Source: Mytilus edulis (lineage: Eukaryota). From it: a DNA stretch of 64,000 nucleotides. The stretch spans positions 38,502,001 to 38,566,000 of the forward strand of contig NC_092353.1 of the NCBI RefSeq assembly GCF_963676685.1, given 5' to 3'. Made by a program: the position numbers and the translations under genes. Shown one piece after another: positions 1-64,000 of the stretch. Every line of letters starts with the position of its first letter. Position 1 is the stretch's first letter. Below the pieces are notes generated by a model. That model saw nothing but the letters and a program-made list of their open reading frames with translations, was not told where the DNA came from and made no database searches.

Positions 1-196
1 AAACAATTTGACCAAAATAATATAGTTTACTATTATAGCCTTGCAGCATTATTTAAAGTGCATGTTTTATCAAAATATTTAAAAAAAACCTGAATAAATC
101 ATAAATCATTTAAAATCTTGTTCATTCAATCAGTGAAATATAACTTACATATAAATACTAGAGAGAATTAAATGAATGAAAGACAATGTGTGGTAA

Positions 197-1482
197 GGCC
201 ACACCAATTTGATTCCTTGTTCGACGGACCCGCCCGCACCTATTTTTTTCAAAACAGAATTTTTTTATTTTTTTTATATTCCCGCTTCCCGCATCCGGAA
301 ATGTAATCATGTCTATTTCCCGCACCGTTTTTTTTGTGAATATTATAAAAAGATATCAACATTGGTTTCTTTCCCCCTTACTTACATTCCCTATCAAAAA
401 TGTTCGTTGGTAGAATAAAGTACAAAGGCTTTAAGAACTTCTGAAGGATTTGCCTTCAACTGTAATTATATTGTATGCTGTCAAAACAAAACTATCTATA
501 GCCGCTGCATGTTTATGCACCTGTCCTGGTTGATTCAGGGGCCTGTCGTTCAGCAGTTATCGTTTGTCGATGTTGTTCATAATTTGGTATTTTCCCGTTT
601 GGATATATAAATTAGATCGTTGGTTTTCCTGTTCGAATTGTGTACGCTAATAATTTTGGGATCCTTTATAGCTTGCTGTTTGGTCTGTATCAAAGCCCTG
701 TGTAAAAGGCCGTACTTTGACCTGTGTTTGTTATTGACAGGTTGAGAACAACCCTCCCTCAGACAAGGGGTCATTTTACTGATGACTGATGTAGAAAAGA
801 ATATAGAAATACCAAGGATTTGTATAGTTCTTCTATACAAAACCTTTGAAAACTTAGAATTTTGTACTCAAAAAGAGGAGAGTTACATCATATTTTAAAC
901 AACTTTTTCTAAAAAAGAGGGGTCCACTTATTTTGAATAATATTTAACTGTTAAAATAAATGTGTTAATTTAACATGGTTAAAGTCCAGGAATATTACAA
1001 AATTCTTGGACATGTTTTGACCATTTAATACTAGATAGATATATAGTTCTTTGAGAAAATATGAGCCCTTTTGTACAAACAAAATATATTATAACTTATA
1101 TTGATCCCTCATAAAACATGTAAAAGGGATATTTATAACATTAAGGGGTTGCCCCCAAACTGATTATGACTTGGATGGAGAATTGTCTCATTGTCAGTCA
1201 CACATACCTAGACCAGATTTAATTATTTCTTGGTGAACAGGGAAAAAATACTTCAGAAATTAAAAAATGTCAAAGTACAAGTTATAAATCAAGTTTTATT
1301 ATTGTCAAAACCTACTATTTTAAGTTTACAAAAAAAAAATATAGTCGCTCGCCTTTACTTTTCAAGCTTCGCCTCAAAAATTTTCAAATTAAATATTTTT
1401 TATTAAAATTTTCAAATCGCTCGCTCGCCCCAAATTTTGGAGTCCAAAAATCCGTAGAACAAGAAATTAAATTGGTGTGGCC
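197..1482. mobile_element. PIF/Harbinger-type non-autonomous DNA transposon
   Basis: ~32-bp imperfect TIR GGCCACACCAATTT.ATT.CTTGTTC.ACGGA; TAA TSD at 194-196 and 1483-1485. Confidence 0.85.
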
Positions 1483-2203
1483 TAAACATCAATGTGACAG
1501 CCACCTAAAAACAAGAAATTACTTGAATCTGGAATAATTTTGAATTTTGAAAAATCATTTAGAAATGTATGGTGAAAACTAACCAAACTTAATAAGGTTA
1601 GCCATGCATCATGCCTAAGGTGAATTTTACTTTCACTTATATTTCAGTTTGAACTAACTAATCCCATTAGCCATGCATGGCTAACACTATTTAGTTGTGG
1701 TAGTTTTCTTTTGGTTTTTTTTCGTGAGGGGGTTGAGGAAGGGTTGGTATCCACAGATCAAACTACTGAATTAAAGAACATTACTGGGTATATGAGAAAT
1801 GAATCCAATGACAAAACATCTACATAAAAAAAAAAAGATCTGTATAATATGCTAAACAGTTCAGAGTGTAAATAATTGTGCATTTATATGTGATTAATTC
1901 ATTCTTCTGTCTTTTACTCGTAACAGTAAATAAGATATGGTGTATCCATCCGTGACACAAAATCATTACATTCACAGCTACGAAAAACACACACAAAAAG
2001 AAAAGGAACAGGGCTTTTATTGCTGTTTTTCATCTCAAGGTCACATTAAGTCCTTCAACATGCTGAAATCATATCAGTTTCTGAAATCCATCTGCAGAAA
2101 TTCATTATATAGATCTATTGATATTTCTTGGAGCATGATATTTTTATTTGTTAGAAAAGTGAAAATTTTAAGACATCTTAATATTATTATTGGAATATTT
2201 CAG

Positions 2204-2461
2204 GACCGAAGCCACCTGATTGTCCTTTAAACAAAAATAATTACAATGCACCAAATATTACCATCACATGGACCAAGCCTGGTGTAGAAGTAGAAGGATA
2301 TTTGGTTCAATTTGATGTTCAGCCTTCTTTCAATGTCACATCAGAAATGGCTGAAATTCCAAATCTTGTTCCAGGAAGGAATTATACCTTAACGCTGAAT
2401 ACTTATGCTTATAATATGACTAGTGATAACAGAACATGTTACATTAGGACAGAATCAGAAG
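2204..2461 (+). CDS. RPTP exon: complete FN3 repeat (PKPPDC...ITITWTKP...GYLVQ...[12 protein letters not shown]...RTESE)
   Basis: tttcag acceptor, G|gtattg donor, phase 1-1; FN3 W/Y/LxPGxxY pattern. Confidence 0.88.
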
Positions 2462-5400
2462 GTATTGTGTTTTTGATTTCAATGCTACATGTACTACTTA
2501 CACACTGATGGTCAGATATGTTAGTTATTTTTTAGTGCCCTTTGATACAAATAAAAGAATTTATGAGGTTTACCGTATGTGACAGCAAGTCAACAATACG
2601 AATTACCAAATTTCAAATTACTGTGGATTCATTGATTTTCATCAAGACCAAATTATATGGGTTTGAGGAAAACTTGTATTTTTGTGGATATGTTAATTTG
2701 TTGTTTTGCAAAAGTCTGTATATATACCTATAATAAATATGTTTTACGTTGAACTTTTCAATTTGTGGTTTAACTAATGCAAGGAAATCCAGAAAAATTG
2801 GTATCCCACATGAAATAATAATGAATAGGGGAGGGTTTTTTTACATGTCGCACCATATCTCATAAACAATCTATGATTATTGCTTAAAACTTTACACATG
2901 TCTTTGTTGAATTAATCTTAAGATTTGTATACTTTTTGGTGATGATTCAAAATTTCATTTTTGAGTTATTGAGTATTTTGTAAAAAAGGGGGAGGTTTTT
3001 TTTTCCATGTTGTGCCGTATCTCAAAAACAATTTATGATTATTGCTTAAAACTTTACACACTTCTTTGTTATATTAATCTAAAGATCTGTATACTTTTTG
3101 TTGATGATTCAAAACTTTATTTTGGAGTTATTGAGTATTTTGTTAAACAGGGGAGGTTTTTTTTAACATGTCGCGCCGTATCTCAAAAATAATTTATGAT
3201 TATTGCTTAAAACTTTACACACTTCTTTGTTATATTAATCTAAAGATCTGTATACTTTTTGGTTTTGATTCAAAATTTTATTTTAGTGATATTTAGTTTT
3301 TCGAAAAAAAAAAAAAACAGGGTTAGGGGTTTCACATGTCCCGCCGTGTCTCAAAAACAATATATGGTTATTGCTTAAAACTTTCTCAGAAACTATTAAT
3401 GATTATTGCATAAAACTTCCACACAAGACGTCAGGCGTATCATGCGCTCATGGCGCAGCTGTTTATTAAATTATAAAAAATCTAGAGCAATTATTTTAGA
3501 CAATAGATAAGAATAACTTGATAGAGCAAACACCTTAACAAACAACAGCAAAATATTGTGCTGCTAACAGAAAAAGTATCTACCATATTAATATCTAAAA
3601 ACTAAGTTAAAAGGATGAATTTGAATTTAAGGAGATGTGGTATATGATGTGCCAATGAGACAACTATCTACCACAGTTCAAATGAAGTGGATGTTAGCAA
3701 TTATAGGCAACTGTACCACCTTCAACAATTTAAAAAAAGTTAGAAACAAAACCATACTACATGTATAGTTGTGACTTGATAATGTTCATCAGTATCCCTA
3801 ATACAGCAACAAGGTGCTTCTTGAAATCTATATAATATTTCAGTGCCTGATCCTCCAAAAAATGTTACAATAGCTGGAACATTGGGTAAAGATAACTTTA
3901 ACATAAGTATCACTGCACCTGATGAACTAAGAGGAGACATTGCTGGTTACAGAATATTCATTTATGGGAAAAGTTATATGGACGAGAAATTTGCATACAG
4001 GAATTCTATTATAATCACTGACACTATGGACAACATTTATCATGTTACTGGCTTACAAGCAGGTAAGGAATGAAAGAACTGCATTCAAATATATACTATT
4101 TATTCCAAAATTAATGTGATTTTTGAAGAGTGGATAAAACTAATTAATTTAATAATCTGCACACAAATTTATCTATCAGATATTAGAATGTAACTTTTTA
4201 TTAATGAGATACTCACCAATTCATTATTCGCTTTTATAAAGATCTTGCAATAATTTCTGAATTAACAGTACTCAATCATTTTAATATAATTGTACAACAT
4301 TTTTTAACATAGAATAAACTAAAGATATGGTATATTAACTTTGAAACTTAAGAAATAATTGATGCAAACTATACTTGATGGTAGTTTTAACATGGGCGAT
4401 AGTGAGGTATAAAATAACACAATTATAATGCCTACCCATGTTAAAACTACAATAAAGTATAGCTTGCATCAATTATTTCGATTCTGAATAGGACAAGTAA
4501 GGTAATTTCTATGTCTGATAAGTATAAGTGTAAAAGCGTTTGTGTAGGCTTCTCCATGAACCTCCCTGTTATGGTTTATAAAGAAACAAACGGCTGGCAC
4601 TGTGATTTTTCAGAGGGAGGAGTTTGAACAGCCAGCATGAACGGTTGTCGTATCTAGGTCAAATATGTCAATTTTGGGATGCAACACAAATACAGTCATA
4701 ATATAAATGAATTAGTAACATCATGTGCACCATTTAAGAGTTTGAAAGTGTTTTAAAGTTAAGGAAATATATTAAGTGCATGATAAATTGATAAAATTAT
4801 TATTCTGAAGAAGTCAACATACGCATGTGCAAACAAATTTTATTGGATTTAGAGCATGGGTTTGTTCATGTCATATTAGGAATTTGATTAGTTTACATGC
4901 ATTAGTTTAAATTATCATGCTTTATAATGATTAGGTCAGTTCAAGGGGAACCATTCCTGGTAGGCCAATTTTAATTAGTATGCAGTTTTAATTGTATTTA
5001 GCACATTCTATTCAGATGAAGAATATTTGGCCCTGTCCTCTCAGTTATAGTCTATTGACTTTAAAACTTTTGCTAGGTTAACATACATATTAGTTTGTAA
5101 TTACATCAGTTTAAGATGAACAGCTTATGTTATTAAAGTCAATGATATTTGGTATGCAAATTTATTGGGATTTATAAGTTTCTTTTCCATGGAGTATTAT
5201 TATATAAAGCCCTACCCCTCATCATGGTTCACCTGACCTTGACCTCATTTTTATGGTTCATTTGTCAATATAATCTTTTCATGGTTTGGTCTGTTTCTTA
5301 TATGCTAAGAGAAATAGGTCACTCACGGTATTCAGTGTATGGAATGATTGTAAGGTGTACTTGTCTTTCTTGCTTTGTTTATCTGACTTTGACCTCATTT

Positions 5401-8400
5401 TCTCGGATCATGTTAAGTTTATTTGATACTTGTACTTAAACTTTATATTTAGGACTATCAACATAAAATCAATTGTCAGTAAGCAGATGAGATTCAGCCT
5501 GTGCATGCACTCTTGTTAGTTATTGTACAACTTATAAAATCATTAGATTTTATCAAATGGTCACTTGAACAAGAACCATTCTTTATGATAGTATATTATT
5601 TTATCATGAGTTTCACAGTTGTGGCTGAAGGCATATGGTAAAGGAACGCTAATCATTCAAAAGCTTTGAAGTTTCATGACATTATGGGTAACTGCTTGTA
5701 CAAAGTTTTACAGTTTATAATATGTTGAACAGCTAAAATAGACTAAAAAAAATGTATATATAAAGATAGATGTTTTACGGCCTGAAGTTCGTCATTAACT
5801 CCTCATACATTGCAATGACAATCATGACAATAGAATATCTTTAACGTCACTAATGATAAAAATCTTAACATATTATGGGATAGTCACCTCTATAAATGCT
5901 ATTATGTCTACCAGATAGGAATACTTTGCTCTATCTTGCCTCCAGACTAAGATGGCGTTAGCATTAAAACCCAAGGAAAAGGTCTGACAAGTATAGTTTA
6001 TCTACTGTAAACCAACTAATTTACACCACTTTTGCAAGTTAAATAATGCAGCTAATATAACTTAATAGTCTTGAATTATGACTAAAAGCAGTTTTTTTTT
6101 CCTTTTATCTAGATCAATCAAATTTTAAAATCACGAAAATAAACTGCTGCAAAATGGACCAGGAAAAGCTAAAGGCAAAATAAAGATTCTGCAAAATTAA
6201 GTTGGTTTACAGTATTTTGTATTGTATGAAACATTTTTAATGACATAAATTTTTATTGTTTGATACCCCCCAAGGGTGACTGGGGAATAGAAATATGGTC
6301 ACTTGGTCTTCTCGCGACCGAAAAACGCTTGCAGAAGTGGGGCGTCTGTTTGGCTATGCGGGATGTAACAAGTTCGCAGTCACGTCTTTTCAGAATGGGG
6401 ACGTTAAATCCAATGCCTCATGTAAAGAGAGTGCCACACTCTTTGCACGTTAAGAACCCTTGCTACAACTCTTTTAGGGGTCCGTAGGTGGCTTGTTGCA
6501 AGGCAAAATTTCTGTCCCTATCCAATACACCCTCATTTTCCAGTGGCAGTTCAAATTTCCACAACCATCATCCCAGATGGCCTCTACAAGACCTTCCTAT
6601 TGTATTCATTTTGAACTTGTTCTTGTCCTGAATATGCATGAAATATTTGCCACTGGACATTAAGCAACCAACAATCAATCAATCAATATTGTTTGATATT
6701 TGATTATCTATATAACTGTCTGTAGAAATCAATTAAACTTGACTACTGCATTTTATGAGCATGATAAACAATCGTTTCTTTTCAATTTTTTCAGGAACTT
6801 TTTACAACATACAAGTTTACACAGTCAATGATGAATTTAATAGCAGTGACAGTTTCAACTTAACTGGTATTATTAGAACAGCACAAAATGGCAAGTATCT
6901 CAAAGATTTAGCTTGAAATTTTACAGAATGAATTTTATATGGCTGAAAAAAATAAATATAGTCATTTTATCATATGAATATATTGGATGGCTGTAATGTC
7001 AAGTGTTAAAATAAATGAATGCTTAGTGGAGAAGCTGAAAATACCAATTTTAAAGTCTTTGGTAAAATAATGATAGGTTAGAAATCTCAAGACTTTTCAT
7101 TACTGAGGCAAACCTGAGACCTTTCCTTAGTGAAGGGAATCTCTGGTGTTGCTGGAACGGGTGATAATAAGCTCCCTTTTGATGCTGTTTAAGGACTGTT
7201 GAAAATAACATCTACTTTGACACTGTAGTTAGCACTGTTAACAATAAACTCCTTTCTGATAAAAATCTATTGTTGGGACTGTTAATAATAAACTCCCTTT
7301 TGATAAAAATCTGTTGTTGCATGGGACTGTTAATAATAAACTCCCTTTTGATGCTGTTGTCTGGACTGTTAATAATAATCTGCCTTCTGATGCTGTTGTT
7401 GGGACTGTTAATAATAATCTGCCTTCTAATGCTGTTGTTGGGACTGTTAATAATAATCTGCCTTATGATGCTGTTGTTGGGACTGTTAATAATAAACTCC
7501 CTTTTGATGCTGTTGTCGATATCAGACCTGCCAACTTTCCCGATTTTCACGGTATCATCCTGATTTTTATCCCTCATCCTGAATCGCGATATCGGATCGT
7601 AAAACTAGTCAAAATCCTGATTTTCATCAAATATACCCGAAAAATTATTGTTTACCGATTTTGAAGTTTTTCTGATCAATTTTAAAAAATCTTTAATTTT
7701 ACATGGTACATATGACAAGTTAACGACCCTACGCTAATCAACAGTCAAAACAGGTGTCATAATTAGTGGTTGTATGTAATCAGATTACCTAATGGGTCGT
7801 AACAGTCCTCAAAATTAATTTGTATACACAAATTTGGTCAAACAGCCTTTCAATTTTATTCAATTTATCATGCAAGCACAATTTGCAACATTTGCCGTAG
7901 TTCCACAACAAAATCATAATTAATTGAAAGATGAGAATTGTAATGAACTCTCAAGAAAACAGCGTTTATCTTGAAATCCGTTTAATTTTTGAAACCAGAC
8001 GTCGTGTGTCTGTTGATTTAAAATCAACGCCATTTTGTATTCACTTTTACTGTGTTACTGTATAAGCCTCCGCTCGTAAGAGCACCTCTGAATACAAGGA
8101 AAGATAACTCAAATTTTAGTTTTAGGTCTTTTGAGTCAAGGTTCATAGATAAGAAGGTCTGTGGAGGGGGAAAAGGGGGTCTCTACTTTGAATCCTTTAT
8201 TTTTAATGCCATTTTTCTCTATTCTTCAGTTATTTTGCCAATTTTATAATTTAATAGTACAAGAATCAGGCAAATAAAAGAAATCAAGGACTACAAGCTC
8301 ATCATTAGTATACCAAAAGAAAAAAGAAGAGAACTTAGACTATTTTAGGAGTAAAAAACAATGCACACAGAAAAGTCGCTAAAATTGTAACCCTTAAAAA

Positions 8401-11400
8401 TCTGGTGGCGCGCTAAATCCCCCATGGAGATTTTCAAAAGTTGGCAGGTCTGCGATATACAAAAGATGATTTGGTATGATTGCCAATAAGATAACTCTTC
8501 ATAAGAGACCAAAAGACTTAAAAACCAACAAGTATAGGTCTTTACCTATCCTTCAACAATGAGCAAAGCCAACATGGCACAGTCAGCCATAAAAGGCCTT
8601 AAAATGACCAGTGTAACAATTCTAGCAAGAAAATTAACAGCTTAATTTACTATAAAACATTAACAAACAAAAACATGCAAGACAGCAAAAAATGACAACC
8701 GCTGATTCACAGGCTCTGGACCTTGGACAGGGACTCGCAGAATGTGGTGGGAATAAATATGGCAGCCTGCCATGATGATTTTCCAGTGAGATTTATCTTT
8801 CAAGAGTTACAGAACATGAAATGCTTTCCATATTATGCTTATACATTTCAATTTTTTTTGTCAAGAAAATTGACATATAGCAATTTTTTTAATTAGATAT
8901 ATTATATATTTACTTAATTTAGGTAAATGTATATGACTATTTCTATTTTTGTCCTTGAAATGAAATCACTTCAGCTTCTTTATTTAAAAACTTACATATA
9001 TTTCATTTTAGTTCCGGAGAATATAACCAAATTTACATCAATCCCTTCGAATGAAAGTTTTAAAATAACGTTTGAAAGGCCAAATGTACCCAATGGTGAT
9101 ATTATTGGTTATAGAATACGTGTATCAGAAGATAAGGATTGTATAAAGGAATTTTATCTACAGAACACAAGTGTAAGTATTTGTATATAGCCATGCTGGA
9201 TCTATGCAATCACTCTGGTTTTGGATATGTTGCAGAATATTAAGTTGAAGACATATCATGAAACTAATTATGTGTTTTTATGACATGAAGAAAGTTTCTA
9301 CACCATTTTAATCATCAACAGCAAACAAACAGCAAACAAATAAAATTTTGTTTATTCTACATTTATATATCCCATTAAATTGGAAATACCTCAGCATTAG
9401 GTATTTATACATATAAGTTTAAAGACAGGAAATGTATTTTTATTTATTAAATGAAGAATGATCACTAATTTAATTAACAAATAGTTATTATATTTTTTAT
9501 TTTTGTTGTTGAGAAAGTGCATTTCTAAGGCCTGTTTCTGGAAATTATTAAGACAATTTTTAATAATTAAGGGAATTTAAAAAAATATATTACTTGACGA
9601 TTTCCCTTTCTGTTCCTGTGTCAACTTTAAAAAAGCTGGCAGAGTCTAGAATTGAAATATCAGTATATTATATCAATATTTGCATCAATATTGTGAAGTT
9701 CCCATCCTTTGGACAATAACATAGATATTTTACAATAAGATTGGAAAAGAGTAAAATATTGAAAAACTAATAGGATCGGAAAGAATATCAATCTAGCTAT
9801 AATATGGCTGGATCACAAATTTGGTAATGCTTTGATTTTAACTTATTCAGTACAGATTATAAAATGGTGAATGCAATAAACAATATCTTTATTTAATATG
9901 GATTGATGATGCTCCTTATAGTGAAGAAGACTTTTGATATTGAGGTCAATGGGTTAATGTTGAAGGTCATAACAACAATTGATAAATCATAATTTGGGCA
10001 AAATAACTTTTTCTGGATGATATCTTTCAAAACATGTCCATAAGGATGTACAAAAAAAGTGCATTGGTCATAACATTCTTAATATTCTATATTTTTTAGA
10101 AATTTATTAATGAAAACATAAGCTCAGATTTACAAGTCACTACCTAATATATTATACTTGTCAAGGAAATTGCATAACTTTTGAAAGGTGCAGGAATTTA
10201 GTATCAATGATGTTTGACATGGTTAAAGTCATCTCTAGAGTTAACTTTCTTTTTGCAGAATTGTAGTGAAATTCATTCTGCTTCCCATCAGTTCTTTTCA
10301 ACTTACTGCATTTCAATAATGCTTCAGTCAGCAGTCATTGTTTGTTACAAATTAATAAATCTATAAAAAGATGTTTTTTTTTTCCCCAGTTTTCTCCATC
10401 AGACACATGTTCTTCTCCTGCAACAAACAGTTCAATCACATTAAATCAAGAAGAGATGGTATTGGAAGTCACAGCTTTGGAACCCTCAATTGACTACATA
10501 GTAAAGATTTGGGCCTACACTTCAGTGGGTGAAGGGAGCCCCTTCACTGTAACTGTAATGACTGGTATTTCAGGTTTGTATCATATACTATATTTTTTAA
10601 ATACCTTAGTGCTTTACATTATCTCATCATGTGTTCAGGGTATGATATAGTTATATAGTATATATATATAGTGTTACATCAGTTTTGATTCAATGATGTT
10701 TGCTATCAATTTAAAGATTGACAGTTAGATTCATTGGCAACAATCATACTATAAACAATATGGGAATTTCAATTTTAGAAGTGGTGAGAATAGTTTGAAA
10801 CATTTGCTGATTCTGTTTTTATCTCAAGTTCTTACAGATTTTATTCTTTTATAATTTAGCACCATACAAGCCAGGAAATGTTAAAGCAGTAGGTAAAACA
10901 CAGTCTGTCTTGGTGACATGGACCAAGCCAGACAAGAGAACTGGAAAGACCTCCTACATTGTAGAAGCTTTTGATTTTCTTGATAGCAGTTATGTTGCTG
11001 GAAGAAATTGTAGTACACCAAGTAAGACATATTTACTTTAATAATCAGATAAAAACATTGTTGAATCTGCTGAAATTGTACATACTGTAAATTATTGCAA
11101 CTTTTTTTATTATTAGGAATAATGCCACTTGTTCGAAGTATCATAATAATAAAAACTTATACATTTTGATTATGTATGCAATTTTACACAAAATCACAAT
11201 ACAATACGAATTAGCTAACTTTTATATGAATGGTCATTTAGCAGATTTCATTACATTATTTGAGTTCATAGAACCAAGAATTAAATCATTTTCTCCTAAC
11301 TTATAGCATTTACAGCAACTTCATGTATAGTGCCAAATTTAGAAGACTTTTGGAGATACAGATTTCAAGTTACAGCAAAAGTTGGGAACTGGACAAACAC

Positions 11401-14400
11401 ATCTGATAAAACCGCTGTGATAACAACTTTGGCAGGCAGTAAGTTTGTATTTGTTGCAGAAGACATAGCCTTAATTAGCATGATGCAAATTTATCAAGTA
11501 TCATTAATTCAAAACTTTATACACATGTTTTAAAAAATATTTGTAATTGATAATTAGTGATGACTGAAAAGGATGTATTTTAAAAAATAGATTGCAAACA
11601 AATTAATAAGAAATAATTGAAGACCTAAAAAAGGGTAATTATTTGCTTACATGATTTAGTTATAATAAAAGCTCTTAAAGATTGAAAAACTAGAAATCTT
11701 TTAAAAATTTATCAAATCAATTGAAATAGACACTTAAAAAGTTTTAAAAAGTGTCAAAAATTTTTCGTCAGATGAACTTAAAAATTTGAGGCCATAATCA
11801 GCCCTTAATTCCTTCATTTTACTCCTTTAGGACCAGGAAACATAGATCACAGGTGTCGAGACACAAAATATTAGAGATAAAATATATTTACAAACATTAC
11901 TTTAAAAGATCTTTTTTGTCGACATTTGCGCTATGTTTTCTGCCAAATAATCAATGGGAATTCACCCATTTTCATTGAATTTTTTGCGGAAAATAAAAAT
12001 GAGTACTTATTGTAAGGTCATGAATAAAAAGCAGGAATGTTGATTTTCAACAAAAAGGTTTACTGTAGTTTCATTTATTTTCATGGGTACCAATTTTCGT
12101 GGATAGAGGAAAACTTAGACATATATTCCTGGCTACATAGTTTCCTGGTTTTGGCAATGTCTGAACATATTCATTTAGAAAATTTGTATTTCGTTGAATA
12201 TTTAAATTTGTGGTTTCCCATGTAATCAAGGAAAAAGGGTATCCAAGGAACATTAATGAATCCACAGTTATACCTTTCTAGTCACTGTATGGGCTTTAAT
12301 TCATTTTGATATTGGTCAATCTAGCCTTATTTGAAATAAAAGCTAAGAAAGGGGGCCGTTTTTGGGCCTTATTGAGCCTACTCCTGTACCATTTCAGTCA
12401 GATCTTTTAGAGTTCATTAATGATGTTATATTCTTATTGATTAATACTGAATAACATTTTTTATGAATGGTATATTTCAGCACCAGGCAAGCCAGCAAGA
12501 TTTGTTGCATCACTTGAAAAAAAAGGATGCAAGGCCACTCTTTCTTGGTGGACTCCTGATCTCAAAGACAGAAATGCAAACATAGATATATATACAATAT
12601 TTATTGATTCAGATAGAGAGGTATGGAAGTTTATATTTTAATTGTAACATCTAGAGTCTATGCAGTGTTGTCCATCTCTGGTTATCCCTGATTAAGATGA
12701 AATATACTATAGCTAGTTTTACAACTGTAAATATACATGTGTTTACCAAAGGAGTAGGTCCAGTAAGACCCCTTTTTGGCCCCAAAATATAGCAGTTTTA
12801 CAAAATTGTTAAAATGTAAACTTTTAGTTATTCATTGGACAGTAGAATGCTTCTGCTACACAAATTTTGGCTGATTTTGACAAAACAATGCACATATATC
12901 GGGTACTAGCATCATTAAGTCATGCTAAATTACTGAAATCTTCACCATTCTAGCATTTTAGTTAAATTTTAGACGGTTTTCGTGTAAAACGAAAGTGGCC
13001 GCATTCGTGTTCATCCTTAATATTGAAATGTAAGTTGTATTTTTTGATAACATATAACATATATAAAGTTTGAGGATGAACACGGATGCGGCCACTTTCA
13101 TTTTTGACAAAAACCATCTGCAAAATTACATTTTTCGGCATATTTGGTAGATTTTTCATTTTTCAGCTTGAATCGGTGCGTTTTTTATGACTAAATCAGT
13201 TAAAATCTTTCACATAAACTAATCGATTCAAATTAAATAGACACTAAAGTGTTTAAAAAGTGGTCAAAATCTTTTGTCAGATGAACACGAAATTTGAGGC
13301 CAAAATCAGTCCTTACCGGACCTACTCCTTTCTTGTAATTGCATGAACAGAAACTCAATTTGATCCATTTTAGCTATTTTATTTCAATCTATAGGATTTC
13401 AAGAAACCTTATTCTGGGGTTATGTATTATACAAGACAGACTCCTTAAAAGTTTAATATCATAATGTGCAAGGTGAAAATCAAGGAAACTTGAAAAAAAA
13501 GTCCCAAAGTAGGAAAGAAAAAAATTCTACATGATAACACATTAGCAGATTTTCCTTTACATTCTTGTCAAAATCATTGAATTTCAAATGTTTCTAAAAA
13601 AAAAGATTTAAAAAAAATTGGACAGTTGCATCAATGGAAATACCAAAACAGTTTGCATCAATATTGCAGAATTCTTCATGTTTTTGCAATAGAATAAAAA
13701 CTTTATAGTGAGATTATGGAAATGAAGAAAACAAAATCATTTTTGAAAGTGAGGTCAGAAAAAATGTCTGACGAGCTAAAAAATTGGCTGAATCGCAACA
13801 ATCATGATGCTTTCATTATAGTTTGTTCTTAGTTTGTACGATTACACCACTGTGCCAGGTAAGGAAGATGTTTAAGGTGCCATCGAACATGTTTAACCCA
13901 CCACATTCTGTATATTCCTCCCAAATCAGGATTCTGTAGTTCATTCATGTATCGTTGGATCATGTATGTCATTTTTTTTTTCATAAATTGAATTGTAATA
14001 AATTAGGCCATTAGATTTCTCAATTGAAATGTTTCATATTTTTCATGTCAGAGCCTTTTATAGCTGACTTTACAATATGTCTTTTTCTTATTGTTGTAAG
14101 CATTAAGGGTTTTTATAATTGCTTACATCCACTTTAATTGGAAAGTTGTCTTATTGGCAACCATTTCACATCACCTTATTTTTATATAAACTCATTTATA
14201 TTTCAGACTTACACTGTCAATGATCATGATCCTTACAATAAGATGAACACACAGTTTTTCAAAACTTTTACATTTAGAAAGGAGACAACCATTACAATAT
14301 TGGTAAGAAAACTTTACCAAATTCAAACAGAAAGGTGAAAGTATACAATATTTAGGAAAGTCGTTGTTTGATTTGAAAGTGGAAATAACTTTTTCATAGA

Positions 14401-17400
14401 TAAAGACTCTCTGTGTCAATAAAGGATGTCAGACATTGAATAACAGTTTTTTTGAAAACAACTATTTTACAGGATTATAGTAAACTAGAAAGGTTTTAAA
14501 AAAGCTAATCGCAGTTGGATCTTAATTTGTCGGAATTATTCATACTAGACATCAACAAGCACTTGTATAAAAAAAAATCACATTTTTATTATCCTGAAAG
14601 TTAGGTTAAGGTTCATAGATATTTTTTTTCTGAGACAAGTTCCCATAAGTTCCATTTCTAAAAGATTGGATTTTATTACTAGATAAGCATTACATTACTA
14701 AAGGTGTTTTTTCTGTAAATAGATAAAATTTGACCTAAATGCAAATCTGCCTTAATGACAAAAAGCTTTCAGTTTCAGTCATGACTGGCAAATATGAAAT
14801 TCCCAGACTGTATTACATGTACATACTTAACTCTGAGATCCACTGGACATTGGCCACTTTATTTTCAGCCTAGAAAAAATATAAGAATATAGTTTCCAAA
14901 AAAGGATTAACTTTCTTAGCTTAATTAAGCTATCTATTTTGACGACTTATAAAGGTTTTTAATAAAAGATTTAAGTTATTGGTGGGTAATTTAAAATTCA
15001 AATCCTCAAGACAATATTAATACATGACTTAAGATACTGAAATGGTAAACAAAGCTAAACAGTCAAATTGAACTTATTTTGAGTTGATTTTAGTCACATT
15101 ATTTTCTGCAGATATTTTCTGGTTTTAAGAAATCTTCCAGTGATGAAAAGGATGCTGAATTACGATATGTGGATACTCATGATTGTTGTAAGTAGAATGG
15201 AATAGTTTGATTTCAGGTGGTACCTGACACTACAGGGAGATAACTCTGTAAAATCAGCTAAACGTTATAATTACATTGTGTTGTTAAGGGAATATTAAGC
15301 TTCTCAATGATCAAAATTAGTGTTTGTCAAACTGCTATATAACCAGTGTAATTTTTCTGATAAATTAGTTGGTTCAAATGTTTTGAAATTTTTGTAATTT
15401 TGTCAAAGGGTCAAAATTTTATGAAAATTAAACGAGCCAAATTAATTTTAGTGAAGGTGTTGGGTACCACCTTAAATGTAATTTAATATTTTAATAAATT
15501 ATGCCATGTGAACCATCATATAACTATTATATAAAAAAATTATTTTTTATTTTTTAGCAGAATGATTTCATAATCTGTCAGCAGCTTGACAGTGATGATT
15601 GTACATATCTGCATTTATAAGGTTTATCAAGTACCTATTTTTCCTGTTTTTTAGGTAAAGATTTCATGAAATGCGATCAAAACCTTATGGGACTGACTTG
15701 ATATCTTAATCTTCCAAGCCTAATCACTATCTTTTTTGAATCACATAATATATTGCATTGATCAAAACATTCTATACATGCTATCCATGAACATTTCACA
15801 AAATTTATGGATGTGATATATGCTCAGATACTCAGCACTTTTGTGGGAAAAATATTGTTTATTTAGGGAATCACTGAAGCATGACTGGATCTGGCCCTCC
15901 TTAAGTCGGTCAGTGGGGCCCCTCTTATGAAAAGTTCTGGATCCATCACTGTAGAATGAACAAGTTGGTCTTCATCCACTTTATTTGAACTTTGGTGGAT
16001 AATTGTCTCATTGGCATTGGTATCATATCTCCTTATTTTAATATTCAAAATTTTCATCACACATTTCTTCAAGACAACTGAAAAGAATAACTTTTTTTTT
16101 GGTCAGCAGCTTTATAATGATTTGTTGTAATGTTTGAGCAGATTAATGATCTATCAGACATAACTATCAAATTAAGGCTTGTATTATTGCCCTCTTAATT
16201 CTACCCTCCAAAATGAGTATTGCCAAACATGGTTGTGGATTATAGAGTAGGATAAGCAAGAAAAAAGTGAAAAACTCTATCATGTTCCTCTGCAGACTTT
16301 ACACGCCTGATTATCGTACTTCCAGTTTTCAATTTTTGATGGGGTGTAATTAACCGAAAAGTTCTCCTTTTTCCTTTACAGATGATCCTCTGACAGGTGG
16401 AGAAATAGCAGGTATAATTATATGTGTGCTACTGTTATTAGCTGTTTTTGGAATGGTTGGCTTCATGGTTCATAGGAGATGGGAGTAAGTATTTAAATAG
16501 AAGTTATAGCGTGCAAACATATGGTAAGTCATAGAGATCTAAAAACTATATCAGAGTCTAAGCCTCTATGATTACATTTTATATTTCAATAAAATTGAGA
16601 ATTGATATGTGTAATATGTCAAAGAGATAACAACCCTACAAAAAAAAAAGACAACAGCAGAAGTCCACCAAAAAGCTATCAGAAAGTTTTTTTGAGAATG
16701 TGTTAAATTGGAATGTAACAGTTAAAGGGACTTTAGCTGTCAAATTCATGTTCACTAATTTGACTTAAATTCTTATATTTGATTTATAACATCTTAAAAT
16801 GTACATCCAAATTACAATCAGTCTGACATAAACAGTTAACAATGCAGATATTCTATAAAATATATCAGAATTGTGTATAATTTTGTCTAGATGCCATCTA
16901 ATTAACTATAGAAATGACCTCTGAAGACTGCTTACTTTCACATAATCCAATATAAACAAAAACATAAATATAAATAGATAGCCACCTGATGCAATTTGAT
17001 TTTTCTAGGTCTCTTTGATTTCATGATTTAGGTTAAACACAAAAGTTAGTTATTTACCTGTATGAGAATGATTTTTTATGGATTGAGTCAGTCAATGAAA
17101 TGGTTCACCTTTGTCTCACTTTAAACTGAACACGACTTTTTATGCATAACCAATCTCTAGCTAAAGGTTTAAATTGAAGGTGATATGAATCTGGATTTAA
17201 TGAGGTTGAATTATTCACTTGCAAGCGAATAATTCAACAGTGATGTTTAATTGCTTTTCTGAAAGTGCTTAACAAAATGAACCCAGTTGGCTGCAAAATG
17301 CGAATTATTATTCAAATGTTTCACTTTTATCAATGATTGAACTAACAAAATCATTTATAAATTATTTTTTGCATATCTTGTAGCCAGTGCCCCTTTTAGA

Positions 17401-20400
17401 ATTATGCATTGTAAATGTGAATTGTCAGGACACTTTCAAATTTATCCAATTTCGATAGTTTTTTTTCCTATGGATTTCATATTATGGAAATTCTTATACC
17501 TCGCCTTGATTTTAACCTTAAAATTAACTTGAAAACTGTAAATTCAGAAATTATTGTGTGCATATTTAAAAATTGAACAAACAATTGAGATTAATAAAGG
17601 AAATTTCAGGAATATCTGCAATATTGAACAAACATGTGAGATTAATAAAGGCAATTTCAGGAAGATCTGCATACAGATATATGGCATTATTCACATTAAT
17701 AAGAAAACTGTAGATAATTTCTTTATAAACAGTATTTATTTGTTGATGCCACTTATTGTGTTTACATTGGTTAAATATGGAATATATGACAAGTCTGTAC
17801 TCTGTGACATTGAAAATTATTTACTTATACCAATAAATATGTTTTAGATGTGTAAAAGAGTATCTGCCTGAATTTGGAAGACGACAATCATCAGGAGAAT
17901 TTGAACCTTTGCAACCACCGCCAGAAAGGTACAGGTAACTACTTTACTCCAATATTTATTCAAGATAAATTTTATACAAGCAAATGCAGCAATTTTCCTA
18001 TAGACAACAATATAATTTAATTAGGGGTGAACAAAATTTATCCTTAAGATTGACTGGCTGTATTAGCCAGAGTTAATTGTAATTAATTTAATTCAAGCCC
18101 TTCAAATGGCAAGTCGCCCTATAGTGAGCAGTCTGTCCGTCTATAACAAATTGTGTCTGCTCTATATCTAGAGCTACGTTATAATTTCATACTCGATACT
18201 TGACATGTATATCAACTAACACCTGTGGGGGTGTCATAATGTATTTATAACTTCAAAGGTCAAGGTCAAAAACTTTTTTTTTTTGGTTTCAGTTGACAAC
18301 CCCATGTCCTATGGTTATGATCTTGTTTACTCTACATCCTAACTTCATACTTTATACTTGACATGTATATCAACCAACACCAAAGTGTGTGTCATAATGT
18401 ATGTACAACTTCAAAGGTCACGGGTAAAACCTTTGGTTTGAATTGACAACCACATGTCCTATGGCCCATAGGCTATGGGTAAGATACAATTTGTAATTCA
18501 CAGTGAAGCCCACAGAGATGGCTCCCATCTCAATGATGTGTAGTTGGTATCTGTTATCTGTTTGTTGCATATATTTACATTATGTATAGGGTGGAGGTAT
18601 GGTGGTATCTTGCATTCTTGTGAAAATGTTTATTTTGTTTTAAATGTAATTTTGAGATCTTCTTTTTTTAAATGATTGCAATAGCATCAGTTATATCCCT
18701 ATACATGTGCAACCCTCAAGTCTATAAAGTTAAACAAAACAAATATCCTTTTGTCTAGCCTGTGACATTTAGTTTGTGAAAGCGACACATTGCAGTCCTT
18801 GATTCTGTTGTTGGAGGTGTCATTATCATTTAGGTTCAGTCTGTGGTTAAAGTTTGTTTTTTAGACATCAAGTACTTTGGTTAAAACTTTATGGAATTAT
18901 ATGAAATTTATTACCAAAGACCTGAGAAAATCCTGAGCCAAATTCAAAAATGTGTATTTCTGTTTGTTGGTATTTTAATGATAAATTGACTTCAGGTCAA
19001 GTTGCTTTGTCACAGTTTTGGAAAAAAAATGCACACAACTTTGGATCAGTTGAACTGAAAATATGACTAAATTAATTTATCTCTTTTAGTGCTGATTAAA
19101 TTCTTTCAAAATTAGTGAACAATTGCATAGAAAGCACACAAAATGAGTGAAATTTATGACTGAGAGAGTTATGTGTTATCAATGCCTCCTAGTTCTCAAT
19201 CTTCATGGATTGTTATGAAATTTGTACAGAAGCTATTCTGTCACCATTACACTTTTACACTGCCTGTAGAAATTGTAGGAGAGATGCAGTATTTGGTGGA
19301 ACCCTTCATTTGTTTTTAAACATTTGAATAGGTTTTAGAAGAGAAAGACGGAAATATTTTTTGTCACAGTGTTTTCACACAATAATTTTAGATTCATGTT
19401 TTAGTCATGCCCCATTAAAAGTAAGGTCAAGAGTACGAAAAAGGTGAGAACATTTAAAATTGATTCAAAATTTCTACTTTAATTTTAACATTATTCACTG
19501 TTAACAAACACTGTTTAACAAATCTGAAAATCTGAAAATTTAGTTACAGATGATAACTTTTGAACCCTTTTTATAGGTTGAATAACGAGAGTATGAAAAG
19601 GCATGTATCAATCTATTCTCTTTTGTGCTACATAAGCTTTATTTATACACCAGAATTTGTTGATATCATACTTGTTTTTCTGAAATTATATTGCTTGTTG
19701 GATTATTTTCTTTTTTTTAAACCTTTTCTATTCTAATGAGTGACAATTTTCAAAAATCCTGACAGGATATCTTTCTATTAATGTGACTTCAAATGTACTT
19801 AATTTTTCTGGCACCCCACATCTGACATAGGAATAATTGCATGATTCTTTAGTCCAGATATGCTAACTGGAGGTTCAAATTTGAGGGGTTTAATCAGTTT
19901 TACTACGCACAAAATTTCCCCATAATATGAGTTAGTGTTTAATTGGACAATACCCACGAATAGTATATTTAGCTTTCAAAGACATCCAGAAATTTCTTGA
20001 TCATACATGTATTTTTAATCTATTATGTCCCTTATTTTGGGATTTTGATTATTAGAAGTGACTTTAAAAGATAGGAACTCCTTTTCTTAGGGTGGGTTGG
20101 CATGGGGTCGGGTAGGGGGCTGAAATGGTTCCAAAGGTAATTTATTGTGTTGGTTTTGGTTCTTGAAGCACTGTTTTCTAATCAGGAAGCCAAGACTAAT
20201 TTATTTCATCTTCTATTTGCCCTCTGATCTCTATGTAATTGTATACATGCTACGTTTCTGTCTTAATTACTTATCACATTTAACCCAAATAATTCAGTCC
20301 CTCCCTGTGATCAACTCTCCCACTTGGGAGGGTTCTGAACTCTTTATACAATAAAAACCTGTCACAAATCTAAGATTTTGATAGGTGCTCTCAATATGAA

Positions 20401-23400
20401 AGAGCTGATAGCTCAATGTTACCAAGATTTTGAGCTTATTTAAGTATTGATGCAGCAATTGTAGAGCAGAGGAATATAAACTACTGAATTATTTGGGTTA
20501 TACAGCAGTTGATATCTTCTGGGTGCAAATTTTAGTAAGATAAATTTAGCAGTAAAAGGAATACAAAATTGAGACAAAAATTGCAAAAGGATATGAGTAC
20601 ATGTACAAGCAAACTTACATTTATTGTTAAAGTTTATATTTTTGTACATATTTGTTGGCAGATTTAGTTGATTATTCTTACCCCTGCATGCATACACCAG
20701 GAACTTTACTGCTATGCAGCCTTTATTAACTGTTATAATTTTGCAGTGCAATTTAAACAAAAACAAAAACACTAAATGGGTGCATTTTTTGGGGTAAAAT
20801 TGTAATATTGTGCAATTATCCAGTTGTTATAGTCAATATATATTCTCTGACTATATTCAATGGCTTGCAGGGTGCAATCTATTCTAAATCTCTAAATCCT
20901 TTTGTGGACTTTGGTATCTATGTCTGTGTTATTTGAAATTGCATGTTGTTTATGTTTGACTCAAAGTTATAGTCATACAGAAATATAATTTGGTATGTGC
21001 TTTGTGCAGGTGGTTCTTCTAAAGATTTACCATCTTCCAGAATACAAAGTTCTTGTACATTGACAAATATTCATGGTTGTCGTTGAAATAGTGTATTATG
21101 TTCTTTAGATTTTTCATTTGTGTTCACATTGCAGATTCTACAATAATATAACTTGTGGTCAATTTGCATTTATGGAGCAAAGCAGCTTCTTCATTTAAGA
21201 ATCCTAATCTAACCTTATTTATGTAACACTTCATTGACATGGACACAGTTTACATTTGAGTTTTTGAAATAACCTACATTTAAGCAGGCTTATCAAGCAG
21301 TATCTGTGTATACATCTTTAACAATTTGATAAAGCACTGTGTTTTAGAAGGCCCTAGAAAAGCTGGTGATTCTTATCTTGCATGTGTACACATGGCATTA
21401 TTGTCAGAAATTTATCTCTGGCATATGTCAGGTATCCTTGATCTCATTTTCAGATTCAAATTCTGTTTTCAGGAGGAACAAAAATTGGCTTATGCAAATT
21501 TACAGATCTAATAATATTTTTAGCCTAAATTTGAGACCTTTAAGTAAATACTGATCAACCCCTGTCCTAAATTCAACCCAATTCTTTATCCACCAGTACT
21601 CATCCTTAATTCTACCCAATTCTTGATCCATACACGGTCCTTCAATGATCCATAATTCACTGACACTGTTGTTTAAATGGAAACACATGTTGATAAAGAT
21701 TTTTTGTTTATTTCGGTGGTGATTTAATATATCATAGGAAAAATATAATTAAAAAGATGAATTTTAATTAAAAAACTAACAAAATATTAAGTTTCAATTT
21801 TAGTATATAATGTTCTTGACTGAAGTGCATTATCTTGTGAAATTTAAAGTCTCGCTTCCTCTTTAGTACATGTATAACACACATGTACTTCACTTTCAGT
21901 GATGAGTCATATACTAGTATTTCCTCAATTTAGAATATTTTTGAATTAATAACTCTGAAATTGATAAAACAAGGAAAGTTTTATAATCAGAATTTGGTAG
22001 ATAAATAATGTTAGGGATGGTGTGGAAAAACTTGATTATTTTTTCACCATTTTGTAATGCAAAAGGGAGATTTAATTGATTTATACAGCTATAGTTATTA
22101 TGAAAAAAACAGGTAATATTTAAATATTTTTATTCAAAGACAAAAAACTTTGATTTTGGAATATGAATATGACTTATTAGGTAATCTATGGCATGTCACC
22201 TTGCTTTTTGTGAAAATTTGACTTCTACTGTATTTTGGTGTTCTTGTGGTAGGAATGTTGAGGTCATTGGTTTTATTACCCCTGTGCAAAACCAAGACTT
22301 AAAGATTGGTATGCACTGCTTCCTCTTTATTGAAGTACACCCAATTTAGGAGTGACAGTCAAAACTGGTTGGCCCAGTGTCAGAATAAAGTGTCTTGGTA
22401 AGGTTACATGTCTTCCTGCACGCTGTTACTTGGTGAGCTAGTGTGTAGGAAATTTAGCTCAGATAGTCAGTCTAAGAAGATTAAACCGGACTTGGTTAAG
22501 GTTTAATCATTAAGGAATGAACCATTTAAGCTTCTTATATTTTGGGTAACGATTGCGTTGTGGGGGGGACCAACTGCGATAAGAGGGGGCCCATTACAGT
22601 TATGTCTTTATATCCTATCATTTCCAGAAGTTTATCAATGAAATTATATAATCAGATATATTCATGTTACAGAGTTACTGGTATACTTGACACTAATACT
22701 ACATAATTTGTGCATTAGGTGCAAGCACCTTGATTCTTTTCACATCATGAGTGCATTTGGGCACTTGATGTTCTAGATTTTAACAGGTATTTTTAGATTT
22801 AAAATTTGTCTTTTGGCAGATAGAAAAGTTTGCTTCAGAAACGCATGCATCTGCTGCCTTTGTTTCTTTTGTTTAATGCATGGTTTATGATAAATTTTCC
22901 TTAACCATTATCCATTGTTTTGTATGAGAAATAATTATGATGAAATATTGCTTAAACATAACTTTCACTACAATGACTACCTGAGTTGTGGCCCTTGAAA
23001 ATGATAAGAAAAAATAAATGCTGAACTTTATTTAATAAAAAGGACTTAATTTTCAGGTTTAAGATTTAGTCCTGCAGGTTGAATGGTTATGTGATATACA
23101 GTTAACATGTGACTTAAATGAAAACCCTAGATATTTTAAGACATTACTTAGGCCAAATAGAATAATAAGTTAGGTTCTTGTTACATTGTTGGAAACATTG
23201 GATAGGTTAGTAATGGTTTTTTATGATTTTTTTATATGGATTTAATTCACTGATTAGGTCATCAATATTTGCTTTATAATTTTTTAATTGTTTTTAATTT
23301 TTTTTTCAGACCTATTGTATTGAGTGCCATCGGTGACTTCTTGAGAAAGTACCATGCAGATGACAATAGACTCTTCATTGGAGAGTATGAGGTAAGTCAA

Positions 23401-26400
23401 ATTATTTTTATATATTTTTTTTTAAAGTACTGTAATTTATTGTGATATTTTTATTAATGTGAAAAATGCAACAATACTGAGTTCTCAATTATAAAACCTC
23501 ACACTTATAATTTCAGTACTTATTTTCCTTTCAAGTTGTATTACAAGTGAATAAGGAATGAACAAAAGTTACACGGTATCAGTTAAGCGCTGAAACAGGT
23601 ATATACGCTCTAGAAAGGTTATTTCCCATCTACAAACATAAGAAGGTACAAGACTTAAGACTGTAAATTTTCTTAAGTTTGTTGAATGTATTCTATTATA
23701 ATTGAAAGTAAGATATCATTGCATAAATTGAACTGAGGTCTTTATCTTACAGGATTTGAAGCAGTTGAGTCCAAGACACACAACAAATTCTGCTAACCTT
23801 GACGAAAACAAGCCAAAGAATAGATACACCAATATATTACCTTGTAAGTATTTCTCAAGGACTATAAATATAATGGCCTCTGCATGATAGGATTCCTTCT
23901 TGAAAATTAGGTATGCAGTTTTCTGGAATGAAAAAAAACACCAAAATTTGAAATTATAGTTCCAGGAAACCTTGTTTTAAAATAATTAACTCTTTTCACA
24001 TACTGTGGATTAATTTATTTTGTGGGTACCAATTTTCGTGGTTTGAGGAAAACTTGATTTTGTTGTTTTGACAAAGTCTGCATATATTCCTTTTGAAAAT
24101 TTGTAATTCCCTTGTACCCATAAAATAATACATGAAAATTGGTATTCAACAAATATTGATGAATCCACAATAGATATGACAATGGTGAAAAAGAGTAAAT
24201 GATGATTATTATGAATACAATTTTTGTATTAGTCAAGCAGTTTATGTATACTTATATTTTCAGATGACCACAGCAGGGTAATCTTAGCTCCAATGGTAGA
24301 CGAGGAAGATTCGTCAGATTATATTAATGCTAATTATATACCTGTAAGTTAAGTACATATTTAAATTTATAAAGTTTTTTGGTCTGTGCATCCATTCTTT
24401 CTTCCGTCCGTCCCACTTCATGTAAATGTTTCCAGTCAAGGTAGTTTTTGATGAAGTTGAAGTTCAATCAACTTGAAACTTAGTACACATGTTTGTTCCC
24501 TATGATATAATCATTATAATTTTAATGCCAAATTAGAGTTTTTACCCCAGTTTCGCAGTCCACTGAACATAGAAAATGATAGTGCTAGTGGGGCATCCAT
24601 GTACAAGGGACATATTCTTGTTATACGACCGCAAAAATTTTTAATTTTTGGTCGTATATTGCTATCACGTTGGCGTCGTCGTCCTGCGTCGTCGGCGTCG
24701 TCGTCCTGCGTCGTCGTCGGCGTCGTCCGAATACTTTTAGTTTTTGCACTCTAACTTTAGTAAAAGTGAATAGAAATCTATGAAATTTTAACACAAGGTT
24801 TATAACCACAAAAGGAAGGTTGGGATTGATTTTGGGAGTTTTGGTCCCAAAATTTTCGGAATTAGGGGCCAAAAAGGGCCCAAATAAGCATTTTCTTGGT
24901 TTTCGCACTATAACTTTAGTTTAAGTAAATAGAAATCTATGAAATTTTGACACAAGGTTTATGACCACAAAAGGAAGGTTGGGATTGATTTTGGGAGTTT
25001 TAGTTCAAACAGTTTAGGAATTAGGGGCCAAAAAAGGGCCCAAATATGCATTATTCTTGGTTTTCGCACAATAACTTTAGTATAAGTGAATAGAAATCAA
25101 TGAAATTTAAACACAAGGTTTATGAACACAAAAGGAAGGTTGGGATTGGTTTTGGGAGTTAAGGTCTGAACAGTTTAGGAATTAGGGGCCAAAAAGGGGC
25201 CCAAGTAAGCATTATTCTTGGTTTTCGTACCATAACTTTAGTATTAGTAAATAGAAATCTTTGAAATTTAAACACAAGGTTTATGACCATAAAAGGAAGG
25301 TTGGGTTTGATTTTGGGAGTTTTGGTCCCAACAGGTTTTTAGGAATAAAGGGCCCAAAGGGTCCAAAATTGAACTTTGTTTGATTTCATCAAAAATTGAG
25401 TAATTGAGTTTCTTCGATATGCCGGATCTAACTGTGTATGTAGATTCTTAATTTTTGGTCCCGTTTTCAAATTGGTCTACATTAAGGTCCAAAGGGTCCA
25501 AAATTAAACTTAGTTTGATTTTAACAAAAATTGAATCCTTGGGGTTCTTTGATATGCTGAATTTAAAAATGTACTTAGATTTTTAACCGGATTTTTGTGA
25601 CAAAAATGTCGGTTATTGATTTGGGGATGTACGGCGGGCGGGCGGTCGGTCGGGCGGTCGGTCGGGCGGGCGGGCGGGAATCAAATGTTGTCCGTGCATT
25701 AACTCATGAACCGTTCAACCAAAGCTTTTAAAATTTTAATATGTTGTTACTGACAACTAAATGAAGGTCAAGTTCAATAATGGCGATTTTGACTTTTACC
25801 GTTCAGGAGTTATGGTTCTTGAAAGATTGAAAAATGGAGTTTACAGTATTGTCCATGCATTTACGCATGAACTGTTCTACCTAAGCTTCCCAAATTTTAA
25901 TATGTTGTTACTGATGACAAAATGGAGGTTAAATTCAATAATGGCGATTTTGACTTTTACCGTTCAGGAGTTATGGTTCTTGATAGATTGAAAAATGGAG
26001 TTTCTAGTCGTGTCCGTGCATTTACGCATGAACTGTTCTACCTAAGCTTCCCAAATTTTAATATGTTGTTACTGATGACAAAATGGAGGTCAAGTTCAAT
26101 AATGACGATTTTGACTTTTACCGTTCAGGAGTTATGGTTCTTGAAAGATTGAAAAATGGTGTTTCCAGTCGTGTCCGTGCATTTTCTCATGAACCATTCA
26201 ACCAAAGCTTTTGAAATTTTTATATGTTGTTACTGATGGCAAATTAAAAGTCAAGTTCAATTATGACGATTTTGACTTTTACTGTTCAGGAGTTATGGTT
26301 CTTGAAAGATTGTGAAATGGCGTTTCCATTCACGTTGTTGCATTTACTCATGAACCATTCAATCTAAGCTTTTCAAATTTTAAGATGTTGATACTGATGA

Positions 26401-29400
26401 CAAAATGGAGGTCAAATTTGATATTGACGATTTTCACTTTCACCATTCATCAGTAATGGTTCTTGTGATATTGCCAGGACACAAATAAATATTAATAAAT
26501 CCGGTTTGCTGTCATTGTGACAGCCTCTTGTTGATTATTGGCCCAGTTTTCAAGTTGGTCCAAATCGGGGTTCAAAATTAAACTTTGTTTGATTTCATAA
26601 AAAATTGAATAATTGGGGTTCTTTGATATGCCAAATCTAACTGTGTATGTAGATTCTTAATTTTTAGTCCCGTTTTCAAATTGGTCTACATTAAATACCA
26701 AAGGGTCCAAAATTAAACTAAGTTTGATTTTAATAAAAATTGAATTCTTTGGCTTTTTTGATATGCTGAATTTAATCATGTACTTAGATTTTTGATTATG
26801 GGCCCAGTTTTCAAGTTGGTTCACATCAGGATCCGAAATTATTATATTAAGTATTGTGCAATAGCAAGAAATCTTCAATTGCACAGTATTCAGCAATAGC
26901 AAGAAATCTTCAATTGCACAGTATTGTGCAATAGCAAGAAATTTTCAATTGCACAGTATTACGCAATAGCAAGAAATCTTCAATTGCACAGTATTGTGCA
27001 ATAGCAAATATTTTCAATTGCACAGTATTGCGCAATAGCAAGAAATATCTAATTGCACAATATTGTGCAATAGCAAGAAATTTTCAATTGATTGGAGTTA
27101 TCTTCCTTTGTCCAGAATAGTAGTTGAATCAACTTAAATCATTGTTTTATACAATACACAATGTATATTCACTTTTACTACCAACTGATAAATTAAAACA
27201 ATCTTTACTATTCAATGATAACAAAGGGAAAGGGGGATGTGAGAAAAAAAAGGGGGGGGGGGTTAAACTTTTCTCATTTCAGATTTCATAAATAAAAAGA
27301 AAATTTCTTCAAACATTTTTTTGAGAGGATTGATATTCAACAGCATAGTGAATTGCTCAAAGGAAAAAAAAGTATTTTAAGTTCATTAGACCACATTCAT
27401 TCTGTGTCAGAAACCTATGCTGTGTCAACTATTTAATCACAATCCAAATTTAGAGCTGAATCAAGCTTGAATGTTGTGTCCATACTTGCCCCAACCGTTC
27501 AGGGTTCAACCTCTGCGGTCGTATAAAGCTGCGCCCTGTGAAGCATCTGGTTTTATATTTATACCCCCGCTTTAAAAAAGGGGGGGGGGTATACTGTTTT
27601 ACCTCTGTCACTCCGTCAGTCCGTCAGTCAGGCCGTCTGTCCCATGAATATATTTTGTCGCATTTTTCTCCGGACCTACAATACAAGGATTTCTGAAATT
27701 TGGTTTCAGGGTTTATCTAAGTCAGCTATACCGTGTGATGCGTTTTCAGATTGATCACTTGACAACTTCCTGCTTACCGAACACTTGTAGGATTTTACAC
27801 ATGATAGCCAAGTTGAAAATTTTCGTCACATTTTTCTCAGGAACTACAATACAAGGATTTCTGAAATTTGGTTTCAGGATTTATATAAGTCAGCTATACC
27901 GTGTGATGCATTTTCAGATTCATCACTGGACAACTTCCTGTTAACCGAACACTTGCATATTTTTACACTATTAATATTATCCACTTGCGGCTTGGATATC
28001 ATCAGTGAGCAATAGCTCGCAGTTTCATGTTTTGTTTTTTCGAAGTGTTATTGATGTGCTTTTTTTTAAATATACTTTCCTTTAGTTGTCTTGTCTGTTT
28101 AGAAAGCTACAGAATAAATGAAATGTTTGGAGCTTATAGTTTAACAGCATAAACTGTTTGTATAAAGCCTTATAAAAACAACTAGGACAACTATATGTAA
28201 TACGGCCTTTAACAATGAGCAAAATCCATAATGTGTAATATAAGCTATAAAAAGTAACAAAATGTAAAACTATTGAAAGGAAAACAAAATGTGAAATTTT
28301 CAAAAGAAACAAAATGGGAAATTATTTAAAAGGCTTCAGCTGGCCCCTGAACAAAAATGTGTTCTAGTTCAGTGAAAAGGGACATCACACTAAACTCTGA
28401 AACATATAAATAAAAAAAACAACATACAAGAGTTGTAGTAAATTCTGAAACTATCTTTTGAAATTTCATACCTAAATTGTTACTTAACATAAGAATATTT
28501 TTTTTGTAGGGCTATACCTATGGTAAGGAGTTTATAGCTAGCCAGGGACCATTACCAGGTACAGCTAATGATTTTTGGAGGATGATCTGGGAACAAAGTG
28601 TGTCCATCATAGTCATGTTAACAAAGTGTAGTGAAAATAACATGGTAGGTATCATAATAGTAGTTCTAAGAGGAAGAAATATTCTCTAATATGTTACCAC
28701 TGGGACGAATATTACAATATTTGTTCTTAACAAAATAAAGGGTATAGATTATCATTGTTCCAGCAGGAACTGATATTAGGACATTATTTATAATTGTGTT
28801 TCCTGGATTGTTGTTAGACGGAACACATATACATTGTAATAATTTTTAGTATCCAGTTGTATAAGTGATGTTGAACAGATGTAGTTTCCATCTTATTCTG
28901 GTTAGATTACAATTGGCAAAATTTTTGAATTGATAAAGTAGGAGGTAAAAAAAAGGAAATCTCTTCTCTAGGCATATAACCTTTGAGCAAGGTCAAAATT
29001 TCTCTCTTTGACAACAAAATCATGCTTTAGGACAATTTTATTAGTCTAGCAGTTTCAAATTTGAACGTTTTACAAAATAAAAATATGTCACATAAAGCAT
29101 GGTATTAATGTCTGAATGTGGAGGAGTTTTATCACCAATGACATTTTCTTATTTTTTGACGCGTGTTACAGGTAAATTCTAATAATAAAAATGTATAATT
29201 TATTTTTCAGGATAAATGTGAACATTACTGGCCACATGCAGCCAATGAACCAAAGTGTTACAACGATCTTATGGTCAATGTTACCTCTGTATCAAACATG
29301 GGAAAATATGATATTCATATCATGGATGTTTGTCTGGTAAGTGGAATTAGTTTTTTTTTTTTTTTTAAATATGGTACTAGAATCATGGCAATCATGTCTG

Positions 29401-32400
29401 ATATGTGATATCACTGTTTAATCATTTGTAGATAAAACCTGCTGTGAACATACTTTTGTGAAAAGACACTTGTGATCTACAGTCTATATTCTCTAGGTTT
29501 TTTTTCACCTTTTATCGAATTATATAACAGACCATTCACATTCAACTATTTTTAGAGATGCAAATCACATATAATCTATTTTGTACTGTATTTATCCAAT
29601 TGATTCATTGTATCAGTGATCATTTTTAATGAATATCCCTCCCCTCTTAACTTAATTTGGGAAAAATTGATTTACCTATATGGATATATGTAAAATCGAT
29701 TTTGGATTAACAAAACTTGCAGCAATGTTGACCCCCCACCCCAAACTATTTGATTTCAGTTTTTTATCCTACATCGATCTTTTGATGTCGTCCCTAAGTA
29801 TGTTGTTTGATCATCCATTTTTAAAGCTTTTATTTTGTTTTAAAACAAAAAGAAGTTTTGTTTAGGGTTAATTCTGTTACCAATAAATTAATTTTTTTAA
29901 CTAAATTTTGTATATTTCATTTTTACAGGGAGATGAAAAGAGGGTAGTAAAGCATTTCCACTTTTTAGAGTGGCCAGATTTTTCAGCCAAAGTAGAGACT
30001 ACAACATTAATTGAATTCATTACTACAGTGCGACAACATATCACACCTGATATTAAAGGTCCTACAGTCACACATTGTAGGTTAGTATGTAGGTAACACT
30101 GACCTAATTCTAAAGGTCATACAATCACACATTGCAGGTTAGTATTATCACCAAGGAAAAATTAGGTATTTTATATGTAGATCACAATGATCTAATTCTA
30201 AAGATCCTACTGTCACACATTGGAGGTAAGTATGTAGGTTACTTTTATCTAATTCTTAAGTTTCTACAGTCACATTCGAGGTAAGTGTGTAGGTCACTAT
30301 AATCTAATCATACAGATACTACAGTCACTCATTGTGGGTTAGTATGTAGGTCACTTTTATCTAATTCTAAAGGTCCTACAGTCACATTGGAGGTAAGTAT
30401 GTAGGTCACAATAACCTTATTATAAAGGTCCTACAGTCACACATTGTAGGGTAGTATGTAGGTTACAATGACCTAATTTTAAAGGTACTACAGTCACACA
30501 TTGTAGGTTAGTATGTAGGTCACAATGACCTAATTTTAAAGGTACTACAGTCACACATTGTAGGTTAGTATGTAGGTCACAATGACCTAAATCAAAAGGT
30601 TTAACAGTCAAATATTGTAGGTAAGTAAGGAGATCTTATTATCTATTTCTAAAGGTCCTAAAGTCACATTGGAGGTTAGTATGTAGGTCACTATAATCTA
30701 GTTATATAGGTCCTACAGTCATATTGGAGGTTTGAATGTAGGTCACAATGACCTAATTCTAAAAGTACTACAGTCTTTTGTTGTAGGTTAGTATGCAGAT
30801 CATAGAATTGAGTTTCTTTTGAATAATTGGATATTATTATATGAATAAGAAACATTTAGGTGTAGTTGAATGTTTATTAACTCAGAAACATTAATTTTTC
30901 AGTGCTGGTGTTGGTAGGACTGGTACATTTATTACTGTAGACTACTTGATGCAGTATGTTGAAGACCATGACTTGTCGTCACAAGTAGACATATTTGACT
31001 GGGTGATACAGATGAGAGACCATAGAACAACAATGGTGCAAACATGGGTTGGTACTATGCTTGTATTCTTTTGTGTAATATTCTGACTTACAGTGACGAT
31101 GAACAATTTGGCCTTTTCAGAATGCATTCCGGGTGGAATTTTCAAAAGTGCACACCAAAAAGTTGCTATTGGATGAAATTTTAATAGATATTCTTATTTG
31201 TATTTTCAACTACAATAAACAAACTTTCCTGTAATACTTTAGATTCTGATATGGCAAATTTTTAAATTTGAGATCTCTGTTTTTTCCCTATTTTGTCTGA
31301 TGAAAGTGATAGGAGAAAAATGTATGCCAAAGGAAATAAACCTTTTCTCCAGAATCTGTTGGTCTTTGCCTAGCCATTTTAATTTGGAATTTCTCTTTGA
31401 ACAACCAACCATCAATTGATTAATTTGGATGAACAGAAGAATAAAGTCCTAGTTTTTTTAAGAAGAAATATTTACTTCCGATTGAATGAACTTGCTAAAG
31501 TGATAAATTAAAATCTTAATATTCTTTGGTTCTGTTAATTTTTTTCTAGTGCTTTTACTTTTGTTTATACCTATGGAAATCTGGTAATTGATTTTGAGAA
31601 GTATAAGGGCTAAGATGTGTTAAAAGGAGGGTGGTATGTTACAGTCACAGTTTAACCAAACAATTTTTTATTTTTTTTCACTTTTGTTGTCAGGAATTTT
31701 GGTCCTTGATTAATTTGGAAATGATACACAATGTAATTTCAGTGCAATAAATCCAGATACCTTGATCCAATAATTTTCAAATTTTAATATTTCGTTACTC
31801 ATGACAAAATGTATTGCAGATTTATCAGTTTGAGAGTCACATCAGCTTGAAACTTAGTATTATACATGTTCATAATCTGATCTATTTAAAAGGTTTTGGT
31901 TTTGACACTGATTTATTTTTACCAGTTCACTGAACATGTAAATATGATTGCCCAAGCAGTGCATCGTGTCCCATAGACACATATTTTTGATTTTATATTT
32001 ATAAATCCATAGGGTAAATGGTTTAATTAGAGCCCTTCAACCAGAAGAGGAACAGAAACACTGATAGTAAACATGTGAAGATAATATATTGAAAAGACTG
32101 TGTTCTCTTATGATAAATGTTTCATTGTAGGCACAATATGCTTTTATCCATGACTGTCTCTCAGAAATAGTAGAAAGGAAGAGAAAATTACAGAATCCTG
32201 AAGAAAATGGAGAAGTCTGTATTGATAATTTAGCTTATGGTAAGTACAATGTATTGTTTTGTAATGGGCTTCGGTGGCGATGTGGTTTATGAAGTAGAAC
32301 TACTGTATCACTAGCCTGTCAACACTACAGATGAGAGTTTGTAGGTGCACTGGACTGCAATCTTAATTGATTAGGATTGTCAGTTTTCCTACTGAAGGTG

Positions 32401-34994
32401 ATAAGTAGGTTCTCTCAGGGCACTCCAACTTCCTCCACTTATAACAATTGACCACCAAAAAGTAATACAATAGTGTTGAAAGTGGCATTAAATACCAATA
32501 AATCAATAAATCAATGTATTATTCTGTCATCCTGGTAAAGGTTCTGTCAACATGTTATATATTTGTTCCACAATATACTTGTTACCCCTGGAACAAGACT
32601 ATGGATAATAGTTCTTCAGAAAAAACATTACACCTTCATAAGATATTTTCCTAGAACTAAAACATCATGTTGTTTCATAATATTTGTTTCTTCAGAGAAA
32701 GATTTCTTACACCTGATTGCATCTTTATTACTGCATGCAATTAATGAATTGTAGCTAGAAATGATTTTGGATATTGTAGTATATATTACTAGAACTTTGA
32801 TCATATAATAAATATTCCTAGAACTTTAATTATCTAATAACCATGATAACTATTATCTAATAACCATGATAACTATATTCCTGGAACTTTTATAACACAG
32901 TATAATAAATATTGTTCCTTAAAAGAATGAGAGTCATGTGATTTTTTACACCTGATTGCATCTTTTACAATTACTGTTTCACTCACCTGTGTATGACAAT
33001 TTACCAGTAGGCTCAGATGAAAATGCCTATACTTTACTATTGGAAATTTACTTCCCTACTGCCATTACTGGCATTGTCTTCTAAATTATATGATCCTTAG
33101 CGTACCTGATGAAGATATAATTTAGGAAAGCACTTTGTATGTTTACAATTTTTCAATGTAATGATAATGTGTAGGACACTTTCACTTAGTTTATTTTTAT
33201 GCCCCACCTACGATAGTAGAGGGGCATTATGTTTTCTGGTCTGTGCGTCCGTCCGTCTGTCCGTTCGTTCGTCCGTCCCTCTGTCCCGCTTCAGGTTAAA
33301 GTTTTTGGTCAAGGTAGTTTTTGATGAAGTTTAAGTCCAATCGACTTCAAACTTAGTACACATGTCCCCTATGATATGATCTTTCTAATTTTAATGCCAA
33401 ATTAGAGTTTTTACCCCAATTTCACGGTCCACTGAACATGGAAAATGATAGTGCGAGTGGGGCATTCGTGTACTGAGGACACATTCTTGTTACTCAATGA
33501 TTTTGTTTGGTTAAGTTCGAATGATAGAAAGCAGAATAAGACTGAAACAGAGCCGTGGTGAAGTGGTTAGCGCATAAGACTAAAAACACAAAGGTTCCTG
33601 GTTCGATATCTGTTTTTGGGGAGAAACTTTCAGGGACTTAAAATTAGGTTCTCCTTTTACACCATTTGCGAGTATGGTCTTGAGAAACTATTATAATCTC
33701 AGAAGGGATGATAAATGGCTGACCTGTGTTAAGAGAGAGCAATATCTATTGCACGTAAAAGACACCGTTGTAGATTTAGAAAAAGACAGGCTAATGCATG
33801 CTGCTACAAGGCAGCACTTGCACTAGTAAAGTGGAAAAGGATTAATATAAGTGTAATAACTTGTTTTCCAATCCACTTTAAATAAATATGTTTAAACTAA
33901 TAAGACTGAAAAAAAACCTAATTTTTTGTTAAGACGACGACGAGTGTTCACTGTAGACGTGAGTAAAATATATTTAAACCTTTTTCTTCAAAAAGATTTC
34001 TTATTCAAAGGTTGAAAGTGCATGATCAGTACAGTTTTGTTAATTTCTTCCTATATCCTCTCTTGATCTGATATGTTAGTTAAAAATATTCCAATTTTTG
34101 CTCTATGCTGAGAATTGCAGACAATTTTTGTTGAACATCCACTGTGGCATAATGGAAGTGTTCACATGTTGAGTATGGGAAGTCATAGGCTCAAACCAAA
34201 GACTTGACAACTGATATCTGCAGCTTATTTGCTTAGAACTTTGCATGTATTGAGCACTGACTAGTCAGCTCTGAGTCGAAAAATATGCCTTTATAGGGTG
34301 ACATTATTCCTTGTGATTTTTTTTCTATAAAATGTTCACAATTAAATATTTTGTATTTGAATACTGGTTGGTAGGTATATACTGTCGGCTGTTGTCTTTT
34401 GTCTGTTGGCTGTTGTTTCACTGATACATCTGTTTTGAGTCAAATGAATTTGTTGATGGAACTATAGCTACTGTTGATTCATTTATTTTTGTGAGATTAA
34501 AAAAGGGGCAAAAGCTCAAGTCAATTTCTGTTTGTTAGAAACAAAGTTAACAGTGACCCTGTCGAAAATCATATCAAAACACACTATAATAATTGCAATT
34601 CTCGGAGATGCTTCATTATTTCTCAGGATGTACTGTGGATTAATTATTATTCGTGGGATACCAATTTTCATTGATTTCGTTGGCACAGATGAAACACGAA
34701 ATCAAATGTATGACGAATTACAAATTTTCTATAAGCATGTATGCAGACTTCAGCAAATCCACGAATTTAAATATCCACGAACATGAAAGTTTTCCTCAAT
34801 CCACGAGAATTGGTATCCATGACAATAAATGAATCCACAGTATATGACAATTGTATACTTTACGTTCTCTTTGCTACCATGCATGTAGAATTTATTTTTC
34901 ATGCAATGCACTCACACTGTATCTTTTTTTCTTTTCAGAACCTGATGACCTGTATGAAAATACCAAACTTGGACCACTTCAGACAGAATTATGA
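2204..34994 (+). CDS. Receptor-type protein tyrosine phosphatase, R3-like (FN3 repeats-TM-single PTP domain); 5'-partial, 21 coding exons in window
   Basis: Join 2204-2461,3844-4062,6795-6890,9012-9172,10390-10573,10860-11021,11307-11438,12481-12620,14207-14302,15112-15187,16382-16484,17848-17934,23310-23391,23753-23843,24264-24343,28510-28644,29211-29336,29929-30080,30903-31047,32131-32239,34939-34994. All splice phases are compatible and there is no internal stop. Motifs [67 protein letters not shown]. Confidence 0.93.
2619..2826. mobile_element. Tc1/mariner-type MITE family (related copies 12061-12268, 24001-24171, 34631-34842)
   Basis: Shared ends TA-CTGTGGATT...AATCCACAG-TA and internal ACCAATTTTC core. 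Confidence 0.7.
2828..3467 (+). mobile_element. Helentron-associated element (HINE) 3' part with ~4 tandem ~162-bp units
   Basis: Units start near 2843, 3005, 3166, 3334; terminal hairpin TGCGC-tcatg-GCGCA followed by a T-rich end. Confidence 0.65.
3844..4062 (+). CDS. RPTP exon: FN3 N-part (VPDPPKNVT...GDIAGYRI...VTGLQA)
   Basis: tttcag acceptor, G|gtaagg donor, phase 1-1. Confidence 0.9.
4352..4479. repeat. ~128-bp imperfect inverted repeat at the start of a dispersed element (to ~5015)
   Basis: GAAATAATTGATGCAA.CTATACTT...AACATGGG is paired with CCCATGTTAAAACTAC...GCATCAATTATTTC. Confidence 0.75.
6003..6214. mobile_element. Tc1/mariner-type MITE
   Basis: TA-CTGTAAACCAACT ... AGTTGGTTTACAG-TA. 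Confidence 0.75.
6266..6686 (+). mobile_element. SINE-like retroposon with Nin/Deu-like core and (CAAT)n tail
   Basis: 12-bp TSD TATTGTTTGATA (6254-6265, 6687-6698); core GCACGTTAAGAACCC; CAAT tail. Confidence 0.8.
6795..6890 (+). CDS. RPTP exon: FN3 C-part ([18 protein letters not shown]...IIRTAQN), GC donor
   Basis: ttttcag acceptor; G|gcaagt donor gives the phase 1 that the next exon needs. Confidence 0.82.
7160..7516. repeat. 39-bp minisatellite, ~9 copies
   Basis: Unit GGGACTGTTAATAATAATCTGCCTTCTGATGCTGTTGTT. Confidence 0.9.
7523..8452. mobile_element. Non-autonomous TIR DNA transposon with 6-bp TSD
   Basis: TIR CAGACCTGCCAACTTT at both ends; TSD CGATAT at 7517-7522 and 8453-8458. Confidence 0.85.
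9012..9172 (+). CDS. RPTP exon: FN3 N-part (VPENIT...[16 protein letters not shown])
   Basis: tttag acceptor, gtaagt donor, phase 1-0. Confidence 0.9.
10390..10573 (+). CDS. RPTP exon: FN3 C-part (...[20 protein letters not shown]...T)
   Basis: ttccccag acceptor, G|gtttgt donor, phase 0-1. Confidence 0.9.
10860..11021 (+). CDS. RPTP exon: FN3 N-part (APYKPGNV...[15 protein letters not shown])
   Basis: tttag acceptor, A|gtaaga donor, phase 1-1. Confidence 0.88.
11307..11438 (+). CDS. RPTP exon: FN3 C-part ([19 protein letters not shown]...TTLAG)
   Basis: ttatag acceptor (in-frame alternative start at 11316), A|gtaagt donor. Confidence 0.85.
12481..12620 (+). CDS. RPTP exon: FN3 N-part (PGKPARF...[18 protein letters not shown])
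   Basis: tttcag acceptor, GAG|gtatgg donor, phase 1-0. Confidence 0.88.
12748..13331. mobile_element. MITE with TIR AAAGGAGTAGGTCC.GTAAG and a central 30-bp inverted repeat
   Basis: TIRs at both ends; internal arms 12991-13020 and 13070-13099 match 28/30; decayed relative at ~11690-11830. Confidence 0.8.
14207..14302 (+). CDS. RPTP exon: membrane-proximal FN3 middle (TYTVNDHD...ETTITIL)
   Basis: tttcag acceptor, TTG|gtaaga donor, phase 0-0. Confidence 0.75.
15112..15187 (+). CDS. RPTP exon: juxtamembrane extracellular (IFSGFKK...YVDTHDC)
   Basis: ttctgcag acceptor, T|gtaagt donor, phase 0-1 bridges to the TM exon. Confidence 0.75.
15216..15471. mobile_element. Kolobok-like MITE (second copy ~54626-54878)
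   Basis: TIR GGTGGTACC..ACAC; TTAA-like flanks; shared TACAGGGAGATAACTCTGTA. Confidence 0.7.
16382..16484 (+). CDS. RPTP exon: transmembrane helix ([28 protein letters not shown])
   Basis: tttacag acceptor, gtaagt donor; ~22-residue hydrophobic run followed by basic stop-transfer residues. Confidence 0.92.
16725..17394. mobile_element. Decayed Kolobok-like MITE
   Basis: Imperfect TIR AAGGG.C..TAGCT / TAGCCAGTGCCCCTT with TTAA-like flanks. Confidence 0.5.
17848..17934 (+). CDS. RPTP exon: cytoplasmic juxtamembrane ([28 protein letters not shown])
   Basis: ttttag acceptor, AG|gtaact donor, phase 2-2; second in-phase donor after 17928. Confidence 0.82.
22245..22490 (+). mobile_element. Decayed SINE with Meta-like domain (second remnant ~34140-34340)
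   Basis: AAGACTTAAAGATTGGTATGCACTGCTTC...ACTGGTTGGC...TCAGAATAAAGTGTC resembles the MetaSINE central domain (recalled, not aligned). Confidence 0.5.
23310..23391 (+). CDS. RPTP exon: PTP wedge region (RPIVL...[14 protein letters not shown])
   Basis: polypyrimidine tract + cag, GAG|gtaagt. Confidence 0.92.
23753..23843 (+). CDS. RPTP exon: PTP motif 1 ([12 protein letters not shown])
   Basis: KNRY motif, canonical splice sites, 91 nt. Confidence 0.95.
24264..24343 (+). CDS. RPTP exon: YDHSRV...DYINANYIP
   Basis: PTP motifs 2-3, canonical splice sites. Confidence 0.95.
24375..24622 (+). mobile_element. HINE family A, decayed (intact copy at 33195-33491; remnant ~31835-31990)
   Basis: High similarity to the 33195-33491 copy; ends GGGGCAT...ATTCTTGTT. 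Confidence 0.75.
25585..26532 (+). mobile_element. HINE (family C) nested in family B, with (GGCG/GGTC)n and ~5 x 161-bp units
   Basis: Subterminal IR AACCGGATTT/AAATCCGGTT; hairpin GCTGTCA-ttg-TGACAGC; empty-site sequence TACTTAGATTTTTGATTAT is present at 26781. Confidence 0.85.
26851..27090. repeat. 35-bp tandem repeat x7 inside HINE B
   Basis: Unit GTATTGTGCAATAGCAAGAAATCTTCAATTGCACA. Confidence 0.9.
27558..28032 (+). mobile_element. HINE (family D) with two ~168-bp units
   Basis: 5' ATACCCCC..GGGGGTAT hairpin, (CCGTCAGT)-like microsatellite, 3' GAGC-aata-GCTC hairpin. Confidence 0.75.
28510..28644 (+). CDS. RPTP exon: FIASQGPLP...DFWRMIWEQ...IVMLT
   Basis: PTP motifs 4-6, canonical splice sites. 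Confidence 0.95.
29211..29336 (+). CDS. RPTP exon: DKCEHYWP...
   Basis: PTP motif 7, canonical splice sites. Confidence 0.94.
29929..30080 (+). CDS. RPTP exon: WPD loop through catalytic HC
   Basis: [10 protein letters not shown]...KGPTVTHC(S); AG|gttagt donor, phase 2. Confidence 0.95.
30055..30803 (+). repeat. 57-bp minisatellite (~13 copies) derived from the catalytic exon/intron junction
   Basis: Unit AAAGGTCCTACAGTCACACATTGTAG|GTTAGTATGTAGGTCACAATGACCTAATTCT; the first copy overlaps the coding exon. Confidence 0.92.
30903..31047 (+). CDS. RPTP exon: [11 protein letters not shown]...[12 protein letters not shown]
   Basis: P-loop and Q-loop motifs; tttttcag acceptor, TGG|gttggt donor. 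Confidence 0.95.
32131..32239 (+). CDS. RPTP exon: [10 protein letters not shown]...IDNLAY
   Basis: End of PTP domain; ttgtag acceptor, G|gtaagt donor. Confidence 0.92.
32266..32511 (+). mobile_element. Decayed SINE with V-like domain
   Basis: GGTTCTCTCAGGGCACTCC...TTCCTCCAC core, (AATAAATC) tail, degenerate ~19-bp TSD CAATGTATT... Confidence 0.6.
33195..33491 (+). mobile_element. HINE family A, near-intact
   Basis: ATGCCCCAC / GTGGGGCAT subterminal IR, (GTCC)n microsatellite, TT flanks. Confidence 0.8.
33548..33898 (+). mobile_element. tRNA-derived SINE with Nin/Deu-like core
   Basis: A-box GTGGTGAAGTGG, B-box GGTTCGATATC, core GCACGTAAAAGACACC; 13-bp TSD AATAAGACTGAAA (33535-33547, 33899-33911). 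Confidence 0.85.
34939..34994 (+). CDS. RPTP last coding exon: [18 protein letters not shown]
   Basis: Strong polypyrimidine acceptor, phase 1, YxN motif, tandem TGA TGA stop. Confidence 0.85.
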
Positions 34995-35136
34995 TGAATT
35001 CATTATTATTATTCATTCCAGTGTATATATAACATGTGCTAATCAAATATGGTGCAACAAATTAAAAAACATGCTTTTATATGCTATATAACTACACAAG
35101 ATGTACTCTAGTTCAATTAGGTAGAATGAAAACTTC

Positions 35137-35310
35137 AGGTCAATGGTGCATCAAATGTATGTCACTGCTAACAGATGCATCTTAACATTTAGTGATTGTA
35201 AAGTCATTGGTGTATGAAATGTATGTCACTGCTGACTAATGCATTTTTACATTAAGGTCAATCATGCATGAAATATATGTCACTGCTGACAGATGCATCT
35301 TTACATGAAG
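35137..35310. repeat. Three ~55-65-bp tandem units in the RPTP 3' UTR
   Basis: Repeated GTCAAT..TGCAT.AAATGTATGTCACTGCT.AC..ATGCAT. Confidence 0.7.
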
Positions 35311-37688
35311 GTATTGTAGATTTGTAAGTTTACACAGACAGTGATTTATTATCATCACTAAAGGTATAAGACTTTATGCCTATCAAATCTGGAGAATGAT
35401 AGGAAGTTCAACTTTGTTAACATAGCTGTTTAATATAGTCCAGTCTCTTCCAGCTGCTATTTAAATCTGTAGTATGAACGAGAAGTGTAACTTTGTTAAC
35501 CTAGTTGTTTAACATAATCCAGTCTCTTCCAATACAGAGGTGCTAAAAGATGCTGATTGAAACAAAGAGCTTTATAATATATGGAAAAATGTCAGATTGT
35601 TTGTATGAATGTAAACCACTTTCTACAGTTAGTTTTCATTGGACTAAACATAAACTTACATTTAATGTTTATATTTGCAGAGCTTTATATTTATTAGAGC
35701 TTCATATCTGTCCATTTAGGACTTTATGTTTGTAAGAGCTTTAAATTTGTTAGAGCTTTATATTTCTTAAATTTTTATATTTGTTAGGGCTTTTTGTTTA
35801 GAAATCTAATGGTTTGTTAAAATTTGATCTGTTTTATTTTTAAATTTTGTTTTAAATATCTGTTTTGTTTGTGATGTGCTTGATCTGTTATGAAACTTTT
35901 TAAAACATGAACTATCTCTTACCATGACATAGTCCATGTATCCATATATTCAGAGTCCTTAGAAACTTGTAGTAGGATAGTTTTATTTGTTATTACCTTT
36001 ATGTATGATATTGAGGTGGAATCTTAACAATAAACAGTATCAACACTACTGTCCAAACTGTACCCCTTCAAAAGTATGAAATCAACTGAGGTTCTTTTTA
36101 ATTTAATTGGCTTCCTTCATTTCTCTTATTTAAACTTTGCAACACTTAATTTCAAAATGAACATTTCAAAATTGAGTTAAATTTTAAAATACATTTTTTA
36201 TGAGTAACTGCCATTGTGAATTGGTGTTGGTATGCTTGTTTGTGGTATATGTGATATTTTCTCAGAAGCTGAGCAATATGATGTGAAATTATTCTTAGGA
36301 TTGATGTCTCATACAAACAAAATTGTCAACCTCAGATATTCTTTGTTATGTCAAATAAACTAGTCAGCTAAAACCTATTCTATACATGTTATTGCAAGCA
36401 AACTGATACCAAAAACTGGCAAAAGCAGTTTGTTGAGCCTAAGCTGTTTCAAAGGAAGATATTTGATAAATAATTGAATTTTGGAAAAAAGTCTTTAATA
36501 ACAGTAATGTCAAAATACCATTTAAAGTTTTTACACTGTTGTAGTCGTCAGGTTGAAACAAAACAGAATGACTAGTAAATAGACTCCTTTTACAGCCAAG
36601 TTTGTTGTGACAGGATTTGTCAGAACAGCAGATATATTTTATATATCTTGTGCAGCCTTTGTTCATGACCTTCATTCTTCTAATAAGAGTGGTGAACAAG
36701 ATCAATGGATGTCCTTCTCATTCATTCAATAAAAGTAAAAATCAGTCAATTATGCCATAATAATTGTTTTCCTCAAGCTCAACAGATTAAAACTTCCATG
36801 TTATCAATTATATATATTTTATCTGTATGTGTACAACAAGTAAATATTTGAAATTTGTGTATAATTGTTTGTTAAAGAGTTTAATTTATAATATGCATTT
36901 TTCGTATGTATAGAAATGTATTGTTATTGTTATACAAAAATTGTTAATATATTTTCTCCCATCTTTATGTGCATAATATATGATTTTGTTAATATGTGTA
37001 ATTTCAAACTTTGCCAATTAGTCATATTATAAGGTTATAAACTTGATATACATTTTTGTCTCCAAATGATTTCTCTAAATTTTAGACCATTTGCTTCTTA
37101 TTTGAATTATGAGAGAAAAGTTATCTCGCATGATTTGTGAATTTCACAGTGTATTTTATGAAAATATTCACAATTATAGCATCTAAATTTTGACTCTTCA
37201 TGGTGTGTTTCTGAATATTTTAGTATGCACGGTTCAGATTGCTTTTTAAGGACATGACAGGAAGATTTATATTTAGGACACAGATTTATTTATGTTCTGT
37301 GATCCTTTGGATTTTGATGTTCACTACAAAGTTATTTCAGAAAGCTAATAAGATCATTAAGACGATGTCTAAGTTGAAAAAAAAACCCTTTTTACTGGTC
37401 CATGTGGCCTTTTGAACAATAAAATTTGTTTCAACCAAATAAGAGCAAAGTGGTACAGTACTTTAAGGTTTTGTCCAGACATACCTACATAATCCATTAT
37501 GATTAGCTATTGGTTGGAAAATTTGCCTTCTCAGTAAACACACTTAGCTGACAAATAATTCCGTACAACCATGCATAGTTTAAGAGACCATTCCAAATGA
37601 AAGATTGATTTTTCACAAAAGTGCATGTTCCATTCTTTTTCAACTATTTACCTCCACCATGTGTCCTTTAAACATGTGTGTTATAAGT

Positions 37689-38228
37689 ATAGATTGTAAC
37701 ATGCCCTTTTCCATATTGGCCCTGGTATCATCCCGAGACTCCCATATCAGCCTCGAGGCTTAAGCCGAAGGACGATATGGGTCAAGGGATGATTCCAGGG
37801 CCAATATGGAAAAGACATGTTATTATCTATTTATCACATATTTAAGTTCTGCATAAAAGAGAAAAAACTTCAATTATAACAGTTTAATGAAATATAACAG
37901 TTAAAATCTTTAAAATTTTATCACATAAGTTTTATCACATTTTCAAATTTAGTTTTTGTTATTTTCTCTATAGAAATTTGTTTTTGAATATAGCAAAACA
38001 CAAACGAGAGAATTTGGCCAAACTTAGGCTAAATTGATAACAGATATAAGTCTGACATATCACTTTCATCCACTGCACCTTCATTGTTCGCCATTGTTGT
38101 TAAGAATGCAATGACGTCATGTCATGTGGAATCGGGGCACAATAACCAATATACTCTTTTTTGCCCTAGACAATTTTGAGGTTATTACATATGCAAAACC
38201 CAACGTATTCATAACAAATATGTGATAA
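37689..38228. mobile_element. Hairpin-headed dispersed element (possibly Crypton-type, non-autonomous)
   Basis: ~140-bp palindrome at 37689-37830 whose centre matches 59969-60103; shared CATATGCAAAAC...TGATAA end. Confidence 0.55.
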
Positions 38229-40629
38229 GAAGGAATATTTCTATGAACATGGGATATACAGGTATTTCTTCACACTATTTATTTGGATTGAATTATATTG
38301 CTAAATTATGTAAATTAATATTTTTGTGTAATATTGAGTTACTACTTTAAATTGCTAAAAAAATGTTTAAAAGACATTTGGCTTGCTTTTAATGGCACTC
38401 AACTCCAGTATAAAGTTGTTTAATATAAGTTCATAAATTACCTAAAAATGTATCTCAGACCCATTAGGGCTTTCAACAATTGAAAGTGGACAGCCTCTAG
38501 TTGTAATGTGTCTGATATTTAAACTTAGATAAAAAAAATAATCAATGTATTATATACACTTATTCAGTTGGACGAAACCAACTTTTATCCATAAATTTCT
38601 GAGCGCTTACGTTTTTATGACATTTCTTAGCACTTTCCCAATATAAATTTTGTGAAAATTTCTTTCAAGTGATGCTTGAAAATAACTTATAATTTGACAA
38701 TGTATGGTCCTATTTAAAATCTAGAAAAAAAACATCACCCACCTGCCAAAATATGTGAATTATGAAAATGCAGATTAGAAATTTCTTTTAGTAACTGATG
38801 TTTATAATTAAGTTAACCATTTTAAAGATCTGAACTATTATAATTTCAGTATTTTTAATGTCAAAAAGATATATTGATAATTCAGGGAAAACTTAAAATA
38901 TTTTGTTTTTCTATTTGAAAAAATAATTTTGAATGGCGAACAGAAAATTTGAAAGTACTGGTAGTAGTTTTGTTTATACAGGAGTCATTCAGTAAATAAT
39001 CTACTTAAAGTATTTAAGCAATCATTAATCAATACATCAATTCAAAAACTTAAAATAAATCAAACAGATCATATTGAAAAAATAAACATTTCAATTCAAA
39101 ACCTTTGGTATAGGCATAAATAAGAAACCCAAGTGAAATGATTTCCCTTTTAGTGAATCCAGTTATTTTGCTTAGAATGGCCAAGCAGTTGTTTTGTTAA
39201 TTGTAAATAAGATATGTTTTGTATTAATATGATTCAAATATACATTAAAACCTTTGAAATCTACAAATTTTTGTACATACTGTTTTTCTCTGAGTGTAAA
39301 TGCTATTTTTATTATGTATTTGTTGATTCTATTAACATAGTTTATTTATATATTTTATTATGAAGTTTTATTTTTGTATCATATTTCCATACACTATACA
39401 GATTTTGTATGAATTCCATAGATTTAAGCTTATATCGGCCACTTTTGAATGCAGACATTTCTTTAGAAAACAAGGCATATGTTATGTGCGTCACATTTAT
39501 TATATCCCTGCTTACTAAAGCAGTGGTATATTTTAAAGAGTGTTTATTTGTCCATCCCAACTTTTTATCACCTATTTTTCTGACAGTAGAGAACATATTT
39601 TCTGAAACATATGCTTTCCATCTATAGTATTGTATGGTACAACTCTATTAGCTTGATAAATTTAATTTTTTTTATTATCCAAATGTGATTTGGGGTTTCC
39701 CATTTCAAAATCATAGAATTTGCCAAGAGTTTTTGACATCTTGACAGTATTGACACAAAGTGGGAGTGAATTTATAAACTGTTTACCAATTTTTCAAGTT
39801 TAAGATCTGGAAATAGATTTGATATTTATTCAAACTATCCTAGGACATTATTAAGTAGCATATCTTTATCAGCTACTAGTATAAGTAATTTTTTAAGTTT
39901 TGTTTTTGAAAAAAGTTGTTAAAGTAAATTTATGCATTAAAACATTAAGAAATATGTGATGTGATTAGAAAGTTAGTTCTAGAAGAATTAAATTAAGTTT
40001 TCTTATGAGACAAATTACAAAAAGATTATTACTGAATTTCTATTCAAGTTTATTTCATGAAAAGCATTCCAAACTGTTCAAGATTTTGACATTATTATCT
40101 AACAATGATTTTCGTGGCTATTTATTTGAGCTTGGAAATTGAAAACACTAAACTACAACTTTTTTTAACACTATAAATAGTTTTAACTTTAAAAGTGCAA
40201 GAAAAACTGACTGTCAAAATTTTCCTTGAATTGATGCCCTAGTTAATACAACAGAATAATACCTAGGAACTTACCAATAATGTACAGTGCAATTTCAGAT
40301 TTCACATGAAAAATTATACAACTGTTAACCTGTTTACTAGTACTTGCCAATTCCTATTGAAATTTATAAAGAACTGTTTCAAACTTAGCCTGAATTTCAG
40401 AGATTAAAGTAGTCATCTAAAGCAAGCTGTTCAATTCAGCAATATTGATACCAGTGACTTACATCGTTAAAAACAACAACAGCTAAAATTCTAATTTAAC
40501 TGAATAATTACAGCAAAATTAGATGATACATGTACCAGTTATTATTTGAGGATGAAATGTTTAGTAGTACTATACGCTTTAACATGTTGATCTGTTAACT
40601 TTGTTATTTTATAAGTTTATAAATTGTAG

Positions 40630-40635
40630 AATAAA
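40630..40635 (+). promoter_or_regulatory. Candidate distal polyadenylation signal of the RPTP
   Basis: AATAAA followed ~15 nt later by a T/GT-rich tract; lies where the repeat-poor stretch ends. Confidence 0.35.
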
Positions 40636-43600
40636 GCTTGAAACTAATGACTGTTTTTTATTTTTATTTGTTCTGGAAGGTTATAAACATGTTTAAGAGG
40701 GAGAGGCTTTCCTACTGAAGCACCCTGTCTCACTCTGGAGTTCGTACAGTTTCATCAATGTTTTGTTTGTTAGATTTGCATCTTTTCCATCAATTTCGAG
40801 AATTAAACACCAATAAACTACTGTGGCCATAATCACTGTTTCACATGTTTCAGTGTTCCTGATGATGAAAAATTAATAAAAATGTTTGAAAGTAAAAAAT
40901 GTCCTTTCATTACATTTGAGATTTACAAGTATTTGCTCCGATGGAGGTTATCAAGAAAATACATGTTGTTCCCACTTCAATCGTTATAATATTTGTATTT
41001 GTTTTCATACTCCAACTGGTTCGTTACCAATGACATTGGGCTTGAAATGTCGAGTAGAATACTCGCTTTTTGGATTATTTCAACGATATATTTGCTAGAT
41101 TATCAAATTATGATTATTGAATATCACTATAGGTATAAAACCACTTATTGATAGCCCCATTGCTTTCTTTGTTTAACCGAATTTCAACTTCAATTTCAAG
41201 CATTAATGGCTACTTCTTAAGTTCAAATAAAGTGACAGTCATTTCATGTCAAACTATAACTTATCCTGACTTGTGCTGAAAATTCAATATATACATGTAC
41301 CTGTAATTGCATATAAGAGCATACTGGTTCCCGGAAGTTTGATAAAACAAAAAAACTTATATTGACAACAATGTGTGAACAAAATAAACATATATTACAG
41401 GTAAAAATGTAAAAAATATGGATACAACAGTCAAAATTGCGATTTAATCTTAATCACAAGAAAACAAAACAAACACATATGCCAGCAAAGAAAAAGGCAT
41501 ATGCACAAGGCACATTAACGAAAAAGAAAGACAAGAATACAAAAAATTACCATATCACAATATCAAAATGATGGGATGTATAAGTACCGAGACAGGTAAA
41601 ATGTACATTTACCATAAATAGACAACAGTAAAAGTCATATCTTGCGAAGACAAATAAAAGAAAACTTGAAGGATGTTCGCTTGTCATATTTTGAAATTTT
41701 TGTAAGATTTTTGGAATCCTCTGGTTTTATCCATTTGAATGTCTTAACAATTGTTGCCCATCGACCCCCATTTTTCTCTTTATAAATCTTATATATACTT
41801 ATAAGCCATCTGTAAAAGTCTTATAACATCTTTGTTATTTTAATAGTTTTTGAGAACTTAAACTTGTCAATGATCAAGCTATGAAAAATTTCAATGCGGA
41901 AAGGAGCATTTTTTAGGGGTAACAAAGCCTCAAAAGGACCTAGGATAGACCTTGAACAACTACAAGCATTTGACATTGTTTCTTTCAACTGCAAACATGT
42001 GCGGAATAGCATGGACTGTATTAAAGATATTTTATTTAAAGAAAATTCTAAAATCGTTTGTTTACAAGAACACTGGCTTTTTAATTTTGAGAACAATAGC
42101 CTTGATGAATTGTTTCCAGAGTGTGATTGGACTTCTAAATCAGTAGATGAGCTCAACCCCATCGGACCAAATCAGCGACACGTGGATACGGTGGAGTTGC
42201 CATACTCTGGAGAGAAGACATCAAGCATTTAATAGAGAGACTTGAGGAGGGCAATGAGAGAATCGTCTGTGTCAAAGTAAATGTGTCACCTAAACCGTAC
42301 ATCTTAATGTGTGTATACATGCCATGCAGGGGTTCCAAGTAGGTTAACTCTGAGTTCAATGATATACTTGACCAATTAAGAGAAATAATTAATAAGTACT
42401 CCCCAAAATATCAATTTGTCTTGTGTGGTGACTGGAACTGTGTTATATCTAGTAGGTCCCAAAATATAGAATTGTCAGAAAGGCAGGCTGCCCTGAAGAA
42501 TTTTCTCCAAGAGACAAATCTAACCTTCAATGAGACTGATGTTACCTTCAGTATACATCCGAATTGCCAAAAAGTCTCCACAATTGACTATATCTTCAGG
42601 AGCAATGAAATAGATCCAGATCTAAATCTCACAAAACGCCTAGATATGTTGCCTTCAAATACCTCAGATCACCACCCCATTCATACTACTATACAATGCC
42701 ACTTTGAATCAAAAATTAAGAAAGTAGAGAAGAATCCGTATCCATCAAAAGTAAATTGGTCTAAAATAGACCTGGAAAAGTATCAAACAGAAATTACAAA
42801 TAAAATTAATGAGCTAGAACCAAAGAAAAAAATATTGACGTCAAAGATCTCATCCATGCTTTAACTGTAGTCCAAGAAATTTTTCAAAAAAGTCCAAACC
42901 TCATAAACAAAAAAATACTCACATCTGGAACGATGAGATAGCTCTTGCACTGTTAAACAACAAAAAAGCCTTGTTTGATTGGAAAGAGGATGGTAAACCG
43001 AAATCTGGTAAAAGTGCAACTCTTAGAAAAAATTCTAGATCTGAACTTCCAGAGGGATGAGAAGTATGCCGAAATTATGAATACACGGTCCGGAGACACC
43101 AAATCATTTTATAAGTTAATAAATAATCAGCGCAAGCAAGGAAAGACCTCTATAGCTGAAATTATAGTACAAGGAAACGTATATGACAATACAGCAGAAG
43201 AAATAATAATTAAAGGGTTGGAATGAACATTTTGCTAACCTGGTTACTCCTGAGGCTGACCATACCAACAGGGAGGCAGACATTGATGTCATCATGGAAT
43301 CCTGTCTTGACAACGCAATCCCAATTTCCTTTTTATTTTTAGAGATCCAGAATGCTATTAACAAATTAAATAAAAACAAATCTCCGGACATTTATGGAAT
43401 AACTGCAGAACATTTCATCCATGGTGGACCAGACCTGACTGGTGCATTGACAAAAATAATCAACAACATTTGTATATCATGTGTTATCCCAGATTACATC
43501 AAGATGGGAATTATCACCAATTTTCAAAAAGAAAGGTTTGCCAACTGATCCGAAAAACTACAGAGGAATTACAGTCCTCCCTGTTATTGGTAAAATTCTA

Positions 43601-45569
43601 GAGATACTTCTTAAGGAACATCTGTGGCAAATAATCGCTGCCATCCAAAACCAATTTCAGAGAGGATTCACGTGTAAAATATCACCATTATTTTGCGCTC
43701 TTTTACTGAATGAAGTGATTATCGATGCAGTATACAGAAAAACCCTTTTATATGTAGCACTGCTCGATGCAAAATCTGCTTTTGACGTCGTAAACCATAG
43801 TAGTTTAAATAGGAAGTTATATTTAGCAGGGATTTCCGGTTCATTATGGCTTCTTTTGCATGATCTAAGTGTTGGTGCTCAGACATCAGTTCGATGGGAA
43901 AATCTTGTTTCTGAACCCTTCGATATTTAGCAGGGAGTTAGACAGGGAGGAATATTAAGCACAGAGTTATATAAACTTTATATAAATGATGTTCTTAACC
44001 AAGTAGAAGACAGTGCACTAGGATCCTATATTGGACACATTCACTGTCCTATACCAACCTGTGCAGATGATGTTACTCTGGTAGTGAATGACCCTACCAA
44101 TATGCAAACCCTTTTGTCAACCGTGGAGAATTACAGTCAACAGGAGAAGTATTCATTACAGCCTACAAAATGTAAAATTATTAAAACTGGGAAACCAAAA
44201 ATAGAGGATAATTTCAATTTCATATTAAATGATACACCTATTCAAAATGTTGAAACAGCTGTACATTTAGGAATTACCCATAGTAGTAACCCGCGGCAAA
44301 CCATTCCAATCCATGTTCAGGAAAACATCAACAAAGCAAGGAGAACAATGTACAGCCTGATGGGAACAGGCATGCATGGCAAGAATGGTCTTAATCCCGT
44401 AGCATGCCTACAATTATTCCAAGTTTACGTGTTACCAGTACTCATTTATAGCCTAGAAATACTATAACCAAATTCAACTCAACTGGAACCAATTGAAGTC
44501 TTCTATCGGAAAAGTAACAAACAAAATTTTATCTATCCCCAATAACACAACAGACATGGCCGTATATATACTGTCGGGTACCATTCCAGTAATCAGTAAA
44601 ATGCATAAACTAGCTTTGCAAAAATTTCAAGACAGGAGAACTCTATAGAAAGACAAGTTGCAGAAAGACAAATTCTTATCTCAACTGCTGTAAAGGACAG
44701 TTGGTTCACAAACATTAGATCTTTATTAATTAAATACAGCCTACCATCAATTTACAACATTTTAGATGAACCACCCTCGAAATTAAAATGAAAGAACCTT
44801 ATCAGGAAAGCGATTGACACCTACTGGGTTGATCATGTGGTGACCATGTCTGTCTACTACAAGAGTATTTCATATATCTCTACAGCTAAGGGGACGACCA
44901 TTTGATATTCTGGAGGGGGCGGCAGGAGGATTTTGAAAATAGATAACTCAGCCATGATCATCACAAAAATAAATGGTTTGTTCTGTGATAGTTTGAAAAT
45001 AAATTACCTGACTGGCAATGTATTGAAAATAAATAACTCAGCAGGTATAATCGAAAGTATGAGATGGCACCAGATTCTTCGTAAATTCATCTTTTCCCCC
45101 AAAAAAATCGCGAAACACTTCCCAATTTTTTTAATAATAAAAGTATAAATATTATTTAAATATACTTGATATGTCTGAAAATTGGTTTTATTTAACTTGA
45201 GGTATTTTGTCTCAGGAAACCTTACCTCACTTTTATTTTAACATATTTTAAATGCTTCATGTAGGAAATTTCAACTAAACACTTGTCTCCATATCAAATT
45301 GTGTTCACAGCGAGTGCCTTGTAAGAAGCAAATTCTGTTTTCCCTCAGACGTAACCCTGATTTTTCAGGATCAATATTTCTTATTTATTTGTCTTTTGTT
45401 CATTGATTGCCCTTCTGTATTCTGTTAGTGTTGCATTCCTTTTGTAATCTAGTAATTTTGTTGTGAACTTGATCATGAGTTTAAAAAAAAACGGCAGCCA
45501 CAGACTTAACTATGTGAATTCCATTTTTACTTTATCATGCACATTGGTCTTATGATCTTGTCCCTAGAA

Positions 45570-46739
45570 ACTTTTCTACCCTGTACACAAGTATTCCACA
45601 TTCCAAACTAAAAGACAAATTGAAAGAGTTGATATTACTTTGCTTCATAAAAAAGAATGGCCAACGTAGATACAAGTATCTTGTCTTAGGGAGGGATAAA
45701 TCCTACTTTGTAAAGAATCACTCTGATTCAAACAAAAAATTCTCTGAAACTGATATTATCAAGATGCTTGATTTCTTGATTGACAACATATTTGTTACGT
45801 TCGGAGGACGTGTTTTTCAACAGACTGTCGGCATTCCAATGGGAACAAACTGTGCCCCTCTACTCGCCGACTTGTTTCTTTATTATTATGAGGCTGACTT
45901 CATGCAGGAACTTCTTAGGAAGAAAGATAAGAAGTTAGCAATATCCTTTAACTCTACTTTCCGCTATATAGATGATGTTCTTTCACTAAACAATTCAAAA
46001 TTTGGTGACTATGTGGAACGCATCTATCCAATCGAACTAGAGATAAAGGATACTACAGATACAGTTAAGTCGGCTTCATATCTTGACTTACATCTAGAAA
46101 TTGACAATGAGGGTCGGTTGAAAACAAAACTTTACGACAAAAGAGATGATTTCAGCTTTCCAATTGTGAACTTTCCATTTCTAAGTAGCAACATTCCAGC
46201 AGCACCTGCATACGGGGTATATATCTCCCAATTGATACGATATTCCCGTGCTTGCATTTCCTATCATGATTTTCTTGATAGAGGTTTGCTGCTCACAAGG
46301 AAGCTGTTAAACCAAGAGTTCCAAATGGTGAAGTTGAAATCATCCCTTCGTAAATTTTACGGACGCCATCACGAGTTGGTTGACCGTTATGGAATAACCG
46401 TTTCACAAATGATATCGGATATGTTCCTTATGTCGTAACTACAATCCCCTTCCCTTTCATGAATATGACCTACCGAATTAGACTATTTACCGGATTTGTA
46501 ATCACTTAAGCAACACGACGGGTGCCACATGTGGAGCAGGATCTGCTTACCCTTCCGGAGCACCTGAGATCACCCCTAGTTTTTGGTGGGGTTCGTGTTG
46601 TTTATTCTTTAGTTTTCTATGTTGTGTCGTGTGTACTATTGTTTTTCTGTTTGTCTTTTTTATTTTTAGCCATGGCGTTGTCAGTTTGTTTTAGATTTAT
46701 GAGTTTGACTGTCCCTTTGGTATCTTTCGTCCCTCTTTT
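45570..46739 (+). mobile_element. 5'-truncated Penelope-like retroelement (Naiad-type) nested in the Harbinger element
   Basis: FSTLYT, GIPMG, RYIDD, LYDKRDDF, SQLIRY motifs; ORF stops at 46438 with no C-terminal GIY-YIG; ~300-nt 3' region repeated elsewhere in the window. Confidence 0.88.
45572..46438 (+). CDS. Penelope-like reverse transcriptase, C-terminal portion (uninterrupted but 5'-truncated)
   Basis: 272-aa ORF of the track plus in-frame upstream FSTLYTSIPH. Confidence 0.8.
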   Translation, partial: FSTLYTSIPHSKLKDKLKELILLCFIKKNGQRRYKYLVLGRDKSYFVKNHSDSNKKFSETDIIKMLDFLIDNIFVTFGGRVFQQTVGIPMGTNCAPLLADLFLYYYEADFMQELLRKKDKKLAISFNSTFRYIDDVLSLNNSKFGDYVERIYPIELEIKDTTDTVKSASYLDLHLEIDNEGRLKTKLYDKRDDFSFPIVNFPFLSSNIPAAPAYGVYISQLIRYSRACISYHDFLDRGLLLTRKLLNQEFQMVKLKSSLRKFYGRHHELVDRYGITVSQMISDMFLMS

Positions 46740-48559
46740 AAGTCTTACACTGAATTTATACATTTTGCTTTGAGACCAAAATATTGTCAAAAATTATTAA
46801 TACAAAACTTGCATTTTCAGATTATGAAAGGGTCTTCGGAACACTCAGAAAGCATGATTTTGCATCATTTGTTCTATAGCTTCTTGAGCCTTCAGTGGCT
46901 CCAAAACCCTTTCAAAAAAATTTTTCTCGCTCCGCTCGGCGAAATATGTTTGCCAATACTTTTAAAAGAGCCAAACTTTAATACTATGTATGTATGCAAT
47001 ACATTTATATGCAGTTGGGAATACAAAAGATTCATTTCTGCAGAGGATGATGATTAATTCTGATTAAAATGGTACATATTAATGACTTGACTATACATGT
47101 ATTATTTATAATAAACAAATCATTTAAAAATTGTATGTTTTCGAATATCATAAATATAGTTGTGAAAATGAATAATCAGTCCCTTGTTTTAATGAAAATG
47201 AAAAATCTTGCTTCAATAGTGCAGAAAATGAATAATCTGTCCTCTTAGTTTACAAAAATAAATAACCGATCAAAAACAAATCCTCCTACCCCCCCCCCCC
47301 CCCCCCCCCCCGAATATCAAATGGTCGTCCCCTAATTATAATACTGGTCATCTTCACAATGCTCTGGCAAGTATCCAGACTTCTGCAAAAGACATCCAAC
47401 GTCTCCCCATCAAACTATGACTCCTTATTGGTACATATATTCTCCAATGTAATAGGGCAGCTTTTAACCAGATTGACATCGACCCAACATGTCTTTTGTG
47501 TGAGGAGGACTCTGAAACATTATATCATTTCATTCATTCATGTCCTGCTTTAGCTTCTGCTAGAAATCATCACATGCTTGAACTTTCACACATTCTCAAT
47601 AATAGCGAGCTCTGCGTTAAGTGTAGATCATAAGAAAAGCTAGATATTAGTACACAACTAATATTGGATGCTAGTGCCTTGCTCTGTAAGTGTCAATGTA
47701 AATGTGGATGTGCTGACTTTCTTCAACTTGTAGCGTACATTAGTAGAAAACTTTGCTTTGCGTTGCATATTAGACGTAATACACTATTATTAACATTACC
47801 GACGAATAAAAAGAAAGGGTTACTTGCAACAACTCAGTCAAAGGCGTGAATATTTAAAATCTAAATTATTCTGTTTTAGATTTTGAAAATTGTGAGAAAC
47901 ATTTGTGGGTGTTATATACACCAATTTAATTATTCTACTCTGAAACCAGAGGTGTGCCTTTCAAACTTTAAGGCAGGATATTCATACAAGACAAGACAAG
48001 ACAAGACAATGGCTAATATCTCGAAAACAAGCACATTGACCTATATATTTTTTGCTTTTTTTTTGTTCTTTTATTAATCCCCTATCAATATACACTACTG
48101 TTATGAAAAGCTTGTTATTTTGAAACTGAGTAGCGAATCTCCTTAACACGTAACTGAGATGATAAACAACGTCAGTTATGAGAAATACTTCAAGACCTTT
48201 GTGTATTATTTGTGAAGTTAAGATAGTCTTGGTATCTTTGATGAACTTTTTCAGAAAAAAGGATGTGACGTTAATTGACATGTTTCATAGTTCACAAACC
48301 TTCTGCTCAGACACTGGTGATGTTTTATAAAGTCTGGGAAATGCATATGTTATATGCAGGAGGGGTTGGTATATCCCATTTAAAAGATTTTTATTGTGTG
48401 TAGTTCTTTCAATTGTTTGTGCTGTTGTAACAATTAACACTAGAATATGATAGTGAAAATTGCATGAGACATAATCAATCAGAACCTACATGAACAATGG
48501 ACAATATAACAAAATAGTAACTTTTTTAAACTCGCAGCACCTTCCGCACAAGCATATAG

Positions 48560-48790
48560 AAAAATCACAAAATTTAGATCTCCGAGGAAAATTCAAAACA
48601 GAAACTCTCTAATCAAATGGCAAAATCAAATGATAAAACACATCAAACGAATGGACAACAACTGTCATATTCGTGGATTGGCACAGTCATTTTCAAATGT
48701 TGAAAATGGTGGATTAAACCTGCTTTTAAAGCCTCTCACTTGTATGACAGTCGCATCAAATTCAATTACATTGACAACACAAAAGGTAAA
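48560..48790. repeat. Abundant dispersed repeat family (copies ~50390-50600 rc, 58735-58950 rc, 61740-61910)
   Basis: Shared CCGAGGAAAATTCAAAAC...ACACATCAAACGAATGGA.AACAACTGTCATAT. Confidence 0.7.
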
Positions 48791-48812
48791 AATGTCACAA
48801 ATATGGGTACAA

Positions 48813-49095
48813 AAACACGAACCCCACCAAAAAACTGGATGTGATCACAGGTGCTCCGGAGGGGTAAGAATATCCAGCTCAACACGCGGCCTTATGTTAT
48901 TACAAAGCCGGTAAATAGTCTAACTTGGTAGGTCATATTCGTGAAATTGGGAACAGGATTGCAGTTACGACATAAGAAACATAATATTCGATATCATTTA
49001 TGAAACGGACACTCCACAATGTACATCCGACCCGTTATGGCGTCCGTAAAATATACAAAGTGATGATATTAACTTCACCATTTGGAACTCTTGGT
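48813..49095 (-). mobile_element. Naiad-type PLE 3' fragment
   Basis: Reverse complement of ~46310-46600 (CACGAACCCCACCAAAAAC, TTCACCATTTGGAACTCTTGG). Confidence 0.75.
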
Positions 49096-50934
49096 CTAAA
49101 AAAAATAAGTCCCAATTGGGAAGCCGAAATCAGTTCTTTTGTCGAAAAGTTTTGTTTTCAACCGACCTAGATATAAGTGCTAACCAAAAGCTCAAACACA
49201 TCAAACGAAATGATAACTGTCATATCCACGACTTGGTACGGATAAAATCATAAACACATATACTGTTATTACGAATTTAAGGGATGCATGATATCAAAAA
49301 TAGTGTTAACTGCCTCAAAATCAGTCGGCAACAATAATCCTGACTCTCATTGTACAGTTGTTCATGCTTCGTCCACATTAATACACATATTAGTATCAAA
49401 AACTTTTCGATGGCGGATGTTTCTAACTGATCTGAAAGGAAACAATGGAAGAAGTAATCAGTAAGCGGAATCAAATTAATTTGTTATACAGTACAGCATT
49501 TGTATGTTATTTCCATGTTTATAATTAATTTATATCATAGAATATTTTGTCGTCAAGTTTACAAGACTTATTATGATTAGTATAAAAGTTTGTGGAATTT
49601 AAATGCAAATACACAATTTATTTGTTGTTGATTGACCTGGTTGGTATTAGAACAAAACTATAAATAAAACTGATTATATAGAGGAAGGATGCATTTGAAC
49701 ATATATTTGCGCATACTCATTATCTATATGGACAAAGGGGGGTTCAAAACAATCATAATCTTATGAACTCCAAATAGATCAAGAACAGGTTTGAGCTATG
49801 CATGTTTGATGATAGAAAAATCCAAAACTCGAATCTAGAAGCAAATTCCATGAGCAAAAAACAATGGCTGAAATGTCAGACTGATACTAGTGGTTCGTTG
49901 CTTTACTTCTCTTTAATATTTATCTTATTCTCATTGTCATATTAAGAATAGACAAAGCGTATAAAACTAAAGTTTTAATCGCATGATTCAAAATTTGTCT
50001 GAAAACAAAAAAACAATATTACAAAAGAAATGATGACAGGATAAACATCTGTCCAATATTCACTACAATGAAAATCCAAAAGTTCGGTAGCATCAACTTA
50101 ATCAAATTCTATCTTGAACCTAATTGATCTGGAATGGAAACAATCACTTCACAAGGATCTTCGCAGTTCTTATTTAGATAAATTGTCATAATTTAGTTTA
50201 TCTGGCCAGCGCTTTAACCTTTTCTGATGTAGTTTTCAACTGTATTGATCAAGTTCCTCATCTAGTCGTTTGTATATGCAATTTTGTGCTTCTTTGTTAC
50301 ATATTTGCTAGTTTTTTACTAGTCATTAAGATTATAACATTTAATTTTCCTGTAATGATGTGATGTAAGTCACTGATTTTCAATATAATGGACTTTGATG
50401 CGACTGTCATACAAGTGAAAGGTTTAGTTAGCTATAAAACTAGGTTTTACCCACCATTTTCTACATAAGAAAATGCCTGTACCAAATAAGATATATGACA
50501 GTTGTTATCCATTCGTTTGATGTGTTTGTGCTTTTTATATTGCCATTAGATAAGGGATTTTTCCGTTTTGAATTTTCGTCGGAGTTCAGTATATTTGAAG
50601 AAATCAGGTATTATTTCCAATACATATTTCTGGTGGAAAGTATTGCTTTTATTGAAAGTTAATATAAGCAAAATTTTGCACAAAGAAAACAAGTTTTAAT
50701 CATCTTTATAAATAGATGTCTCTGATAAGAATAGCCTATGGAATATTATTGTTTTCTTCTTTCCACATTTGCTGCATTTTATAATGTCGAAATCAGAGTG
50801 CTGCATTATTAGCTGGTGATAACCGCGTACACGAAGAGGTATAATTGAAAACCGAACACATACGCCTGTATACGTATACGGAGTATATATATCTTCCAAT
50901 TCATACGATATTTCCAAACTTGTATTTTCTATCA

Positions 50935-51404
50935 TGGCATCCTTCTTTATAATAGGTTGCTGCTCACAAGGAAACTATTAACCCAAGAGTTCAAATGGCG
51001 AGGCTTATTTCACCCTTTCGTGAATTTTACTGACGCACTCACGGCTTGATTGACCGTTACAGAATATTCGTTTCTCTAATGATACGGATATGTTGTCGTA
51101 ACTTCAATCCCGTTCCCTTATCATTAATGTGACTTACCAAATTAATTTAAACTTTTAACCAGGTTCGTACTAACAAAAGCAACACAACAGGTGTCAAATG
51201 TGTAATGCAGACTTTGCTTACCCTTTGGGAGCACCTCAGATCACCCCCACTTTTCGTGTTGCTTAGTCAGTAGTTTTCTATGTTTTGTTTTGTGTTCAAT
51301 TGTTTGCTTGTTTGTCTATTTATTTTTAAGGAAAGGCAATGGCGTTGTCATTTTGTGTCTATTTAGGAGTTCGAATGTCCCTCTGGTATCTTTCGCCTTT
51401 ATTT
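50935..51404 (+). mobile_element. Decayed Naiad-type PLE 3' end
   Basis: Colinear with ~46260-46739 (TGCTGCTCACAAGGAA...GGTATCTTTCG). Confidence 0.8.
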
Positions 51405-52986
51405 TATCTATCATAAACAATTGAGTGAAATATATAATAAAATGAAAGTCTTAGGAAATTATTTGTCCCCAACATAAATGATGAAATATTTTTTATAGTT
51501 AGATAAAGGAAATGTAGACTATTTTGTTCCTTTTGACCGCGTGACGCCATTACATACATAAATCAATAATCCAACAAATCTAAAAAATTAAAACAAAACT
51601 TTATAATTTTCATGCACCCAAAGCTGATTTTAGGATTCACATTTATCAGGATCGATCAAAGCTGAATTTTTGAAAACCAAGGATTTAAGAACCGAGACAA
51701 CTGTTGAGCTTTATACCAAAGAAGACATACAAATGAAAGGCAAATGCGTCTAAAATCAACCTCGACTGAGGCAGTTTAAATATTAGTTTCTTGAAAATTT
51801 ATAGTTTAATGAACGGATTGTTTAAAGAAGATTTGATATCAATCATAACAGTGCCGAAGTGCTGACTACTGATCTGGTGATACCCGCGGGGAAGATGTCC
51901 ACCAGCCGTGGTATCAACCGGTGGTGTAAAAACTCAAAACCACATTATTATAAATTTCATTAAATAAGTGGTGAGATTGTCAATTTCAAAATGTTTCTAC
52001 TTAGAGTAGTCTGTTATAATAATATGAGGAATCATAGTTAAAACTATGCCTATGAAGGCAATAGTAGTATACCGCTGCTCAATAATCATAAATAGCTTGG
52101 TTTAATGGCTTGTCAAACTGCCCGCTTATATGACAATGTTAAAAATCTCGCTAAAATGACAACATTACTTGTAATGTACAGTACAAATAAATGCACGAAC
52201 ACTAAGGACAGAGAAATACATAAATACATGAAATCATAGTTCATTTCAACATGTAAGCAACAAATTCACAACGAGCACCTAAAACTAATTTACGACACAA
52301 CACAAATATAGCACCATAAAATGATTAACTTATAAGATTAAATGTATCATTTCCTGTCTTTACAAATGCAACTTTTTATTTACGATAGTTTTATGAGAAA
52401 AACAAAAAATAACAGCATTTATCGATTTGATGTTTATTTTCAACTTTGCAACACAGAATTTACCGAAAGATGCAGTGCAACGCAAAACTTGCCATGTGCG
52501 ATCATCATTCATGAGGAACAGGATCTGCTTACCCCTAAAAAGCCCTTGGTCTTTGGATTCGTGTTACCCAGTTTAGTTTTCTATGCTGTACTTTGTATAC
52601 TGTCTTTTGATCGTTTTTATTTTTTTTTGCCATGACATTGTTTTTGACTTTTTTTTTTTTATATTTTTGCTTTTTGTCAATGTAATAAGATTTAAACAAT
52701 TATCAAACTTGTGCTTTAATAATAGTAAATATGTTGAATTTCTGCCATATCATTTTTATTATCAGCTGAAGCACAAGTCAACACAAATATGAAATAAATA
52801 GCACTATACATCTTGCTTATTTGTCTATTTTGTGCTGCAGCTTGTTTGGTTAGACTGAATTATTTTGCTTACTATTTTGTAAGTACATTTCCAGTGTAGG
52901 CATATACAGGAACCGACTTCTTATTCCATAGATTCAATTTGTTGCAAATAAACTCATCATAGATACCGGGACTAAATTTTGTATAT

Positions 52987-53030
52987 ACGCCAGACGCGCG
53001 TTTCGTCTACAAAAGACTCATCAGTGTCGC
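52987..53030 (-). ncRNA. Minimal type I hammerhead ribozyme (intact core)
   Basis: GCGACA CUGAUGA GUCU-UUUGU-AGAC GAA ACGCGCGU C UGGCGU; GUC cleavage triplet. Confidence 0.85.
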
Positions 53031-53350
53031 TCGAATCCAAAAAAGTTAAAAAGGCCAAATAAAGTATGAAGTTGAAGAGCATTATGGACCAAAATTCCTA
53101 AAAGTTTTGCCAAATTCAGCTATGGTAATCTATGCCTGAGGTAGAAAAGCCTTAGTATTTCAAAAATTCAATATTTTGTAAACAGTTAATTCATAAATGT
53201 AACCATATCAATGATAATTCATGTCAGCACAAAAAGTGCTGACTACTGGGCTGGTGATACCCTCGGGGAAATAAATCTCCACCAGCAGTGGCATCGACCC
53301 AGTGGTTGTAAATAAACTCATCATAGATACCGGGACTTAATTTTGTAGAT

Positions 53351-53394
53351 ACGCCAGACGCGCGTTTCGTCTACAAAAGACTCACCAGTGACGC
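53351..53394 (-). ncRNA. Minimal type I hammerhead ribozyme (core variant CUGGUGA)
   Basis: GCGUCA CUGGUGA GUCU-UUUGU-AGAC GAA ACGCGCGU C UGGCGU. Confidence 0.75.
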
Positions 53395-55634
53395 TCGAAT
53401 CCAAAAAAGTTAAAAAGGCCAAATAAAGTATGAAGTTGAAGAGCATTGAGGACCAAAATTTCTAAAAGATTACTATTGTTAAGTTAAATATAACAAAACG
53501 AAAATACAAAAGATATGTACAAATATGAAGAAATGCATTTAAATATTAAGGTTCTATATTGTCAACTTATATTATCACAGATTATCTATCTTAAAAGCGT
53601 AAATTGCGGACCCATGGTTTCCTGAAAATATATATATGGCTGCTATGAAATATCTCCTTATTAAATGCAGGGTTCTTGATGAATGTATCATTTAAGTATT
53701 AATTTATATCATTTTATCAACTTACAGCTGATATCAAACGTTGCATTTGTTGTGTTATGACTGATTGTAGCCACAATTGCATTGCTATGGTTCTGTAAGA
53801 TAAGATTTATAAGAGTTTGATTCCAAATTATTTTCGATTGAATTGCCTGGTTTTTTTTATATATATATTGGCATAGGTCTCTTAAAACAAAAAATCTGGA
53901 GTTGTTTCTTTATATATGTAATTAAGAAGTTCTACTACTTCAAAAGAGATGGGTCTATTTTTATATTGAAAACTTTTGTTTCTAGATATCAATATTCACA
54001 TCTTTTAGATTATGAACAATTATTCAATTATGTTTATGGCGCATTAAATTTGTCTTTTTAATGTTTTTATTTGATCTCCTCTGCTTATGCGATTTTTTAG
54101 TTGCTTTTTTGTTTTCTTAATTACTAGACAATCATGATGACAAATATAAAGGCAACAGTAGTATACCGCTGCTCAAAAGTCATAAATCGATTTAGAGAAA
54201 TAAAATCTGGGTTACAAACTAAACCAGATGAAAACGTACGTGTATAAGAAAACTCTTTGGGAAAAAAGTCCCGTTTGAATGGTTTTACATTACTAATTTT
54301 TTGGGCCTTTCATAGCTTGCTGTTCGGTGTGAGCCAAGGCTCCGTGTTGAAGGCCGTACCTTGACTTATAATGGTTTACTTTATAAATTGTTATGTGGAT
54401 GGAGAATTGTATCATTGGCACGCATACCACATCTTTCTATATCTACATACAGAAATTTAAAAGAAGAATGTATAAAAATGTGTGTGATATTTTTGTTTCT
54501 ACTCTTGGAAATACTTATAACGAAACACAGTATTCATCAATTCATCATTTTAGAAAGTTGTTATCTTTTTTTCACAACAACAAAAAAAGGAAAATGTAAA
54601 AAATAACTGTTAATAACATATTAAAAGGTGGTTTTAATAGTACAGGGAGATAACTCTGTATAAATCAGATAAAGGTTTTAATCACGTTGTATTGTTAAGG
54701 AAATATTAAGCTTCAATTAGTCAATCTGTTACACATCCAATGATTTTTTTCCGAGAAAGTGTGTCGTTCAAGGTTTTTTTCTTTTTTTTTATATTTTTGT
54801 CAAAGGGTCAAAGTTAATATTTTGTCAAGTTTTATGAAAATCAAACGCGCAAATTTATTTTAGGTGTTTGGTACCAACTGAATACACAGTTTTTAAAACT
54901 ACTGATTCCGTTGTCTCTATGGGGAATCAATGGCAAATGGTGGTTTGAATATTATAATTTGGTGCTTTATATATTTCATATTACTTGATCGACTTACCAG
55001 TATTACAATTTCGGAAGGGTCAGATTTGAGGTGAAATAACTCTTTCATATTGCCGTCAAAAATATCATATTGCGAGTACAAATCAAACCCCCTATGTAAA
55101 AATAAACAGAAAAACATAAACAATTTTTTTTAAAAGTCAATCGAAAATATTGAAAGAATGATAAAATAAATAATAAAAAGACGCAACAATAAAAAGATTA
55201 ATGTCCATAATTTTCATAAAAAAGAATTAGGAAAACAAATTATAATTAGAACAGAGTTATTAAGGACGATGCTTGCTACATGCACTATCACTAGCATACG
55301 ATTAGATTTTGCTTCTCTTGTTATTTTAATGCCACATATTGAATAAAATAAAGGGTAAATTGGTCTTGATCCCAATTGAGTGTTAGATATAAAATAAGAA
55401 GATGTGTTATGATTGTCAACGAGACAAGTCAACATCAGAGACAAATGACATAGAAATAAATAACTATAGATCACCGCATGGCCTTAAATAATAAACAAAG
55501 CCTATACCGCATAGTCAGATGTAATAGACACCAAAATATAATATATAAATCCATTCAATCGAGAAAAAAAACTATAACAATAACAGAAACAAATGATAAT
55601 TTCAAGTTATAACATTAACGGTACCAATTTTCCT

Positions 55635-55678
55635 GCACCAGATGCGCATTTCGACAATACATGTCTCTTCAGAGATGC
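55635..55678 (-). ncRNA. Minimal type I hammerhead ribozyme, second family
   Basis: GCAUCU CUGAAGA GACA-UGUAU-UGUC GAA AUGCGCAU C UGGUGC. Confidence 0.75.
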
Positions 55679-56654
55679 TCGTGGCCAAAATATTTGCAAT
55701 TACCTTCTCCTCACACTCCCCAACTGAAACCCAGCCGGACTAAAAACTGTCAGAATATCGCTAAAACAATTTTGACTTTCACGTTCCCCGTCAATCAGAA
55801 GCATTCCATTACCAGCTTTTAAACACATACATTTATCTGTTGTCAGTGAATAGTTACCTGAAACAAAGTACCGATAAATATCATGTCTGGTCAATACTAT
55901 ATTAGGAAAATACCAATATTAGTTGCAAACTAATTTGGATAAATAATTGATGTATCATACGCGTATAGTACGCTCAAATCATGTATATGACAGTTGTTTG
56001 AGATCCAGCAGCCAAAATGATGAAAATGTATTCATTTTCTGCCTTTTGAAATAACTGTTTAATTGATTTTCGATTGACAAATTGATAAAATAAAAAACCA
56101 AAAAAAATGGGTATGAGTGCCAGTGAGACAACTCTTAATCAAAGTCACAATTTATAAAAATAAACCATTAAAGTTCAAAGTACGCCCTTCAACACGGAGC
56201 ATTAACTCACACCGAACGGCCAGCTATAAAGGGCTCTAAAAATTACCAGTGCAAAACCATTCAAATACGAAAACCAACGGTCTAATTTATATAAAAAAAA
56301 ACGAGAACGAAAAACATGTATGAACCATACCATGGTTCTAAATAAATGAGAAATCGTATCAAATTATAAAATTCATTAAAATTGTAATTTTAAATTAGTA
56401 ACATTCTAAATGTACAAAGAAAATAAAAAAAAGATACCCCAAACAAATTTATGGCGTGATTTTGTTCATATCATTGATATACGTCTATTAGTGTAGATTT
56501 ATTTTAGAATATTCCTTAAAAACTTCGATTTTTGGTGTCAAAAAAGAAATGTAATAATCGCTCTTTATTTTCTCATAGATATTAAGATAAGTAAGATATA
56601 AAATTAAAAAAAAGTCGACTTAGTCAAGTAAAAAGATCACCTATTAACAATCAT

Positions 56655-56938
56655 AGATATAGGAAGATGTGGTGTGAGTGCCAATGAGACAACTCTCCAT
56701 ACAAATAACAATTTAAAAAGTAAACCATTATAGGTTAAAGTACGGCCTTCAACACGGAGCCTTAGCTCACACCGAACAACAAGCTATAAAGGGCCCCAAA
56801 ATTACTAGTGTAAAACCATTCAAACGGGAAAACCAACGGTCTAATCTATATTAACAAAACGAGAAACGAGAAACACGTATATATTACATAAACAAACGAC
56901 AACTACTGTACATCAGATTCCTGACTTAGGACAGGTGC
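56655..56938. repeat. Abundant ~300-bp dispersed repeat, near-intact copy (others ~507-730, 3630-3730, 8465-8750, 54270-54445, 55395-55600, 56110-56330, 63070-63205, 63815-64000)
   Basis: Shared AAGATGTGGT...GCCAATGAGACAACTCTCCA...GGCCTTCAAC...GCTATAAAGGGCCCC...GGACAGGTGC. Confidence 0.8.
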
Positions 56939-58467
56939 TGGTGTGCTGTTATATTTATTACAACTGTGTTGATTTGCTTTACATAACTACACACACATGA
57001 CTATGACTTACTGTGTTCAGTTTCTGTAACAACGATTTCCTCTTTTTCATTTGTACTATCGTATTCTATTGTGTAAATTCCTAGAAAAAGTGGAATGTAT
57101 TATCTTATTTAAAATACTAGTATACCACTGGTAAATATTAATTAAAAATTAAACAAGTGACGCTTTAAATTTAATGAAAGGAATGACGGTTAAACTATGG
57201 TTCTGAATGAATTAAGTTCGTTTAGTTTTTAACCCGGATTTGTGTTTTCTTTCAATCGATTTATGACTCTTGAACACCGGTATACTACTTTCACTTTTGT
57301 CTTTATTTGTTATTAACAGGTTGAATTTAGATCCTTGTTATATGTATTTCTTTGAAAATATCAACAACACGTATTATAGCTTGATTATGTTTTGATTTAC
57401 ATAATCAACAATCCTCTAAATATACTGCCGAAATTTTTATGCTAATGAACCTTAAATTTATATAATTAAAACTGGAATAACTTTTCATATTAGGTTTTAT
57501 ATTTTTTCAAGAGAAGCTCATAATAAAGTCTACGACAAAACAGACTATAATCAGACGCCTATTGGTGTCGTGCTTTTTGTCTGGAATGAGATGCTTTTTG
57601 TATTATTATTATATCTTCCCAAGTGACAACGTTTTTGATTTTCTTGATAAACGATATCTTTATACTACCGTTTAATTGATTATGTTAGGACTTTAGTCAG
57701 CACATATAACTAAAATTAAGAAGAGAGTTGTATCTGAAATCGATATCAAGAAAACTTACACATGCAAAGGGACATTTTATAATAGGACAGGGACCGTTTG
57801 CGTCGAACATATAAGCGACTAAAGATAAGAATACATCACCTGCAATAATATTCAGTCAAATGTTACAACTGTCTCACTGACATATATATTTAGCTTAATT
57901 GTATGAAATTGTTAACAGTTTTATATGCGTTAATAGCGCTGTTATTGATATGTTTTCTAGATGGAAGCAGCAAGGATCTCGCTCCCTTAAATTTTGTGTT
58001 TTTTTACTGAATTTTATCGTTTCTATTTCAAATTCGGTAAACTACTGCCTCTACATGCTAAAACCATTAGTAAAAAAAATAAATAAATGACATACCTTGA
58101 ATTTGACTATGTTCTGAGGCTACTGCAAATAAGATATGATAATAATATATCTTTCAAAAAATCTTTTTTTTTCCAAACACAAATAAAGTTATAAACTTTT
58201 TCCTTTCATAATTCTCTTGAAAAAACATTGTTGCTTACAAGTTATTCACGAAACCAAGAGTGAAGATTGAATCATCTCCTTGACAACTATATGGACGCCA
58301 TCATAAATTAGTTAAACATAATGAAATACCTGTTTCAAACATGAAGACGAATATATTCCAGTTGTAGTTACCATCATTCTGGCATCTTTTCCTCTTAGTT
58401 TTGATGGCGTCTTTGTAAATTCATTAAAAAGTTCGATTGAATATTTTAGTTAGTTTGACTGCTAGAT

Positions 58468-58654
58468 AATAAAATTGTGAATGGAAAAGGGGAATGTGTC
58501 AAAGAGACAACAATCCGACCATAGAGAAGACAACAGCAGAAGGTCGCCAACAGGTCTTAAATGCAGCGAAAAATTCCCGCACCCGGAGGCGTCCTTCAGC
58601 TGGCCCCTAAACAAATATATATACTAGTTCAGTGATAATGAACGCATACTAAAC
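58468..58654 (-). mobile_element. Short retroposed repeat with 12-bp TSD (copies ~59746-59950, 16588-16670, 28330-28410)
   Basis: TSD TGACTGCTAGAT at 58456-58467 and 58655-58666; constant AATAAAATTG.GAATGG end in most copies and a variable other end. Confidence 0.75.
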
Positions 58655-59081
58655 TGACTGCTAGATCCATATTATTGTTAATTTAATTTATAATTAGTTT
58701 TGTTTTGGGTCCACATCCAATTTTGTAATTATAATGAAACTTTAATCATCTGTCATACAAGTGGACGGCTTAGCTAGCTATAACACAAGATTTGACACAC
58801 TGGTTTTTTTTCACACAGAAAAATGCCTGTTCCAAGACGGGTATACCAGACTTGGTTTCCATTTGTTCTGTTGATTGGTAAAGTTTGATTTTATCAGTTT
58901 GTTTAAAGTATGATTATCCTTTAAGCATCTTCCGCCTCGGTTATTCTGTATTATTTATATGATATGTTTCTGACGAATAACTGTGAGTTGCGGTAACTTT
59001 TATGAACGCACTTTAAATTCTCTTTTTTTTGTGGATTTTTCATTGTTTTTCTTCTTCCTCGAAAGAGGGACGAAAGATACC

Positions 59082-59261
59082 AGAGGGACAGTCAAACTCA
59101 TAAATCGAAAAATAAACTGACACCGAAATGGCTAAAAATGAAAAAGACAAACAAAAAAACAATAGTACACATGACACAACATAGAAAACTAAAATATAAG
59201 CAACACGAACCCCACCAAAAACTAGGGGTGATCTCAGGTGTTCCGGAAGGGTAAGCAGATC
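59082..59261 (-). mobile_element. Naiad-type PLE extreme 3' end
   Basis: Reverse complement of ~46540-46738 (AAAGAGGGACGAAAGATACC...GTAAGCAGATC). Confidence 0.85.
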
Positions 59262-59968
59262 AAATTGAGAAAAAAAAATATTATGAAGTGAAAATAGGCA
59301 ATCATAATGATTACTGCTTGTCTCTTTTTAGGAAAATTGTGAATCAAATTTTAAAAGGCCCGGAGCCAGAAATAGCTTACAGTTTTGTTTGATGCTAAAT
59401 TGATTCAACCTTTGGACATGCTGAATTATCTCTGGAGTTTTCTGCAGACTGATAGACATCCCGATTGGTCGTACCAATTAACTGTAACAAAGTAATAAAC
59501 TCATAGCGTATGCAACTTCTTTTTTATATTGAGAGGCATAATGGATGATTTTTTTCACTTATCTTAGAAATACCAAAGAGTTGTTCTGCACTCAAAAATA
59601 AGTAAAAACCCTATTTTCATTTGCTTAAAAACGAAATAAAAATTAGTTCGCACTGAAATTGGTTAGAAATACTAGTTGCAAAAATAGTTACTTAAAAACG
59701 AGAAGTAACTATACTTGACGTGTTTATATCTAGAATATGTTGTTGATAAATTTGAGAATGGAAATGGGGAATGTGTCAAAGAGACAACAACCGACCATAT
59801 AACAGAAGAAGGTCACCAATATGTCTTCAATGCAGCGAGAAATACCCGCACCCGGAGACGTCCTTCAGCTGGCCGCCCATAAATAAATATATGTACTAGT
59901 TCAGTGATAATGCACGCCATACTAAACTCCAAATTATACACAAGACACTAAAGTTATATAAATTGAGA

Positions 59969-60651
59969 ATAATACATGGCAAAATCCGTATCATATGTCG
60001 TATCATCCCGAGACATCAATATTAGCCCAAGGGCCTTTAGGCCCGAGGAATGATATTGGTCGAGGGTGATACGGCATGTGATACGGATTTTGCCATGTAT
60101 TATACACTTTATCATATATTTCAACAGAAGAGTATTATATTATATGAACTGTTTTCTGATCCATAGCACTTGGTTACCTTCAGTTCTACTTTTGTCTTGT
60201 TATAAAGGCCTTAAAAGAACTGATCAATTACTTATCCGAAGCACCTGGGTTACCTTACAATTTGCGTGCTGTTGTTTTAAAAATATTTTGTTTATTATTG
60301 TATTAATTTGTGTGTTTTGTATTTTTCATAGTTGCATTTAGTGTGCCAAAAAATATGAAAACTTGACGTTCGTGACGTCACATACAATATGAAAACTCGA
60401 CGTTCGTGACGTCACATACCAAACAATAACGTCATTCAAACAATTTACCTATTTTGCGGAAAATTTTTCTCAAGCAAAAAAAAAAACCAAAACTGACTTT
60501 CTGTAAAAAAAAAAAAAAAAAAAAAGTAGGGGTGTGATAAAGGGTATGTGATAAAGGGTGCGCATCAAAGTTGCGCGATATGGATTAAACAGCAGGCTAT
60601 TTATCACATATGCAAAACTACTGTATTTACTACTAAACATATGATAAATAG
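59969..60651. mobile_element. Hairpin-headed dispersed element (possibly Crypton-type, non-autonomous)
   Basis: 135-bp near-perfect palindrome at 59969-60103; terminal CTATTTATCA...TGATAAATAG inverted repeat. Confidence 0.6.
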
Positions 60652-62269
60652 TATGAACCTTCCGTCTTGATAGTTTCAACTTGATCGAATGACTGATTGA
60701 TGGTCGACTAACTTCCAAATTCAGTTTGAGTAACATATACTCTTTATAACATTAAATGGGTCAAACTTTATCATCTGATGTGTTAGAATTGGCACTTTTG
60801 TTGTGCTGAATTTGAGGAAGGTTGGGATTTTCTTTGTTAAAACTGATTGTTTAGATCTATGGTAATTTGGTTTTATAGTGCATGTGTATACTTGACACTA
60901 CAGTCTAATTTTCAATCTATGATTATCTATAAATATATTTTAACGTTAACACTTTGCGTCGTGCTTTCTTTGTTTCTAATGTTGCTATCAGCATTTTTAT
61001 ATTTCATTTTCTTTTTCACCAATTGAATTGTAGAATGATTATAAAAATCATTTTATTTGAATTTTTATTAGGCAGACATTTGTAAATATTCGACATGCCA
61101 TTACTTACCTTTATTTAGTGTCTTCTTTCTCATGTATTAATATAAAAAGTAGACCTACCTATTCAACTGTATTTAAACATCCACACATTTGCGTTTGGTG
61201 TCGATATAGCTCTGCTGAAATGTAACAAAAACTTTTCTGTTTTAAACTACTTTTTTAAATGAATAGTTTAGCGGTTTTGAATTACAATTCTGTCAAATCT
61301 AATAAAATGAAATTGATAATTAGTCCTATACACCTTTTTTTTAAACTCGGGAACAATATCCCATGGTAGTACAAACATATGAATTAATATAAAGACCATT
61401 GTCTAGATATTTTAATTATGAATTCAACGAAACCGAAACGACCGAAAGTACAACTACACACGTTAAAAATTATTGTTTATTGTCACAATGGATTATGAAT
61501 GCAGAGCATTTAACTTTAAATTAAATCGTGACACATTGGTGTGTGTGTATGTGTTTTTCTGTATTTATATATAAATAGATCATGAGTTAACTTTTAAATA
61601 ATACATGTACAACATACATTTTTTAAAGAGCAATTCTATGCCCAATATTCGACATCACCATGTACATTGGAATATGAGAATGTTATGCTATGTTACTCTG
61701 TGGTTAATAATACACAAGAGGCTTTTTTTTTTAAATTCAGAACAAAATAACAAAAATACCGATCGCGAATACCAAGAAAAAACTTCGGAAATTTCTTATC
61801 TTAAAGCAAAATCAAAAGCTAAAACACATCAAATGAATAGAAAGCAACCGTCATATTACTGACTTTGGTAAGTGCATTTCCTGATGTAGAAAATGGTGAT
61901 TTTAACTAAGTATATTTTTTAAGAATGCATTAGAGGATTTAGCGTCATAGTTCAAGGATAGTGAATACGTCATTTAGATTATTTGAATTTCATCTTTTTT
62001 GAAAATTGGAAAACTAACTAACTCGAAAACAATTTCATAAACCTCATTTTCCAAAGGTAAAGCACCCCTTCCCCCTCAATATAAAAGATATTAGTGATTA
62101 GAATTTTTTGGGAGTCCTGTCTAATGATAAAAATGATATTGTGAAGTATAGTATACAACTTACCTATTTCCCGAGGGGATGATGACAAAATAAAAAAACA
62201 ATGTTTGACAAAGATTGCAAGCTTAACTGTTACTTAAGTTAACTGTATATCTTGTATACTTTATCTCAA

Positions 62270-62640
62270 GTTCGATGTGATAAATGTGTTTAACATAGTC
62301 AACAAAATGTTGAACCATTTAGCATGTATAGTGATGGAACATAGTCTATGCAGCGGAAAGTAAGTTTAAGGATGAGGGCAAGCATCTATTCTTTCTTCAT
62401 CAGAAGTTCCTGTATGAAGTGAGCCTCAGAAGAATGAAGGAAAAGTCAGCATGAAGAGGGACACAATTTATTCCCATTGGAATGCCGATTGTTTGTTGAC
62501 AAACACGTCCTCCAAACGTTACAAATATGTTGTCACGAAATCAAGCGTCTTGATAATGTCAGTTTCAGATATTTTTTGGGGGGATCAGAGTGATATTTAC
62601 CAAAGTAGATGTATCCCTTCATAAGACAAGATCCTTGTAT
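62270..62640 (-). pseudogene. Decayed Naiad-type PLE RT fragment
   Basis: Minus strand reads DNIFVTFGGRVCQQTIGIPMG, matching the 45780-45843 region. Confidence 0.8.
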
Positions 62641-64000
62641 ATACGTTGGTCATTTTTTTCTCTCAGTTGTCATTTAGTTTGGAATAGCTAATACCTATGT
62701 ATATACTTAAATGTAGAAAAGTCAAAGATTTTGTACACTAAAAGATCTTTGGAATTTTTTCACGCTGCCTATAGAATAGGAAATGTCATATCAACTTTGA
62801 AGCCGATATGTTCATAAGATTCTCTCACTTAAGTGACAGTAATAAAAGATAATTGGGCTTTTTCAAAAACGGTTAAAAGAGTAAAAAATAAATAATTTCC
62901 AAAATTTGTTGAAATAAAATCTTTCAGATATATATAGAGAGGAACAACACTTTTGTTACATAAATATTGGCTGTTTTACGAAACAATACACATGCATCAA
63001 GTACTACTATCACTAATGCATGCAAAAAGATTGAAATGTTCATATTTTTAGCATATATATATAAAGTAGATGTAGCATGATTGCCAATGAGACAACTCTT
63101 CACAAGAGACCAAATGGCACATAAATTAACAACTATAGGATACTGTATGGCCTTCAACAATTAGCAAAGCCCATAATAATTGTCAGCTAAAAAAGGCCCA
63201 AAATGAAACATATGCTTATTTTTGACGATTTATATCTGAAATGGAGTGTCTACACTGGTGTTCAGTCTTAATATTTTAATTTGTGTTATCATTTTATAAT
63301 AATACATAACATATAAGAAGATTGAGCCTGTACATGAATGTGGCTACTTTCAATTTAGACAAGAACCATATGAAAAGTGACGTTTTTGACATATTTGATA
63401 GTGATTTTTTTTTATATATTTCCACACATTTCAACATATCTATCCCTTATCCTTTCTTCATCAGTTAGGAAAGGAATAAAACACATTTAAAAGTTATCAA
63501 AGATACCAGGATTATAATTTAGTAACCTTTGTTACAAAAACAGATACACAGTAAAAATACAATTGCGAATTTTCATAAGATTTGTTTCTTCTCTAATGAC
63601 CTTAAGTACCTTATAGTGAACCAGATGAACACTTTAGCCTCTAGGAAGTCCATAGGTTAAGATTTTTAAAATAGTTATAGCGTAAACAAATATTTTTAGT
63701 ACGCCTTAAGCTTGGATTGTTAAGAACAGTACATAAAATTCTAGAATTTGAATTTAAGAAGTAAAAAAAAATCTTGAAAGTGTCAAGATTTGCTTGTTAA
63801 AACTTCTAACCCCGTTGCATTTGTTTGCACCTGTCTAAACTCAGAAACTGATTGTTCAGTGGTTGTCGTTTGTTCATGTGGTTCAGAAAAGCATTTCCCG
63901 ATTCTCCTGTTTGAATTAATTTACACCTTTGAGGCCCTTTATAGCTTGCTCTTCGGTGTGAACCAAGTCTCCGCGTTGACTGCACATACTTTTTGCACAT

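Follow-up and report, generated by a model that had tools for sequence, protein, structure and literature searches.

We propose that the hammerhead-bearing repeat at 52941..53471 on the minus strand of the window (the 64-kb stretch of Mytilus edulis DNA analysed here) was inserted by the reverse transcriptase of a Naiad element, which likely recognises a bulged hairpin present both in the repeat and at Naiad 5´ ends. Judged from sequence comparison, we give this reading a probability of about 0.75. In this family, most copies terminate immediately ahead of the hairpin, which is also found at the start of Naiads, and a Naiad enzyme is therefore likely to spread them. Taken alone, the locus is unremarkable: a decayed, partial member of a mussel repeat family already known to cut itself. 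The mussel retrozyme family (2020), the Naiad clade (2021) and the origin of Xenopus retrozymes from the ends of Penelope-like elements (PLEs; preprint) were already known. What appears to be new is the proposal that the hairpin likely sets the start of Naiad reverse transcription, which would name a helper left open in the literature. The parts of the insertion are as follows.

52941..53471, minus strand: whole insertion, subfamily A, 5´-truncated, spanning roughly 1.45 units from a 5´ end near 53468 to a 3´ end at 52946 or 52941; without target site duplication (TSD)
53351..53394, minus strand: upstream type I hammerhead, stem I intact, A6>G (53385); predicted cut 53357/53356
52987..53030, minus strand: downstream type I hammerhead, core intact, stem I mismatch (53027); predicted cut 52993/52992
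52993..53356, minus strand: predicted 364-nt cut-to-cut monomer, the circular intermediate in the family model (family data in PMC7229834)
53245..53303, minus strand: bulged hairpin of about 60 nt common to Naiad 5´ ends, likely reverse-transcriptase start signal
53304..53315, minus strand: zone where family copies end, putative reverse-transcription start, 4-8 nt before the hairpin
52941..52992, minus strand: 3´ tail, 47-52 nt past the last cut site, stopping right before the expected hairpin start
52985..53191, minus strand: stretch about 70% identical to the Naiad N1 3´ UTR, where the hammerhead is decayed (E 2.4e-14)

The first-pass annotation had described two minus-strand hammerheads 364 nt apart, and this is confirmed by two direct repeats of 167 nt each, 95% alike and spaced by that distance. 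It had also suggested a search with Rfam Hammerhead_1 (RF00163): both sites are indeed matched (53394-53351 and 53027-52987, minus strand, E ~1e-3), but at 25 bits, below the gathering score of 34, at which a scan of the whole window returns no match. Read from the sequence, stems I and II have the expected 6 and 4 bp in both hammerheads, the helix-III octamer is palindromic and the cleavage site is GUC, with C17 at 53357 in the upstream and at 52993 in the downstream copy. Stem I continues beyond an internal loop, and helix III amounts to 2 bp with a 4-nt self-complementary loop. The claim that each copy carries a different defect holds as well. The downstream hammerhead has a full CUGANGA / GAAA / NUH core and three helices open at helix I, as in type I, together with the mismatch in stem I; in the upstream one stem I is whole and the core departs from the intact pattern. 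That pattern occurs once in the window and in none of 100 shuffles. Pairing between loop 2 and the stem I bulge was considered as a tertiary contact and rejected, as no covariation was found among variant copies.

Besides the hammerhead, the repeat unit carries a second structured RNA element, the bulged hairpin. Measured from its last cut, the insertion extends over 476 nt on the upstream side and 47 nt on the downstream side, and both of its units carry the same private variants (52968 and 53332). No ORF of at least 70 aa overlaps it, and among the ORFs of positions 40000-64000, surveyed for a surrounding host gene, only transposon-derived pieces stood out. Fragmented ORFs at 41885-44467 (plus strand) resemble what we take to be the endonuclease and reverse transcriptase of a LINE. 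The window also holds several 161-bp tandem repeats (2827-3384 and 24740-26465) and, at 51862-51932 (minus strand, 62 bits), an isolated diverged copy of the same hairpin without an adjoining hammerhead.

Assignment of the locus to the metazoan non-LTR retrozymes proved right, given the unit size, the single type I hammerhead per unit and the non-coding arrays. The hammerhead 21-mer occurs exactly 17,612 times in the genome (1.37 Gb; control 0), and repeat matches are spread over 14 large contigs. Our family sample, 86 loci taken from the first 100 of the 21-mer places listed, contains two subfamilies, A (364 nt, including the window copy) and B (356-359 nt), which are identical at 294 of 372 columns. 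Units of both are non-coding tandem or partial-tandem repeats with one type I hammerhead each, found in arrays genome-wide. The CUGANGA core is kept in 70 of the 90 sampled alignable copies (98 copies less 8 left out as 5´-truncated), and the A6>G variant of the window is present in 4 of the 90.

Other hammerhead repeats are present too. Two further hairpin-bearing families of about 350 nt (L273:5905-6230, L077:779-1130, L176) have different hammerheads, with changed stems I and II and other palindromes; one of these two and another family, D, together give 5,818 pattern matches. Family D (L150:1604, L153:7307, L198) has hammerheads with a CCGG loop and repeats at a period of about 550-670 nt; its loci give no hairpin match, so its helper may differ. 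Ribozyme families in this genome therefore outnumber the two that have been published. An older repeat resembling a Naiad 3´ UTR (L241-L270) has a core that is mostly CUGGUUA and 89 exact pattern matches, a few of which are ordinary A or B copies.

The ends of the copies suggest how they were made. Terminal copies (n = 81) have a median length of 209 nt and scattered 5´ ends, and 14 of them contain at least two hammerheads. Of the terminal copies, 29 of 34 in subfamily A and 49 of 58 in subfamily B end within 12 nt before the hairpin, a count that leaves out 33 internal copies and 2 of another family. Among the 81 copies there is no clear excess of TSDs: duplications of at least 8 nt accompany 3 of them, compared with 1.1% in swapped flanks, and two of these three are AT-rich or boundary artefacts. 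When B copies were found by the sequence after the cut alone, 29 of 30 extended upstream through the cut and the remaining one about 11 nt. Two inserts (L076, L079) begin at or near the cut, in a sample mostly picked for holding a hammerhead. Because copies run through the cut, the usual template was probably continuous across it, that is, a circle or an uncut multimer.

The hammerhead region also occurs in a longer repeat, which we identified as a Naiad 3´ UTR. Three Naiad families with many intact open frames, N1 (1007 aa), N2 (1053 aa) and N3 (1000 aa), are 56-64% identical to one another and encode an N-terminal zinc finger, GIY-YIG, CxC, DKA and a C-terminal reverse transcriptase in one ORF (motifs by eye). 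Pfam places GIY-YIG at residues 179-269 of N2, whose protein matches the published Naiad_Mgal by eye. All three families carry the hairpin in the interval from a unit end to the start codon of the following unit. Naiad copies stop at the same offset before it in the two families mapped, in 30 of 30 cases for N3 and in 34 of 34 for N1, the latter set being biased because the query ended at that terminus. The repeat thus shares an end signature and a cis element with autonomous Naiads, as befits a nonautonomous element. In addition, about 70% identity to the N1 3´ UTR extends over about 200-290 nt of the unit, takes in the hammerhead, which is decayed in N1, and stops at the retrozyme's own 3´ end. 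Two origins would explain it: the retrozyme may derive by deletion from an old Naiad, or N1 may have captured a retrozyme copy.

The hairpins of A, B, N1 and N3 reach the same minimum-energy fold independently (z -3.1 to -3.5). In an alignment of eight rows, in which the inner part of N2 is misaligned, 97% of cells are paired and both partners change in 11 of 23 pairs, a level attained in 0 of 500 shuffles; double-sided changes are concentrated in the two outer helices (8 of 12 pairs). Since the rows are related and the structure was taken from one of them, we read this covariation as support and not as a probability. The reverse strand folds about equally well (z -2.5 and -4.2), so the strand assignment rests on G-U pairs. 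A model built from six rows without N2 finds the element ahead of the N2 ORF at 28 bits; the hairpin model gives no match in 24 distant metagenomic loci (about 30% identical, mostly partial), and comparison with Rfam at E up to 10 yields no meaningful match to a ribozyme or RNA family. The hairpin is among the parts best conserved between A and B. Measured against A, N3 (54/63) is closest, compared with 44/63 for N1. Exact core strings of the hairpin stand near the start of at least 12 of the 54 published Naiad consensi (8 bivalve, 3 hemichordate, 1 fish) in the part of the PMC8557442 supplement covered, and the outer helices of these 12 pair with further compensatory changes (by eye). We lean, somewhat less firmly than for the window copy, towards a broader proposal: this RNA element of about 60 nt outside Rfam, with compensatory changes from bivalves to hemichordates and a fish, would be the start signal of Naiad reverse transcriptase, and at least four hammerhead families here would use it for rolling copying of circles through the ligated cut.

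Some observations on PLEs in this genome stand beside these results. The window contains a 5´-truncated N3 copy at 45570-46740 (plus strand), 99.8% identical to an intact copy, as well as scattered older fragments of N3, N1 and N2. The N2 hairpin holds an extra inserted stem-loop (L275:1951-2045), and the published Saccoglossus Naiad-1 apparently has one at the corresponding position. PLEs with a C-terminal endonuclease were considered as helper and rejected: at 20 loci the hammerheads, where seen, differ, BLAST finds only separate retrozyme inserts nearby, and the hairpin model has no match. Young tandem PLEs (L148, L149, L157, L158) have a separate 420-aa ORF ahead of a 784-791-aa RT-GIY-YIG ORF, with a minimal hammerhead-like motif in the spacer.

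A possible course of mobilisation can be outlined. Tandem copies would be transcribed, and family RNA is present in reads. Hammerheads would then resolve multimers into single units, which a host ligase would circularise, as published for the mussel family (PMC7229834). Next, Naiad protein might bind the hairpin, nick AT-rich DNA and start cDNA synthesis 4-8 nt 5´ of the hairpin, as the shared fold and the shared copy ends suggest; the young 1000-aa N3 is the best candidate for this step. Copying would pass through the cut site on a circle or an uncut multimer and end by variable drop-off, here after 1.45 units; the anatomy of the copy is observed and the template presumed from it. After insertion each hammerhead gained a mutation, and the predicted effect of these observed changes is that the locus became a poor source of new circles.

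The cleavage step deserves separate consideration, as the first-pass annotation had assumed cleavage by a dimer of minimal, PLE-type hammerheads. That class is not borne out. Minimal hammerheads are defined by having no helix III beyond a conserved A-U pair (PMC4209133), and a 2-bp helix III with a tetraloop therefore falls outside this obligate-dimer class. Dimer cleavage as such is plausible. The helix-III octamer is a different palindrome in each of four repeat families; in a related hammerhead, among the first 100 of 5,818 matches listed, the loop is GCGC in 71 and CCGG in 10 with the same flanks (by eye), and the remaining loops are mostly one step from either. A double-hammerhead fold is predicted at -27.0 kcal/mol, whereas a pair of monomer folds totals -8.9, with no penalty charged for looping the 364 nt. 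Palindromes in four families and the lower-energy double fold make a dimer plausible, but the need for one does not stand: one cloned mussel repeat was by itself able to self-cleave, at about 0.1/min (PMC7229834), and according to a review (PMC7761336), dimer dependence was demonstrated for axolotl whereas most invertebrate motifs cleave as monomers. We consider the mussel hammerhead plausibly dimer-capable; dimer dependence does not follow.

Our RNA data come from one raw run, of which about 6% was read, from an individual other than that of the genome and with strandedness not on record. One B unit collects 5,627 reads with a 3- to 6-fold strand bias, whose direction corresponds to hammerhead-sense RNA under the usual library type; 488 reads span the exact unit junction, where a circle and a multimer look alike. 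At 52968 no more than 21 of 561 reads carry the window allele, and at 53332 no more than 3 of 128; the flanks of the insertion are nearly empty of reads. No pile-up of read ends is seen at the cut site in these RNA reads, which is uninformative since the libraries are fragmented.

With this in hand, the alternatives can be weighed. Release of a 364-nt circle from the transcribed window locus itself through a double hammerhead, as had been predicted, now appears doubtful, and we regard it as unlikely. The fold energies speak for it, as do the palindromic helix III kept across families (GCGC and CCGG loops with the same flanks included) and the intact internal hairpin of the window copy; there is even a workable route, in which the intact core would first act on the upstream site within the dimer and, after refolding, on its own site. 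However, the intact core is attached to the very strand that carries the stem I mismatch, and complementation between the two defects is therefore impossible in either fold; monomer and dimer folds differ solely in which site that core cuts. The upstream hammerhead is moreover predicted to misfold, and its A6>G change might be as harmful as A6C, which strongly lowers cleavage in magnesium (PMC7151607) and from which we extrapolate. In the single, partly read RNA run of another individual the window alleles are nearly absent. With both ribozymes mutated and expression of the locus not seen, the locus probably yields few circles or none. A different question is whether the insertion was copied from an uncut multimer transcript, hammerheads and circles being a side branch, which we find possible though disfavoured. 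In an anole PLE the main template is uncut RNA and ribozyme mutants still insert (PMC11167929), and the missing read-end pile-up would agree with this. On the other hand, in mussel tissue the RNA is mainly circular (PMC7229834), the two units of the insertion share their private variants, and arrays are more alike within than between in 35 of 39 cases (rows not independent).

Finally, the hairpin might serve RNA stability, translation of the Naiad ORF, a promoter, a DNA endonuclease site or a ribozyme and be merely inherited from Naiads, the copy end being fixed by an AT-rich motif. Its position directly before the start codon in N1-N3, the TATT-type motif common to the ends of A, B and N1 copies and the homology of part of the retrozyme to the N1 3´ UTR are in keeping with such a role, which we nevertheless judge quite improbable. 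The hairpin is kept in repeats without an ORF, where it ranks among the best-conserved parts, and its offset is constant in four families although the upstream sequence differs; G-U exchanging with G-C and A-U points to sense-strand RNA, and a ribozyme would have no Rfam counterpart. We therefore retain the hairpin as the likely start signal for Naiad reverse transcriptase. The 2020 papers left unanswered which enzyme spreads animal retrozymes and how it recognises them, and a 2026 preprint has narrowed the question only in part. Since the proposal names a helper whose young ORFs are intact, an element of about 60 nt and a start mapped to within a few bases, it can be tested directly in vitro. 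If true, this would be the first cis signal for Naiads, which are dominant in many bivalve genomes.

Several known systems invite comparison. The mussel retrozymes of PMC7229834 are likewise 350-390-bp repeats with type I hammerheads of two similar ribozyme families, and those of M. galloprovincialis are, by description, similarly low in GC and without LTR, PBS or PPT; about 5,000 copies are given there, compared with 17,612 exact 21-mers here, and the window copy differs in having both hammerheads mutated. The M. galloprovincialis repeats produce abundant circular RNA, ligated by RtcB (Cervera and de la Pena 2020, PMC7229834). The text of that paper covered here names no helper, fixed end or hairpin, and the 2020 review describes these repeats as lacking a conserved motif that would point to a helper (PMC7761336). 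Within the literature text covered, neither a Naiad helper for mussel retrozymes nor such a hairpin is in print.

Closest in concept are the Xenopus retrozymes (Li, Clavereau, Pollet, bioRxiv 10.64898/2026.07.22.740005), for which homology to PLE ends and mobilisation by PLEs were likewise proposed. In the accessible part of that preprint the homology concerns Xenopus only, mussels, hairpins and stem-loops do not appear, and Naiads are mentioned only in coral, whereas the partner here is a Naiad and what the two have in common is an RNA fold that covaries and lies at a mapped end. N1-N3 agree with the Naiad clade (Craig et al. 2021, PMC8557442) in zinc finger, GIY-YIG, CxC, DKA, C-terminal reverse transcriptase, partial tandems and 5´ truncation; the word "hairpin" is absent from the main text as covered. 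Unlike Naiads, which are reported to be without a canonical hammerhead, the retrozyme has one, and it has no ORF. Poseidon of Anolis (Frangieh et al. 2024, PMC11167929) belongs to another clade, starts in an AC-rich stem-loop inside its ORF and can be compared by geometry only, but it resembles the present case in an internal start downstream of a hammerhead, in the requirement of this internal initiation for RNA 3´ of the start and in its AT-rich targets.
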